A DNA stretch of 64,000 bases from Pelagomonas calceolata (Eukaryota), in the NCBI GenBank assembly GCA_918797485.1, contig CAKKNE010000003.1, forward strand, positions 4,340,001-4,404,000, written 5' to 3'. The notes under the pieces were generated by a model. That model was not told the origin of the DNA. It ran no database searches and saw only the letters and a program-made list of their open reading frames with translations. Position numbers and translations under genes: made by a program. Positions 1-64,000 of the stretch are shown in pieces. Each line of letters starts with the position of its first letter. Position 1 is the first letter of the stretch.

Positions 1-1206
1 TGCGTCCGCGCCGTCGGCCCACCGGAGCAGCCTGTGGGGCCGGCGCGCCGCCACGGGCCGCGGCTCGTCCAGGAACATGGCCTCGAACACGCACCGCCGC
101 AGCTCCGCCAGGGCGGGCAGGGCCTCGCCCAGCGCGTCGCACAGGTCGTCGAACGTCGCGCAGGCCACCGCGACGATGTCGCGCGACGGCGGCGGGCGGC
201 CCTCGTCGCACGGCGCCTGGGTCAGCGTGTGCTGCGCCGCCGCCGCCGAAAACCGCGCCAGGAGTTTCGTCGACAGCGCCACGGTCCGCTCCTCGTCGGC
301 GCGCGCGTCGAAGGACTTGAGCCACCGGTCGAGGAAGAACCGCGCGGCCCGGTCGGGCGGCCGGATCGCCTGCCGCGCGCTCAGGTCCGCCTGCAACGAC
401 GCGGGTGGCGCGTCGTCCGTCTCCCCCGCGGCGTGCCACTCCGCGCGCAGGCGGGCGGCCTCCTCGTGGACGGCGAGTCTGGACGGCAGGCGGTTGGAGC
501 CCGAGCCCAGGGCGACCGCCGACGCCGCGCGCCAGGGCTTCGGGTCGGCCGGCGGCGCCAGCAGGTAGCGGCCCAGTTTCAGCGCGGCCCGGTCCCGCGT
601 CTTCGGGCCCTCGAGGGGCGGCAGCTCGGCGCCGACGCGCCCCGACGGGAACGCGGGCGCCGCCGCGGGCCGCGCGATCCGCGAACCTTGGCCCGTCTCG
701 CGGCGATCGGGCCGCTCGAAGGCGTGCGCGAAGGACCGGATCAGGTCCTCCTTCGCCGGCAGGGGGCTCGCCGGCCGCGGCGCGTCCGGGGCCTTCCTCC
801 GGGGCCGCCGGCCCTCGCTCACGAGCGCGACCGGGCGCCGGGGCGGAGACGCGCTCGGGTCCGGCCCGAGCGCGCCCCGCGCGGCGCCGGGCTCGAAGTG
901 GGCCAGGGGCGTGGCCGCGCGCTCGAACTCCGGCGAGGGCGGCGGCGACGCCAGGCCGACGCGGCGCCCCGCGACGACGCCGGCCGGGTCCGCCGCCGGC
1001 GCGTAGGCGAGGCCCTCCAGGCCGAGGCGCGGCGGCGGCGCCCTCGTTTGTGCCGGCTCCGCCGGCTCGGCGTTGATGTCGCGCGACCGGGGCGGCAGCT
1101 CGGGCAGCGCCGCCGCCGGCTGCAGCGGCGCTCCCTCGACGGAGCCGACGCGGGGCTGCCGCCCCTTGCGGGCCGGGGCGCCCCGCAGGGCGAACGAGTG
1201 CTCCAT
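1..1206 (-). CDS. Hypothetical protein, 5' part (runs off the window start)
   Basis: Manually translated open frame from ATG at 1206 (MEHSFALRGAP...FFLDRWLKSFD...LRRCVFEAMF...) with GC3-rich codons and no stop before position 1; absent from the ORF track because no stop lies in the window. Confidence 0.7.
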   Translation of the reverse strand, partial: MEHSFALRGAPARKGRQPRVGSVEGAPLQPAAALPELPPRSRDINAEPAEPAQTRAPPPRLGLEGLAYAPAADPAGVVAGRRVGLASPPPSPEFERAATPLAHFEPGAARGALGPDPSASPPRRPVALVSEGRRPRRKAPDAPRPASPLPAKEDLIRSFAHAFERPDRRETGQGSRIARPAAAPAFPSGRVGAELPPLEGPKTRDRAALKLGRYLLAPPADPKPWRAASAVALGSGSNRLPSRLAVHEEAARLRAEWHAAGETDDAPPASLQADLSARQAIRPPDRAARFFLDRWLKSFDARADEERTVALSTKLLARFSAAAAQHTLTQAPCDEGRPPPSRDIVAVACATFDDLCDALGEALPALAELRRCVFEAMFLDEPRPVAARRPHRLLRWADGADA

Positions 1207-1589
1207 CGGGTGTCCGTCGACGGCGATTTAGCAGGTCGTGCAAGCTCTCTGTCTCGGCGCTGGAGCCTCTTCGTGCCAATCTGATACGGTGGGCGCGGAG
1301 CACCCGTGCGGCAGACCCCGGACCCTTGCGCACGGCGTGGGCGACGACTGGCTTTCCGACACGCGGGTAGCCCCGCCGGCAGCCAGGACCCCGTGCCGGG
1401 GGCACTTAACGGTACGGGGCAGATCTCGGACCTGTCGTGGCCGAGGAGTCCCGGGCACGACTCGCGCAGCGCTATCTCGAGCGCTTTCCCAGTACTACCT
1501 CGCGCGAAACCTCGTAAGAACACTCGGGGCGACGGCGGGCGAGGGCGCGGGCGTGCGGTCACGCAGCCCCCGCGACACGAGTATTTTTC

Positions 1590-2485
1590 TTAATTTCTAT
1601 GCCACCCGGCCGGGCAACAGGCCGCGAACAGCGCCATATCTCTCACACAGAAGTAGTTTTCCGTCTCCATCAGGCAGTCGTAGCCGCTTTCCATGACGTG
1701 GCGCAACGCCCCCGACGCGCTGTGCATGATGTGCATGTGCTCGAAGACGATGAAATACGGCGTGATCTTCGACAGGTCGACGGATCTGACAATGATCTGG
1801 TCGTGGCCCTCCGCGTCCACCGACAACACGACCAGGTCGTCCCGCAGATCGTGCTCGTCCAGGAGCGTCCGCACCGTGGAGGCCCGGACCTCGACGTCGA
1901 CGACGAGTGCTTCCAGATTCGGAATCCAGTGCTTGTGCTTAAGGATGTTCTTCAGCGACAGCGACGCGATCTGACTCGTGAACGAGGCCGGAAACGCCTT
2001 GCCCCCGGGGGGCGGTTCGAAGCCGCGTCGGTAGCAGCCCGTCGCGGGATCGATGAGCGTGTCGTTTATGGTGTGAAACGTGACCACGCCGTCCCGGTCC
2101 GAGACCGCCCGGTTCACGACCGCGATGCGGTGCGCCGGGTCTGCGTGCGCGGCGACGAGCGCCGCGAGGTCCCGGTAGACGCCTGGCTGCGGCTCGCCAG
2201 CACGGTGTGGTTGATCACGTCGAGCGCGAGCCGCTTGAACGGGTCGTTGGCGTTGCCGAACGCGAGGTGCGCCCCGACCTGCAGCATGGAACTGCTGCGC
2301 CACGACCGCGCGAGCGCCGCGACGCCGTCCAGGAGGCACCGTTTTGCCCGGTGTGGACGCGCGAGGCGGACGCAGGTGACGTTTAGGCCGGTGTGGTTCA
2401 AGAAGCGTAAGTTCGGGCAGCCGTGGTTGCGCAGCTCCACGCCGACGGCGGCTGCTACGAGCACTGCCCTGTGGGCAGCCCTCAT
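1590..2485 (-). pseudogene. FkbM-family SAM methyltransferase with a 1-bp frameshift near 2196
   Basis: N-terminal frame carries LQVGAHLAFGNANDP; after CTG-GC-GAG (one base short of L-V-E) a second frame gives EPQP...VLSVDAEGHD...IVFEH, typical FkbM motifs. Confidence 0.75.
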
Positions 2486-2720
2486 CGTTCACGCACGCTC
2501 TGCCCTTGCATGGGTTCGTACCCCTTACGGAGCGTAAAACTAAACTTATGCTACGACGCCATAGCTCGCCAGCAGGCTCACGCTCGAACCACGGCTGTGG
2601 CGTTTAGGGGGAGCTAGGCTATTCAAGCTTGTGGAAATAACTATAGTCAATTCAAGCTCGTATTGCATCGAAAAAAATACTGCAGTAGGTATAGACAGCT
2701 ACCGTAGGTACCATGGTACC

Positions 2721-2895
2721 TAGCAAGAGTATGTCGCAGCGTTATGTAAGTAGCAGGGTCCTAGCTAACCAGCTTAGAGCTGATAGGCCTGACTGCGAGA
2801 GTGTTTTATAGTGAACTGTTGTTACACCGTAGTGCTTTTGACACTCGATGTATAGACTCAAATATTAGAGAGTGGGAGATACATAACTAGGGTAG
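2721..2895 (-). repeat. Truncated LTR, family A
   Basis: Near-identical to 37009-37183; lacks about 26 nt of the LTR 5' end (minus strand). Confidence 0.9.
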
Positions 2896-3144
2896 CACGA
2901 GCGAGACGCTGTCGCCGCCGGCCGACAGCCGCCGCGCCGCCGAGCGCCAGGCCCGCGAGACGGAGCCAGCAGACGAATAGTCCTTCACAGTGCTGACGCA
3001 TCGCAGCACGAGCGGGACATCGGCCGGCAAAATTTTGCGCTCGACGCCTCTATAAAACGGCACGTCTATGTTGTAGTTGTACGCTTCCTCGCCACTACTG
3101 TAGTCGCACTCGAATTCGGAGGATGCGGAGGATGTATCCGCCAT
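2887..3144 (-). pseudogene. Short F-box-like ORF cut off by LTR A
   Basis: LPADVPLVLRCVSTVKDYSSAGSVSRAWRSAARR resembles an F-box; the stop codon lies inside the LTR junction. Confidence 0.4.
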
Positions 3145-3759
3145 GCTGGAGGACACAGCTATGATTTGATGCTCTGGCGCGTTTTTACGGGCTCACGATG
3201 CGCGCAGCTTGGAAGAGGGCTTGCGTACGCAACGTCTCGCAGCCAAAAATGAGCTGTGCGGTCTGGTGAGGCGGTCCACGCAGCAATTTGCTCTCTCTGC
3301 CCTCCTGTGTTTTTTGTGAGATGGTTTCGCGCAGCGTGCTGGTCTCAAGCCGTCGAGGCGTCTGGACCACGCCATCGAGGAGCTGCAGTGCCCCTAGCCC
3401 TCCGGTTTGCGCGAGACGGGTTTCAAACTCGTTTCAATCCAACTTACTAGCCCGCTGAACCCGCACCGTCGCGGCCCGATTTTAATGACGCTGCCTCACG
3501 ACGGCGCTGAAGAGCCCGAAAGGTATTCCTCCGGCTCAATCCTTCTTCGTGGCCGTGGCCTGCGGTAGCGCTTTTCTCCGGTGCAAACGGCTGGATATTC
3601 GGCGCGCACCAAGGGGCAGCCCCCGGCAGCCCTCTTGAGCTTTTGCTGGTACGCGGCCCAGTAGTGACGTGAAAGGTATTCCTTCCGGGTGGGCTGTGAG
3701 CACTTTAGAACGCGTGTTTTGGTCGGAGGAATACCTTTCGCGACGCGATCGCGACGAGC

Positions 3760-6700
3760 ATGCCTCGCACCTCGTTCTCGCTCGACGAGGACAACGACGT
3801 AGTGAAGGCCGTGCTGCGTTGTGACACGAAGGACCACCACTGGACCGACGAGAAGTTAGCAGTGAAGGTATCGCTGATGCTGGGACGGTCGGTCACGAAG
3901 GATGAAGTGAACAGAGCGATGGGTGGCCCGCGGGAGCGCGAGGTGCGAGTGGACCAGCGAGGCCGATACGCGCGGAAGGTGTACTCGAAGGGCTGTGCCT
4001 ACTTAATAACATGTGGTAAGACGCGTTTGAAGGGTCAGAACGACTACAGGATCCCGCGCTTCCCGCAAGTCGAGGACCTCTGGCCGTCGGCTCCGCGCAG
4101 CAGAACGCCGCCGCCGCCCAAGTCCGAGAAGCGCAAAAAGGCGACGCCGCCGCGGCGCAGCGTCACGCAGGCGACGCCCGATCGAAGCAAGAGCGCCCTG
4201 CGCGAGGAGCAGAAGGCCGGCGACCAGAACGCCGCGCCCTCGCCGGCGACGCCCGCGACGCCCGCGACGCCCGCGCCCGTGGACGCGACGCCCCACGGCG
4301 ACGCGGCGCAACTACTACTGAGGCGGCTCGCGCCGCCCCCGCCGCCGACGCTAGAACGGCCGCCGCAGCTGGACGTGGAGATGGACGACGCGCCGACGCG
4401 GCCCGCGACGCCGGCGCCGCCCTTCTCCGCGCGCGTCTCGGACATGGTCGACGCCGCGGTTAATTGGGGCGTGCCAGACGAGGACCTGGGGTTCTATTTC
4501 GCTAGGAAACTCGCCGAAGCCGAGGACAAACTAGCCAAAGTGGAGGCCGACGCCGCCGCGTCCGCCGCCGCGGACGTGGCCGCGGCCGAGCGTCGCGAGA
4601 AGCGCACGGAGGACGACGAAAAACGGTTCCACGCGCGCCTCGCCGACGCTGCGGCGTTGTACCGGAAGAAGGCCGCGTTCAAGCTCAAAGACGCCTTCGA
4701 AGGGGTGCTAGACGCACGCGGTAGATTGAAAGAAATCACGCTGGAAGACCTGTGGAAACCTCTGGTGGACCCCTACGGTGACAAGAGGGCCGGGTCGGAG
4801 TTCTACGCGGAGACGCTGTTGCTCCTCGTGCAGACGCCGGACGCGCAGCGCAAAACGAAGAACGCCAGGGACGCGTACGCGAGAGAGGAGGGTTATCGGA
4901 CGGACTACGAGAAGGCCGCGCCGGGCATGGGCGGCTACCGGGACAAGGACGGCGGCCCCGTGTATAAGCGGCCGAAGAAACGGGGCGCCGATTTAGCTGC
5001 GTGGATCGACGCCCGCGACTCCAAGGCCAAGTGCCGCGCGCTCGCGATGGCGGCGATCAACGCGACGGCGACCACCGGCGGCCTGCGCGGCACGATCATG
5101 GGCGTGTTGGTGTCGCTGGCGGTGTCGTGGCACGGCAACGTCACGCAGGCCGGACAGGAGACCATGTCGGGCCTCGCCTTCTCCTCGTCGCGGGCAGTAG
5201 TCCAAAAGTACGTGGGCGTGATCGCGAAGCGGTACGAAGAAACGTACTTGCGGGCGCTCTACGCCGACGCCGTGAAGCTGCGCGCCGTCAGCGTGAAGGT
5301 CCAGCAGGACAACTTCGCTTTTCTACAGTGGGCGGCCCACAAACGGCAGGGCGAGGCCTTCACGAATTGCGCGAGCACGATATCTGCGTTGGCTTATTTG
5401 ATTCCGTCTGATCAGCGGCCGGGTCATAATCCGCTGACGGGCGCCAGGCGCGCGGCGGCGATGCCTCCGAAGTTCGATGCGGCGCTGGTGGCGCGCTTTT
5501 ACGAGGAGCACAAGGCGGCGCTCACGGCCGATGCTCGCGGGCACATCGACGTCGACGCGCTCGCCGACAAGTGGGCGCCGCGCGGGCTCTTCCCCCGCGA
5601 GCCGGGGCCGTGCGCGCGGCTCGGGGACTTCGCCGTCCTCCCGTCGCAAGTCGCCAAGTCCAGCAGCCTCGCGGACTTTAGAAGCAAAGTGGTGCCGTTG
5701 ATGACAAGAGTTATGAACGCGTGCAAGTTCGGGAACGCGGCGGTGCCCCACGTTGTTCAAGACGTCTTCCTCACCGTCGACCCGGAGCCCTACCTGCTCG
5801 CGGACAAGGCGGCGAAGCTGGACTACGAGGCCGTCCGGCACGTGTTCGTGACGCTGACGCCGTTCCACTTGCAGAAGCACGGCCTCGAGTTCCTCTTTAC
5901 CGATCCGGAGGACTTCCTCATTTTTGGCGAGTTCCTGGCCAATTTCATGGACTACCGCAAGGATCACATAGCAAAGTTCCTGAACAAGGGCTCGAGCGCC
6001 GTGCCGCGCGCGGCGCGGGCCGAGGCGACGCAAGCAGCTGGCGACGACTCCGACGACGAGCCGGACGAGTTCGAGCAGGCCGTCGAGGCCTTGGATGATT
6101 TAGATGTTCGAGAGGAGCGCGAGGACGGCGGGCCGGGTCTCGCGCGGCGCGCGCTGGACACGATGCTCGGCTTCGTGTCGCGCCTCCTGCCGGGCGCCGC
6201 CGCGCGGCCTGCTGCTGAAGTCGCCCTGCCCGAGGAGTCTGGCGCGGACGTCCGCGAGGAGCTCGCCGCCGACCTCGCCGCGGCGGACGACGAGGGTTTC
6301 GACGACGCCGTAGCAGCGGCGGACGCGCGACCGGCGGCGACCGAGGCGCCCGCGCCCGCCGCGGAGGCGCCGGCGCCGGCCGCGCCCGCCCGCTCGCCGT
6401 TGGGCGGGCGGGCGGGCGCTGAGAGAGCCGGAAAAAAGATCAACTTCGGGCGCCTCCGCCATTTCAAGCAGACCCTGCACGCCGCTTTCCGCAGCATCAG
6501 AGCGGACCTGGTCAAAAAGGTGCGAGAGATGGCGGGCTCGAACGCCACGACCGACGAGGAAGCCATCGACTGGGCCTGCCGCACGTCGGAGCGATTTTTG
6601 TACTTGTGGAACTTGTTCGACAACGAATTGGAAATGTGGATGCAGCCCTTTTTGGACTGGGACCACGGCGACGCGCGGACGGTGTACGCGAACCTTCCGG

Positions 6701-7524
6701 TTATGATCCTGCACATGATTTATTACACATACCAGCCGCGGTGGCGCAACAACCGGCTCGCGTCGTGGCTGCTCTCGCACTTGAACGCGACGCTCTACCG
6801 GATCAAGGAGCGGCCCGATCTCGTGCGAGTCGACGCGCGCACGTGCAAGCACGGCAACGACGTCTTCATCGAGCACCTGAACTCGGTCTTGTCGCGGTCT
6901 ATTCCTTCGAACACGAAGATCACGCCGGAGACGATCAAGACCGCGTCGTGCTCGGTGAGCGCGCGGTGGCGCCTCGCCGACGTGATGAAGCGCATGCTCC
7001 GCCGGAAGCGCAAGCCGGCCACGCCCGAACTCCTCCAGGACGAGCGACGCATCCGCAGCCCGTCCTTCAAGGACACGCTCGACGCGGGCAAGCGCTTCAT
7101 CTGGGAGAAGTTCGAAGACGAGCTGAAGAAGATCGCCGACGGCTGCCCGACGCCGTGCGCCGCCGCCAAGCGCAACAAGGCCGCCATCGGGTTGCAGTGG
7201 GTGCGGCCCTTCGCGGAGCACTACGACGTGCGCCTCGGCCGCGCGAAGGAGCCCACGACGAAGACGTCCGAGGAGGTGCGCGCCGAGGAGCTGTCCGTCG
7301 AGGCGGCCGTCGCCAAGTACAAGAAGGAGTACACGCTCAAGAAGGTGATGGGCTTGAGCGCGAGCGCGGCCGACGCGGCGCTGAAAGCGATGAAGGTCCC
7401 GGGGCGCGGCTCCAAAGTGAAGGAGGGGAAGCGCAAGGGCAAGAACCTCAACCGGGACGACAAGCGCGCGCTGCTCGCGGAGTTCCTGGGGCTCGCGCCG
7501 GCGCCGGCGCCGGCACCGGCTTAG
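3760..7524 (+). CDS. 1254-aa DUF6589-like (RNase H-fold) putative transposase
   Basis: Uninterrupted ORF with ordered motifs VQQDNF ... TVDPEP ... LTPFHLQKH ... NDVFIEHLN, like DUF6589-type DDE proteins; basic helical C-terminus; followed by a CACTA-type end at 7672-7683. Confidence 0.6.
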   Translation: MPRTSFSLDEDNDVVKAVLRCDTKDHHWTDEKLAVKVSLMLGRSVTKDEVNRAMGGPREREVRVDQRGRYARKVYSKGCAYLITCGKTRLKGQNDYRIPRFPQVEDLWPSAPRSRTPPPPKSEKRKKATPPRRSVTQATPDRSKSALREEQKAGDQNAAPSPATPATPATPAPVDATPHGDAAQLLLRRLAPPPPPTLERPPQLDVEMDDAPTRPATPAPPFSARVSDMVDAAVNWGVPDEDLGFYFARKLAEAEDKLAKVEADAAASAAADVAAAERREKRTEDDEKRFHARLADAAALYRKKAAFKLKDAFEGVLDARGRLKEITLEDLWKPLVDPYGDKRAGSEFYAETLLLLVQTPDAQRKTKNARDAYAREEGYRTDYEKAAPGMGGYRDKDGGPVYKRPKKRGADLAAWIDARDSKAKCRALAMAAINATATTGGLRGTIMGVLVSLAVSWHGNVTQAGQETMSGLAFSSSRAVVQKYVGVIAKRYEETYLRALYADAVKLRAVSVKVQQDNFAFLQWAAHKRQGEAFTNCASTISALAYLIPSDQRPGHNPLTGARRAAAMPPKFDAALVARFYEEHKAALTADARGHIDVDALADKWAPRGLFPREPGPCARLGDFAVLPSQVAKSSSLADFRSKVVPLMTRVMNACKFGNAAVPHVVQDVFLTVDPEPYLLADKAAKLDYEAVRHVFVTLTPFHLQKHGLEFLFTDPEDFLIFGEFLANFMDYRKDHIAKFLNKGSSAVPRAARAEATQAAGDDSDDEPDEFEQAVEALDDLDVREEREDGGPGLARRALDTMLGFVSRLLPGAAARPAAEVALPEESGADVREELAADLAAADDEGFDDAVAAADARPAATEAPAPAAEAPAPAAPARSPLGGRAGAERAGKKINFGRLRHFKQTLHAAFRSIRADLVKKVREMAGSNATTDEEAIDWACRTSERFLYLWNLFDNELEMWMQPFLDWDHGDARTVYANLPVMILHMIYYTYQPRWRNNRLASWLLSHLNATLYRIKERPDLVRVDARTCKHGNDVFIEHLNSVLSRSIPSNTKITPETIKTASCSVSARWRLADVMKRMLRRKRKPATPELLQDERRIRSPSFKDTLDAGKRFIWEKFEDELKKIADGCPTPCAAAKRNKAAIGLQWVRPFAEHYDVRLGRAKEPTTKTSEEVRAEELSVEAAVAKYKKEYTLKKVMGLSASAADAALKAMKVPGRGSKVKEGKRKGKNLNRDDKRALLAEFLGLAPAPAPAPA

Positions 7525-7798
7525 GGCAGCCGGTGGGGCAGCCGCGTAACAATTTGTTGGTACGAGCGCCTCGCGATAGGCCGTGAGGGGTCCGCGGCGG
7601 CCTATCGGGCCCGCAGCGGGCCGCAAAGGCGCTTTTTCAGCGCCGTGCGCCGCCGCCGAACCACTGCAACTTCGGCCCTAGTGTCTAGTAATCTAGACAC
7701 TACGGCCGACTAGTGGGATTTGACAAAGTTGACTTTTTGTTTGGTTGACTTTATTAGATGTAGAGACTGGTCGTTTGCTGGTATCAGTTAACTGGACG

Positions 7799-9430
7799 AT
7801 GGCCGCAAATACGCTGCCCCCGGGCAGGCTGAAGTACCTGGAGGGCCTCGCGCCGGACCAGGCCACCTTCCAGAAGTACGTCGAGGATGAGGCGCGCTCG
7901 CGCGGCTGGGTAAAGCCCACCGAGCTGCTGCCCCGCGCCGCGCGGTCGCGCCGCGCGCCGCCGCCGTCCCCGGACCCCGCCCCCAAGAAACAGGGGCTGA
8001 AGAGGCGCCGCGAGACGTGGGAAAAGCTGCCCTCGTCGTCCCAGAAGCGCTCGCGCGGCGACGGCGCGGCGCGGCCGCGGGTCCTTCAGACCATAACAAA
8101 CCGCGCCCCGCAGTCCCTGGACAGCGTCGTCGTCGCCTGCGACGACGAGCGCGTCGAGGGCACCGCCATTGCCGTCGTCGGCGACACTGTGCAGGTCCAG
8201 CCGTTCGCGCAGGGCTCGGAACCGCTCGTCGTGAAGAAGGAGGAGACCGCCGTCACGGTGGCGCGCGCTCCCGAGGCGCTCGAGGACGTCCTCGCCGCGC
8301 GACGGACGCCGTTCTTCGCCCCGAAGGTCGGACCCATCTTCTCGGGCGACTCGCTGTTGCTCAAGGACGGCAGCATGGTCGTCTTCCTGCAGCCCTCGTC
8401 GTCCTCAAGGATCGAGGTCTTGGAGCTCTACAAGATCGACGCGTTGCCCAAACACATCAACAGGTCGACTGCGTCCACCTGCGATGTCGTCCTCTCGTCG
8501 ACTTCTAGAGAGGTCTCGGTGACCTCCGTCGTGGGGCCTGTGTGGGTCGTGTCGCAGGACAAGGCCAGAAGTGGTGCCTACGACGGCCTCGCGCGAGTCT
8601 ACACCCTCGACCAGTGGTTTGATGGTACGTCGCCGGCGCTGCGACCGCTTCCAGAGCGCTGCGTCGCGTCGCTGATCGACGACAGGCCGTCGACGATGAG
8701 CGGCTTGTGGGACTTGTTAAACGTGCGCGTCGCCGTTGCTGATGCCGTCGGCGAGCTCCTCCGCGGGAAAAAGAAGAGCGGTACCGTTACGACGTGTGTT
8801 TCGAAGTACTGGGCTGGGCCCCGCCGGCGTCGGGCATGTGGATCGAGGTTCACGGCGAAGCGCGTCGTGGCGCGCGGGCGGCCAGGCGGCGCCGACGTGA
8901 CGCGCCTCCAGTTCTACCGTTTCGAGCGGTTCTCGCTTAGCGGCGATGACGTGGTGCGCCTGGAGAGCGAGTTCCGGATCTTGGCGCGGCGACGCGGTCT
9001 ACGAGTACCCCTAAAAGGCGGCTTCAAGGAGACGAGGGTGCCGACGACGCTGGACGAGTTCAACAAGCTCGTGCGGGTGACGTGCACTTACAACGTCGAC
9101 ACCGGCGGTGAAGCTCAACGCCCGCTTCGAGGTCAAGTCGCCCGCCGAGGCCGGTGCCACGAACGTGGACGAATCTGACGGCGCCGTCGCCGTTGCCACC
9201 GCCGGAGACGGCCGTCGAGCCCGTCGCGCCCGTCGAAGACACGCGTCGCGACGGTCGTCGCGGAGTTGCAGATGAAACAGTTCGAGCTCGACGGCGTCGT
9301 TTACACTATCACGGCGGCGACGGCGGCGTCGTGCGAGTTTAGGGAGGGCGCCCGGTCGCCGGCGCGGGCGTGCCGACGCTCACGCGTCCCAACGCCCGAA
9401 GTCCGCGCCGTCGCAGCCTACGAAGGTAGT
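7799..9430 (+). pseudogene. BAH-domain-containing protein (transposon partner gene), frameshifted in its 3' part
   Basis: About 8335-8625 encodes FSGDSLLL...IEVLELYKIDALP...DVVLSSTSREVSVTSVVGPVWVV...VYTLDQWFD, the BAH strand pattern; main frame stops at 9178 but coding-like frames continue to about 9430. Confidence 0.55.
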
Positions 9431-9433
9431 AAG

Positions 9434-12400
9434 TCACAATTTACCAGCCCATGCGCGCTTCTGCTTCCAGCCGATGACCTTGAGCTCGCCGGGCTTGACC
9501 AGGCCTGTGAGCCACATCATCCGCCGCTGCATCCACTTGCCCAGCGCGGCGACGCGCGTCGCCCGCGTCGCCTCGTGGCCGCAGTGGCCGCCGCGCTGCG
9601 TCCGCGTGAGGAAGAAGCGCTTGATCAAGTGGTTCACGCTCTCGAAGCCCTGGTTCGAGTAGCGGTACAAGTTCCGGTACTTTCGCAAATGCCGATGTGG
9701 CCCTTGCCGATCATGTGGAAGTAGTTCGCAGGGCCTTCGCCGTGAAAGCCGTCAGTAGCCGATGGTAGGTCTCCTGGGCGAGGTCGTCGGCTTTGGCAAT
9801 CTCGACGTCCGTGAGATCTTCTCGTTTTCGATATAGCACCATCAATTCCTCGTAGCCGCGGACGAGGTCGAGGACGACCCGCCGCTTGGCGTCGTCCGGG
9901 AAGCACGCGCCGATGAGCCGTGCCGACGTTAGCCATCTTCCGGGCGCGGCCGCAATTCCGGATCTTCTCGACGGAATCTTCGTCCTTGGAGAGCGGCGCC
10001 GTCCACTTGCCCTCGCGGCCGTTCGGGCAGCCGAAGCCTTCGTTCTAATCGCCCTCCAGCGGCCGCAGCTTCGCCAGGGCCACGCTCTTCTCGTAGATCA
10101 CAAATAAATTGTTGAGGATGAGCCGCAACAGCTTCTCGCGCGTCCGGTTTTCTAAATGCAAGGACGACGGGACCATATGCTCGACCAGGGAGATGAGCGC
10201 ATCAGAATTTGGCGTGGCGTGTTCTAATTGCGCTTGAAGTTCGTAATATTGGTCAACCAATTTCAGGCGCTGCGTCAGCTTTCGACGCGCGAACCGAGGT
10301 TGCCCGTCACCGCCAGGCCGAAATCAACAAGACAATCGTTCACGACCAGCGAAAATTGCGCGTTTTTGTGCTGGGGTCGCAGTTCGACAGTCGAACTTTG
10401 CGTAAAACCCGTTTTGGTTGGGGTTTTCCAATTCCAAGCAATGCTGACCGCAATAAGCAGCGAAGCGCGCGTGCAAGTGGGCCGAGGTGCCGCCCGCATC
10501 GAGCCCAGCCTCCGCGGCGAGCTCGCGCAGCTGCGCCGCACTTAAAGTCTTGGCCTCGCGCATGTAGCGGTAGGCTGGGGCAGCTCCCTCTGAGCTCCGT
10601 GAGCGCAGCGGCAGCCGTAGCGCGCCACTCGTCTACGGCAGCCGGCGTCGACATCTCCGCGTGGTAGCACACTAACCGACCCGCTGCTCTGCAGACGTCG
10701 CAAAGGTCGTCAACTACCTTGGGCGTCGTCATCTGCCTGTTGGTCTGCGGCGCAACAATAACACGGCCGCGCGTTCTCCGGCGTCCCAGTCGCGAAGCCC
10801 TTCTTCGACACCGTCTGGAGGTTGGCCATGTCGCCCGAGCAGACGTAATCAACGTGAACGGCGCGGCCCTCTGCCTCTGACTGGTAGACACCATCGGTTT
10901 GCGCCGTCGCCGCTGTACTGAAGTGATCCGTCCGTCGTCTAAAGCTTCGTACAGGGCATGGCTCTCGTGGCCAACGGCTAACGTAGTAATATGAACCCGA
11001 TCAGGCGACTGGAAGTCGGTGATAGGCTTGCCAGTGATCGGGTCGACGCGCGGCTGTCGTTGACGTGGATCCCTTGCATCGTAAAGTCGTCGCTTTTCGT
11101 GATGTTGCTGCCGTCTTGCGTGCCTCTGATCCTCCGCGGATCCGCGGGACTGCGTCCAGTCTCGCGGCCCGCGCTGGCTTTCCGATGACGTCGAGGACCG
11201 CGCCCGTCGCAATGCCGACCGCCTCGTAAGTGCCGTCGCCCGCGGACGTTTCCGTAACCGAAACCTTGTGGCCATCAGCAACTCTCTCGACCAGCTTGGC
11301 TGTTTCCTGGAGCGCGAACTTCGTGGGGAATAACAGCATCACGTGCTTGCCCAACGTCTCCCCGAGCGCAACGAGAGCCGCCCGCTCTCTGGCCCGCATG
11401 GCCTCGCTCGCAGCGTAGTTCCCCGTCATCTCCACGTCCATGGTCTTCGGAGAGAAAATCTCCTGGAGGCGCCGGTACTCCGCGCACGCAAAGTGAGCTC
11501 GCACGAGGCCAATCTCCCCCCGCCCGCGAGAGTGTTGACACCACGCGTAGTCGGCTAGGAGACGCAGACACTTCTGTTGCTTTCTTTTGAGCGTACCACC
11601 ACAAATTCTACTGAGAAAGTCGCCGACGGCGTGGACCACGGGCCACAACGACTCGCCTTCGAAGTCCGAATCCGGCGGCGGCTCCTCCGGTAAATACGCA
11701 ACACGAGAACCCAGCCAGGCGCCTCGAAGCCGTCGAAGGCCATAAAGCTCGAGGTTGAGCTGGCTTTGTTTCTTTTTCAAATCGGCGACTTCAGTTCTCT
11801 GCGCGTCGAGTTGCCGCTGCAACTCGCGCGTGTTTGTCCGGAACCCCTCCTCCAATCGCCGCCGCTCCTCGTCTAGCCGCGCCGCCGCGCGTCGCTCACA
11901 GTCTATTTTCCATAGTTCTTTCTCTTGTGAAAATTTGGCTCTAAGGCGATCAACGTCGCGCCGTCGTGCCGCTCTCTCCGCGGAGAGCGCGTTCGCCTCG
12001 CGGTCCAGAGAGAAGCATAAGTTGCCGAGTCGGTGGCGCTCCTCGCGCCACTGCGTCCTGTCTGTCGCGTAGCTCGCGTGGGCGCGACGGCCGCGGCGCG
12101 CGCGGCTTCCGCGGTCGCACGCCGCGAGCGCGTCTTCGGCGCGCTGCTCTAGGGCCATTAAATCTCGTCGTGTCACGGGCCGTGGTACTGGCGCGACTTC
12201 GTCGAGGTCGACCACGCCTTCGTCCGGCACGAGCAGCTCAGCATCATCAACCGGATCCACCGCGCGTGACCTTCTCGCCGGGCGTCGTGTACATCCTAGG
12301 CCGCGCGGACGTCGGGCGCTTCTCGCCGGACCGCGCCGTCGTCTTCGACGGCTTGCGCGGCGCTCGGGGCGGCTGCTTCCTCTTGCACTGGAACTTCTCC

Positions 12401-12720
12401 TCTGGTCGCGGGAACGGCGGCTCGACGCCATCGGGGTACTCCTCGAGCGCGCGCGCGCGGTTCTGCACGGCTGGCAAGAAGTAGATGCACCGCGGCTCCT
12501 TATCAATTTCGTACGACTTCCGCCAGTACCGACCCTCGGCATCAAAGGTCACCCTTGTCCTCGCGGTGGGACCGAGCGCCGCGTTGAGCGCGGCGCGCGT
12601 CGCCACGCCGTCCATCTCCATGAGGAGCTCGTCGTCGCTGAGGAAGACGTCCCCCTCCGGCATTGGCAGGGCGTCGAAGATGTGCTGATCGTCCGCCGCG
12701 GGCTTCCACACCCGCGGCAT
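9434..12720 (-). pseudogene. RAG1/Transib-like DDE transposase, multiple frameshifts
   Basis: Reassembled across frames: TQDGSNIT (D1, ~11113), CSGDMANLQ (D2, ~10830), PCYCC, SAP-like LSAAQLRELAAEAGLDAGGTSAHLHARF, VPSSLHLENR, NYFHMIGKGH, YSNQGFESVNHLIKRFF (E, 9641-9643). Confidence 0.8.
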
Positions 12721-13143
12721 CGTGGCAGCACCAACGTTCTCGGGCTGTGAACAAGTTATTAAAACTTGATTAGAGTATGCTGCGCAGCAGCTGCGTGTGG
12801 GCTGCCTCCCCCAATCAAGTTTTAATGCGATGCAGCTGGACCGAGATCGCAGCGCTTTTAGCAGCGCCGCTGGGCGCTCAGCTACCCCCTGGTTTTCCTA
12901 CAAGTTACTGCAATACATAATGTAACTAGGGGGGCTTGGTATCCTACCAGTAGGCCGTAGTGATGTACTCGTCGCGGCCGGCGCGAGCAAATCGCGCCCC
13001 AAATCGCTGCCAAGACAGCCTGTCGCACGCGTGGTGCATCACCTGACACCCAAGCGCAGAAACGTGGCAACCGCACGCGGTTTCACAGCCCCCGCGCGCG
13101 CGCACGCGCTGAGCTCCTGCTTTGGCTTCCAAGCTGCGTCGCG

Positions 13144-14220
13144 ATGGGCCGCCAGCCTTTATTATTGCGCCGCCATAGAGCGAGCCGTAGACTGGATCTC
13201 GCCAAGCGCGACGGAAACGAGGACGACGTCCTAGGCCGCGAGACGCACGCCGCCATCGAGCGGGCGCGCGATGATGGTGATTTACTACGCCAGAGCACGG
13301 CCGTCTCGAACATGGGCTCCTTAATGGGTGCCCTGGCGGCGGAGCGCGACGACATCGCCGCGGGCGTGCCGACGGGCGGCACGCTCGACGCCGAGGCCTA
13401 CGTGTTGGTCGCGCAGCGGCAGGGCGCGTGCGCGATCGCGGTGCAGGACGCGACGGTCGCCGTCGACGAGGCGCGGGCGGCGTACGAGCAGCACATCCTC
13501 GCGAACCCGACGCGGTACGCCCAAAAATATGGGCCGCCCAAGATGATCACCGGCGACGAGCGCCTGACACTGCGCGCCCAGGGCGCCGCCAGGCAGGCGA
13601 GGTACAAGGAGCAGGGCCCCGTCCGCGTCGAGGACACGAACGAGCACATGGAGCTCCTCGGCAAGATGCAGGCCAAGCACCTCGCCGACGGCCGAAAGAG
13701 GGAGAGCCTCGCGCGACAGGGCATTGATAGCGCCACGCTCCTGCCCGATGTCGTGCCCGTGCATCGAGTAGACCTCGGTCAGTTGTTTAGGGTGGACTAC
13801 AGCGTGGAGGCTCCGCCGGACGAGGAACGCACGCTGTGGCCGACGCAGGAGGAAGCCCACGACCAAGCGACGCGGTGGCGCGAAATCTTGGGTCGGCCGC
13901 GACACGCGGTGCGGGCGGCTAAAGCGGCGCGCGGCGGTGTGCTGAATGTCCAAGTCCATAGTAACGACGACGACCTGTTCTGTGTTCAATATAAAAACAA
14001 GTACAGGGGCAAGTCACGCTACGTGCGCGAGCCGGGCACTGGCGGGAGCTATTATTATGATTGGGACGCCGCGTTACAGTTGAAGGCGGACTACGAGAAG
14101 TCGAACAAAGACGCCTCGTGGTTCGTGTCCGCAGCGGAAGTGAGGGCGGTGGGAAAGGCGAACCAAGAGGCGGGCCGCGCGAAGGGTCGCGCGTCTCAGA
14201 AGAGGAAGAGGGAGACTTAG
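13144..14220 (+). CDS. Hypothetical basic protein (358 aa)
   Basis: Long ORF with coding-like composition and a KRKR C-terminus; no family recognised; start uncertain. Confidence 0.5.
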   Translation: MGRQPLLLRRHRASRRLDLAKRDGNEDDVLGRETHAAIERARDDGDLLRQSTAVSNMGSLMGALAAERDDIAAGVPTGGTLDAEAYVLVAQRQGACAIAVQDATVAVDEARAAYEQHILANPTRYAQKYGPPKMITGDERLTLRAQGAARQARYKEQGPVRVEDTNEHMELLGKMQAKHLADGRKRESLARQGIDSATLLPDVVPVHRVDLGQLFRVDYSVEAPPDEERTLWPTQEEAHDQATRWREILGRPRHAVRAAKAARGGVLNVQVHSNDDDLFCVQYKNKYRGKSRYVREPGTGGSYYYDWDAALQLKADYEKSNKDASWFVSAAEVRAVGKANQEAGRAKGRASQKRKRET

Positions 14221-14867
14221 GAGACGCCGCGGCGGCGACGGAGGGCGCGCGCGCGCGCCCGGCTCCCGAGTAATACTGTAGTTGAATAGAGCCTCTCGCC
14301 GCGACCGATCGCCAGCGCGTTACAAGACGAGGCGGTAGGATTCCCCGCGAGGACGGTTGCGAGGACGCCGAGAGAATAACGTATGGGTTTTTTGACATCC
14401 GACTGCGTCGTCTGTAAAAAACCCAATACGTGAGCCAAAAAACCCACCACACACCACCACGAGGCGAACAAACTTTCATCTACGCCAGCTGCCTCCGCCT
14501 GTCGGCTCCGGCCGCCGACGCAGACGAAAGTTTGGCCTGCGGCCGCGGCAACCGCGCGTAATTTAAAATTTTCCAGATTCTCGGATCCTCGGATCATCTC
14601 CCCCTTGTTTCCCAAACTGCCATGAGCCAGAAGAAAGTTTGGCCTGCGGCCGCGGCCCCAGCTAAAAATTTTTATGAAATTTATCTTAAAGGGGGGACAT
14701 CAGCGCGCGAAATTTTAACGGAATCTACGCCACGATTCAACGGGCAAGGCACGCTGGGAAAATGCTTTTTTAGAAAAAGCGTCACCAAAAATTGTAATTC
14801 GGGTTTCTAGTGGCTAGGGCACACGACGTGTAAAATTTAATATTTTTAAAAATGATGAATTGTGAGC

Positions 14868-15884
14868 TCACAGGTTGACCCGCACCTCGGCCACCGTGAC
14901 GCCACCGTACTTCGTGTTGATCCTCAGATCGCCGGCGCCCGTGTCGATGCGTCGCAACTTGAGAGGCCCGGGCTTCCCATCACTACGCCACTTCTTTCCC
15001 GAGCGCAGCATGAGCTGCATGTGCGTGGAACTACGAGTGTTGAGCATATAATCCACATCCTTCTCGAGCGGCGGGTCGAAGATCAGCTCCATGGTCTTCG
15101 CTCGGAAGCCCGTGCCGTTGATGTTGAAGCGCGTCGTACCGGTCATGTAAATAACTTTTTCGCCTCCGTGCATGACGGTCGGCGTCGGGATCACCCTCGC
15201 AATCACGACAGGGGTTTCGAGCTGGTTCATGCTTCCTTTCCGGTCGTCTATGAGTGAGGTTAGGTACAAATAGGTACCCTCATCAGAAGCGAGGGGCCAG
15301 GACTTGCCACTTACAAGGTTGATCGACAGCGCCGTATCCGACAGGACCTGGACCTTGTAGTCCGTCTTGGGCATCGCCGGCACGAACTGGAGGTTCAGGT
15401 GTTCGCCCGTGCCCGCGGCGCCGAAGCCTTTTCCTTTCAATCTTAGCTTTTGGGTGACGGTACTGTAGATAGGGTTCCGCCGGGCCTCAACGTGCACATA
15501 GGGGCCTGCGTAAACAGTGTAAACAGCGTGCTGTTGCGTGGCCAGTCCTTGGGACGCAACCTTCCTCGTTGAGAGGATTTCGAGCGCCGGCGCGTCCGTT
15601 CCTGGCGGGGAAATAGCGTGCTGTTGCGTGGCCAGTCCTTGGGACGCAACCTTCCTCGTTGAGAGGATTTCGAGCGCCGGCGCGTCCGTTCCTGGCGGGG
15701 AAATAGCGTGCTGTTGCGCGGCCAGTCCTTGCACCGCAGCCAACGTTCTTAGTTGAACCGCAGCGTTTAGGACTAAGAACACGATCAACACTACGAGCAC
15801 ACTGAAGCGAATTTCCATCAGGTGGCGCGCTTGCTGCGTGTGCTGCGCTTGTCCTTGCCCCAAACTTACTAGCACTAAGGACAT
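14868..15884 (-). CDS. Membrane-anchored/secreted beta-rich repeat protein (IPT/TIG-like) carried inside the TIR element
   Basis: Hydrophobic N-terminal segment, 30-aa tandem repeat, two related modules (IYSTVTQKLRLKGKGF / IYMTGTTRFNINGTGF ... GKSW / GKKW). Confidence 0.6.
   Translation of the reverse strand: MSLVLVSLGQGQAQHTQQARHLMEIRFSVLVVLIVFLVLNAAVQLRTLAAVQGLAAQQHAISPPGTDAPALEILSTRKVASQGLATQQHAISPPGTDAPALEILSTRKVASQGLATQQHAVYTVYAGPYVHVEARRNPIYSTVTQKLRLKGKGFGAAGTGEHLNLQFVPAMPKTDYKVQVLSDTALSINLVSGKSWPLASDEGTYLYLTSLIDDRKGSMNQLETPVVIARVIPTPTVMHGGEKVIYMTGTTRFNINGTGFRAKTMELIFDPPLEKDVDYMLNTRSSTHMQLMLRSGKKWRSDGKPGPLKLRRIDTGAGDLRINTKYGGVTVAEVRVNL
15526..15731. repeat. 90-bp coding tandem repeat, about 2.3 copies
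   Basis: QGLATQQHAISPPGTDAPALEILSTRKVAS repeated almost exactly at DNA level. Confidence 0.9.
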
Positions 15885-16364
15885 ACTAGCCCCCCTATAA
15901 ACTTTACAGGAGGCTGTCTTTTAAGGCTGGTAATCAAGCCTGCCACCGCTGCGCAACGTAGCGCAGGCTCGCAAAGGCCTTCGTACCACTTTCCAAAGAC
16001 ACACGCGCGCGCGCGGTGAAATTTGACCCGAGGCCAAACTTTCGTCTGCGTCGGCGGCCGGAGCCGACAGGCGGAGGCAGCTGGCGTAGATGAAAGTTTG
16101 TTCGCCTCGTGGTGGTGTGTGGTGGGTTTTTTGGCTCACGTATTGGGTTTTTTTACAGACGACGCAGTCGGATGTCAAAAAACCCATACGTTATTCTCTC
16201 CGAGGACGAGCTAGCGTATGTCGCACACTAGGCTCACGGCCGGCTTTGGCAGTAGCTAGTTATACGTAATCCGAGCCAGCTCGCGTCCGCCGCCCCTTGC
16301 AGCGCGCGACCCGATCCAAGTATTGCTCTCGCCGCGCCACCCACCGCACCGACTAGCACACAGA

Positions 16365-16902
16365 ATGGCGGGCATTGCGCGCGGCCGCCTGAGCGAGGAG
16401 CGCAAGGCCTGGCGGCGGGACCACCCCTTCGGCTTCTTCGCGCGGCCGAGTTCGAGCGGCGACGGCGCGACGAACCTGATGAGCTGGGACGCCGGCGTGC
16501 CCGGAAAAAAAGGGACGGACTGGGAGGGCGGCCTTTTCAAAGTGCGGATGGAGTTCTCCGTGGCGCGGCGGCGTCCAGTGGTCGCGCCCCGCCCCGTCGC
16601 GACGCGTCCGGTGGTCCGCGCAGGAGGACTACCCCAGCAAGCCGCCGAAGTGCAAGTTCGTGCCGCCGCTCTTCCACCCGAACGTCTACCCCTCGGGCAC
16701 GATCTGCCTCTCTATATTGAATGAGGAGGAGGGCTGGCGGCCGGCGATCACGATCAAGCAGATGCTCCTGGGCATCCAAGATTTATTAGATACGCCGAAC
16801 CCGAACTCGCCGGCGCAGTCGGAGGCCTACCAGATGTTCGTGCAGGACAAGGCGTCCTACGCGAAGCGCGTGCGCCAGGAGGCGGCGAAGAACCGCGAGT
16901 AG
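16365..16902 (+). CDS. UBC9: SUMO-conjugating enzyme E2, one GT-AG intron 16560-16623
   Basis: [24 protein letters not shown]...[11 protein letters not shown] | [12 protein letters not shown]...[16 protein letters not shown]. Confidence 0.97.
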
Positions 16903-17038
16903 CCGAAGGGGGGCGCCTGTAAAGTTGAATGCCAGTGGGCGCGTTAGATGGCGCTGCGTAGTACCGCACGTGACTCACTGGCAGGCTAGACTACTGTAGT
17001 ACTAGTAGTACCTACGGTACTAGTAGTACTACAAGAGT

Positions 17039-17432
17039 CTAGGTTGGCATTTACCCGAGGGGTCATAACCCCAATCGTGGCCCGGGGTCAGTAACCCGGG
17101 TAATTGCCCGTTACTACGTTAGTATATGGGTTATTAACCCCGGGATCTTATAGAGGGGTACCTAGGGGAGGGGGCCTCACGGGCCACTGGCGCGGGCCTG
17201 GGCCGCGCCGGGCCACATGACTTGGTACTTGCCCTGGCGCACCTGTACGTATCCAAAAGCCCAACGGGCTGCTTGCGCCCATCCGCTCGCCCGGAGGGGT
17301 CTTTCGCTAAACTCACTAAACGGGTTTAGTCGAAAGTCCGTCGGGTTATTGAGCGGGTTATTAACCCCGGATCCCCTCCGAGGGGTAATTATAGGTTAAT
17401 AACGGGTAATTAACAGGTTAATGGCAACCTAG
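17039..17432. mobile_element. hAT-like MITE
   Basis: TIRs CTAGGTTGGCATT / AATGGCAACCTAG; perfect 8-bp TSD ACAAGAGT (17031-17038, 17433-17440); subterminal TAACCCC/GGGTTATTA repeats. Confidence 0.85.
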
Positions 17433-17446
17433 ACAAGAGTACTACA

Positions 17447-17810
17447 AGATAAACAAATAAATGAAGGAAGACCTAAAAAAGGAACAAGCGCCTTCTCCCT
17501 GCTCGTCAGGATGCCCAACCGGAGCTTCGAAATAGCAATAAGGTATCTGTCTACAGTAGTTTTCTCAGTCTCGCGTGGTAAAACTCCCCCCATCAAGAGG
17601 CGGCAATGATCTTCGAGGCTCAATCCGCGCGCGACAGGATGCATCTCATACAACCGCTTAAAGGAGCTCACCACGTTTTTTCTCCAACAATGTGTGTTGA
17701 ATCGTTTCCGACTCGCGGGATTTGCAACAACTTGAAGGGCATTGCGCGTTACGGACACGCTGCATTCGGCAGCTCGAGCTCCGAAGATCGTGGCAACCCA
17801 GGCGGAACTT
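17447..17810 (-). mobile_element. Probable 5'-truncated non-LTR retrotransposon 3' end
   Basis: AT-richer ORF remnant (...VDRYLIAISKLR...) ending in a TTTA-like tail; its 3' end recurs at about 42270-42353 with a (TTTA)n tail. Confidence 0.45.
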
Positions 17811-17847
17811 CGTCTTCAACCGTAGTAGTAGTATACCACACAAAGCA

Positions 17848-20800
17848 TTAGTACTCCGAGTCCCCGCCGGACTCGCCGTCGGAGTCGGGAGTCGCGGCCC
17901 ACGGGCGGCCGTACTTGCGGATCGCGCGGTACTTGCGGATCATGCGCCGCCTGGCGACGAAGTACGGGTCCTCGCAGAAGTTCGCGACGTGGTCCCGCAA
18001 CCGTTCAAAGGCCACGACGGCGCCGCAGCCCGCGTTCGGGCAGGTCGCCGGCCGCAGCCGGCACCGCTCCTTCTCGTGCCGCGCGCGGTCGCGCTTCGGC
18101 AGGCGGGCCCCGCAGCCCAGGCGGCACTCCGTCACGACGTCGCCGCCCGCGTGGCGCGCGGCCAGCGCGTCGCGCTGCGCGACCACGGGGCAGTCCGCCT
18201 CCTCGCCCTCGGCCGGGTAGCGGTGCCGCAGCCGGTCCTTGAAGACCACGAGCTTGCCGCACAGGTCGCAGGGCACCTCCCGGAAGACGCAGTGGTTCCG
18301 CACGTGCGCGCGCATGCCGTGCGTCAGCACCTCCGCGCCGCACCGCTCGCACGGGATCAGCTCCAGCGCGCGGCGCGCCTTCTCCGCGAGCCGCACGAGG
18401 CGCAGCTCGACGGGGCAGACGCCCGCCTCGCGCGACGCCGGCGTCGGCGCGCCGGCGTCGCCGAAGGGCGTCGCCCAGGCGACGCGCTTCTCGGGCTCCG
18501 TCTCGCGCCAGCCGCCCTGGATCCGGGACCGGTACCGCAGCTCGGACCGGTCGAACGCGTACCTGCCCTCGCCCTCCTCGAAGGTCCACCAGCCGACCAT
18601 GCCCTGCTGCAGGCGGTCGGCGGGCGGCAGGCGGTGCATGTACTCGACGAGTTCCTGCGGACTCCGCGCGCCCTTCCAGTACCGCGCCTCCAGCAGCAGC
18701 CCGTGGAAGCCCGCGTCGACCGAGTCGCGGTCGCCGCCGAAGTCGCGCATCGGCAGCTTCAGCTCCAGGTTCTTCACGGCGACGGGCGCGCCCGCCGACG
18801 CGCCGTCCACGAAGAGCTCGAGCCGGGGGCGCGGCTCGTCCCCGGCCGCGCGGCAGACGAACGCGACGTGGAGCCACCTCTCGCGCGGCACGCTCTTGTC
18901 CGAGAGGGGCGTCGTGCGCTTGCCCCTGACGTGGACGCCGGGCACGCCGCGCCACGCGTCCGACGGCTCGGCCCCGGCCTCGGCGGGCGGCACCTCGAGG
19001 CACAGGCGGAAGTCGCGGCCGGCCAGCAGCACGTCCGTGCCCGCCGCCGCGACGTCCTCCCGCAAGATCGTGTCCTTGACGCGCTTCTCGACCGACTCCT
19101 TGCCCGTCGTCACCGCGCGCTTCTTGACGCGCTTCTTCTTGACGGCCCGCTTCTTCTTGGCGCGCAGGTACTTCCGCTTCTCCTTCGCGGTCATGCCCCG
19201 CAGGAGCTCGCGCTCCTCGTCCGAGTCCGTCTCGCTGTCCGCGAGCTGCTCGACGACGACGTCCCACGCGGGCTTCGCGTCGAGCGCCGCGAGCACGGCC
19301 GCGACCGCCGCCCGCAGGTCCTCGCCGGTGGCGCAGGGTTCGCGCGGCACGTCGTCGTCGACCGGCGCCTCCGGGACGGGCGCCGGCGCCGGCGCGCCGG
19401 CGTCGGCCCCCGCGGGCGCGTCGCCGCCGGGCGCGTCGCCGCCGGGCGCCGGCGCCGGCGCGCCGGCGTCGGCCGCCGCGGGCGGCGGCGGCGCGGCCGC
19501 CCGCGACGCCTCCAGGAGCGGCGCGAAGGTCCTTTCCAGGGCCCCGGGCGTCGCGCCCACGTCGGCCACCGCCCGCGCGAGCTTCCGCGCGAGCACCTTC
19601 GCCGTGTAGCGCGCCACGGACGCCTCGACCCTGCGGTCCGTCTCGGCCTCCGTCGCCGCGAGGATGCGGCCCATCAGCTCCTCCTGGTGCGCCTTGACCT
19701 GGTCGTGCGTCATGCCGCCCGCGTCGGGCTGCGCGAAGAACGCGGCCAGCTCCCGCTCGATTTCCTGCGCCTTGCCCTGGGAGGCCAGCACGGCGTCGTC
19801 CAGGCGGCGCCTCAGCGCGTCCGCCCGGAACGCCTTGCGCGCGAGGCCCTCGAGCAGGCCCCCGGGCTGCTCGACCGGCGCGCGGCGGATCCAGAACTCG
19901 GCCGTCCAGGGCGCCTCGAGGTCCGCCTCGTCCACGGCCACGTAGGCCGCCCGCGCGGCGCAGGGCCCGGGCAGCGACAGGCACGACCGCGGCCGCAGCA
20001 GGTGGTCGGCGCACTCGTGCCACGTCGCCGTCAGCGGCCGGACCGTCTCCTTGCAGCCCTGGGTCCAGTTCTTGCAGGGCCGCTCCTGGTTGACGCAGGC
20101 CCGCTCCTGGTGCTCCCTGAGCTTGGCGATCACGACCGCGACGCCGCAGTGCGGGCACTCCATGAGGTGCTCCTGGCGGTAGGTCGCGAGCGACGCGAGC
20201 TGCGCCCGCCGCTCCCGGCGCCGCGCCGCCTTCCCGTCGTCGTGCGACGCGCGCGCCGCCGCGACGGCCGCGTTCGCCAGCAGGCGGTCGAGCGCCCTGG
20301 CGTGCGCGGCCGCGCCGCGCGCCAGCGTCTTGCGCCTGACGGCCTCCTGCTTCCGTTCGTACGCCGCCGCCTCCTGCGCCCGGCGCGCCGCGTGCGCCGC
20401 GTTGAGGCGGTCGCGCTCCTCGCCGTCGCGCGCCAGCCGCAGATCCCGCCGCGAGAGCGAGTTGCGGAACGGCTCGGGCGGCGGCCGCCGGTGGCGCGGC
20501 GCGGGCTTCGCGAGGCGGCGCTTCCACACGTCGCCCTCCCGGAACATGACCACCCGCGGCGCCGGCCGCCGGCGGCCGTCGAGGTCGGGCGCCAGCGACA
20601 CGGGGTACTCCGCGTCCCGGTACTCCTTGGGGACGGGGATGCGGGGGGCGTCCGTGGGGATGGCCTGGTTCGCGCGGTTCACCGCCCGCAGCTCGCGCTT
20701 CGTCCGCCGGAGGGCGGCCTCGACCTGCGCCAGCGACAGCTCGTCGGGCCGCTTCGCGAGGACGTCGACGCCCCGCGCGAGGTAGCTCTGGTGGCCCCGG

Positions 20801-21255
20801 CCGCGCAGCCGGTCCGCCTCGCCGTCGTCGTCGTCGTCCCCGTCCAGGTCCCGCGCCATCGTGACCGCCAGCTCGAGCGACCGCGCCGCCGCGGGCGCCA
20901 CGGGCGCCCGCTCGAGCCGCGGCAGCCGCCGCCGCGGGTCGAAGTTGCCCAGGTCCACGAAGGGCGGCGGCGGCGCGTCGAGGGCCCCGAGCCCCGCCTC
21001 GTCCAGGCGCCGCGCGCGCTTCAGCAGCGCGTCGACGACCGGCGTCCGCTTCAGCCGCAGGCAGTAGGGCCAGAGCCGCTCGCGGCCCTCCCGCCGCAGG
21101 TCGTCGTTCTCCTCGAGGTAGCTCCGCCGGTCGCGCGCGGCGCCCAGGGCGGGCGGGAGCGCCGTCGTCGCGAGCCGCGCGCTCCAGGGCCGCCGCGCCA
21201 GGCGCGACAGCGCCAGCGGCCGCGCGGGCCAGGTCTCGTCGAGGAGGCCCGCCAT
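17848..21255 (-). CDS. TRAF-type zinc finger plus LamG/concanavalin A-like domain protein (1135 aa)
   Basis: Repeated CxxC...H...C fingers (ECPHCG...HQERAC; PCDLCG; CRLGCG...HEKERC); LamG signature RWLHVAFV...LFVDG...GLLLEARYW...MVGWWTFEEG. Confidence 0.85.
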   Translation of the reverse strand: MAGLLDETWPARPLALSRLARRPWSARLATTALPPALGAARDRRSYLEENDDLRREGRERLWPYCLRLKRTPVVDALLKRARRLDEAGLGALDAPPPPFVDLGNFDPRRRLPRLERAPVAPAAARSLELAVTMARDLDGDDDDDGEADRLRGRGHQSYLARGVDVLAKRPDELSLAQVEAALRRTKRELRAVNRANQAIPTDAPRIPVPKEYRDAEYPVSLAPDLDGRRRPAPRVVMFREGDVWKRRLAKPAPRHRRPPPEPFRNSLSRRDLRLARDGEERDRLNAAHAARRAQEAAAYERKQEAVRRKTLARGAAAHARALDRLLANAAVAAARASHDDGKAARRRERRAQLASLATYRQEHLMECPHCGVAVVIAKLREHQERACVNQERPCKNWTQGCKETVRPLTATWHECADHLLRPRSCLSLPGPCAARAAYVAVDEADLEAPWTAEFWIRRAPVEQPGGLLEGLARKAFRADALRRRLDDAVLASQGKAQEIERELAAFFAQPDAGGMTHDQVKAHQEELMGRILAATEAETDRRVEASVARYTAKVLARKLARAVADVGATPGALERTFAPLLEASRAAAPPPPAAADAGAPAPAPGGDAPGGDAPAGADAGAPAPAPVPEAPVDDDVPREPCATGEDLRAAVAAVLAALDAKPAWDVVVEQLADSETDSDEERELLRGMTAKEKRKYLRAKKKRAVKKKRVKKRAVTTGKESVEKRVKDTILREDVAAAGTDVLLAGRDFRLCLEVPPAEAGAEPSDAWRGVPGVHVRGKRTTPLSDKSVPRERWLHVAFVCRAAGDEPRPRLELFVDGASAGAPVAVKNLELKLPMRDFGGDRDSVDAGFHGLLLEARYWKGARSPQELVEYMHRLPPADRLQQGMVGWWTFEEGEGRYAFDRSELRYRSRIQGGWRETEPEKRVAWATPFGDAGAPTPASREAGVCPVELRLVRLAEKARRALELIPCERCGAEVLTHGMRAHVRNHCVFREVPCDLCGKLVVFKDRLRHRYPAEGEEADCPVVAQRDALAARHAGGDVVTECRLGCGARLPKRDRARHEKERCRLRPATCPNAGCGAVVAFERLRDHVANFCEDPYFVARRRMIRKYRAIRKYGRPWAATPDSDGESGGDSEY

Positions 21256-21854
21256 CGCGTCCGCGAGGCGCTACCGGCCGCCTCCCAGTCCGTGAGGAGC
21301 CCTACCGGCCGCCTCCCATGGATGGGTGGGTGCCGGGGCAGCTTTCAGTCTACTGGTATGTACCGTAGGTATCCGTATAGCAGTGGTACACTAACCCACC
21401 CCCTAGGAAAAACGCGCCCCGCGCGCAGGAGGATTGGGCCCGGTAGCGCATACGAAGTCGGCTCTGAACGCCCACGCCCGCGAACGAAAACACTGACAAC
21501 GCATAGCTCAACGGATTGGGGCGCCACTCGTTTCGGTCACGTCCTAGAGCCTGAGGGGTACGTGGGCCCCCTGTTCTCAATTTGCGCCCGCACCACCAGA
21601 CGCCTAGTTATAGAGATACGGCAAATTTGGTGTTTGTTCATCCGCCCCGCGCGTCGACACACCGTAACTTTGACCGTAACTCACTTACGTTTAAGAGACC
21701 GCCGGATTTATACCCGCGCACACCCAGCAGCGGCAACTGCGACACAGCAGCAGCAGCAGCGGCCGCGCCAGGATCCAACGCGCTGGCGACGTGTACCGTG
21801 GAGGGTATTACACCGGACGCCTCCCCCGCCCGCGGCGCACACGACGACATGACA

Positions 21855-22673
21855 TCAGAAGTCCTCGACGGACCGCCGCACGAGCCGCTTGACCTGCTTC
21901 TTGAAGCCCTCAAAGTCGTCGCGCCACTGCACCGCCGCGTCGATGTTTGCCGGGCTGTTGTCGTTCGGGTCCGAGAGCAGCGAGATGACCGAGACGAGGA
22001 TCGTCTCCACGCCGAGCACGGGCCGCCAGCGCAGGTCCGCCGTCTCGCTCTCGTTGTGCGGGTCGTCGCCGGGCGGGTGCAGGATCGAGATGCAGACCTT
22101 GCCGTCGGGGTAGATGTTCGGGTGCCACATCTTCGTGCGGAAGGTCATCGCGGGCGGCATGACCGGGAAGTCCTTGGGAAACTCGAGCGTCGCGCGGAAC
22201 CTGCGCGGAACGACAACGTCGAAGGAGCGCGTTTCGCGAGTGACCGCGGGCCGCCGCCGACTGTGTCGTCGAGGCCAAGTTCCGAGGGCTCGTCGGGCGT
22301 GAAGACGCCTCGAACGAAACGACGACGTCCTATAACGTCGGAAAACGTTCGGTATCGATGTGAGCCTCGTCAGATCCCGGCGAAAGGCCGCAAAACCCGA
22401 ACGTCGAATTCCGAAGCGCGGCCGGTCGGATCCGACGAACGATGCCGAGAAGGCCCCAAGAATCGCGCCGGAGCTAATGAAGGCAAGATAAGGCACTGCG
22501 AGTTACATGCCGCCCTCGTACAGCGTCCCGTCGGGCCCGATGATCATGACCTCCCACGTGTACATGTCGTCGTCGTCCGCGAGGCCGACGGAGATGCCCT
22601 CGGGCGGGTTCTTCGTCAGGGCCAGCAGCTGGCGCTTGAGGATCTCCCGCCCGTAGTTCGCCTGGTCGCCCAT
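21855..22673 (-). CDS. Ubiquitin-conjugating enzyme E2, UBE2G1/UBC7 (Cdc34-like) class; intron 22201-22506
   Basis: MGDQANYGREILKRQL...WEVMIIGPDGTLYEGGM | FRATLEFPKDFP...HPNIYPDGKVCISILHPPGDDPHNESE (acidic loop). Confidence 0.93.
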
Positions 22674-23261
22674 CCTCGCGGCCGGCGCCGCGGTCCGCGT
22701 CCGCCGCCGGGCCTGCGCGCGGCGGGACCAGTCGGTTTTGGGCCGCGCCGCGCAGCTCCGCCGGGCGCCAGCACGCGGCCGCCGCGCGGCGTCCCGGCGC
22801 GCGTCCAGACCCCGGGTCGGCCCCGAGAAGAGTCTAAATTTGAAAGTGCGCCGCCCAGTGTCCAGCGGCCTCGATGTGGCGGACCCGCGTCAGACTGGCG
22901 GGGCAAAATATGACGCCCACCTACCTAGTTTTTTTGTAGCTCCCCACCTCCTGCGGGACGAGAGACTTTTAGCACGCTAGTAGAGTTATAAGCTAGCTGC
23001 GTGAAACGCGGTGCCGCAGTCTTGCCTCTACCGTGCGTACATCCATCGCGCCGGCCGCCAGTGCATCGCCCTAACCAAACGAAAGCGTGTCGTGCGTCGT
23101 TGCTGTGGGTGAAAATTGACGAGGTGGCGCTGTTTGGAGCAACCTGACGACCACTAAGGCTGTAGAGTCTAAGTAAAGATAAATCACTTGCGATTGAGCC
23201 CCGAGCCTCCTGAGCTCGCGGGTTTCTACGTCGACAGCGTTTGCCGCAACCAAAGCCAAGG

Positions 23262-24170
23262 ATGCGAAATGGCCTCGCCTCGGTGGCCTGGCTCGCCGAG
23301 CGCCTCGGCCAGGCGAATCTGCGCGTCGTCGACGCGACCTGGTTCCTGCCGAGCTCGCCCTTCGCGTCGCCCGTGGCCGCGCGCACGGCGCACGCGGCGG
23401 CGCGCGTGCCGGGCAGCACGTTCTGGGACCTCGACGAGGTATCCGACGCGGCGGCGGCGCCGTCGACGCCGCACAACCTGCCCACGCCCGCGCAGTTCGC
23501 CGCCGAAGCGCGGCGGCACGGCATCGCGCCCGACACGCGGGTGGTGTGCTACGACCAGCTCGGCGTCTTCTCGGCGCCGCGCCTCTGGCACACGCTGCGG
23601 GCGTTTGGGGTAGAGGCGGCCGTGCTCGACGGGGGGCTGCCGGCCTGGGCGGCGGCGGGCCACGCGGTTGAAAGGGCGGAGCCCGCCGTCGAACCGGCCG
23701 CCGCGCCGGCGGCGGACTTCGCCTACTCCGGTGAACTCCAGTGGCGCCTCGGCGACGTGGAAGCGTGGCTCGCGTCCGATCGGACGGTCCAGCTCGTCGA
23801 CGCGCGGCCGGCGGGCCGCTTCCGGGGCACGGCGCCGGAGCCGCGCGCGGGCTGCCGGCCGGGCCACGCGCCGGGCGCGCGCTCGGTCCCCTTCCTCGAC
23901 CTGCTGGACCCGGCCCCGCGGCCGGCGCCGGGCCCGGGCGGCCCCTTCCGCGGCGCGACGCTCAAGCCCGTCGACGGCCTCCGCGCCGCCTTCGCGGCCG
24001 CGGGCGTCGCCGTCGACGCGCCGGCCGCGGCGACGTGCGGCTCGGGCCTGACGGCGGCCGTCCTCGCGCTGGCGCTGCACCGCTGCGGCGCGGCGGCCGT
24101 GCCGATCTACGACGGCGCCTGGTGCGAGTACGAGGCGTCCGGCCTGCCGGTCGTCGTAGATGCGGAGTAA
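23262..24170 (+). CDS. 3-mercaptopyruvate sulfurtransferase / tandem rhodanese
   Basis: VVDATWFLP, PHNLP, LDGGLPAW, VDARPAGRF, active-site TCGSGLTA, IYDGAWCEY. Confidence 0.93.
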   Translation: MRNGLASVAWLAERLGQANLRVVDATWFLPSSPFASPVAARTAHAAARVPGSTFWDLDEVSDAAAAPSTPHNLPTPAQFAAEARRHGIAPDTRVVCYDQLGVFSAPRLWHTLRAFGVEAAVLDGGLPAWAAAGHAVERAEPAVEPAAAPAADFAYSGELQWRLGDVEAWLASDRTVQLVDARPAGRFRGTAPEPRAGCRPGHAPGARSVPFLDLLDPAPRPAPGPGGPFRGATLKPVDGLRAAFAAAGVAVDAPAAATCGSGLTAAVLALALHRCGAAAVPIYDGAWCEYEASGLPVVVDAE

Positions 24171-24636
24171 GGGCCCCTCTGTTGGTTGCGCGCGCCCACG
24201 GCAGGCCTGCCGATTTTACCGCGTTCTTCCAGCGTCCACGCGCGCGCCCCACACACACCGCACACTGCCCGCAGCCTAGTCGCAGCCTCTGCACACACCA
24301 CGGCACGCGGCGCGCGCAAAAAACGCTGCCCATTTTGACGCGCGGGCCCACAAACACAAGAACCGCCAAATTTGAAAAACAAAAGCGGTACTCCCGCACC
24401 AGCAAAAACAAAACGCGGACACAACCCGCTATACCAAAGGCGTGACGGCGGGCCCACGTTAACGGCCGCGGCGGCGGGCGCCTGAGGTCCCTCCGTAGCT
24501 CCTGGGGGCGCCCAGGGCTCGGCGGAGGATTGGTCGGCCGTCGTTCCCTTGGCGGTCTAGGTGGGCTCGGATGGTTTTGAAAAGGTGCTCATCGGAACGC
24601 GGGGAGCGAGAGAAAGATTTTTACGCGGGTTAAAGG

Positions 24637-24731
24637 GGCGAGCGGCGAAGAACAGCGTTCTGACGAGCGGCGCAAAACAGCTTAATGCTAGCGGCGCAAA
24701 CTCACTAGGGCCTGTGTGCCCCGTGCCGTTA
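24637..24731. repeat. Dispersed repeat F (inverted copy at about 62806-62904)
   Basis: About 95-bp diverged inverted match including CACTAGGGCCTGTGTGCCCCGT. Confidence 0.75.
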
Positions 24732-26284
24732 ATGCGCGTGATGGTGGGGCGGCGGCGGGTCGCAGTCGCCCACCAGCGGCGCCTCGCAGTCCGTCGCGTT
24801 GAAGGGCACCCACGGCTCCGCCGACGCGGCCGAGACGTCGTGGCGCCGCGCGTAGGCCGTGCACGCGAAGCCCCGGTGGTGGTAGACGGGCGGGTCCGGG
24901 AATACGAAGTCGTCGCCGGCCTCGTCGTCGCCGAGGGAACGCAGGTACCGAAACATGTCGTAGGCGCCGCGGCATAAAATTCGAGCGCAGTGGAAGAAGT
25001 GGAAGCGCGCGATCTCCCGCCGGACCGCAGTGAAGTCGCCAGTACTCTTCGTCTCCGCGGCGATCTGGTCCGCCGAGAAGTTCCGCTCTGGGTTGAAGAT
25101 CGCCGCGTAGTTGAACATCGGCGGCCCGGGCCGCGCCTTGTCCCGCCGCGTCACGGGGAGGGGCGCCAGCATCGCTACGTCGAGCGCGTACATCCACGCG
25201 AAGAAGCCCAGTCCGACGTCGTGGCCCACCATCTTCAACGCGTCGCACTGCGCGCCGGCGGCGTTCCGCCGCACGCCAGCCGCGACTCGTTCGACGAGCG
25301 CGGCCCGGGAGAGGCCCGAGACGACGTGCCAGGGCTTTCCTGCTAAGTAGTGTTCGGCGGGGCCGCGGCAGTAATTCACGATGCCCCGGCCGGTCGGCGC
25401 CGCCGCGAGGGCCGCGGCCGGGTCCGCCGGGTCGCGTCTGGCCAGGAGGCCGAGCAGCGCGCGGGACCGGAAGTAGACGTCGTCGTCCGAAAAGAAGAAC
25501 CACTTCACCTTCGCGAACGTCGTCGTCGCGCGGTCGACGAAGAGGCGCATGGCGCTGTTCGCGCGGCAGCAGGGGCCCGACGCGCCGCGGTGGGTCGGGT
25601 TCGTGCAGGTGCCCGCGACGACGATCTCCCGAACGCCGGCGTCGCCGCACCGCCGTACATTCCACAGCCCCGGCGCCGCGTCAGTCTCGTTGCACTCGTC
25701 GTAGAGGCGCCGCATGAGCTCGCGCGCGTAGGACCGGAGCCCGCGGTAGTCGCCCTCGGGCTTGCCGAACCGGTACGCGCCCTCGGCGCCCGGCGCGCTC
25801 GTGTTGGCGAAGACGCCTGCGCGGCCGTCGAACGCTCGACGCCGCCGCCGCGTCGACGCAGCCGCCCCGCGGCGTCGGCGCGGCCGCTCCATGGCGTCGG
25901 CGCGACCGCCCCAGGGCCTCGACGCGACCGCCCCGCGGCGTCGACGCGACCGCCTCGGCTCACTTTTGACCCCGACGACGCGTTTCGATTCCGACGCAAG
26001 CCCGCGCTGTAGACGTGAGGAAACGCGCGCCCCCACGTATTAATCATCGGCAGGCTCCGACCGCAATACACGGCCGCGTTGCTCAGGAGGAAGATGGCGA
26101 CCTCGTCCGAGGCCAGACCTCCCTTCTCGACGACGGGCAGGGTCAGCTCCGGCAGGTCGCACAGGACGTTGGTCGTCGCGACGACCCCCGCGTCGCCCGC
26201 GGCCGCGCGGAAGCCGGGCTGCGTCGGCTCCTCCCGCGCGGCGGCGGTGGCGAGCGCGGCCGCGACGAGCGCCGACCGCACCAT
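24729..26284 (-). CDS. Fringe-like (GT31) glycosyltransferase; GC-AG intron 25817-26007
   Basis: Signal peptide MVRSALVAAALATAAA, INTWG, KWFFFSDDDVYF, HDVGLG. Confidence 0.8.
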
Positions 26285-26647
26285 GGCCGTGCCCGAGAAG
26301 CCGCCGCGACTCCGCCGCGGTGGCGACGCGACCGCGCCGCGGCGGGCGGAACGCGGACCGCCGAAGCGACAGCGGCGGCGGTACGGCCGCGTCGTCGACG
26401 CGGCGATTGCGCGCGCAGCAACGACTCCCGCCGCGCGCTCGCGCTGAGCGCTTCGACGCTGCCCCACGTTTGAGGGGCAGCCCGTCGCAGCGATGGCTGC
26501 GCACTCTCTAAAGTATGGTCTTTTTGGAGCGGCGGCAGCGGTATGGCTTAATGGTCTTCACTAACTAGTCTTGCGTTATAGAGGCCCGTACCGTTGGTCG
26601 GGGATTCTCTAGCTTGACATCGTCAAACCTACGGTACCTACGGTACC

Positions 26648-26812
26648 GTATTCACTAGGCCTATTCTATCCGGGTATTTAACTAAGATAAATGAGACTAG
26701 GATAGTGAAGCTAAGATAAAATTTGGGAGATTTATAAGTGGGAAAAAGGTCGTTGCCACAACGGGCGCCAACCCCAGGGACCCGGGCCCCGGACCACGCG
26801 CCCCCGCGCCAA
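26648..26812. repeat. Dispersed repeat E (copies at about 36217-36330 inverted and 58396-58553)
   Basis: GTATTCACTAGGCCTATTCTATCCGGGTAT...GTTGCCACAA shared three times with the same sharp boundary. Confidence 0.9.
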
Positions 26813-27143
26813 CTTGAAAACAACCGTGACCATACCGGGTAATTTGCCAACTATAGTAAATTAATTTCCGGAAATTTCTACCGTGACGGGAGTGGAAATT
26901 CCCGGAAGTCTGGGAGCTCCCGGTGGGAGCCGGGCCGTACTGAGAGCTCCCACATTTCCGGCCAGGGGAAAGGAAATTTCGGAAATTTCGGAAATTTCCA
27001 CCCCTCTAGATTCCACTTCCTGCCAGTGGAAATTTCTCAACTATAAGATACGGAGTAAGGGCCCCTCTGTTATTGGGCGGCCTGCCGGTCGTTCACGAGT
27101 CGTCATAGATACGGGGTCTGTTACGCGCGCCCGCCGCCGGGCC

Positions 27144-28095
27144 CTACCGGTACGCCGGCACCTTGCGCCTGATTTTCGCGCCCGCGCCGGGGCACGACTC
27201 CTCGACGCGCCGCAGCGCGTCCAGCGCCGCCGCCGCCAGCTTCCCGCGGCCGCCGCAGCGCCGCGCGACGGGCGGCAGGAGCCGGTCCAGGAACTGCTCG
27301 AGGGCCGCGCCGCACAGCTCCGCCAGCGGCGCGAGCACGGTCAGCGCGAAGCCGCACACGTCCGCGTCCGGGTCGGCCAGCGCGGCCCGAAGCGGGCCCG
27401 CGAGCCGCGGCAGGAGCGCCGGGACCTGTGTGGAGATCAACCAGTGCGTCGGGTGCTCGAGCGGCGAGGAACCGGCATCGCCACGCCATCGAGCAGGCGT
27501 CGCGTCGATGGCGTGGAGGACGACGCGATGATTCAGCACGAACGCGCCGTAAAAATTTGATTTCCACACAGGCCGGCACCTGCGCCCGCTCGGGGTGCTC
27601 GGCGAGGAGCATGAGCGTGCCGCGCCGCGCCAGCAGGCACAGGGGGTGGCACCGCTCCGACAGGCCCTCGAAGCACAGCGGCAGCGCCCGGCCCAGCGGC
27701 ACGTCGGCCGCCGCCGCCGCGAACACGACGACGGGGTAGGAGCCGTTCTGGTCCACGCGCAGCCACCGCGATATTTCGCCGCCGCGGTAGGCCGCGGCGA
27801 AGGCCGTCTTGCCCTTCTTGCCCAGCCCCGCGCCGCGGTCGTCGATGCGGCCGAGGCCCAGCCGCCGCACGAGCGACCCCGACGGCTTGTCGCGGAAGCC
27901 GGGCGACGGCGTCTTCTTCGGCGTCGGCGCCGCGGGCGGCGTCGGCCGCGCCGTCGTCCGCGGTATGTTCGGCGAGTGGTACAGGTCTCGACGAGTGGGG
28001 CAGCCGGCGCTGGCCTTCTCGGGGCTGTGCTGCTCACGCCAGACCTGCGCGCGCGTCCAGAGCCGCTCGCGGATTCTGTGCTCCTCCGAGGCCAT
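27144..28095 (-). CDS. PACRG / PACRG-like protein; intron 27426-27579 formed by an introner
   Basis: TAFAAAYRGGE...LPLCFEGLSERCHPLCLLARRG...LLPRLAGPLRAAL...KIRRKVPAY, the ParcG pattern. Confidence 0.8.
27426..27571. mobile_element. Introner element (146 bp)
   Basis: TIRs CTGTGTGGAGATCAA / TTGATTTCCACACAG; 8-bp TSD GCCGGGAC/GCCGGCAC; removal restores the frame. Confidence 0.9.
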
Positions 28096-28602
28096 CTCTT
28101 CGCCGTGTACCGTATCGCTGGTCGTGCGGGGCAGCCAACAAACTCAGCGCGCAAACGCTGTACGACGTACAAATTGCCTGGGTTCGGGTTTACACGGACT
28201 GTGGTCAGCGAGGGTTTTTGTGAACTATGAGCATGCTAGTATTTCTTCTTCTATATAATAATAACAACAACAACAAATAAGATGACTGGGATTGTGCGCG
28301 GCTGCGTTCGATCTTGCTCATGCGAGCTTGTTTACAAACGAGCCTCGACCGCGGGCCGGGGACGCGCTCGGGACGACGCAGGGGGTGATGGGACGCGCCC
28401 GGTCTTCAAAGGGCTCGCTTGATAGCCCACCACCAGCGGTAGCACGCCGTCGCGGGTCTGAAGGGGCCTTCTTCTTTAAAACGTCTAGGTCCGCGTCTCT
28501 CTACGTGAGTCTATTAGACGGCCGCTCGAAAACGCGAGCGCGGCCCCGCCGCCCCTGGGTGCGCCGCGCGGGCGGGCCCGGCGCGGCGCGCCGCGGCGCC
28601 GC

Positions 28603-28773
28603 TCACGCCGCCCTCTCGACGGCGGCGAGCCGCTTCTCCAGCGCGCCGTTCGCGGCCAGTATGGTCTTGGTCGAGTTCCTCAGCTCGTCGAGGATGAACT
28701 TGTAGGCGCCCAGCGACCCCACTCCCAGGCCCACGCCAAAGGCCAGGGCGCGGCCGAGGACCGCCGAGGCCAT
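28603..28773 (-). CDS. Small (56 aa) single-TM coiled-coil protein
   Basis: MASAVLGRALAFGVGLGVGSLGAYKFILDELRNSTKTILAANGALEKRLAAVERAA; GC3-rich codons. Confidence 0.55.
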   Translation of the reverse strand: MASAVLGRALAFGVGLGVGSLGAYKFILDELRNSTKTILAANGALEKRLAAVERAA

Positions 28774-29659
28774 GCGCTTCGCTTGTTGTCCCGCAGTGTT
28801 GCGACCAAGGAAGGCAGGCTGCTGCTGGCCCTGTGTGCCGGTATGAGGCACAACTGTCTCTGGCTAAGCTCGACCCGGCAACGTGAGGCAAAACTGGCCG
28901 TCGCGCGCCTTTTATTGCGTATGGCTACGGTACTATAGAGACTTTGCAGACACCCCCTATTTCGAGCCCGCGTGCGCGCATAAGCCCAATTTGAAAAGTA
29001 GCCATATGGCGGTCTCATAGGATGTCTGTCGCCGCATAATCCGTATACGGGGAGATCGTGGCGGGAAGTAAAATTCTGGTAGGCTCGCGCACCCCCTGCA
29101 GCGCGAGACCCGGGGCCGTGCAAAATCAACGAGCCCGACCCGAACCCCAAGAGAGGTACAGGGACCGCTCCGTGCCATTGGCAGACATTGCGGGCTGGCG
29201 GCTGGGCCTGCTCCAACTTGCCTCCAAGGCCAGTTTGGGTCCAACTTTGGGAGCACACTGAGGCTCCCATGAGGCTGCTGAGACTCAAAATAAGCTTGGA
29301 CCGGCCCAGGAGGCCCCGTAAGCGCCCCCCCCCCGACCAGGGCCGACTTGTGGCAATGTACCCCGCCGCCGGAAGCCACTTGATCATTAAAAGTCGATTT
29401 AAAAAATAAATGTACTTATGAGGCAAGCTTTGAATTTCAAAACAGAGGCAGCGGGATACCTTTCTTTAGACTCGGAGACTCGGATATGGGATTTGCTGAA
29501 TCCAAACTCAAAGAAATGATGCTCGCCGATCCAATGCACCGTACGCCTTATTTATTTTGTTTGTTGTGTTTCAAGTTGTTTGTTTGCTTTGCTTAGACTC
29601 AAGTTAGAGCTAGGCCGCCTAGCTACCCACTCGGCTTGTTTATTTATTTATTTATTTAT

Positions 29660-30976
29660 TTATCCAAGACGAGTCTCGTTGGGCGTCACCAGCTGGAAGG
29701 TAGCCCAGGCCGCCGGCCACGTTGGATCCTCCACAGAGGTCGTCCCCATCGCCATGGTGCCAAAGCCCTTGAAGTGGTTCACAACGAGGGTGCTCGCATT
29801 CAGCAGTTTGACAAAGGTCCGGACATTTGAGGCGATATGGACGCCAAAGAAGCCGACGTCTTCTGGCCGCATCAAGACCTTGGCCCCAGCGCCGTGCGGC
29901 TGTTCCGGTCCCGCGAGGCGGTATTGTCCCATATCGAAGACGGGTGCTGGAGCAACATGAGGCAGGACCATGAATCGCATTGGGATGAGTGCTGCAGAAG
30001 GCCCGTCAGGCTGCGTGAGGAGGGCGCGCGTCACGTCAATTACCCGCATTGCGGCCCCGCGCGGCTGGACGAGCTCGTCGATGTCGGTATTCAGGAGCCA
30101 CTTTGCATAATCGCGGTAGCTCCGGAGGCAGTGCGACTGCATCAGTATCTGCGTTGCGAAGTTTTTGTCACGGAAGCGCCAGTCAACGAGGACAACATTG
30201 ATGTCGGCGCCGGTGTCTTTCAACCCCTCTTCCAGATCGTTGGCGAACTCTGCTTCAATTTCTGACGGCGTGTGCGTGCCGTCAAGAGCAGTGTCCAGGT
30301 ACACGAGCGCATGCTGCGCGCCCTGAAACGCATGCCACGCAACCCACGTCAGGATCGACGCGACACGTACCTCCACCTGCGCGTTGTCGCGCCCACCGAC
30401 GAGGACCATAGTGCAAACTGCAAGGTCGACACTTCCCGCCGGTGACGCAGGGCTCTCCGGACAGATTTCGACGCCATCCCACGCGACGACCACCTCCCCC
30501 TTGTGCCGCGCCACCAGATCCATCGATTGCGGCGCAGTGGCATTTGGCGCGGCGAACTCGAGCACGACGGTCGATTTGCCTTCGTCCTTCTCGGCGCCGG
30601 CGACGGGCGCTAGCGCAGCCGCACCATCCAGTGATGCGCGCCACTCGAGGCCAAAAAACTCGTCATAATTCAGCGGGAAGTCATGCGCTCGCGCGCTCAG
30701 GTGGTGCGACGGGTAGAGGTTGTGTCCGCGCAAGTGCCGCGCGTTGAACCCAACAACGACAGACCCGCGATGGAACTGGGCATAGCCCAGGATCTCCAGA
30801 CCCAAGGCCGCTCGGTCGACCGTGCCGCGATGGGCACGGAACACCGGCGGATGCACGCATCGCGCGCGCGTCACTTCCGCGCCCGCCAAGGGTCGGGCCC
30901 ATGCGAATGTGAGTGTCAGGCCCGCAATCAGGCGGCGCCACGCCACCCGCCTGGCGGCTACTGGCACCACGTCCAT
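29660..30976 (-). CDS. Glycosyltransferase family 92 (DUF23)-like
   Basis: ILTWVAWHAFQGAQHALVYLD, QILMQSHCL, KWLLNTDIDEL; N-terminal signal/TM. Confidence 0.8.
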   Translation of the reverse strand: MDVVPVAARRVAWRRLIAGLTLTFAWARPLAGAEVTRARCVHPPVFRAHRGTVDRAALGLEILGYAQFHRGSVVVGFNARHLRGHNLYPSHHLSARAHDFPLNYDEFFGLEWRASLDGAAALAPVAGAEKDEGKSTVVLEFAAPNATAPQSMDLVARHKGEVVVAWDGVEICPESPASPAGSVDLAVCTMVLVGGRDNAQVEVRVASILTWVAWHAFQGAQHALVYLDTALDGTHTPSEIEAEFANDLEEGLKDTGADINVVLVDWRFRDKNFATQILMQSHCLRSYRDYAKWLLNTDIDELVQPRGAAMRVIDVTRALLTQPDGPSAALIPMRFMVLPHVAPAPVFDMGQYRLAGPEQPHGAGAKVLMRPEDVGFFGVHIASNVRTFVKLLNASTLVVNHFKGFGTMAMGTTSVEDPTWPAAWATFQLVTPNETRLG

Positions 30977-31182
30977 GTACCCTCAGACTAATGGTCAGGA
31001 TCAGCTAGTTTTGACGTTTTCTCACAGCTTGCTTGTCTTGTGGGGCCCTTCTGCAGCCCCTCTATTTATGGGGTAGCGCCTTGCTGCGTTCCGCGGGCTT
31101 TCTGAGTCGTAGACCTGCCAACGGCGTCACCTGCGCCGGCCCCAGCTGATACAGCGGTACTGGTATATACAGCTGTACGGTA

Positions 31183-33447
31183 CCGTCTCCGGACGTCTTT
31201 AAGTGTAACCTTATGGGTTGCGCGGCCCCGGCGGCGTTAAAATAAACTGGCAGTGTTTGGTTATCGGCAAGGGGTACCTAGGCCCTCGCGGCGCCAAAAA
31301 ACGGGGCTGCCGGGTGCCGCGCCGCTGATTATACCGGGCTCATTTACTGCTTCCATAGCGATACCCTCTGCGATAGCCTATACGCTTGCGTTAGCGACGT
31401 GAACCATCTTCGAGGCATCACATGCGTATGGGCAGGTAGCGCGGCGCATTTGAGGGTTAGCTACGTGCAGTTTATGTCTTACTCGAACGCGGGCGGCGGC
31501 GCGGCCCGAGGGGCTCTACAGACTCTCATCGCCGCTGGAAAAGTCCCAGTAACCTTTCTTGTTGGGGTCGTTGGCGATGTCGGCCAATGCCTTGGGTAGC
31601 TGGTGCGGAATGCGCTTCCAACCCATTGATTGGAGGTACTTCTTCTTCGTAATGCGTACTTGGCTATGCTCCTGCTTGCCCTTGCTCCAGCCCTTCAGGC
31701 GGATCGTGTCCTTGGCCGCCTCATCCTTGGACCAGAAGCAGTCGTCGAGGATCTCCGGGTCCATAGCCCAAAATTCTTCCTCGATGACTTTCCACAGCAA
31801 GTCTAATAACTTGTCCTTCGGCATCTGCTCCTTGAATTCATTGACGCGCTTGCGCACACGGCTGGCCAAGTGCGTCCACACCGCCTGGTCGAGGGCGTTG
31901 TGCGAGGGGCAGTGGCCTGCCTGCTTTCGGAATTTAATTCGGTACGTTTTGGCAGCCTTATCTAAAGTTTTGTGGTTCTCCGTCCGCGACGGAGGCCAAG
32001 TATGGTTGTCATAGCCGTGACCGGGTGCCCCATCTTCTTGTATTTCGATACAGTCCAATCCAGAGTCTTTGAAGTACTTTTGGACGGCTGCCAGGCCACC
32101 ATTCGTCTGAACCATCATCTCGCAGTACTTCGCACCATCCATGGAGCAGTCGACCTGGTACTTGTCACCCGCCTTTCTGCTGTAGACTGGCTCTCTAACC
32201 ATCTTTCCGACTTGTTTCGTGAATCGTTTGTCTGGTCTCAATGCGCGCCTTCTATGATGCCCTTTCGTATACTTTCTCCTCCGTCACCCGCCAGATGCTA
32301 CCTTGCCGTCTCGCTCCCAGCTCAACCCATCCTTTGACCGTTTTGGCTGCGAGACCATCGCCATGACCATGATCTTCATGAGGTGGTTCTTGTTTTTGCA
32401 TCGTTTGTACGCTTCCTTGGCTGGAGGCTCTTCTTTTTATGGTATGTGTACTTCTCGTGGTAACCAGGGACAAAGAAGTACTTTTCGTCGACATCGCGAT
32501 CTCTCGAAATTAGCTTGGCGATGTATTCGGCATCAGCCAATGCAGCGTCGGCGTGCTTCTGATCCACGATCCTGGGCCGTGGAGTGACGCCCGCGCCTGA
32601 AGGTGAAACCTTTTTTATCCAACCGTAGTGAGGCCGATGTTGTTACCCTCGCCGTCTTGGACCCCGATGGCGCACGTCGCGCGTCTTCAAAGCGCGGTTC
32701 TTTCTATAACATCGCGCGTCTGCTTAATAATCCGGGGGTCGTCGGCCTTGCTCGTCCTCCCCACGTTACCTTAGGATAAATTTCAGTTTAGTCTCCGCTG
32801 GGGGCCCATGGGGCCTGCCGTCGCGGCGCGCGAACCCCCCGTACCGACCCGAACGAGCGGCGCTCTCTCGCGTGGCGTCGACGCAGTCGCTGGGCGACTC
32901 TCGGCGGCCGTTGAAGTGACCAAAGGACGCTGCAGATGTACCTTTTTTTCTCGAGTCTGTGGTTCCGGTAGCTTTTAGTCTCTTTTTGAGGCGCGAGATG
33001 GTGGCTTTCGTCGTCTGATAGTGCTCCAGCACGTCAGCACACGTGCCCGGTAATGCGTTCGCCTTGACCAGCTCGTACTCGCGTAATAGGTTCGCCGCGG
33101 CGCAGTTGGTGAGGTTTGATTTCCTGCCTTTACCATGTTTTAGCTGAAAATACGGGGGCTCTTCGTCCTTGAAGCGATGCTTGTAGAGGCAGATGCTTGG
33201 CACGAGGTTCTCGAACTTAACGGGGTGCGGAATGTCGCGGCTGCCCGTCGGGCTAAAGAGGGCCTTGCGCTTGACCGAAACAGGCGGCGGCGGTCCCACA
33301 AACCGCGGAGAGAGCGGCGGCACATTGGGGATGAGGCCGCGCACGGCTGCGGCATTCAACAGCATATTTAAAGGCTCCAATTGCGTGCACCGTTGACGCT
33401 CGGTACAAAAATCTTTGAACGGTTACACTTATTCTAGGCCGGAGAGG
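31183..33447 (-). mobile_element. Tc1/mariner element with a frameshifted transposase (about 31516-33380)
   Basis: TA-flanked imperfect TIRs CCGTCTCCGG...TAAGTGTAACC / revcomp CCTCTCCGG...TAAGTGTAACC; HTH, DVDEKYF, IQEDGAPGH, QAGHCPSHNALD. Confidence 0.85.
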
Positions 33448-33478
33448 TATATCGAAAACGTAGGTACTACAGCGATTG

Positions 33479-33685
33479 TGCTATGATACTGTAGTTACCT
33501 TTATCTAGAGCTCCTCTCAGGTTCTAGTAGATATCAGAGGCTAGTGGCCTGTATCTTAGGATACTTCCTTCTCCCTCTTAATCTCCTTTATTCCAACTCT
33601 GTCTTCTCAGCCTGAGGGCGTACACTCTGAGGGACGACATGGTGGGCAGCAATCTCATAAAACTTAAACGGTACGGTGCTTTGCA
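33479..33685 (+). repeat. LTR family D (207 bp, TG...CA); partial copy at about 51187-51297
   Basis: TG/CA ends; last 21 nt shared with LTR B. Confidence 0.6.
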
Positions 33686-33770
33686 CATGGAGTAGGTTGA
33701 CGTCAGTGATTGAAGACCAAGCTCACTCATCATAGACTCGGAGGAGAGGACTATCAAGATCCAGGGGGAG

Positions 33771-33972
33771 TGCGAAGAATATACCCCTAGTACCCGAGAT
33801 ACATATCCTTTCCCTAATCCCTATCAACACGTCAACACAGTAAAAATGAGTGAACTTATTATTACATCTAGTGCTTATATTATACCCGGGGATTCACCTA
33901 TGACCTCAGTCGCCAATACCGTTGCCATGACCACCTTAGCTGTACACACATTGCAGTCCCTTATTTTCTACA
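33771..33972 (+). repeat. LTR family C, 3' LTR
   Basis: 202 bp TGCGAAG...TTCTACA preceded by PPT AGGGGGAG. Confidence 0.85.
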
Positions 33973-34052
33973 AAGCCACGCAGCAAATCATGTTAATAAC
34001 GTCGATGACGGGGTTTCTGACCAGTTCCGCCATGGGCTGTGGGCCCATAACC

Positions 34053-34254
34053 TGTAGAAAATAAGGGGCTGCAATGTGTGTACAGCAAAGGAGGTCATGG
34101 CAACGGTATTGGCGACTGAGGTCATAGGTGAATCCCCGTTTATAATATAAGCACTAGATGTAATAATAAGTTCACTCATTTTTACTGTGTTGACGTGTTG
34201 ATAGGGATTAGGGAAAGGATATGTATCTCGGGTACTAGGGGTATATTCTTCGCA
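34053..34254 (-). repeat. LTR family C, 5' LTR in the opposite orientation
   Basis: Inverted copy of 33771-33972, followed on the minus strand by PBS GGTTATGGGCCCAC. Confidence 0.85.
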
Positions 34255-34398
34255 CAATCGCTGTACTGACCGCACAGGCTGGTACCGTACCGTAGGTAGG
34301 TACCTACGGTACGGCTTTCACGAGGCAGGCATTTATCTGCCTCTAGTCTATGATCTGCTGCTCGTCGTTCCAGGCTCACGGGCCCGACACACGGCGCC

Positions 34399-36093
34399 AT
34401 GCGCAACGGCAAGTCCTACAAGGCGGCCGCGGCGCCCGCGCGCAAGAGCAGCCCCAAGGGCCCGTGGCGCAGCGTGAACCCCGCGCGCAAGGCCGCCTGG
34501 CCCCAGCTCGGCCCGGAGACGAGCGCCTGGCGCGCGCTCGACGCGGCGGCGCCGCCCGCCGCGGCGCCGCCGGCGCGCGGCACGCAGACGGACGCGCGGC
34601 CCGGGCCCGAGGTCGTCGCGCGGGCGGACCTGGCGGCGGCCGCGGACGGCTTTGCGCACCCGCTCGCGGCGGACGTGTGGCGGGGGCGGTGGCGCGGGCG
34701 CGACGTGGCCGTGCGCCGCGCGCGCGACGTCGACGGCTTCCGGCGCGACGTCGACGCGCTGCTGCGCGTCCGCCACCGGCACGTGAACCCGCTGCTGGCC
34801 TTCTCGCTCGCGCCGGGCGCGCCGCTCCTGGCGGCGCCCTACCTGCCGGGCGGGTCCGTCGCGGCCGCGCTCGCGGCCGCCGAGGCCGCCGCGGCCCTGG
34901 CCGCGGGCGCGCGCGTGCGCGCGCTGGCCGACGCGGGCCGCGGCCTCGCGCACCTGCACGGCGTCCACGTGTGCGCGGGCGACGTCGCGGCGCCGACGAT
35001 CCTCCTCGACGCCGACGCGCGGGCCCGGCTCTGCCTCGGCGGCGCCGGGCGCTGCCGCGTCGTCGACGGGTCGTGCCCGATTTTAGCCGCCGCGGCGCCG
35101 CGGCGCGGCTACGGGCCGCCGGACCCGCCGCCGCCGTCGCCGGCGGCGCTCCGGGCCGCGGACGTGTACGCGCTGGGCGTCGTCGCCCTCGAGCTGCTGA
35201 CGGGCCGCGCGGCGTTCGACGAGGGCGCGGAGCCGCGGCGGCTCGCGCGGCGGGCGCGCTTCGTGCCGGACCGCAGGTGCGCGTGGTCCACGCGCGCCGC
35301 GGACGCGCTGGCGGCCGTCGCCGGGCGGTGCCTCGCGGCGGCGACGCCGTCCGCCGCGAGCGTCAGCGACGAGTTGGACCGGGCGGCCGCCGACGTCGTC
35401 GACGGGCACGGGGACGCCGTCTCCGCGCTCCTGGAGGGCCTGCACCTCTCCCACCTGCGGCCAAAGTTCGCCGAGGAGGACGTGCGCGACCTCGCGACCT
35501 GCGCCCTCCTGGAGTCCGACGAGCTGGAGCGCCTGGGCCTGGACGCCGACGCCGCCGCGCGCTTCGCGGCGGCGGCCATCGCGCGGGCGCCGCCCCTCGC
35601 CGCCCCGGCCGGGCTGCTGGACGCGGTCGCCGCCCGGCGGGCGGCGACCGCCGCCCTGCCCCGGTGCCGGCGGGCCGCCTGGCTCGCGACGCTCGCGGCG
35701 GGGTCCGCGGTGGACGCGCGCGACAGCGAGGGGCGGTGGTTCGACGGCGTCGTGACGGCCGCGGAGGCCGACCGCGTCCGGGTCCACTTCCGGGGCTGGC
35801 AGGACACCTGGGACGTCTGGATCGAAACGCGGGACGAGCTGCGGCTGCAGCCGCCCTTCGCGCGGACGGACGACTGGCGCGCGTCGCTCGCGGCCGGCGA
35901 CGCGTGCGAGGTGCGCGACGCCAAGGGCCCCATGTGGTTCCAGGGGAGGGTCGTCGGGACGACGGAGGAGGCCGTCGCCGTGCGCACGTCGACGGGCGTC
36001 GTGTACGACGTGGCCCGGGCGTCGGAGCGGCTCTGCCGGATCGGCACGCACGGCGCGCGGGGGCGGACCCCTGCGCGCCCCGTGTCGACGTGA
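34399..36093 (+). CDS. Pseudokinase + SAM + two Tudor/Agenet-like domains
   Basis: VWRGRWRGRDVAVR, RHRHVNPLLAF, GLAHLH, ADVYALGVVALELLTG; LLEGLHLSHLRPKF...LERLGL (SAM); VDARDSEGRWF...VHFRGWQDTWDVWI. Confidence 0.8.
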   Translation: MRNGKSYKAAAAPARKSSPKGPWRSVNPARKAAWPQLGPETSAWRALDAAAPPAAAPPARGTQTDARPGPEVVARADLAAAADGFAHPLAADVWRGRWRGRDVAVRRARDVDGFRRDVDALLRVRHRHVNPLLAFSLAPGAPLLAAPYLPGGSVAAALAAAEAAAALAAGARVRALADAGRGLAHLHGVHVCAGDVAAPTILLDADARARLCLGGAGRCRVVDGSCPILAAAAPRRGYGPPDPPPPSPAALRAADVYALGVVALELLTGRAAFDEGAEPRRLARRARFVPDRRCAWSTRAADALAAVAGRCLAAATPSAASVSDELDRAAADVVDGHGDAVSALLEGLHLSHLRPKFAEEDVRDLATCALLESDELERLGLDADAAARFAAAAIARAPPLAAPAGLLDAVAARRAATAALPRCRRAAWLATLAAGSAVDARDSEGRWFDGVVTAAEADRVRVHFRGWQDTWDVWIETRDELRLQPPFARTDDWRASLAAGDACEVRDAKGPMWFQGRVVGTTEEAVAVRTSTGVVYDVARASERLCRIGTHGARGRTPARPVST

Positions 36094-36346
36094 GACTTGT
36101 GTTTGTGTAATTGCGTGTTGCAAGTAGTATAAATATAATAGTGACTGTCACCCTGCCAACGGTGCCGGGCTGCCCGGACACCACTGGCAGAAATTCCCGG
36201 GCCGGCGGCCGGGCCCTTGTGGCAACGGCCTCTTTTCCACTTATAAATCTCCCAAATTTTATCTTAGCTTCACTATCCTAGTCTCATTTATATTGGTTAG
36301 ATACCCGGATAGAATAGGCCTAGTGAATACTGCGGTACGGTACCTA

Positions 36347-37000
36347 CGGGGTCGACTCACCATAAAGCCAACCGGAATCATCCATAATACGGAAAATAAG
36401 TTTTTCGCCCTTAGACTACCTAATAATACCCCTCAAGGCCCACGAAAGCGCGCGGCTGTGCTGATGGGTGCGCGAACCCCACCGCGGTGCCGCCGCGCCG
36501 CTCGACGACGGTCGCGCGGTCGCGGTCGACATGCTGTTCGTGCGCGCCGCGTGTCCAGGGCAGCCTTCGGAAGTAGCCCGTTCGCGCCCGCCGTCCGGGA
36601 CGCGGTTCGGGCAGCGATTAGGGCGCGCGTAGCGCCTCCTTACACTGGTCTTGCTGGTTGGCGGCCTCTGTGGCGCAACGCGCGCGAATTTTTCGGCGCG
36701 CGTGGGCGCCGGCGCGCGTGGACGTCTTATCAAGTGCTGCTGTGTGCTGTGCGTACCGATTGGGCCGCGCGCGGCCGCAAAAAGTGGGCTGCTCTGAGCT
36801 CGTGCGGGTTACGAGGTTTGCTAGCGGGTCTTTTCACTAGAGGGACTTTACTCCAATGGATCGGGCGGGACCCGCCCGTCTCAAAACCGTCGAGTCCCCC
36901 CTTCAGAAGTACCCGGAAGCCTGCGTATGGCAACCTACTAGTAACCTACTAGTACTTTTTAAATTCTTTGTTGGGTATTCGTTTTTGGTGAGTCGACCCT
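36347..37000. mobile_element. MITE, probably Tc1/mariner type
   Basis: Inverted ends GGGTCGACTCACCA (36349) / TGGTGAGTCGACCC (36986-36999) in a TA context; no credible ORF. Confidence 0.65.
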
Positions 37001-37008
37001 ACGGTACT

Positions 37009-37824
37009 TAGCAAGAGTATGTCGCAGCGTTATGTAAGTAGCAGGGTCCTAGCTAACCAGCTTAGAGCTGATAGGCCTGACTGCGAGAGTGTTTTATAGT
37101 GAACTGTTGTTACACCGTAGTGCTTTTGACACTCGATGTATAGACTCAAATATTAGAGAGTGGGAGATACATATCTAGGGTAGGAAGGGCTAGTAGGTTT
37201 CTCTCTCTACTCCCCCTGGGCGCGAGCGTCCACTAGATGCGCTTCCACTAGAGGATGTATCAACTCAGTCTATTCACAGGCATAGTCTGGGTTTTCACCT
37301 CTTGATTCTTCGAAGGCTCGATTTAATTCACGCACTTCATCCTCAAATTTTCTGGTGAGCCTTTCCTCTAACGCTTCACGGTCTGCTTCCAGCCGCTTGA
37401 TTTGTTCTTCGTGTTTCTGTTGGAGCTGAGCTTGTGATCATGATTGTTCGATCGCGTTTTGAACGAGCCGTTTAAGTTCTTCTTGTTCCATCGCTGGATA
37501 TTCACTTTCTTCGCTCTGTTGGGGTGTTTTCTCTTTAGATTTCTTTTTGGGTGTTTTTCCTTGTTTAGGCATTCACTGTAAAACACTCTACGTCAATAGG
37601 CAGAACCCTGTGGGCCCATAACCTAGCAAGAGTATGTCGCAGCGTTATGTAAGTAGCAGGGTCCTAGCTAACCAGCTTAGAGCTGATAGGCCTGACTGCG
37701 AGAGTGTTTTATAGTGAACTGTTGTTACACCGTAGTGCTTTTGACACTCGATGTATAGACTCAAATATTAGAGAGTGGGAGATACATATCTAGGGTAGGA
37801 AGGGCTAGTAGGTTTCTCTCTCTA
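37009..37824 (-). mobile_element. Complete copia-type TRIM, family A
   Basis: Two apparently identical 201-bp LTRs (37009-37209, 37624-37824), PBS GGTTATGGGCCCAC, PPT AGGGGGAG, 5-bp TSD GTACT, 414-bp non-coding interior. Confidence 0.95.
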
Positions 37825-37970
37825 GTACTCTTGCTAATACTGCGGTACCTACCTACGGTACGGTACTCTTGCTACTGGTACCAGCAAGTACCGCAGTACT
37901 GTCGACAGTGTGACCTGTTGCCCATGGGTAGCAATGCCAATCTCGTCAGTCCGAGGTCGCATCATTGATC

Positions 37971-38834
37971 ATGACCGCCCGCGACGCTTCGGCGGCGTGG
38001 CAGCGCTTGGCAATCTGGGGCAGCGTTTTGCGTGTGATCAGCTGGCCGGTCGTCGTCCGGGGCGCGGCCGCTGCGGCTGGCGGCGCGTTCGAGCGTTGCA
38101 GCAACGCGCATGCGCAGCAGTTGAAGAACATGATGCAGCCGGCCGAAATCCAATTGATCAGCCAACTGATCAACCAGACGGGCGCGTCGAGTTACTTCGA
38201 GTGGGGCACGGGCGGGTCCACCGACAGCTTCCCGCGTGCGCTGCCGCGGGGGGGGCGCGCCGTCGCCGTGGAGAACTTCCCCGCGTGGTGTAGCCGCGTG
38301 CGCGCGGCGCCGTTCGCCAGCTGCGCGATCGCGGCGGGCGCCCTCGAGTACCGGTGCCTCGCACCCGAGAATGAGACGGTCGGCGGCGCCGGCTACCCCG
38401 CAGCGTGGCTGCGCAACCACTCCGACGCGGCGAGCACCCGGGCCTTCGGGTCCTACATCGACGCGATCGGCAAGGACGCACCGCCGGGTGGGTGGGATGC
38501 GGTCCTCGTCGACGGTCGCTTCCGCGTCGCGTGCCTGCTCGAGGCTCTCAAGTTCACGACACCCAACGCGACTATTTTCCTCCACGATGCGAGCCGCTTC
38601 GTCGCGCTGGACTCGGCGCGCCTCGAGGCCAAGTACGCACAACTGCGCGCTCCAGCGGACCATGAGGAGCTCGTCCGCCTCCACAGGACCCACTTTACCA
38701 TCGAGAAGTACTATGAGGTCGCAGCGCGCGCGGGCAACCTGGTCCAGCTACGGCGGCGCAGCGGCGCGCCCGGCGCCGCCGATGCTGCCGACGTCACGAC
38801 GTATCGGCGCGACCCCCACCGGCGGAGAGCTTAA
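37971..38834 (+). CDS. Class I SAM methyltransferase-like protein, likely secreted/Golgi
   Basis: YFEWGTGGST, VAVEN, DAVLVDGRFRVAC, IFLHD. Confidence 0.8.
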   Translation: MTARDASAAWQRLAIWGSVLRVISWPVVVRGAAAAAGGAFERCSNAHAQQLKNMMQPAEIQLISQLINQTGASSYFEWGTGGSTDSFPRALPRGGRAVAVENFPAWCSRVRAAPFASCAIAAGALEYRCLAPENETVGGAGYPAAWLRNHSDAASTRAFGSYIDAIGKDAPPGGWDAVLVDGRFRVACLLEALKFTTPNATIFLHDASRFVALDSARLEAKYAQLRAPADHEELVRLHRTHFTIEKYYEVAARAGNLVQLRRRSGAPGAADAADVTTYRRDPHRRRA

Positions 38835-39251
38835 CGTGTACTGTGTCCCAGGATAAATTCATGAATGACCACAAGCCTTCAAGTTGAGTCTGATCTGGGA
38901 TCGGAGTGTACTAGTAGTACTAGTACTAGTACGATTACACATAGTACTATTTTTGAGTGTCCGAAACTGGACGACATCAGAGGAGTTTTCTCCAGAAATT
39001 AGAAACGATCTTACCCGAGACGCGCAACATGACGAACGCGGATTGCCTGGCTTTGTTGATGGGAGATGATCCGCCTCAGGAGATTGAGAATTTGCTCTAC
39101 CGTTTTTTGGCGTCTCTTTTTAGGCGCCGGCTGGGTATCCTAGCCGCGCAGGGAGAAGGCCTCTAGAGGCTTGGTGTATGTCCTTTTCTTTAGGATATTC
39201 CTTCCTTAATTATTTATTTACGCCGCAGCGCCGCCGCGTCCGGGCACGCCG

Positions 39252-40217
39252 TCACGTCGCCGTGAGGCGCCTTTGATGGGCCGCCGGGTCGAAGAAACTG
39301 CGCGCGACGACCTCGTGGGCCCACGTCGCGTTGACCGCGCGGAGGTCCGCGTCGAGGTCTAGATGGAGGTTGCGCTCGCCCCGGCGGTCCAGCGCCCACC
39401 GGCGGTCGTGGTCTACCCAGACGCCCTGGAAGGGCCGGCCCGTCCGCAGGTCCAACGACCCGTTCGATTGCCGCTGGGCCACGACGCAGTTGACGGCGAT
39501 CATGTTCAGGTTGTGGTTGGGCACCTTGTTGCCCCCGCGGCAGTTCCCCTCGACCTCGCACGCTTCCAGGAAAGCCACGACGTCCTCCACCACTCCCTGG
39601 ACGAGGTCGCGATCGCCGCCGAGCAGACCCGCGTTGAGGTAGCCCCGCTGACATTTCTGCAGGAACGCCTGGCAGCGGGGCGGCGCCGCCCGCGCCCGGT
39701 TGCCGCAGCCGCCGGCGTTGACGCCGGCGTAGAGCGCGTGCGCCGCCAGGCGTGGGACCGGATCAATCGAAAGTAACGTGTCACGGCCGTCGCAGATCAT
39801 GAGCCGCCGCACCTGCGGAAAGGCCCGCAGGAATGCGACGTAGAGCACGAACCGGAAGTCATTTGGCGACCACGCCGCGCGCGTATCGATGGAGGCCGGC
39901 GTCCACACGACGGCATGTGCCGGGTGCAGCGGCAGGCACTCCTTCCAGTCGATGACCACGAATGACGTGTTCGACCCGCCGCGGGCCAGCGCGCGCGTCG
40001 AGTTGAGGAACTGGCCCACCTGCACGAGGCCCGCTAGATTATGGTGGCCTTGGTGGTGGTCGATTCGGTCGCAGACGGCCGCGCACAGCAGCACGCACTC
40101 GCCGACGCCGGGCGCCGACCCGCGCGCCGACGCCCCGCGCGCCCGCGTCGCGGCCTTCGTGACCGCGACGAGGTTCTGGCTCGTCGCTATTGAAACGAGG
40201 AGCAGCGGCAGCCACAT
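39252..40217 (-). CDS. GT-A-fold glycosyltransferase-like protein
   Basis: Signal peptide MWLPLLLVSIATS; NDFRF..Y..FL, LMICDGRDT, YLNAGLLGG. Confidence 0.65.
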   Translation of the reverse strand: MWLPLLLVSIATSQNLVAVTKAATRARGASARGSAPGVGECVLLCAAVCDRIDHHQGHHNLAGLVQVGQFLNSTRALARGGSNTSFVVIDWKECLPLHPAHAVVWTPASIDTRAAWSPNDFRFVLYVAFLRAFPQVRRLMICDGRDTLLSIDPVPRLAAHALYAGVNAGGCGNRARAAPPRCQAFLQKCQRGYLNAGLLGGDRDLVQGVVEDVVAFLEACEVEGNCRGGNKVPNHNLNMIAVNCVVAQRQSNGSLDLRTGRPFQGVWVDHDRRWALDRRGERNLHLDLDADLRAVNATWAHEVVARSFFDPAAHQRRLTAT

Positions 40218-42640
40218 ACGTGCGTCAGATCGCGCCCGCATCTCGGTGCGTAGCGCTGGGACAGCATTGCCAGCTGCCCCTCATCGGAGCGCAGTTCGCT
40301 GGCCACCAGTGACAAGCCTGCACCAGCTCTACTGCAGCTTGACGGCCGGAGGCTGCCGGACTGGTGGCACAATGCGTGCCCAATATCACGCGGTGCCAAC
40401 TATCACTGCCAATAACAGGTCAAACTCGTACCATATTCGAACCTGCCTGCGGTACTAACCCATCTGTCTCAGCCGGAGTCGTTTTACCCGTCTCAAAAGG
40501 GCGGAAATGAACGGCACAGCCCGACGTGCATCATTCTATACATATCAAGCAAGGTGCTTGGCAGTGCGCGGCCCTCAAGGCCAACTTGAAGTCCTCAAAG
40601 TTTTCAATCCAGAGCTATCTGGAGAGCCCCAAGCGCCAGCGCATGCGGTGTAGGTGGCTGTATTTTGGCGAGCCACAGATTTAGTGATCTAGCGTATCGA
40701 CACACTAGGAATCCGTATAATAAATAAACGTAACGAACCCTATCTAACCAAACGTGGTCAGGTATCTAGACGAGCAGCCGCCGGTAATCGTACAAAAAGC
40801 TATGGCGGGACAGGCTAAAAGTGGCTCTGTGGTGCACCACAGCGGGCTGCGAGGCTGCCTGATGACTGGGGAGTTTGGCTGCATCTAAAAATAATAATAT
40901 TGAAGGGAATTGACTTCAGCAGCTGTTGGAGCGCGATACGCCATTTGAAACCCCCTGGGCCTCAAATCATCTGCCGAATCCCCGCATATGCCCGCCGTGG
41001 TGGCTGGGAAGGCATACAACAAAAAGTCCTAGACATTCAGCGCGATATTCGCCCGATGCACGGTACGGCGAGAAACGCGGACCACGCATAGACCGACATC
41101 CCATGGGCCTCTGCCGCTGCTTTTTGTCTCAGATCATCGGCGGCCACACGGACGATGATATCCGACACTGCGATGGCCCGATCGGCTCGAAACTGCGCCA
41201 AAAAAGACGATCGCATGTCTTTTTTCATGGTTTTTGGCCGTATCTCGGCGAGAAGGGATTCGTTTGCTGCCGCGTTTTCGGCATTGCGTCGCCCGGCTGC
41301 CCGCGACCACGACTTAGACTAAGTGTTTTGCACGAGGATGCCCGCGCGCTGACGTACACACGGATTACAAGCTGCTCATCTTCTGCTGACTACCTGTAAT
41401 GTAATGAAACTGCCTAGACAACGTTTGGAGGGAGGGGGGTCGAAACGAACTTGAATAAATATCGGGATCTGGCACGACTGGGTTGAACGTATAATTCCAC
41501 GGGCAGCACCAACCGTGTACAATACTTCCACCTGCCTTTGCGATGGCCTCGAGGAAATCCGTAACGTCCTCCTTACTATGGTTGGTCCCAGGGCCCTGCC
41601 ATACGCAGACGCTCGCATACCTCCGTATGCGCCGCATGCAGGCGCGTATTTGGTGTTTTTCTAGGACCCTTACCATCGTAATTTTTGTGGGTCTGGGGGC
41701 AATTTCTTTGCTGGGGGGTATACCCTAGTTGAAGGTCGATGTTGAACTTGAACCATTTACCCCCCTACTACGGCCCACGTATGCAGACGCGCATGCGGGA
41801 GCGATCTCAGAAGTACGCATGGAGGGGTACGAGTTTGGACATACGTAAGTATGGCAGGGCCCTGGTTGGTCCCGCGGGTCGGTTCTCCGTCTCGGCGGAG
41901 CGGATTTCCCGGTTCCACATCGCACGCTACTCGTATATTCGCGTCCCACAACACGAACGAATGCGAATCGTTACCGCGCCGCCGCGCTCGGGCAAATTCT
42001 CTACATACACCGGCCTCGAAGGCCTTTCGGTCAACGGAGAAGCCCTTGCGGGAACTTGAAAATTCCGAGTCTGACGAACGGTTATTCATCGCCCTCTGAA
42101 GGCGAGCTCCCGTAACCGGAGCCTCGCCCAAGGCGGAGGTCTAATAAATAAATAAATTATGGCGGGCGCCCTGTGGGGGGCGAGTGGACTAAAGGGGCTG
42201 GGGGCCCGGCCGCCCGGCGGGCAGCCCGGGTGCGCTTAGCGATCGTCGCTAGGACGCTAGTGTGTAGTCAAATAAATAAATAAATAAATAAATTAAGGAA
42301 GACCTGGTGACCTAAGAAAAGGAACAAGCTCCTAAGAGCCTTCTCCCTGCTCGGTCAGTATATAGATATATATATATGTATATAAATATATATAGTATAC
42401 ATGTATACAGGCCCAGGCGATGGCTTTTGAAAACAGACCTCTCCGACCGACTCCCGAGGACCCCCGAAGTGAAGTTCAGAGCTTAATTCCCGCTCTGCAA
42501 GCTAGTGTCGCCGTGTACTTAGGATGCCCCTGGGACCCAACAGCCCCCGGATGGCCAGCCCCCCCCTTACGCTATTAGAAAATCTCACCTTGTTCCGACC
42601 TCTAGTTCCGATCCCTTGGGCGAGGGGGGACCGCGCAGGC

Positions 42641-43989
42641 CTACGAGAAGGGGTTGTTGTCCGAGTAGGCCGGCGGCGCCGGCTGGGGCGAGACGACCGC
42701 GCCGTCGGCCGCGTCGAGCGCGTCCAGCGCCGAGAGCAGGCCCCGCGCCTCCGGCCGCGGTGGCACGAGGCCCTGGAGCAGTTCGGAGGCGCGCACGCCG
42801 ACGCGCTGGTAGTGGCGCTCGTTGACCGAGTTGCGCTCGTTGATCGAGGAGCCCTCGAGGGACACGCCGGCAAAGAGGCCGCGCGAGAGGGAGTAGGTGA
42901 AGACCGGCGCGGCCGCCGACGGCTGGGCGGCCACGGACGCCTCGCGCGAGGCGCCAATCGGCCCCGCCACCGCGCCGAGCTGCGCGCCGAGCGAGACGGC
43001 GCCGCCCTCGGAGAAGGACCTGCGCCGTGGTCGTCGCCCCCCTCCCGCGCCGTCGACGCGGCGCGCTTTTCCCCGCGGAGACGGACGCCGCCGCGCCACC
43101 GCAGCGCCGCATCCGTGTTGAGCACGACCAAAAAGTCCGCGACCTGCGCGCCCAGCTGGAAGCCGAACGACGCGCCCACCGTGCCGATGGCCGACGGCGC
43201 CGACCAGCCGCCCCGCGGGAGGCGCGCCACGACCAGGCCCGTGCCGAACCGCGCGGAGAAGGCGAATCCCGCCTTCGTGACGCGCAAAAAGGCCTGCGCG
43301 CGAATCGAGCAGCGAGTCCTTTCTCGGCCGCGCCGGCCGAAGCGAGCGGTGAAAGACCGCGCCGCCACGTCGTCGAGCTGCTATCACGAAGATGGCGTGG
43401 AGGCCATGCTTGATTTATGCGCCGCAAAAGGGCCAGGCCCCGCGCGCGCGCCAGCACGTCCCTCCGGGGGCCCGTCGTCGGGCTCTCGAGCATCTTCGCG
43501 AGGATGCGCTGGGCCTGCGTGTGATTGCCCTCGTGCGTCGCGTGGATGGTCCCGGCCCGCGGGAGCGAGGACCGCGCGTGTCGACGGACGCCGCGCCGGG
43601 GCCTTGTCGCACTCCTCGTCCAGCCGAAACGTCACGAGCCCGAGCTGGCCCTCGGACGCCGAGCGCCGTTCGAGGTTGAGCTGCAGCGGGCGGTCGGGCC
43701 GCGAGCGAATCGCGTCGACCACGTCGGGATACTTGAACGTCGGCGCGCCGCCGACCGCGACCACTCTATCGCCCAATTTCAGGCCCAATCGCTCCGCCTC
43801 GCCGCCCGGCGCCAGGGCCGAGAGCACGCCCTCCCCCCCGTGATCGCTCACCGTCAGGCCCAACGCCGAACCTTCGAACGTGACGACGACGCTCTCCGCG
43901 CGTCCCGTTTCCTTGCCTTGGACGCCTCTCGTCAGGTCCTCGGCCGAATTTTTTATCGTGTCTCCCAAGGATGAGAGCCAGCTCGACAT
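42641..43989 (-). CDS. PDZ + SYLF/Ysc84 domain protein, three introns
   Basis: ALGLTV...GLKLGDRVVAVGG (PDZ); KAGFAFSARFGTGLVVARL...WSAPSAIG...GFQLGAQ...FTYSLSRGLFAGVSLEG (SYLF). Confidence 0.9.
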
Positions 43990-44293
43990 TTTCGTGTCGG
44001 CGAGCTTCGTGGGGGGTCGCGGTGGTGGTGGTGGTGGTGTGTTCTCGCGTTCGTTCAGCGAACTGATGGTTGGATTTCAACGCGCCTGCGCGGGATCGGC
44101 TTGCTGCTGCGGAGGCCATGCGTCTCTTTTTTTTTGGCGCGGCGTGGCACAAGTTCCGCTGAGGTGGAGTAAAAGCGGGAGCAAAGCTATTGGTATTGCC
44201 AGCGTCGACGCACTATAACTAGCTTTTAGGCACACACCGACACATTCAGATACCCTGGCCAGGTAGCTGTATATTTAGAAATACGGTACCCCA

Positions 44294-44905
44294 TAGCAAG
44301 AGTATGTCGCAGCGTTATGTAAGTAGCAGGGTCCTAGCTGCAAAGCACCGTACCGTTTAGGACGGGAGCACAGGGTATGTGAGGTTTGCATCTTATAATT
44401 GTCTCCCCAATAGTACATAATTTCCTTAATGTGATTTAGTATAAATAACATAGTGAATTTAGGCTGGCGTGGGCGATTCGTTGTGTGTAGGGTAAGTAAG
44501 TAGGTAAGTAAGGAGAATAGGGGTATTCACCGTACTATAGTTTGCACTCCCCCTGTAGAAGGTCACAACATTGGATTGTTCAAGTTGTGGCTCCTACATC
44601 ATAAAGTGTTGGGGTGTTTTCTCTTTAGATTTCTTTTTGGGTGTTTTTCCTTGTTTAGGCATTCACTGTAAAACACTCTACGTCAATAGGCAGAACCCTG
44701 TGGGCCCATAACCTAGCAAGAGTATGTCGCAGCGTTATGTAAGTAGCAGGGTCCTAGCTAACCAGCCTAGGGCTGATAGGCCTGACTGCGAGAGTGTTTT
44801 ATAGTGAACTGTTGTTACACCGTAGTGCTTTTGACACTCGATGTATAGACTCAAATATTAGAGAGTGGGAGATACATATCTAGGGCTAGTAGGTTTCTCT
44901 CTCTA
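44294..44905 (-). mobile_element. Second family-A TRIM, disrupted by an LTR-B insertion and deletion
   Basis: TSD CCCCA on both sides; 5' LTR and PBS retained; 3' LTR cut at 44338. Confidence 0.85.
44339..44546 (-). repeat. LTR family B (208 bp)
   Basis: TGCAAA...TTTGCA ends with adjacent PPT (CTCCCCCT on +). Confidence 0.7.
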
Positions 44906-44974
44906 CCCCATTTGACGCACCTACGGTACACACCGTGGGTTTGGGAGCGCGCGACTCATCCGCGCCTGGGAACC

Positions 44975-46477
44975 ATGTTGAGACTGCTCCGGACCGTGCA
45001 GCTGTTGCTCCCGATGAGCGCAGCACGGATGATGGCTCGTGAGGCCCCCGCCATGCCTGACATTGAGGAGTACCGCGACGTCCCCATCCGCGCGTACAAT
45101 GTCCGGCGCCGCTGCCGGCCGCTTTGGCAGGCGATAGCGGCTCGGACAACGACCTCCGAGCGGCAGCTCGTGCTGCTGCCGACGAGCGGTCTAGGGGATA
45201 TGGCGAACGCGTTCGTCGCGGCCACGTACCTCGCGTTTCGGCACGCGCTCCGACTCCGCGCGCTGGACCACCGGGGCTTCAACGACTTTGGCCGCTACTT
45301 CTCGAGATGGAGCGCGGGCGGTACCAAGCTCGCGCTCGGCGGCAGCGAGCTACCCGTGCCGATGGATACACTATTAAAAGTGCCTACACGATGGGAGCAC
45401 TCGAAGGTGCGAATACTAGCGCCGGGCGTCGCCCACATAGACCTCACGCACTCGGGGGGGCGCTGGGCCGAGGGGTCGGACGCGTCCAGGTTCGACGCGG
45501 CCATGCGCAACGAATCGATGACGTGGATCTTCCTTTTCGCGGGCAACGCGGAACACTCCAAAATGAGACAGAACGGCCTCGTCGACGCGTGGCTGCCCGA
45601 TCCGATCGGCAAAGGTCGTGTGGGCGAATGGGACCACTGCGCGCTGCGCTACGCGATGAATATCAAACGGCACATCGTACAAACGGTGCCACCCAAGCCC
45701 GCAGACGTGTTGATTGGCATCCACATTCGTGCCTTGCGGTACCTCCGGGCGCTCGGGCCCAACGCCTCTTCTGTCGTGAAGGCGCCCAACCTTCGCGAAA
45801 AAAATGCTCAAGCCTGGAGCGGGAGCACGCGCGGCGCCCTGCGGGCCTTGAATTGGCCAAAGGGCACCACGTACTTTCAGCGCGCTACCGCCAATTACGT
45901 GTCAAAAATAGGTAGCGGAGAACTATCGTTAACAGAAGCGCTCGCCAAATTCAGCAAGGACGCCCAAGCACCACCCCCGTCGGTCGCGCTGCTGCCCCGC
46001 ATCCACGACGACACGTTCTTCCTCGACGTCGCCTGGAACGCGAGCGACTTTGACGGCCTTCGCCGGCACGCGAGCGCGATCGAACGCCGGGTGCCCGCGG
46101 GCCGGTCCGTGAAGTGGCTCGTCTTGGCCGACTCGCCGTCTCTTTTGAAGCTGCTCCGCACCGCCTGGCGGGACCACGTCGTCGCGTGGGAACCGTCGGT
46201 GCCCCTCCACGTCTCGTGGACGAGCCAGACGTCGGGCGGCGTGTACTGGAGCGACCGGAAGCACGACGAGGGATCCCTCCGCGTCGACCTGTCAGCCCAA
46301 TACGCCGACTGGCTCGCGCTGGGCGCGTGCGATTACATCCTCACGACTGGCTCAGGGTTTTCGACGTCCGCCCAACGGTACTCGGCCGCCGTGCGGACCG
46401 TCTTTTCGCAAGGTGGTGGATACCCCGCGTCGCGGCGCGTGCTCGGGGCGGTCCGCTCGGGCGTGACAGTCCTCTAG
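44975..46477 (+). CDS. Fucosyltransferase-like (GT-B; GT11/23/37-type motifs)
   Basis: SGLGDMANAF, IGIHIR, VLADS, DWLALGACDYILTTGSGFS; signal peptide. Confidence 0.75.
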   Translation: MLRLLRTVQLLLPMSAARMMAREAPAMPDIEEYRDVPIRAYNVRRRCRPLWQAIAARTTTSERQLVLLPTSGLGDMANAFVAATYLAFRHALRLRALDHRGFNDFGRYFSRWSAGGTKLALGGSELPVPMDTLLKVPTRWEHSKVRILAPGVAHIDLTHSGGRWAEGSDASRFDAAMRNESMTWIFLFAGNAEHSKMRQNGLVDAWLPDPIGKGRVGEWDHCALRYAMNIKRHIVQTVPPKPADVLIGIHIRALRYLRALGPNASSVVKAPNLREKNAQAWSGSTRGALRALNWPKGTTYFQRATANYVSKIGSGELSLTEALAKFSKDAQAPPPSVALLPRIHDDTFFLDVAWNASDFDGLRRHASAIERRVPAGRSVKWLVLADSPSLLKLLRTAWRDHVVAWEPSVPLHVSWTSQTSGGVYWSDRKHDEGSLRVDLSAQYADWLALGACDYILTTGSGFSTSAQRYSAAVRTVFSQGGGYPASRRVLGAVRSGVTVL

Positions 46478-46609
46478 CCTCCTCGCTCGCGGAAATGGCT
46501 GTTCTTAGTGCCAGTGCGCGGCGTGGAATCTTACGAGGACTCGGACATGCTGCACTTAATGTATATTGTTGTTCCTAGGGGCCGAGCCGCGCGGTCCTAC
46601 GATAGACAA

Positions 46610-48001
46610 TTAGGAAACACCCTCCCCACCACGCAACCCCAGACACGTCGTAAACCCCAGCGCCCCGAACTCCGACCCGCCCGCTGCACCGAATTCCCCG
46701 CCCGCCAGGAAGCCGACCAGCGGGCACTGGAGACGCCGCGCGTGCGCCCGCGCCTCCACGCCGGACTCGCCGTGGAAGTCCTCGGGCGCGCGCCCGAAAC
46801 ACGTCGCCACCAGTCCAAAGTCCGGGCGGAAGCCTCGCAACCGCGTGACCAGCTCCTCCTCGTAGCCGTCGGCGCCCTGCGCCTGGAGTGCCAGGGCGGC
46901 ACCCCGCGACGCGACGGACGCTGGCAGGTGAATCAGAACGGCGGCTGCGTCCACCAGCCCGCCCGCGGTGCCGCCCACGAGGTCGTCGTCGACGGCGCCG
47001 CCGCAGACGCGCCCGAGGCGCCCGGTCCTCACGTCGCCGCCTGTGTGGGGATAGAATTTCGGATAACCTAACTCACTGGATGATTTCCACACAGGTCGCC
47101 GCGGGCGCCGAGCGCGTCGCCGAACGCCGCGTCGCCGTAGAGGACCAGCACCAGGTCCCGCGGCGCCGCGCCGCGCGCGCGCAGCCACGCCTCCGCGAAC
47201 GCGGCCTGGCACGCGTCGGACCGCTTGAAGCCCTTCTTTGAGGCGGCCTGCGGCGGTCGCGGCGGTTTCGAGCGCTCGCCCCGATGGCGTCGACGCTCCG
47301 GCCCGACGGAGACGAGAAACCGGACGCCGCGTCGCGACCTCCTCGCGCCGCACCGCATCCAATAAGAGCGGCGGCGCCGCCGCCGCCGCGCGCGCCGCTG
47401 CCGCAGAAGACGCATCCGGGGGGAACGGCGGCGCCGGCCGCGGCGCCTGCCCCGACACGACGCCGCGGGCCGCCTTGTCGGCCCGTCGCCGGCGACCGGG
47501 CAGGGCGAGCAGCCCCGGCGGCCCCGCGCCCCGGGCGCCCCTCAAGAGCAGCACGGCGCAGCCGCCCGCGTCCACGACCTCCTGCAGGGCCCCGGCGACG
47601 GGTCCGAACACGCCCGGCGCCCGGCCGCAGGCCACGAGGCACGCGCGCGGCAGGCGCGCCCGCACGTCGGCCTCGAGCGTCCGGACGCCGTTGCCGTCCG
47701 AGTAGCAGGCCGCGTCCTCCGTCGCGAAGATCAACGCGACCTCGGGCGCCCATTGTAGATTGCGCGTCAGCGCGGCCAGCGCGCAGGCAACCTCGCTCCG
47801 CCCCTCGCACTCCTCCGTCCTGACGAGCAGGGCGACAGCAGCTGCCGGGCCCGCGCCCTCCGCGGTCCGCCGCCCCGCGACGCGGCGCGTGACGTCGCGC
47901 CAGCGCCGGCAGCAGGCGCCCGCGCGGAGAAGGGCCGGCGCCGATAAAGTCGCCAGCAGCGGCGGCGCGACGCCCGGGAAGAGGTCGAGCGGGTCTGCCA
48001 T
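46610..48001 (-). CDS. F-box + FIST domain protein (FBXO22-like), two introns
   Basis: LLATLSAPALLRAGACCRRWR (F-box); FGLVATCFGR...E...PLVGFLAGGEFG (FIST_C); introns at about 47248-47446 and 47041-47102. Confidence 0.8.
   Translation of the reverse strand: MADPLDLFPGVAPPLLATLSAPALLRAGACCRRWRDVTRRVAGRRTAEGAGPAAAVALLVRTEECEGRSEVACALAALTRNLQWAPEVALIFATEDAACYSDGNGVRTLEADVRARLPRACLVACGRAPGVFGPVAGALQEVVDAGGCAVLLLRGARGAGPPGLLALPGRRRRADKAARGVVSGQAPRPAPPFPPDASSAAAARAAAAAPPLLLDAVRREEVATRRPVSRLRRAGASTPSGRALETAATAAGRLKEGLQAVRRVPGRVRGGVAARARRGAAGPGAGPLRRRGVRRRARRPRRPVWKSSSELGYPKFYPHTGGDVRTGRLGRVCGGAVDDDLVGGTAGGLVDAAAVLIHLPASVASRGAALALQAQGADGYEEELVTRLRGFRPDFGLVATCFGRAPEDFHGESGVEARAHARRLQCPLVGFLAGGEFGAAGGSEFGALGFTTCLGLRGGEGVS
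47041..47094. mobile_element. Mini introner (54 bp)
   Basis: TIRs CTGTGTGG / CCACACAG; perfect 8-bp TSD GTCGCCGC. Confidence 0.9.
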
Positions 48002-48366
48002 GTCCCAGAGGTTTCTCGAAAAGCTCGATAAGGCTCCCTAGTTTAACCCCGGGGTGTGCTCACAACACACACCCGGGTCTGCGTTTGCGTGTCGCTAGTG
48101 CGGCCTTGAGAGCAGGCTTCGTATGAGTTCCGGTGCGCTACCGGGTCCGGACCTCTCCTGCGCGTGATTCCAGCGTGCTTTGCATATATGCGCATAGCTT
48201 TGTAGGGAGGCCTGAGGGGCTAGGGTAGGGGGGTTTCGAGCCTAGTGAGTCTGCACGTCTGTCGACACTTGCAGAGGAATAGTGGCCTCCCCATTGGACA
48301 TAAAGCAGGCAGAATCGTATTATCGTAAGATTTACAAGAGTGCCAAGAACATTACGATTCCTAGCG

Positions 48367-48570
48367 TGTAGAAAATAAGGGGCTGCAATGTGTGTTGCTA
48401 AAAATACTAGGCAGTGAGGTGCCTAGGAGCACGGCAGTGCTTTGCACTGATTCCCTAGTTGCCAGACCCCGTGGTACTGAAGTACGGAGAGAGGTTGTGC
48501 TCATACGCGTTCTAATAGTCTAGGAGGGAATAAGGACTACTAGGGTAAGGATAGGGGTATTTTTCTAGCA
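48367..48570 (-). repeat. Solo LTR related to family C (204 bp)
   Basis: First 28 nt identical to the LTR C end; other end GGGGTATTTTTCTAGCA similar; no TSD. Confidence 0.6.
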
Positions 48571-49486
48571 TATGTACAGCCAGTGCGGTAATGGCAACCG
48601 AAAAGATCGATCTCAACATCAAGAGGATTGCAGCTAGTCTAAGACGGGGCCGGACGCCACCATAGGGATTCGCTCCACCGAGCGCCCGAACCCCGCGCAT
48701 TGGTCGGCGGGACTCATAGGGCCCTCTTAAGGGCCGGCTGAGGTCAGGGGGGTGTACGGGGATCGGGACTAGGGCGCAGCGGCGCGCTGAAAACGGCAAA
48801 AACCCGTGAATCTCGATTAAACGAGATTTTGTTTTGGCCTCGTGCGCAGCCTAAACGCACCCATAGGCAGCCCCAAGCTATTTCTGACCGCTCAAGGGGT
48901 CGGCCGAGGCGGTGCGCCAAGAAAAAGCGCGGCAGCACAACATTTCGCGATGCGCCAAAATCGCTCTCCCACCACATGATGTGCGATACGTGATGTGGGC
49001 ACGCCACTGCACAAAAAACGGTGCGGACAGTACGATGGGTATGCCCTGAGCCCCGCGGACAACTTCAAGCGCTCGAAAAGCTGGAAATCATTGCACAGCG
49101 GCGGCCGCGTCGAGGTCGACGCGGGACGAATAGAGAGCTTCGAGGGCGCTCCTGCGAGAAACCACGGGCCCGGGGACCGGCGCGGGGTTATAGTCGATGC
49201 GGACGACGACGATGCGGAGGACGACGACGTCGATTTGGAACTTTGAGTCTCCGCCGTCCGGCCCGCGGCCTGCCCGCGGCCGGCGCACCCCAAAGCCCCC
49301 TACCGTTTGCAGCCCCTGTTTTGCGTGAATATTAGTTATTACCTTAAGTATGTTCGTAGCAAGTTTCCGGGTTCAAGCTATTCAGGGAGAAAAGCTACGG
49401 TAATTTCTCACTTTGGCGTCCGGCCCCTTAGTCTAAGTATCTATTCTACTTACAAGCCACTGACTCACCCGAAACGCAAAGAGCTG

Positions 49487-49733
49487 CCGCGCACCCTCGC
49501 GAGCGAGTGGCACGCGTAGCCGCCGGGCCCCGTCAGCATCTCAATCGGCACGTATAGAACGCCCGGGCGCAAGGCCCCGGTCTTAGTTGGCACGCTCTGC
49601 GGCATGAAGTGGCCGTCTCCCGGGGAGTGGCTCGCTTTTTTACGTGCTCGCCTGTCCAGCGCCGCTGCGAACTCGGCAAAGGACGCGTTCGCGTTTCCGT
49701 CCAGTTCGTGAAAGGGCGCTCCAAGAGACTTCC
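49487..49733 (-). pseudogene. Partial duplicate of the sulfotransferase CDS
   Basis: Near-identical to about 50089-50335 (offset 602). Confidence 0.9.
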
Positions 49734-49769
49734 ACGCGCCCCCGCGCCAAAGCAAGGGAGGACGTGCGC

Positions 49770-50852
49770 TCAAACGTCGAGCCCGCACACGTCACGGAGC
49801 CGCCCGAGCTGCACCTCGCAGGCGGAACGGAAGGCCGCGCAGGTCTCCAACGCCGGTGCCCGGCAGGCGCTCACGTACATTTCCACGTCGGCTCGGTAGA
49901 GGCAGCCCACGACCTTCCTACAGAACGCCGTGTTATTCCAGAAGGAGTCGTAGTTAGGGGTCTTCTTGGCGGACCGCACTTTGGCGAAGGACCAGTGCTC
50001 GCTTCCCGGGGGACTGCTCGTGGCCTTTGTAATGTAGTGCCGCGAATTATCGCCCTGCGCCGCCGCCTCTGCCGCCTTGAGGCCCGTGCCGCGCACCCTC
50101 GCGAGCGAGTGGCACGCGTAGCCGCCGGGTTCCGTCAGCATCTCAATCGGCACGTATAGAACGCCCGGGCGCAAGGCCCCGGTCCTAGTTGGCACGCTCT
50201 GCGGCATGAAGTGGCCGTCTCCCGGGGAGTGGCTCGCTTTTTTACGTGCTCGCCTGTCCAGCGCCGCTGCGAACTCGGCAAAGGACGCGTTCGCGTTTCC
50301 GTCCAGTTCGTGAAAGGGCGCTCCAAGAGATTTCCAGTAGAGGAGCGTGTGGATGTAGGAGCTGATGGCGCGATCGAGGGGATTCCGCACGATGGCGACG
50401 CAGAGCCACCCCGTCCCCGGCGCGCACGAGGCCAAGTGCCCTGGCGTGGGCAGGCGGCCTTTGGCCTGCTGGAAGACTTCGTGCGAGTATCGCAGCGGAT
50501 ACCCTTTAAAGTGTACCGCCGCGCCCGTCAAGTTCACCCGCGCCAACATGAGCCGTTCGACGAGCGTCGCTCCGGCCTTGGGCGAGCTCATCAGCAACAG
50601 CTTAATGGTTGGATCGACCATCGAGGCAGCTGGACTGATTTCCCCGTTTTTCACCAAAGGCTGGCATTGGCGTTGACCGGCGGCCGGCTGACCTCGATCC
50701 TGACGTGTAGCCTTGGACTTGCCATGGGCCACGGGAATGGGATGAACTTTCTGGGGATGATGGGTGCCGCTATGACGGGCATGCCTTGCTAGCGGTTTGG
50801 CGATGCTAGCGCCCGCGACGATCAGCAGCACCAGCGTTCGAATCGCGTGCAT
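49770..50852 (-). CDS. Sulfotransferase (Sulfotransfer_2 / CHST-like)
   Basis: SSPKAGATL (5'-PSB), IVRNPLDRAISSY (3'-PB), HFMPQS; signal anchor. Confidence 0.88.
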   Translation of the reverse strand: MHAIRTLVLLIVAGASIAKPLARHARHSGTHHPQKVHPIPVAHGKSKATRQDRGQPAAGQRQCQPLVKNGEISPAASMVDPTIKLLLMSSPKAGATLVERLMLARVNLTGAAVHFKGYPLRYSHEVFQQAKGRLPTPGHLASCAPGTGWLCVAIVRNPLDRAISSYIHTLLYWKSLGAPFHELDGNANASFAEFAAALDRRARKKASHSPGDGHFMPQSVPTRTGALRPGVLYVPIEMLTEPGGYACHSLARVRGTGLKAAEAAAQGDNSRHYITKATSSPPGSEHWSFAKVRSAKKTPNYDSFWNNTAFCRKVVGCLYRADVEMYVSACRAPALETCAAFRSACEVQLGRLRDVCGLDV

Positions 50853-51525
50853 AGGGCACTCACGGTGTACACACCAGTGCGATGCAGAGGTGTAATTCCG
50901 AACTTGCAGAGTCTAACGAAATAGTAGTCCCGTCTTTGGTGGATCGGGCGTCTCCCAGGCCGGGGTGCTACCGACGGCGACCAACTCGAGGATGTATCTC
51001 TACTTGCTCATTGATAGGGTAATCCATATGACAAGTGATAGGCTTCATGAGCAATGTGCAGCTGCAAATTTTGGCTTAAGCTCTTTGTGTGTGATTATGT
51101 ATTTTGACGACGTCGAGCTAGAAATGATTATGTATTTTTAAGCGAGAACCTACAACCCTAGATATGTATCTCCCGTACAGCGATTGTGCTATGATCCTGT
51201 AGTTACCTTTATCTAGAGCTCCTCTCAGGTTCTAGTAGATATCAGAGGCTAGTGGCCTGTATCCTAGGATACTAGTACTTCCTTCTCCCTCTTAATCTGC
51301 GAAGAATATACCCCTACTAGGCCTCTTACCGTAGGTACTCTCCTACCTGGCTTAGCTCACCTTGACGTAATGAGGGCTTACCACATTCATTCTTAGTGCC
51401 TAGTATTACACGGGTAGTCACTACGCCAAACTCACTCACACCGTTGCAAAGGGTTGGTATACGAGCTGTACGCGAAAAACAAGCTATCCAGCAACCATGC
51501 TTCTGAGCGGTACGGCCAGCAACCA

Positions 51526-53890
51526 ATGAGCCTCGACCGAGCGATCGCCCTCGCCCAGGCGGCCGTCGCGGCCGACCGCAAGGGCGACCGAAGCGCCGCC
51601 AAGGACTGCTTCGTCGAGGCCGCCTCGCAACTGCTCGCCGTCGTCAAGGCCGAGCCCGACCGGACGAAGGCCGCCAAGCTCGCGCAGCGCATGGAGTCCT
51701 ACGTCGCGCGGGCGGAGCAACTCGCGGCCGTCTCGAAACCGCCGCCGCCGCCGCCGAAGCGGCAGCCACCACGGGCGCGCGCGTCGACGACGGCCAACTA
51801 CTTCTCGGCCGACGCCGCCTTCCGAAGAGACGTCGAGACGGCGCGGCAGGCGTGCCGGGCCATCGAGCGCCAAGCGAGCGACTACGCGGACGCGGGCTTC
51901 GGGGGCCGCAGGGCCCTGGGGCGCGGCAAGGGCACGGAGGCGGTCGTCGGCTGGCGGCGCGCGCGCGAACTGGCCGACAAGGTCTTCGACGGCGACCCGA
52001 GCCCGCGCGACGTCGACCAGGGCGCGCGGCGCGGTGCAGAATGCACACCGTGAAATATGCTCGGGCGCGCCCGACGTTCTGGTCGATGCCACGCAGGCGC
52101 TCGGCGACTGCTGGCTCCTGTCGTCGCTCAGCGTCCTCGCGCACTTCCCGGAGCTCGTGCGGCGGGTCCTCGCCACGCCCCGTGCATGAATCAAACTGTC
52201 GCGACGCGTCTCCACCACGGCTCACTCATGGCCTCCACGCCATCGACGCGATGCCAGCTCGATGGCGTGGCGGTGGGGGTCTCTCACCGCTCGATTCGGT
52301 CAGCACGGGCACCCGACTCACTGGTTGATTACGCACAGGTCACGCCCGACCTGTCCGCGCGGGGCGTCTACGCGTGCCGGCTGTGCCGGGCGGGCGAGTG
52401 GCGCGTCGTCTACGTCGACGAGCTCCTCCCCGTCCGGCGGGACGGGCGGGCGGCCTTCTGCCAGGTCGCGACCGCGCTGTGGCCCGCGCTCGTGGAAAAG
52501 GCGCGGCCCCGGCGTCTGATGTCGCGGCGATGGCGCACTGCGACACTCCAACCGCTCGCGAACGCAGGCGTGCGCAAAGATCTTTGGGTGTTATAGCGCC
52601 CTGGACCAGGGCAACGCGGCCGAGGCGCTCGGGCTCCTCACGGGGCTGCCGACGGACGTCGTGCCGTGCCATCGTCCCGGCCTCTGCGAAACGCTGGAGC
52701 GGGCCCACGGCGCGGGTTTCGTGCTGAGCGCGTCGTGCGGCCGGGACGACGTCCCGGAGGGCGCCTTCGAGCGCGTCGGGTTACTCTCGGCCCACGAGTA
52801 CGCCATCCTGAGGATCGCTGCCCTGCCGGACGGCCGCCGCTTGATTCAGTTGCGGAATCCGTGGGCGCGCGGCGAGTGGCGGGGGGCCTGGTCGCGGCAC
52901 GCGCCGGAGTGGCGCTCCCTACCGGCGTCGGTGGTGGCGGCCTGCAACCGCCGGGGGTCGCTCGATCGGGACGACGGCGTCTTCTGGATGGAGCCAGGAG
53001 ACTTCGCGCGGCACTTCCGCGAGGTGACGGTCTGCCGCCTGCGGCGGAACTTCGCGCAGGCGCGGTGGCCCGTCGACACGCCGAAGTCGCTGGACGCGCC
53101 GGCCGCGGCCTTCGAGATTTGTTGCACGAGGGATACGACGCTCGACGCCGCGCTCCTCCAGCGGACGGGCCGCGGCCTGGGCCCGCACCACGTCATGGGC
53201 GACGCGCTCCTGCTGATCTTCGAGAGTGATCGGGACTTCTCGCGCGCGAGCCTCGTGGACGGCCGCGCGACGCTCGCGAGGGCGGCCGTGACGCAGCGGT
53301 CGACGCTGCCGCCGGTCGCCGCGCCGGGCGTCCTAGAGCTGCGGGCGGGCCGCCGGTACGCGGCCGTGCCGCTGTGTTTCAATTGGAGATGCCTGGGCCT
53401 CGCGCGCCAGCTCACGGCGGTCCTCTACTCGTCCCGCGAGCTCGAGGACGTGCGCGCGCTCGGGCTCACGGCCGACGCGGTCGCGGCGTGCCTGCGAGCG
53501 GCCATCTTGGACGGCGGCGCCTTGCTCTCGTCGAAGCAGGACGCCTCCACGAAGATCTACGAGCTCGACGGGCTCTTCCTCGCCGAGAACCACGCGCGCG
53601 ACGCCCACGTGACGGTGAAGCTCGGGCTCGGCCGCGCCGAGAACCTCATTAGCTCGCGTCACGGCGGCGTCATCGACCCTAGTAAACCGGGCTCTACGTA
53701 CAACGTCGAGGACACGCTCCCCGCGAAGACGTGGCAGCTCCTGTTGGTTCGGTCGCCCTTCAAGGGCTCCTGGGCCATCGAAAACACGTCCGTCAGGTGG
53801 TCCGTCGCCGCCGGCGCGCGCGAGCGGCACCTCCCGCCCGTGGCGCCGGGCGGCCTCCACGCGTGTTACGCGCTCGCCGCCGCCGCCTAG
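51526..53890 (+). CDS. MIT-domain calpain; introns 52024-52096, 52172-52338, 52501-52567
   Basis: MIT helices; spliced QGALGDCW, WPALVEKACAK, SAHEYAI, QLRNPW give an intact C-H-N triad. Confidence 0.92.
52180..52338. mobile_element. Diverged introner of the same family
   Basis: Internal homology to the revcomp of 27426-27571; TSD GCCACGCC/GTCACGCC; ends ...TTGATTACGCACAG. Confidence 0.85.
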
Positions 53891-54003
53891 TTTTCTTCTA
53901 ATGGTGAATTGTGTTAAAATCCTCCCCACTGGCACGCCCCACGCCTCGAGCTCCTGGACCTACCAGTCGTGAAGGTCCGAGTCAAGTTCTCTTAATGGTT
54001 GTG

Positions 54004-54789
54004 TTACCCCTCGCCGTCGGCCCCCCACGCCTCGAGCTCTTGAATCTGGGCCACGCCGGGGTAGGGCGGCAGCCGTAGGTCGTATTTCTCCCGGATGAAG
54101 GGCGGCACGAAGCGCCCGCCGACGTAGTGCCGCCCCCGGAAGCACGCGGCGCACATCTTCGGCGCGGTGAGCGACACGAGCACGGCCGGCCGCAGGACGG
54201 CGCCCGCGTCCGGGGGCCCCCGCTCCACGTGCCACCCCGACGGCGTGTCCACGGAGACGAGGGGCGCCGTCGTCGTCGCCAGCGCCTCCAGCAACGCGTC
54301 GAACGGCGGCCGAGGCGCCCCGCGAAACGAAAACCCGAAGACGGCGTCGAGGACGACGTCGTAGGTCGCCAGGGGCGCCGGCGGCGCGGCGCTGACGGGC
54401 GCGTCGACCTCGGTGCACTGCGCGACGAGGTTCGCGAACAACTGTTTCTTCGGCTGCTTGGGGTAGACGACGTCGACCTTTGCCACGCCGAAGTGCCGCA
54501 GGTGGCGGGCCGCGACGAGCCCGTCGCCGCCGTTGTTGCCGGGCCCCGCGACGACTAAAACGGACGACGCGTCGGGGTAGGCGTCCTTGACGGCGCACGC
54601 GACGGATAAACCGGCGAGCTCCATGAGCTGGTCCACCGAAAAGCCCGGCGTGCGCATGAGGTCCTCGTCTAGAGCTATGGCCGCGTCTTGCCCGAGCAGC
54701 GTCACTTGCTGGGCGGAAGCGCCGCCCATGCCGGCGGACAGCGCGCGCGCTTTCGCCGTGAGCGAGGCGAGGAGGACCGCGCGGCGCAT
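54004..54789 (-). CDS. NAXE: NAD(P)H-hydrate epimerase (YjeF_N)
   Basis: QLMELAGLSVA, GPGNNGGDGLVAARHL, DAVFGFSF, SVDTPSGW, LVSLTAPK, GGRFVPP. Confidence 0.95.
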   Translation of the reverse strand: MRRAVLLASLTAKARALSAGMGGASAQQVTLLGQDAAIALDEDLMRTPGFSVDQLMELAGLSVACAVKDAYPDASSVLVVAGPGNNGGDGLVAARHLRHFGVAKVDVVYPKQPKKQLFANLVAQCTEVDAPVSAAPPAPLATYDVVLDAVFGFSFRGAPRPPFDALLEALATTTAPLVSVDTPSGWHVERGPPDAGAVLRPAVLVSLTAPKMCAACFRGRHYVGGRFVPPFIREKYDLRLPPYPGVAQIQELEAWGADGEG

Positions 54790-55419
54790 GAACGGCGCGC
54801 GTCCGCCTCTTATCGGAGAGCACTGGCGGACTTTTTGGGTCTTGTTGTGTCCGTCGTCGGTTTTCGCGCGCGAGCGGACGAGCCACCGCAACTATATAGC
54901 TTTGGGAGCAGCAAGGGTCCTTGGCATATATAGCTCTTGTAGAGCTATACTTGAGCAGAGCCTGCCGTGCAGCCCCTAGGGATAGTGTCTTACAGGCCGC
55001 TAGCCGCGATTTTCCACACTCGCGGGAGCCTGGAAGCCGCATCCCGGGCCGGTCCTCTGTGCTAGCGCCTGTAACACCCCGACTAACTAGCCTGAGCCTG
55101 AGCCTGAAGCGGACGGGTGGGCCCGGGGGGAGCGGGAGGGGTACGGGGGACCCCGCGACGTAACTAGCCTGAGCCTGAAGCGAGTCCAAGCCGGCGAACG
55201 CACACATTGTCGGGGGGGGGGGTGCCGAGGCGGTTCTGCTTCTAAAGAAGGAGGTACGCTGTTATGAAAGACGCGGCACGCGCCCGCCGCCGATGAATCG
55301 GCGAACGCGCGGTGTCTCCCCCCAGCCCTGGCAGGGGCTCCGCCCACTAGTCCTACGTACTAAGTACAATAGAGCCCAGTCCTGTCCTGCGTCTGCTGAG
55401 GGGAGCCACACTATGCACA

Positions 55420-56451
55420 TTAGTATCCCGCCGCCATGGCCGCGAAGGACCCGCGCGCGGGCTTCGCGGCCGGCGGCACCCAGGCCGGCGGTGCCTCGGG
55501 CGCCGCGGCGCTCTCCAGGTCCCCGCGCGCGTCCGCCGCCTCGAGGGCTTTCGCCAGGTCCCGCGGCGCCTGGCCCGCCTTTGGAGAGCCCTTCGCAGGC
55601 GGCGCCGGCTCGTCGTCCTCCGTGAGGCAGCCGCCCGCGGCCCCGCCCTTGCAGTCGCGCGTCAGGTCCTTCTCGTACGCGAGCAGCGCGTCCGCGTAGC
55701 CCGAGTAGCGCTTCTGCGCATCCGGCGGCAGCGTCGCGAACAATAAAAGCAGTTCCCGCCGGAAGTTGCGGTAGAGGTCCGCGAGCTCCCGCGCGTCGTC
55801 GGGCGTCAGCTGGAAGCGTCCCGCGTCGGCGATCCTGGCCGCGGCGCCGGAAATGGCCAACAGCGCGTTCATTGTCTGCGGCGCGCGCTTCAGCGCTTCG
55901 TCCCTGCGGTCCCGCGGCACCTCCTCGCGGATCATAAGTTTTATATTTCCGTCCAGATTCGAATTTTCGAGGAGGAGCTCCGTGCCGAACATGAACTGCT
56001 GCGGCGTCACGGGGACGCCTAAATCCGAGCCCTTGGCGACCTCCCGCAGCAGCTTCTCCTGGAAGTCGGCGACCTGGGCGACCCGCAGCACGACGAGGCC
56101 CGACACTTCGTTCAGGTCCGGCGCGTCGTAGCTGCCCGCGGCGACCGCGGGCGCGGCGGCGCCCGCAGCAGCGCTCGCCGCGGCCGTGGCGCCGAGCCAG
56201 CGCTGCACGGCGAGGCGGCGCGTGCAGCGGTCCCAGGCGGGGCGAGCGAGAGCCTCGTCCCGCGTCGGGCGTCGGTCCCGCGCGGCGTCGGGCGAGCGGC
56301 GCGGTGGCGCGCGTCCGCGCGGAGGCGACAGCGCGTGGCCTCGCGCACCCGTGGCGGGGCCGGCGACGCGTGCGACGCGTGCGACGCGTGCGCGCGTGTG
56401 CGCGGTGGCGTGAGCCATGCTGAGCAGGGCTAGCATTTGCGGTGCCTGCAT
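55420..56451 (-). CDS. Hypothetical plastid protein, possibly thylakoid-lumenal
   Basis: Signal peptide, Arg/Ala transit region, twin-Arg TRR...AAAPAVA, then a helical domain. Confidence 0.65.
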   Translation of the reverse strand: MQAPQMLALLSMAHATAHTRARVARVARVAGPATGARGHALSPPRGRAPPRRSPDAARDRRPTRDEALARPAWDRCTRRLAVQRWLGATAAASAAAGAAAPAVAAGSYDAPDLNEVSGLVVLRVAQVADFQEKLLREVAKGSDLGVPVTPQQFMFGTELLLENSNLDGNIKLMIREEVPRDRRDEALKRAPQTMNALLAISGAAARIADAGRFQLTPDDARELADLYRNFRRELLLLFATLPPDAQKRYSGYADALLAYEKDLTRDCKGGAAGGCLTEDDEPAPPAKGSPKAGQAPRDLAKALEAADARGDLESAAAPEAPPAWVPPAAKPARGSFAAMAAGY

Positions 56452-56975
56452 CGCTCCGCTGCGGCTTTCTTCGAGGTGAGCGTAATGCTCAGATGCTGTA
56501 GAGAGCAGAGTCTTTCATCGGTGCCCTCGGACTCGCTTGCGCTGTTTGTGTCACGCTTTTGCGCAGCCTTATGCCTCATCTGCATCACACCCTAGAGCTA
56601 AAATTAAGGTTATACACTTATATACGATACACTTGCATACGCAAGAGCCTGAGCTTGCTACTGGTAGTGTCTTCACACAGGCCACTAGCGTACGGGTTCA
56701 GCGAGACTCGGGGGGCAGGGTGAAACAACACCCTATCGCCAATCCCAATAGACACAGTGGCGAAGCGTTCGGGGTCCGTACTACCTGGGGGTGGGTTCAA
56801 TAAGCGACTCTCTCTCTCTCTGGCCTACGGAAGGTGCAGTTTGAGGACTGCGTCGGGTCCAGTCTCAGCCTTACGGGCTCGTTGGGCTAGGGCCTTTGCG
56901 TGCGGGTTTGGGTAAGCAGCGAGAGAGAAGGTGGCTTATCCTTGGGGGCGGGGAGGGAGGGGACCTTGGAACGCC

Positions 56976-58222
56976 TCACGCGACGCGCGCGCGCTTCGGC
57001 GACGGGATGGCCGGCCCGGGCGCGTCGTCGAAGAAGCTCGCGTCGAGGCCGGCGAGGACGTCGTCCTGGACCAGCGGCAGGCTCGCGGGCAGCGTGACGA
57101 CGGGCCCGACGACGGGCGGCGGCCGCTGCGCCTGCGGCCGCGGCGGCGCGGCGACGGGCGGCCGCGGCGGCGACGACCTCGTCGCCGGTCGCGCGATGCC
57201 GGCCGGGGAGGGCCTCGGCGCGCCGCGCGGCGCCGCGCGCGTGGGCGTCGGCGCCGGCGCGCCGGCGCGTGCCGGCGCCGGGGCGGCCGCGGGCGGCCCC
57301 GCGCGCGCCGGCGGGCGCGCCGGCGCCGGGGCGACCCCGGGCGGTCCCGCGCGCGCCGGCGGCGCGGCTCGCACGTGCGCCGGCGGCGCGGCTTGCGGCG
57401 GCGCCGGCGCGACGCGCGCCTGGGGCGGGCCCGACCGCGCCGGCGGCCCCACGCGCGGCGGGCCGCGCGCCGGCGGGGCCGCCACCAAGCCGCGAGACTG
57501 GGCGGCCGCCGCCGCGCGCGCGACGGCCCCGCCGGCCGCGACGCGCGCCGGCGGCGGCGACGCGGCCCGCGGCGGCGGCGACGCGGGCGCGGGCGCGGGC
57601 GCGGGCGCCGCCGGTGCCGCCGCCGGTGCCGCCGCCGGTGCCGCGCGCGGCGCCGCCGTAACGGGGGACGGCGCCGCCGCGAGGTCGCCGAAGCAGCGCA
57701 GCGTCCGCCTGCGAAGGGAACCGGTGACGACCGCCACGCAGTCTTCGTGATGACGGCGTCGACGAGGCGACGCCGCGTCCGCGCCGCTTGCCGTCCTTCA
57801 CGGCCGCCGCCTTGGCCGCGCCGAGCGCCTCCTCGCGGTCGCGGCCCGTCGCCGTCGCGTGGCCGACGTCCTCGTGGTAGCAGTTACCTGCGCGCGCACC
57901 AACCGTGAAGCGCCGCGAAATTTGCTTGGTGCGCTGCGGTTCACCGTCGGCGAGCGTCACGCGCACCACGGCCGTCGCGCCGGCGCGCCACGTCGCGTCG
58001 CTCATCTTGCGGTCGCTCTCGACGGTCACGTCCATGACCTGCGGCGGCGGCGTCGAGGCGGCGCTCTCGAGCGTGGCTCCCCTCGGAGTCGCGCGCGCGC
58101 GTCGATGCCTGGCGGACGCCGCGCGCGACGTTACTGCTCCAGCCGCGGGGGCCCCAGCGCGCGTGCGCTCGGGCGACGATGGCGTCGTCCTCGTGGTCCT
58201 CGTGCCGCGGCGGCTCCTCCAT
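56976..58222 (-). CDS. Rad52/Rad59-like single-strand annealing protein, about three introns, Pro/Ala-rich tail
   Basis: AHARWGPRGWSS...AVVRVTLADG...YHEDVG...AKAAAVKDGKRR...LRCFG. Confidence 0.75.
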
Positions 58223-59218
58223 CGCCGCCGCCGTCGGTGTGCGTCGCGCGGCGTGCGGCTGCGCGGGGCGGCGGCCAGTCTTTCCAGCGATATGTGCGCA
58301 AGTTGCTCCCGTGTGTCGGAGCACCAGCTTGGGTGGGCCGGGGTCTCGGGACCGATCGTACATACCAATCTCATACCAGTACTAGGGTAGGTGCCGTATT
58401 CACTAGGCCTATTCTATCCGGGTATCTAACTAAGATAAATGAGACTAGGATAGTGAAGCTAAGATAAAATTTGGGAGATTTATAAGTGGAAAAAGGGGCC
58501 GTTGCCACAACGGGCGCCAACCCCAGGGACCCCGGACCACGCGCCCCCGCGCCAAAACAACCAAGGGAGGGTGGGCGGGCCAAAATTCTTGCTCCTTTGT
58601 CCTGCGCTCTCACAATCGGAGCGCTATGGGACACAAGCAAGTATAAGAAAGTATGGGGCGAGCCACTAGGTGTGACGATATTGCTGCTATCATGATAGCC
58701 CCCCCTAGTAGGAGCCCTAGTAGGGCGTAGTAGGGGGGTCGACTTGCGCGACTGCCATCTGTTCCTGTCCGTAGAGTAGTCCTCTCGCCGCGGCCCTGAC
58801 CGCGGCACTCAGCGAGTCGACGTTAGCTGGTCGCGGGCCTGCCGCGGGCAAAAAAGGGGGGGTAAAACGGAGCTAGTGGGATTTTTTCCAGGGACCCCTG
58901 AAGAGGTGTGGTAGGTAGTGTCATGGCTCCTGAGTGTATAGTGCTGGTAAGCACAGAGGGAGGGGTTGGGGGTTGGGGCGGGTGGGTCGTCCCGGGGGAA
59001 GGAACGCCTAAGGCGAAGCCAGGCACTATGGGTCTTTTAGCCTTGGCTTTACTCTGCAGCTTCGTGTGCAGCCCAGCAGCGTCGTCTTCGTATTTCGCCC
59101 CTCTAGCTAGTAGCTACGATACGCGTTTCAACAGGTAGCGCGACGGCACGGCCGGCGCCGGGCGGGTGTTGACCAACGACGTATTACTTCACGAGGGGGT
59201 ATCCTAGAAACTGCGGCC

Positions 59219-60565
59219 CTAGCGGCCGACGCCCGCCGCCGCGGCCGAGTCGACCGCGCCCCGCGCCTCCTTGTCCGCGGCGACCTCCTGCGCGCGCTTC
59301 TTGTTCCAGAACGAGGCCGGCAGGATTTTCGTCGGGATGCAGCGGTCCTTGTACTTCTGCGTGACGTCCTGGACCTCCTCGAAGAGCGCGTCGTTGAGCT
59401 TGGTGGGCTCGAAGCCCAGCGCGCGGAACTTGCGGTTGCTCACGTCGAGCTCGTTCTCGGCGGCCTCCTGGCGCGGGTTCGCGAGGAAGCGCGCCTCGAC
59501 GCCCGTGTTCTTCGAGATGAGCTCCGCGATGTCGCGCACGCGCCGCGTCTCGGCGACCTGGTTGAAGATCTCGGGCTGGGCCCCCTCGGCCGGCGGGTTG
59601 TTGATGGCGATCTCGATGCACTTGCACGTGTCCGAGATGTGGATGAAGGCGCGCGTCTGGCCGCCCGTGCCGTAGACCGTCATGGGCACGTTGAGGGCCG
59701 CCTGCATGAGGAAGCGGTTCAGCACCGTGCCGTAGTCGCCGTCGTAGTCGAAGCGGTTCGTCAACCTCGGGTCCATCGACGTCAGGTCGGTGTTCGTGCC
59801 CCAGACGATGCCCTGGTGCAAATCGGTGACGCGCACGCCGTCGTTCTTCGCGTAGAACTGGAAGAGGAGCGCGTCGAGGCACTTGGTCGTGTGGTAGACC
59901 GAGCCGGGGTAGGCGGGGTGGAGGATGCGCGAGTCGCGGCCGCCGGGCAGCACGACGTCAATGTAACCCTCGGGGATCTCGCCGCCCGACGTGCCGTACC
60001 CGTACACGCCCATGGTGCCGAGATGGACGATGTGCGCGCAGCAGTCGGCCTCGACGACGGCCGTCAGGAGGTTGTGCGTGCCGCAGACGTTGTTGTCCAC
60101 CGTGTACCTCTTTTGCTTCGTGCCCTTCTGCGAGTACGGCGCGGCGCGCTGCTCGGCGAAGTGGACGATGGAGTCGGGCCGCTTGTCCTTGATTAACGAT
60201 TCCAAACGGTCGTACTCCTTCGCGACGTCCAGATTGACGAAGTCGATCGTCTTGCCCGTCAGCTCCTTCCACGCCGCGATGCGCACCTCCGGGTGGGCGA
60301 TGGGCGTCAGCGAGTCGCACCCGAGCTCCGTGTCGATGTCCCGCCGGCTGAGGTTGTCGACGATGGTCACGGCGTGGCCCTTGTCCGACAGGTGGACGGC
60401 CGTCGGCCAGCCGCAGAAGCCGTCGCCGCCCAGGACGAGGATCTTCTTGGCGCCGCCGGCCATCATGCTCACGGGCGCGGCCGCTCGCCGCGCGGGCCGC
60501 GCGCGGAGCGCGCCGGGGGCCCTCAGGGCCTCACCCAAGGCGAGCGTCAAGAGGACGCGCAGCAT
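59219..60565 (-). CDS. SQD1: UDP-sulfoquinovose synthase, plastid-targeted
   Basis: LGGDGFCGWPT, HFAEQRAAPYS, HLGTMGVYGY, PGSVYHTTK, RFDYDGDYGTVLNRF. Confidence 0.97.
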   Translation of the reverse strand: MLRVLLTLALGEALRAPGALRARPARRAAAPVSMMAGGAKKILVLGGDGFCGWPTAVHLSDKGHAVTIVDNLSRRDIDTELGCDSLTPIAHPEVRIAAWKELTGKTIDFVNLDVAKEYDRLESLIKDKRPDSIVHFAEQRAAPYSQKGTKQKRYTVDNNVCGTHNLLTAVVEADCCAHIVHLGTMGVYGYGTSGGEIPEGYIDVVLPGGRDSRILHPAYPGSVYHTTKCLDALLFQFYAKNDGVRVTDLHQGIVWGTNTDLTSMDPRLTNRFDYDGDYGTVLNRFLMQAALNVPMTVYGTGGQTRAFIHISDTCKCIEIAINNPPAEGAQPEIFNQVAETRRVRDIAELISKNTGVEARFLANPRQEAAENELDVSNRKFRALGFEPTKLNDALFEEVQDVTQKYKDRCIPTKILPASFWNKKRAQEVAADKEARGAVDSAAAAGVGR

Positions 60566-61008
60566 CCTCCACGAGGGCACGCGGTCTTGTGCTAGGTGCA
60601 GTCGCGTCGGACCTGCGTTGCAGCTGCGCCGCCACACGCTCTTAATTGAGATCGCCGCCCTGATGTTGGTCACGCCTGTGAGGGCAAGTCAACCCGAGCA
60701 ATCGTCGGCGGGAGGAGTTTGCCTACGGGTCTGTAGACGTCTGCTCCGAGGAGTGGCCGCCTTCCACCAGTCGCGCCTTGCTCGCGGGGGTCACAGTAAC
60801 AATTGTACAACTTCATGAGCTAGTTTTTGAGTGGCGCAGGGGCTGTGCGACGCGCAGGGCACGAGGAGTGCAACCGCGGTTTTGACTCATTTAGAGTCCC
60901 TGCAATTGCTGCCGCAGCGCACGCCAGCTCGGCGCCGCGCAAATAAGCGCCTCCCTTAGACCTGCCGGGTTTGGGTAATAAGCAGCGAGAGAAGACGCGT
61001 CGACACCC

Positions 61009-61332
61009 ATGGCCGAGCGAGCGCCGCCGCCCGCGGACCCGCCCGGGCCGCAGTTCATGGCGGAGAAGCTCGCGCGGCTCGACGCGGACCTCCATCGATT
61101 GCTGGACGCGGCGGCGCCCATGCGCGAGGACTGCGCCGCGAGGGACCCGCGCGCGCCGGCCGAGCGCCTGCGGCACGCGCACCGCCTGCGGCCGACGAGC
61201 GGGCCGCCGCCGGGCTGGGCGCCGGGCGAGCCCATCGAGAACTTCCTGCCGCCGGCGCCGCAGCCCGAGGTCATGCGCGCGGGGGCGCTCGGCGCGCGCG
61301 GCCACGACGCGGCGCTCGGGCGCGCGCGGTGA
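61009..61332 (+). CDS. Short Mediator subunit 4-like protein
   Basis: LRHAHRLRPTSGPPPGWAPGEPIENFLPPAPQPEVMRAGAL resembles the Med4 C-terminal motif. Confidence 0.6.
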   Translation: MAERAPPPADPPGPQFMAEKLARLDADLHRLLDAAAPMREDCAARDPRAPAERLRHAHRLRPTSGPPPGWAPGEPIENFLPPAPQPEVMRAGALGARGHDAALGRAR

Positions 61333-61557
61333 CGGCCGCCGCGCGCGGCCACGACGCGGCGCTCGGGCGCGGTGACGGGCGCCGCGCGCCCCGCGGCGCC
61401 AGAAATTCATATAGGACGCGCGCTACGGGGCGCCGACCCCTTCGACGCCGACGGAGCAGACCGGCGCGCCTTTGCGGGATCGCTCGGGCGCGCGGCGCGC
61501 CGAAGCGTCGAGAAGCCCTCGGCTTATGTCAATAAGGTGTGATAACTTGGAATATAA

Positions 61558-62515
61558 TTAGGCGCGCTTGGCCTTGGACGAGGAACGGACGTACGTGTCG
61601 ACGAAGAAGATGCCGAAGAGGACGAAGTAGGACGAGTACATCGCCAGCCCCAGGATCGAGTTCGTCTTGTTCACGGAGCACTCCTCGCCCTCGATCTGGT
61701 ACAGGACGGCGCGGACGGTCACGCCGATGCCGACGACCATCTGGGCGAGCTGCAGCAGCGTCACGAAAATGGCGCGCTTCTTGACGCGGGGCCGCAGGCG
61801 CTCGACGCCCATGCAGCCGTAGTAGGCGTACATGAGCGCGTGCACGAAGTAGTTCATCGTCGCGAACCACAGGCCGGTCGCGATCTGCGTGCCGTACGAG
61901 TGCCAGCAGTAGAGCAGGACCGTCGCGTGGTGCCACCAGTGGAGGAAGATGAGGCGGCGCTTCGCCAGCAAGATGAGGGCGGTGTCGACCTGCGCGCGCG
62001 ACCTCGCGGCGAAAAAAGGCGCGCGCTTCGTCGGGACGCCGCGGCGGCGCCAGCTCGGCGAACTTCGAGTAGATGAAGAGCGCCACGAACAGCCCGCAAA
62101 CGCCGCCGCCGTACCAGGGCGCCGGCGCGCAGCACGTGAAGTAGAAGCCGTTGCGGTACAGCTCCGTGAGCAGCACGGGCGCGCACGCGCAGAACCCCAT
62201 CGCGGAGAAGAGCGCGAGCCCGAAATTCCAGCACTGCGCGAAGGCGCGGAGCTCGACCCGCCGCCGCACGCGCCGCAGGAGCGGGATCATCAGCGCGTAG
62301 GCGGCGACGGCGCCGAGCGGCAGGTGCCAGGCCCGCGCGCTGGCGCGGCTCCAGGCGAAGCCGTTGAAGAAGCGCACGCGCTCCAGCGAGTAGAAGTGCA
62401 GCTCGTAGCCCCGCCACGGCGCCGTCCACGCGTCATACTCGGCGGGCAGCTCCGGCACGTGCGCCAGGTCGGCCGCGACCTCGCCCGCGGTCGGGAGCCA
62501 CTCGCGCAGGGTCAT
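61558..62515 (-). CDS. ELO/GNS1 fatty acid elongase; GC-AG intron 61990-62050
   Basis: WNFGLALFS, FIYSKFAEL|VDT, FLHWWHH, MNYFVHALMYAYY, TLLQLAQM. Confidence 0.95.
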
Positions 62516-62912
62516 GGGGCGTCGAGTGCTGCACACGTCGTGCTTCCGCCGCGGCGGAGGATGCGTCCTCTTGCTCGCGCCGGTGCAATGCGCAGCGGTC
62601 AAACGCGCCCACGCGACCCGCTCGGGCTCGGATGCCTAGTGTCTTACGGGCCGCTAGCCCGCAATTGGAACTCCCCTTCACGTGATGGCGCGGGACCACC
62701 CGAGAGGGTAAAAGCGGGGCAGGGCTTGACCGGTTCGGCGCGCGCTCCCGGCGCGGTGCCCGACGGTGTCCGCGATTCGTTCACCCTGTCGGTTGCCCCG
62801 TACCGTTACTGGTACGGGGCACACAGGCCCTAGTGAGTTTTGCGCCACTAGCATTTTAGCTGTTTTACGCCGCTCGTCAGAATCCTGTTCTTCGCCGCTT
62901 GCCCTTTCCGCC

Positions 62913-63496
62913 TGCAATGGAAATACACGTCTAGTAGGATCCCAAGGTTCAACTGAGACGTATCCAAGCACAACCCGTACTTGTATTACCCGCCTAGGCT
63001 ACTTCCCATCCTAGGGTACTCCGATATCCCCTTAGTAGGGGGAAGTCGCCTCTCACTCCTAACTATTATCATCCTGAGTCACCTTTAATTGACGGACGTA
63101 ATTCCCAGGCTAACATTCACACTTCTTCGCTATCCCCCACTCGGATTCTTGGAGACAACTTAGGGGCAATTCAAACTGCTGCTAACCCTGTTTCCAGCGG
63201 GCGTTCCAAGCATATTGACATAAGGTATTTGAAGATGCGCGAATATCATGCCGCGATTTCATGATTATCGCAATCTGATCACGATCACGACAATGGGGGA
63301 GTGCAATGGAAATACACGTCTAGTAGGATCCCAAGGTTCAACTGAGACGTATCCAAGCACAACCCGTACTTGTATTACCCGCCTAGGCTACTTCCCATCC
63401 TAGGGTACTCCGATATCCCCTTAGTAGGGGGAAGTCGCCTCTCACTCCTAACTATTATCATCCTGAGTCACCTTTAATTGACGGACGTAATTCCCC
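62913..63496 (+). mobile_element. TRIM-like element with 195-bp direct repeats
   Basis: 62913-63107 and 63302-63496 near identical, TG...CA on the first, PPT GGGGGAG before the second; PBS and TSD degenerate. Confidence 0.8.
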
Positions 63497-64000
63497 GTCA
63501 CAAACCCCATCAAACATGGGAGAAACTATTTCGTTAGACGACTACACTACGCTGCCGGGGAAGTCCGGAGCTACACACTCTATTTCCCTATGCATCGCAC
63601 CGCCCCCGTAAAACGTTTCTCTCGCTCCCCGCGTTCCGATGAGCACCCGGCCTACGTCAACACAGTAAAAATCAAAGGGGAAGTCGGCGCACAACTGAGC
63701 GGGCGCGTCCTCATGTCAACCCGTCGCCCCAACCCCCCGAGCGTGTACGTTCTTTCGAAATTGTTTGTATGCGCCCTTGTTGTTGTTGTGATGCCTAGAA
63801 CCTCAAGATCATAGCTCTTGTTGAGATGAGTAAATCTGCTAGTATCTTACCCACTTGATGAGTTCGATTCGCGGCATGCCGCAGTGCCACGCACTCGCTC
63901 GTTGCATTCGTCTCGCTCACGTCGAGCTCCAGAAAGCATCGGTATGGCAGCCTCGAGCCGATGATCTGCTCGACGTCGCCAAAATTCTCGATGGTTTCGG

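Follow-up and report, generated by a model that had tools for sequence, protein, structure and literature searches.

The DNA between positions 7698 and 12962 of the window, a 64,000-nucleotide stretch of the Pelagomonas calceolata genome, is an element that occurs in several near-identical, intact and transcribed copies and belongs to a large family; the preliminary description had taken it for one decayed element. On balance we lean towards reading it as a two-gene transposon, in which a cut-and-paste enzyme of RAG1/Transib fold is joined by a BAH accessory subunit that would tether it to nucleosomes without reading methyl-lysine. Coordinates are given in Table 1.

Table 1. Features of the element (window coordinates)
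Feature	Position	Strand	Remarks
Whole element	7698..12962	.	5,265 nt in window; 5,316 nt as read-derived contig
TIR, partner side, CACTACGGCC...	7698-7719	+	sequence CACTACGGCCGACTAGTGGGAT
Partner gene	7799..9429	+	single exon; intact protein P0016, 547 aa; placed by tblastn of P0016
Small SH3/Tudor/KOW-type barrel, predicted (residues 97-154)	8087..8260	+	precedes part common to A5 relatives
BAH-like domain, predicted (residues 167-275)	8297..8623	+	methyl-lysine cage not conserved
Middle alpha/beta domain, conserved (about residues 297-448)	8690..9150	+	G-x(5)-G-x-R-x(3)-P-type motif in relatives
RAG1/Transib-fold DDE transposase gene	9441..12720	-	single exon; intact protein P0006, 1,106 aa; window copy with many frameshifts
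Catalytic Glu, predicted, E1040 (SNQGFES)	9641..9643	-	99% of alignment A4
Abundant antisense RNA within transposase gene	10448..11380	+	depth up to 1667 and 1314; 5' ends 10448-10456
SAP-like helix pair in transposase, weak	10474..10551	-	PF02037 E 0.0047 (fragment), 0.052 (P0006); under curated cut-off
Second catalytic Asp, predicted, D638 (SGDMA)	10830..10832	-	invariant in 107/107
First catalytic Asp, predicted, D543 (TQDGS)	11113..11115	-	invariant in 107/107
Second antisense RNA, over transposase start and 5' leader	12117..12912	+	depth up to 714 and 525; ends 12117, 12912
Imperfect inverted repeat, transposase 5' leader	12758..12826	-	sense RNA begins near 12846 (6 molecules)
TIR, transposase side	12941-12962	-	19/22 match to other end

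In the DNA runs X1 and X6 a single read-derived contig of 5,316 nt covers exactly 7698 to 12962, so the ends are independently proven, and the 22-bp TIRs starting with CAC proposed earlier for this interval are confirmed. Its depth is 208.4 in X1 and 43.7 in X6, against 16.1-19.2 and 3.8-5.9, respectively, for the flank contigs. Over an 11-kb region the TIR pair by itself does not greatly exceed chance, since about 0.6 such pairs are expected there (about 0.01 when two end regions of 1 kb each are considered). A search of the 64,000-nt window for further TIR copies with up to five mismatches gave none beyond the pair. The adjoining 1,254-aa ORF shows no match to the family profile (probability 0.3%). 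The two single-exon genes are convergent, with start codons at 7799 and 12720, stop codons at 9427-9429 and 9443-9441 and 11 nt between the stops, in agreement with the meeting point near 9430 first reported for their 3' ends.

The transposase is strongly predicted to have the RAG1/Transib fold, the structural match anticipated by the preliminary description; RAG1 is the enzyme that rearranges antibody genes. The structural alignments give 12-15% identity to RAG1, and the relative P0101 is placed near RAG1 clusters in the Atlas. All core motifs originally quoted are present, two of them in a form distorted by window errors: P0006 contains PCVLHLENR and TNYFHMIGSGH, not NYFHMIGKGH. The zinc ligands are conserved, as is D-D-E. 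C661-x2-C664, located between the second D and E, is 99-100% conserved, and the paired His before the catalytic E has a spacing of 5 (H-x5-H) in 104 of 107 sequences, a spacing of 4 in one and was not found in two. An additional conserved C-x2-C...C-x-H site occurs in the family, and the N-terminus is a coiled coil without a RING pattern. In the transposase model the SAP-like helix pair is followed by a low-pLDDT region (335-374). Neither the RAG1 or Transib models of Pfam nor Transposase_21, Plavaka and DUF6589 match P0006 or 43 family transposases, PDB sequence searches by protein and by profile delivered no RAG1/Transib match, and the Pfam searches found nothing diagnostic for transposase or partner.

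For the partner a BAH-type fold is predicted with moderate support, its top fold and profile matches being the histone-binding BAH proteins ORC1b, EBS, SHL, AIPP3 and BAHCC1. The BAH domain first placed at 8335-8625 agrees with the fold match, and the fold assignment stands at this moderate level, with a match to Pfam PF01426 in 0/48 and 0/8 family members. Foldseek with the partner model returned no matches at E<=0.001, a PDB sequence search with the partner alone nothing, and an Atlas search a best value of 0.79, which is noise; the middle and C-terminal domains have no credible match in the PDB. A kelch-propeller RAG2L appears improbable: the evidence points strongly away from it, in that about 110 residues assigned to BAH, plus the helix-rich middle domain, would leave no room for six blades. 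The 50 partner fold matches listed contain no kelch or propeller entries, but with a low-confidence model these lists do not decide the matter.

One metagenome scan yielded 412 stretches matching the family, none of them returned as a near-identical copy of the window element. A partner homologue adjoins the transposase in convergent orientation in 71 of 80 loci. Alignment A5 comprises 48 of these 71 loci (long intact ORFs, near-duplicates excluded), and alignment A6 consists of 42 of the A5 loci and the window. Trees of transposase and partner, calculated from 51 pairs with both ORFs of at least 340 aa and reduced to 44 below 90% identity, are congruent. This supports the partner as a co-inherited, family-wide component and not a passenger; its retention, on which the first interpretation depended, is seen across the family. 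Termini were compared in 14 of the 16 loci listed (L022 and L025 were left out as internal chance matches). The window element and 9 of the 14 relatives start with CA and five with CC by the motif used, L076 being ambiguous; L014 and L023 show a second short shared block at their termini. No relatives were detected in IMG/VR (0 of 29 candidate stretches; TIR scan 0), in GTDB genomes (0 of 27) or in BFVD (0 at E<=0.001).

In the mechanism we propose, a transposase dimer would bind both CAC-starting ends, D543, D638 and E1040 would nick and hairpin the flanks, and the enzyme would then join the element ends to target DNA, each step by analogy to RAG and HzTransib. The partner would bind the transposase as an accessory subunit, and its cage-less BAH surface may contact nucleosomes or another protein, like the ORC1b BAH with unmodified H3. 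Transposase output may be held low by the two antisense RNAs.

It is possible, albeit on the doubtful side, that the partner is instead a free-standing regulator acting outside the cutting complex, comparable to TnpA of plant CACTA elements or VANC of Vandal, which binds element DNA or chromatin, prevents silencing and controls transposase expression. This would fit the RNA data, in which partner mRNA (3' end at 9444/9446) far exceeds transposase mRNA and strong antisense RNA covers the transposase, but these data represent one sample, 6% of two runs, with all copies summed. The antisense RNA at 10448..11380 has no long ATG frame (longest 65 aa in the window copy), and the longest of that at 12117..12912 is 67 aa. 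The conserved Gly/Arg-rich motif of the middle domain and weak Foldseek matches to LAGLIDADG proteins (E 0.023-0.11, probability 0.06-0.14) also favor a regulator; however, these matches do not rise above noise, a search with the middle-domain profile yields no match, and a LAGLIDADG-like reading was not taken up. The window termini read CACTA and EnSpm transposases are structural neighbors in the Atlas (TM 0.57-0.59), whereas by its features the transposase groups with RAG1. Anti-silencing by Vandal is named in PMC12730594.

The partner is unlikely to be a genuine reader of methylated histones that steers insertion to marked chromatin and so corresponds directly to the PHD finger of RAG2. Its best matches are histone-binding BAH proteins and the window partner has an extra Tudor/SH3-type barrel, but in one remote alignment just 4, 14 and 5 of 43 members have an aromatic residue at the cage positions (SHL Y41, W63 and Y65, respectively), the window protein has Glu at the Trp63 position, and small SH3-type barrels match many non-readers (KOW, UBE2O, myosin) equally well. 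The chromatin-reader, chromatin-guided reading of the preliminary description is an interpretation, not an observation, and is so far unsupported. A purely structural transposase cofactor, or a barrel merely resembling BAH, without a chromatin role, appears quite improbable: the model is of low confidence with middling Z and lacks a Pfam match, and tight co-divergence with the transposase is expected of a binding partner, but BAH ranks first by two methods on different sequences, and plain physical linkage also yields co-divergence. A decayed window copy with a captured host gene, already largely refuted, is hardly credible. The 33 substitutions and 73 gaps relative to the read-derived contig and the missing target-site duplication speak for it, but in X1, where both flanks match, the matches listed include no single-copy contig carrying the alleles of the window, and the adjoining homologues and congruent trees also speak against it. 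The window partner drops out of frame past about 8810 and once again farther downstream, the missing letters being present in nearly all reads; the frameshifts, originally taken as decay, are most likely assembly errors.

The two-gene transposon shares with ProtoRAG and AanRAGL a RAG1-like catalytic core fold with D-D-E, and with ProtoRAG (BbeRAG1L-RAG2L) also the convergent gene pair, whereas its partner is assigned to BAH plus alpha/beta and those of ProtoRAG/RAGL and vertebrate RAG1-RAG2 to kelch/PHD. It further differs from RAGL/RAG1 in the paired-His spacing (H(3-4)H in the latter), the additional Cys/His site and the N-terminus. The window ends are near-symmetric over 22 nt, where RAGL TIRs are bipartite, asymmetric and RSS-like, and may differ in this too. 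AanRAGL, from the pelagophyte Aureococcus anophagefferens and thus the same host class, is likewise a recently active element of RAG1 type with two single-exon genes. Compared by description, it differs in its bipartite ends CACACCCAAACCT (window element CACTACGGCC), its 5-nt duplications and its RAG2L, which lies upstream in the same direction, unlike the convergent, non-RAG2 window partner. Transib (HzTransib; subgroups I and II) has one gene, enclosed by CAC-starting TIRs, whereas the family keeps a second throughout.

The CMCT clade is given in PMC12730594 as EnSpm/CACTA, Chapaev, Mirage, Plavaka, ESTA and Lanisha. Between D2 and E the element has C(2)C and paired-His motifs, as this clade does, and it shares with most members 5'-CA..TG-3' termini, but CMCT has H(3-4)H at the site where the family spacing is 5, some relatives begin with CC, and BAH resides on a separate convergent gene. 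The CACTA-reading termini are shared with EnSpm/CACTA, to which no Transposase_21-type TnpD match was found. Target-site duplications, of 5 bp in RAGL and Transib, 2-5 nt in CMCT and 3 nt in EnSpm/CACTA, were seen neither at the window locus (flanked by ...ATCTAGA on the left and ATGTACT... on the right), a possibly rearranged copy, nor in any of 13 relatives with both flanks, which are short and possibly from different copies. EnSpm encodes a second, abundant protein, TnpA, in excess over TnpD, and a C-terminal BAH/BAM domain is common in Plavaka transposases. Among other two-gene DDE elements, in Harbinger (Myb/SANT protein) and in Kolobok with KolX, the transposase relies on, or is accompanied by, another protein encoded by the element; the transposase folds and partners of both are unrelated to those of the element.

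More tentatively, the family may represent a widespread, undescribed microalgal RAG1-fold lineage with the BAH protein as obligate second subunit since its origin, an independent second invention of a RAG1-type enzyme with a convergent chromatin-binding partner, active today in a pelagophyte kept in culture, with its own antisense RNAs as a brake and possibly with insertion that leaves no target-site duplication. As the family is large and missed by Pfam, many unlabelled copies are likely present in the genomes of algae. With its small size (5.3 kb), its two single-exon genes, its apparently intact state and its apparently recent multiplication, the element lends itself to reconstitution and is a possible insertion tool in algae. 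It is an open question how RAG1 came to be paired with RAG2, and what makes an enzyme of this type need a partner. The same catalytic fold and tail-to-tail layout with an unrelated partner offer a natural comparison for RAG, which could ask whether the partner docks at the RAG2 site and whether tethering to chromatin has two origins; in the element the two-part design of RAG may have arisen independently.

The element at 7698-12962 carries a transposase and a BAH-like partner, each with a fold predicted by modelling. The preliminary description placed a convergent gene pair between CAC-type terminal inverted repeats (TIRs) of 22 letters; the match of the repeats and an exact read contig bear out the TIRs, the mapped open reading frames confirm the gene pair, separated by 11 nt, and every quoted motif was found in the six-frame translation. 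No second TIR pair of this kind occurs in the 64-kb window. With a chance expectation of about 0.6 per 11 kb, or about 0.01 when only two 1-kb end regions are considered, the pair would be modest evidence on sequence alone. In the DNA runs X1 and X6 a single 5,316-nt read contig coincides exactly with the element, and its ends are settled because the contig stops exactly at 7698 and 12962. Contig depth in X1 is 208.4 versus 19.2 on the left flank and 16.1 on the right, and in X6 43.7 versus 3.8-5.9, which suggests about 11-13 (X1) or about 7-11 (X6) near-identical copies, as a rough guide from depth and no true count. No target-site duplication was present at the two flanks of the window locus. 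The coordinates are summarized in the table.

Features of the element and of the neighboring sequence in the window
Feature	Position	Strand	Remarks
Terminal inverted repeats	7698-7719 and 12941-12962		19/22 letters identical, both begin CACTACGGCC
Partner gene	7799-9429	plus	intact form P0016
Transposase gene	12720-9441	minus	intact form P0006
Antisense RNA inside transposase gene	10448-11380	plus	depth up to 1667
Antisense RNA inside transposase gene	12117-12912	plus	depth up to 714
Intact 1,254-aa ORF	3760-7524	plus	directly left of element
418-codon open frame	12964-14220	plus	right of element, weakly transcribed
170-nt inverted arms	14370-16200		99% identical, enclosing a 350-aa ORF on the minus strand that contains 90-nt tandem repeats
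486-nt fold-back element	33770-34255		87% self-complementary
Dispersed 180-300-nt repeat family	2715-2895, 37003-37213, 37517-37824, 44607-44909		94-99% identity

Compared with the window, the read-derived contig shows 33 substitutions and 73 gaps, and both flanks are identical to the window in X1 (0 differences). Among the differences listed (40/52 substitution and 12/52 indel rows), most RNA reads side with the DNA contig and not with the window, and no contig has the window's own letters. Decay is disfavored because a decayed copy at depth 16 should yield its own contigs, and none were seen among these differences; the frameshifts are likely assembly errors in an unpolished repeat. In line with this reading, the named Pelagomonas calceolata gene models (P0001, P0005, P0007, P0008, P0018 and P0136) are each broken at different sites, and a single transcript record carries both intact ORFs, P0006 (1,106 aa) and P0016 (547 aa). 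The published assembly of this species is Nanopore-based and polished (PMC9481584). The window's host is likely this pelagophyte.

Transposase relatives are encoded on 412 stretches of the metagenome scan; 80 of these loci, with a GC content of 0.38-0.50, were examined. A convergent homolog of the partner is found in 71, its stop at most 180 nt from that of the transposase; eight of the other nine have less than 600 nt of downstream DNA. The ninth, L004 (3640-4452), with 812 nt, is the only locus with more than 600 nt and no partner match, and could be truncated or lack the partner. The metagenome partners align end to end with the window's partner family (probability 98.6, E 6.8e-16, 355 columns). 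In trees of 44 gene pairs, kept after reduction below 90% identity, 32/41 splits and 19/20 well-supported splits are common to both genes, a congruence that shows long joint inheritance and is not proof of binding; partners diverge faster than transposases (median identity 18% vs 33%). Searches of viral contigs (IMG/VR, BFVD) and prokaryotic genomes (GTDB) gave no relatives. The distant partner homologs P0142 (residues 20-70) and P0146 (residues 1-50) possess an additional N-terminal module (NPK..SKS..RYE.YK.A) that the window's partner lacks. Among the Atlas neighbors of the related protein P0101, unnamed clusters of Cnidaria, Mucoromycota and Rotifera are as close to the transposase as RAG1.

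At 14 loci, elements of 4.6-5.2 kb are bounded by ends that read C(A/C)(A/C/T)TA; L023 begins CACTACGGGCC. L014 and L015 share one element with differing flanks, as do L038 and L039. A duplication of at least 3 nt was found at 0/13 loci with both flanks, which are short and perhaps joined from different copies. In a subgroup (L014, L015, L020, L038, L039, L076) the ends begin CCTTA, not CAC/CAA, a start unusual for RAG1-type enzymes.

ProtoRAG likewise has convergent genes, RAG1L and RAG2L; AanRAGL has different ends, carries its two genes in tandem and is flanked by 5-nt duplications (PMC9435367); the supplement of that paper contains no Pelagomonas or diatom names. The CMCT clade (EnSpm/CACTA, Chapaev, Mirage, Plavaka, ESTA and Lanisha transposases) is defined in PMC12730594 by the C(2)C and H(3-4)H motifs, by CA..TG termini and by duplications of 2-5 nt; its accessible main text mentions neither BAH nor diatoms. 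The accessible portions of PMC10629977 do not mention BAH, and those of PMC3985635, bioRxiv 2021.09.26.461848 and PMC8245031 contain no such element. In listings and abstracts of the openly searchable literature and in the papers cited here, Repbase and subscription papers aside, no description of the two-gene convergent layout was found. The element is outside Transib and probably outside RAGL (the ProtoRAG/AanRAGL type) as these are defined.

Catalysis of the element probably resembles RAG/Transib, and the transposase bears conserved residues. By analogy with RAG and HzTransib, a transposase dimer would capture both element ends, and the flanks would be nicked and hairpinned before strand transfer. 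The partner would be a putative accessory subunit tethering the complex to nucleosomes via a cage-less BAH surface. This reading as a whole, RAG/Transib-like cut and paste with a putative tethering subunit, is held to be somewhat better than an even chance.

Expression was followed in about 6% of each of two raw poly(A) runs from a single sample, with depths pooled over all copies and the strand assigned from plus-strand flanking genes. Partner mRNA peaks at depths of 1753 and 1432, its 3' end at 9444/9446 lying across the transposase stop, and transposase sense RNA at only 95 and 54. This excess favors the main rival, in which the partner is a TnpA/VANC-type regulator, a reading of perhaps one chance in a few; abundant TnpA is known from EnSpm/CACTA, and KolX from Kolobok. 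That the partner is a true methyl-mark reader is improbable. In the window copy neither antisense RNA has an ATG frame above 67 aa. The strong antisense RNA starts in an AT-richer stretch (10380-10460), which encodes the transposase insertion that is modelled poorly (residues 335-374 of the model), beside a SAP-like motif.

The window is repeat-rich, and additional pairs of repeats lie at 26640/36214/58390 and 24633/62811. The 1,254-aa ORF has no Pfam match and none to the profile of the transposon family; its acidic and His motifs presumably resemble another DDE transposase. On the minus strand, 14 nt away from the element, a TIR-like CACTAGGGCC ends at 7683; a left end to pair with it was looked for and not found. 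The inverted arms, with CGAGGACG near both outer ends, likely represent a non-autonomous TIR element bearing a gene piece. The 418-codon frame has no Pfam match.

The element and its family are real, and the element is likely active. Fungal Plavaka transposases often bear a C-terminal BAH domain, which would make the link between BAH and the CMCT clade already known as a fusion, though not as a separate convergent gene.
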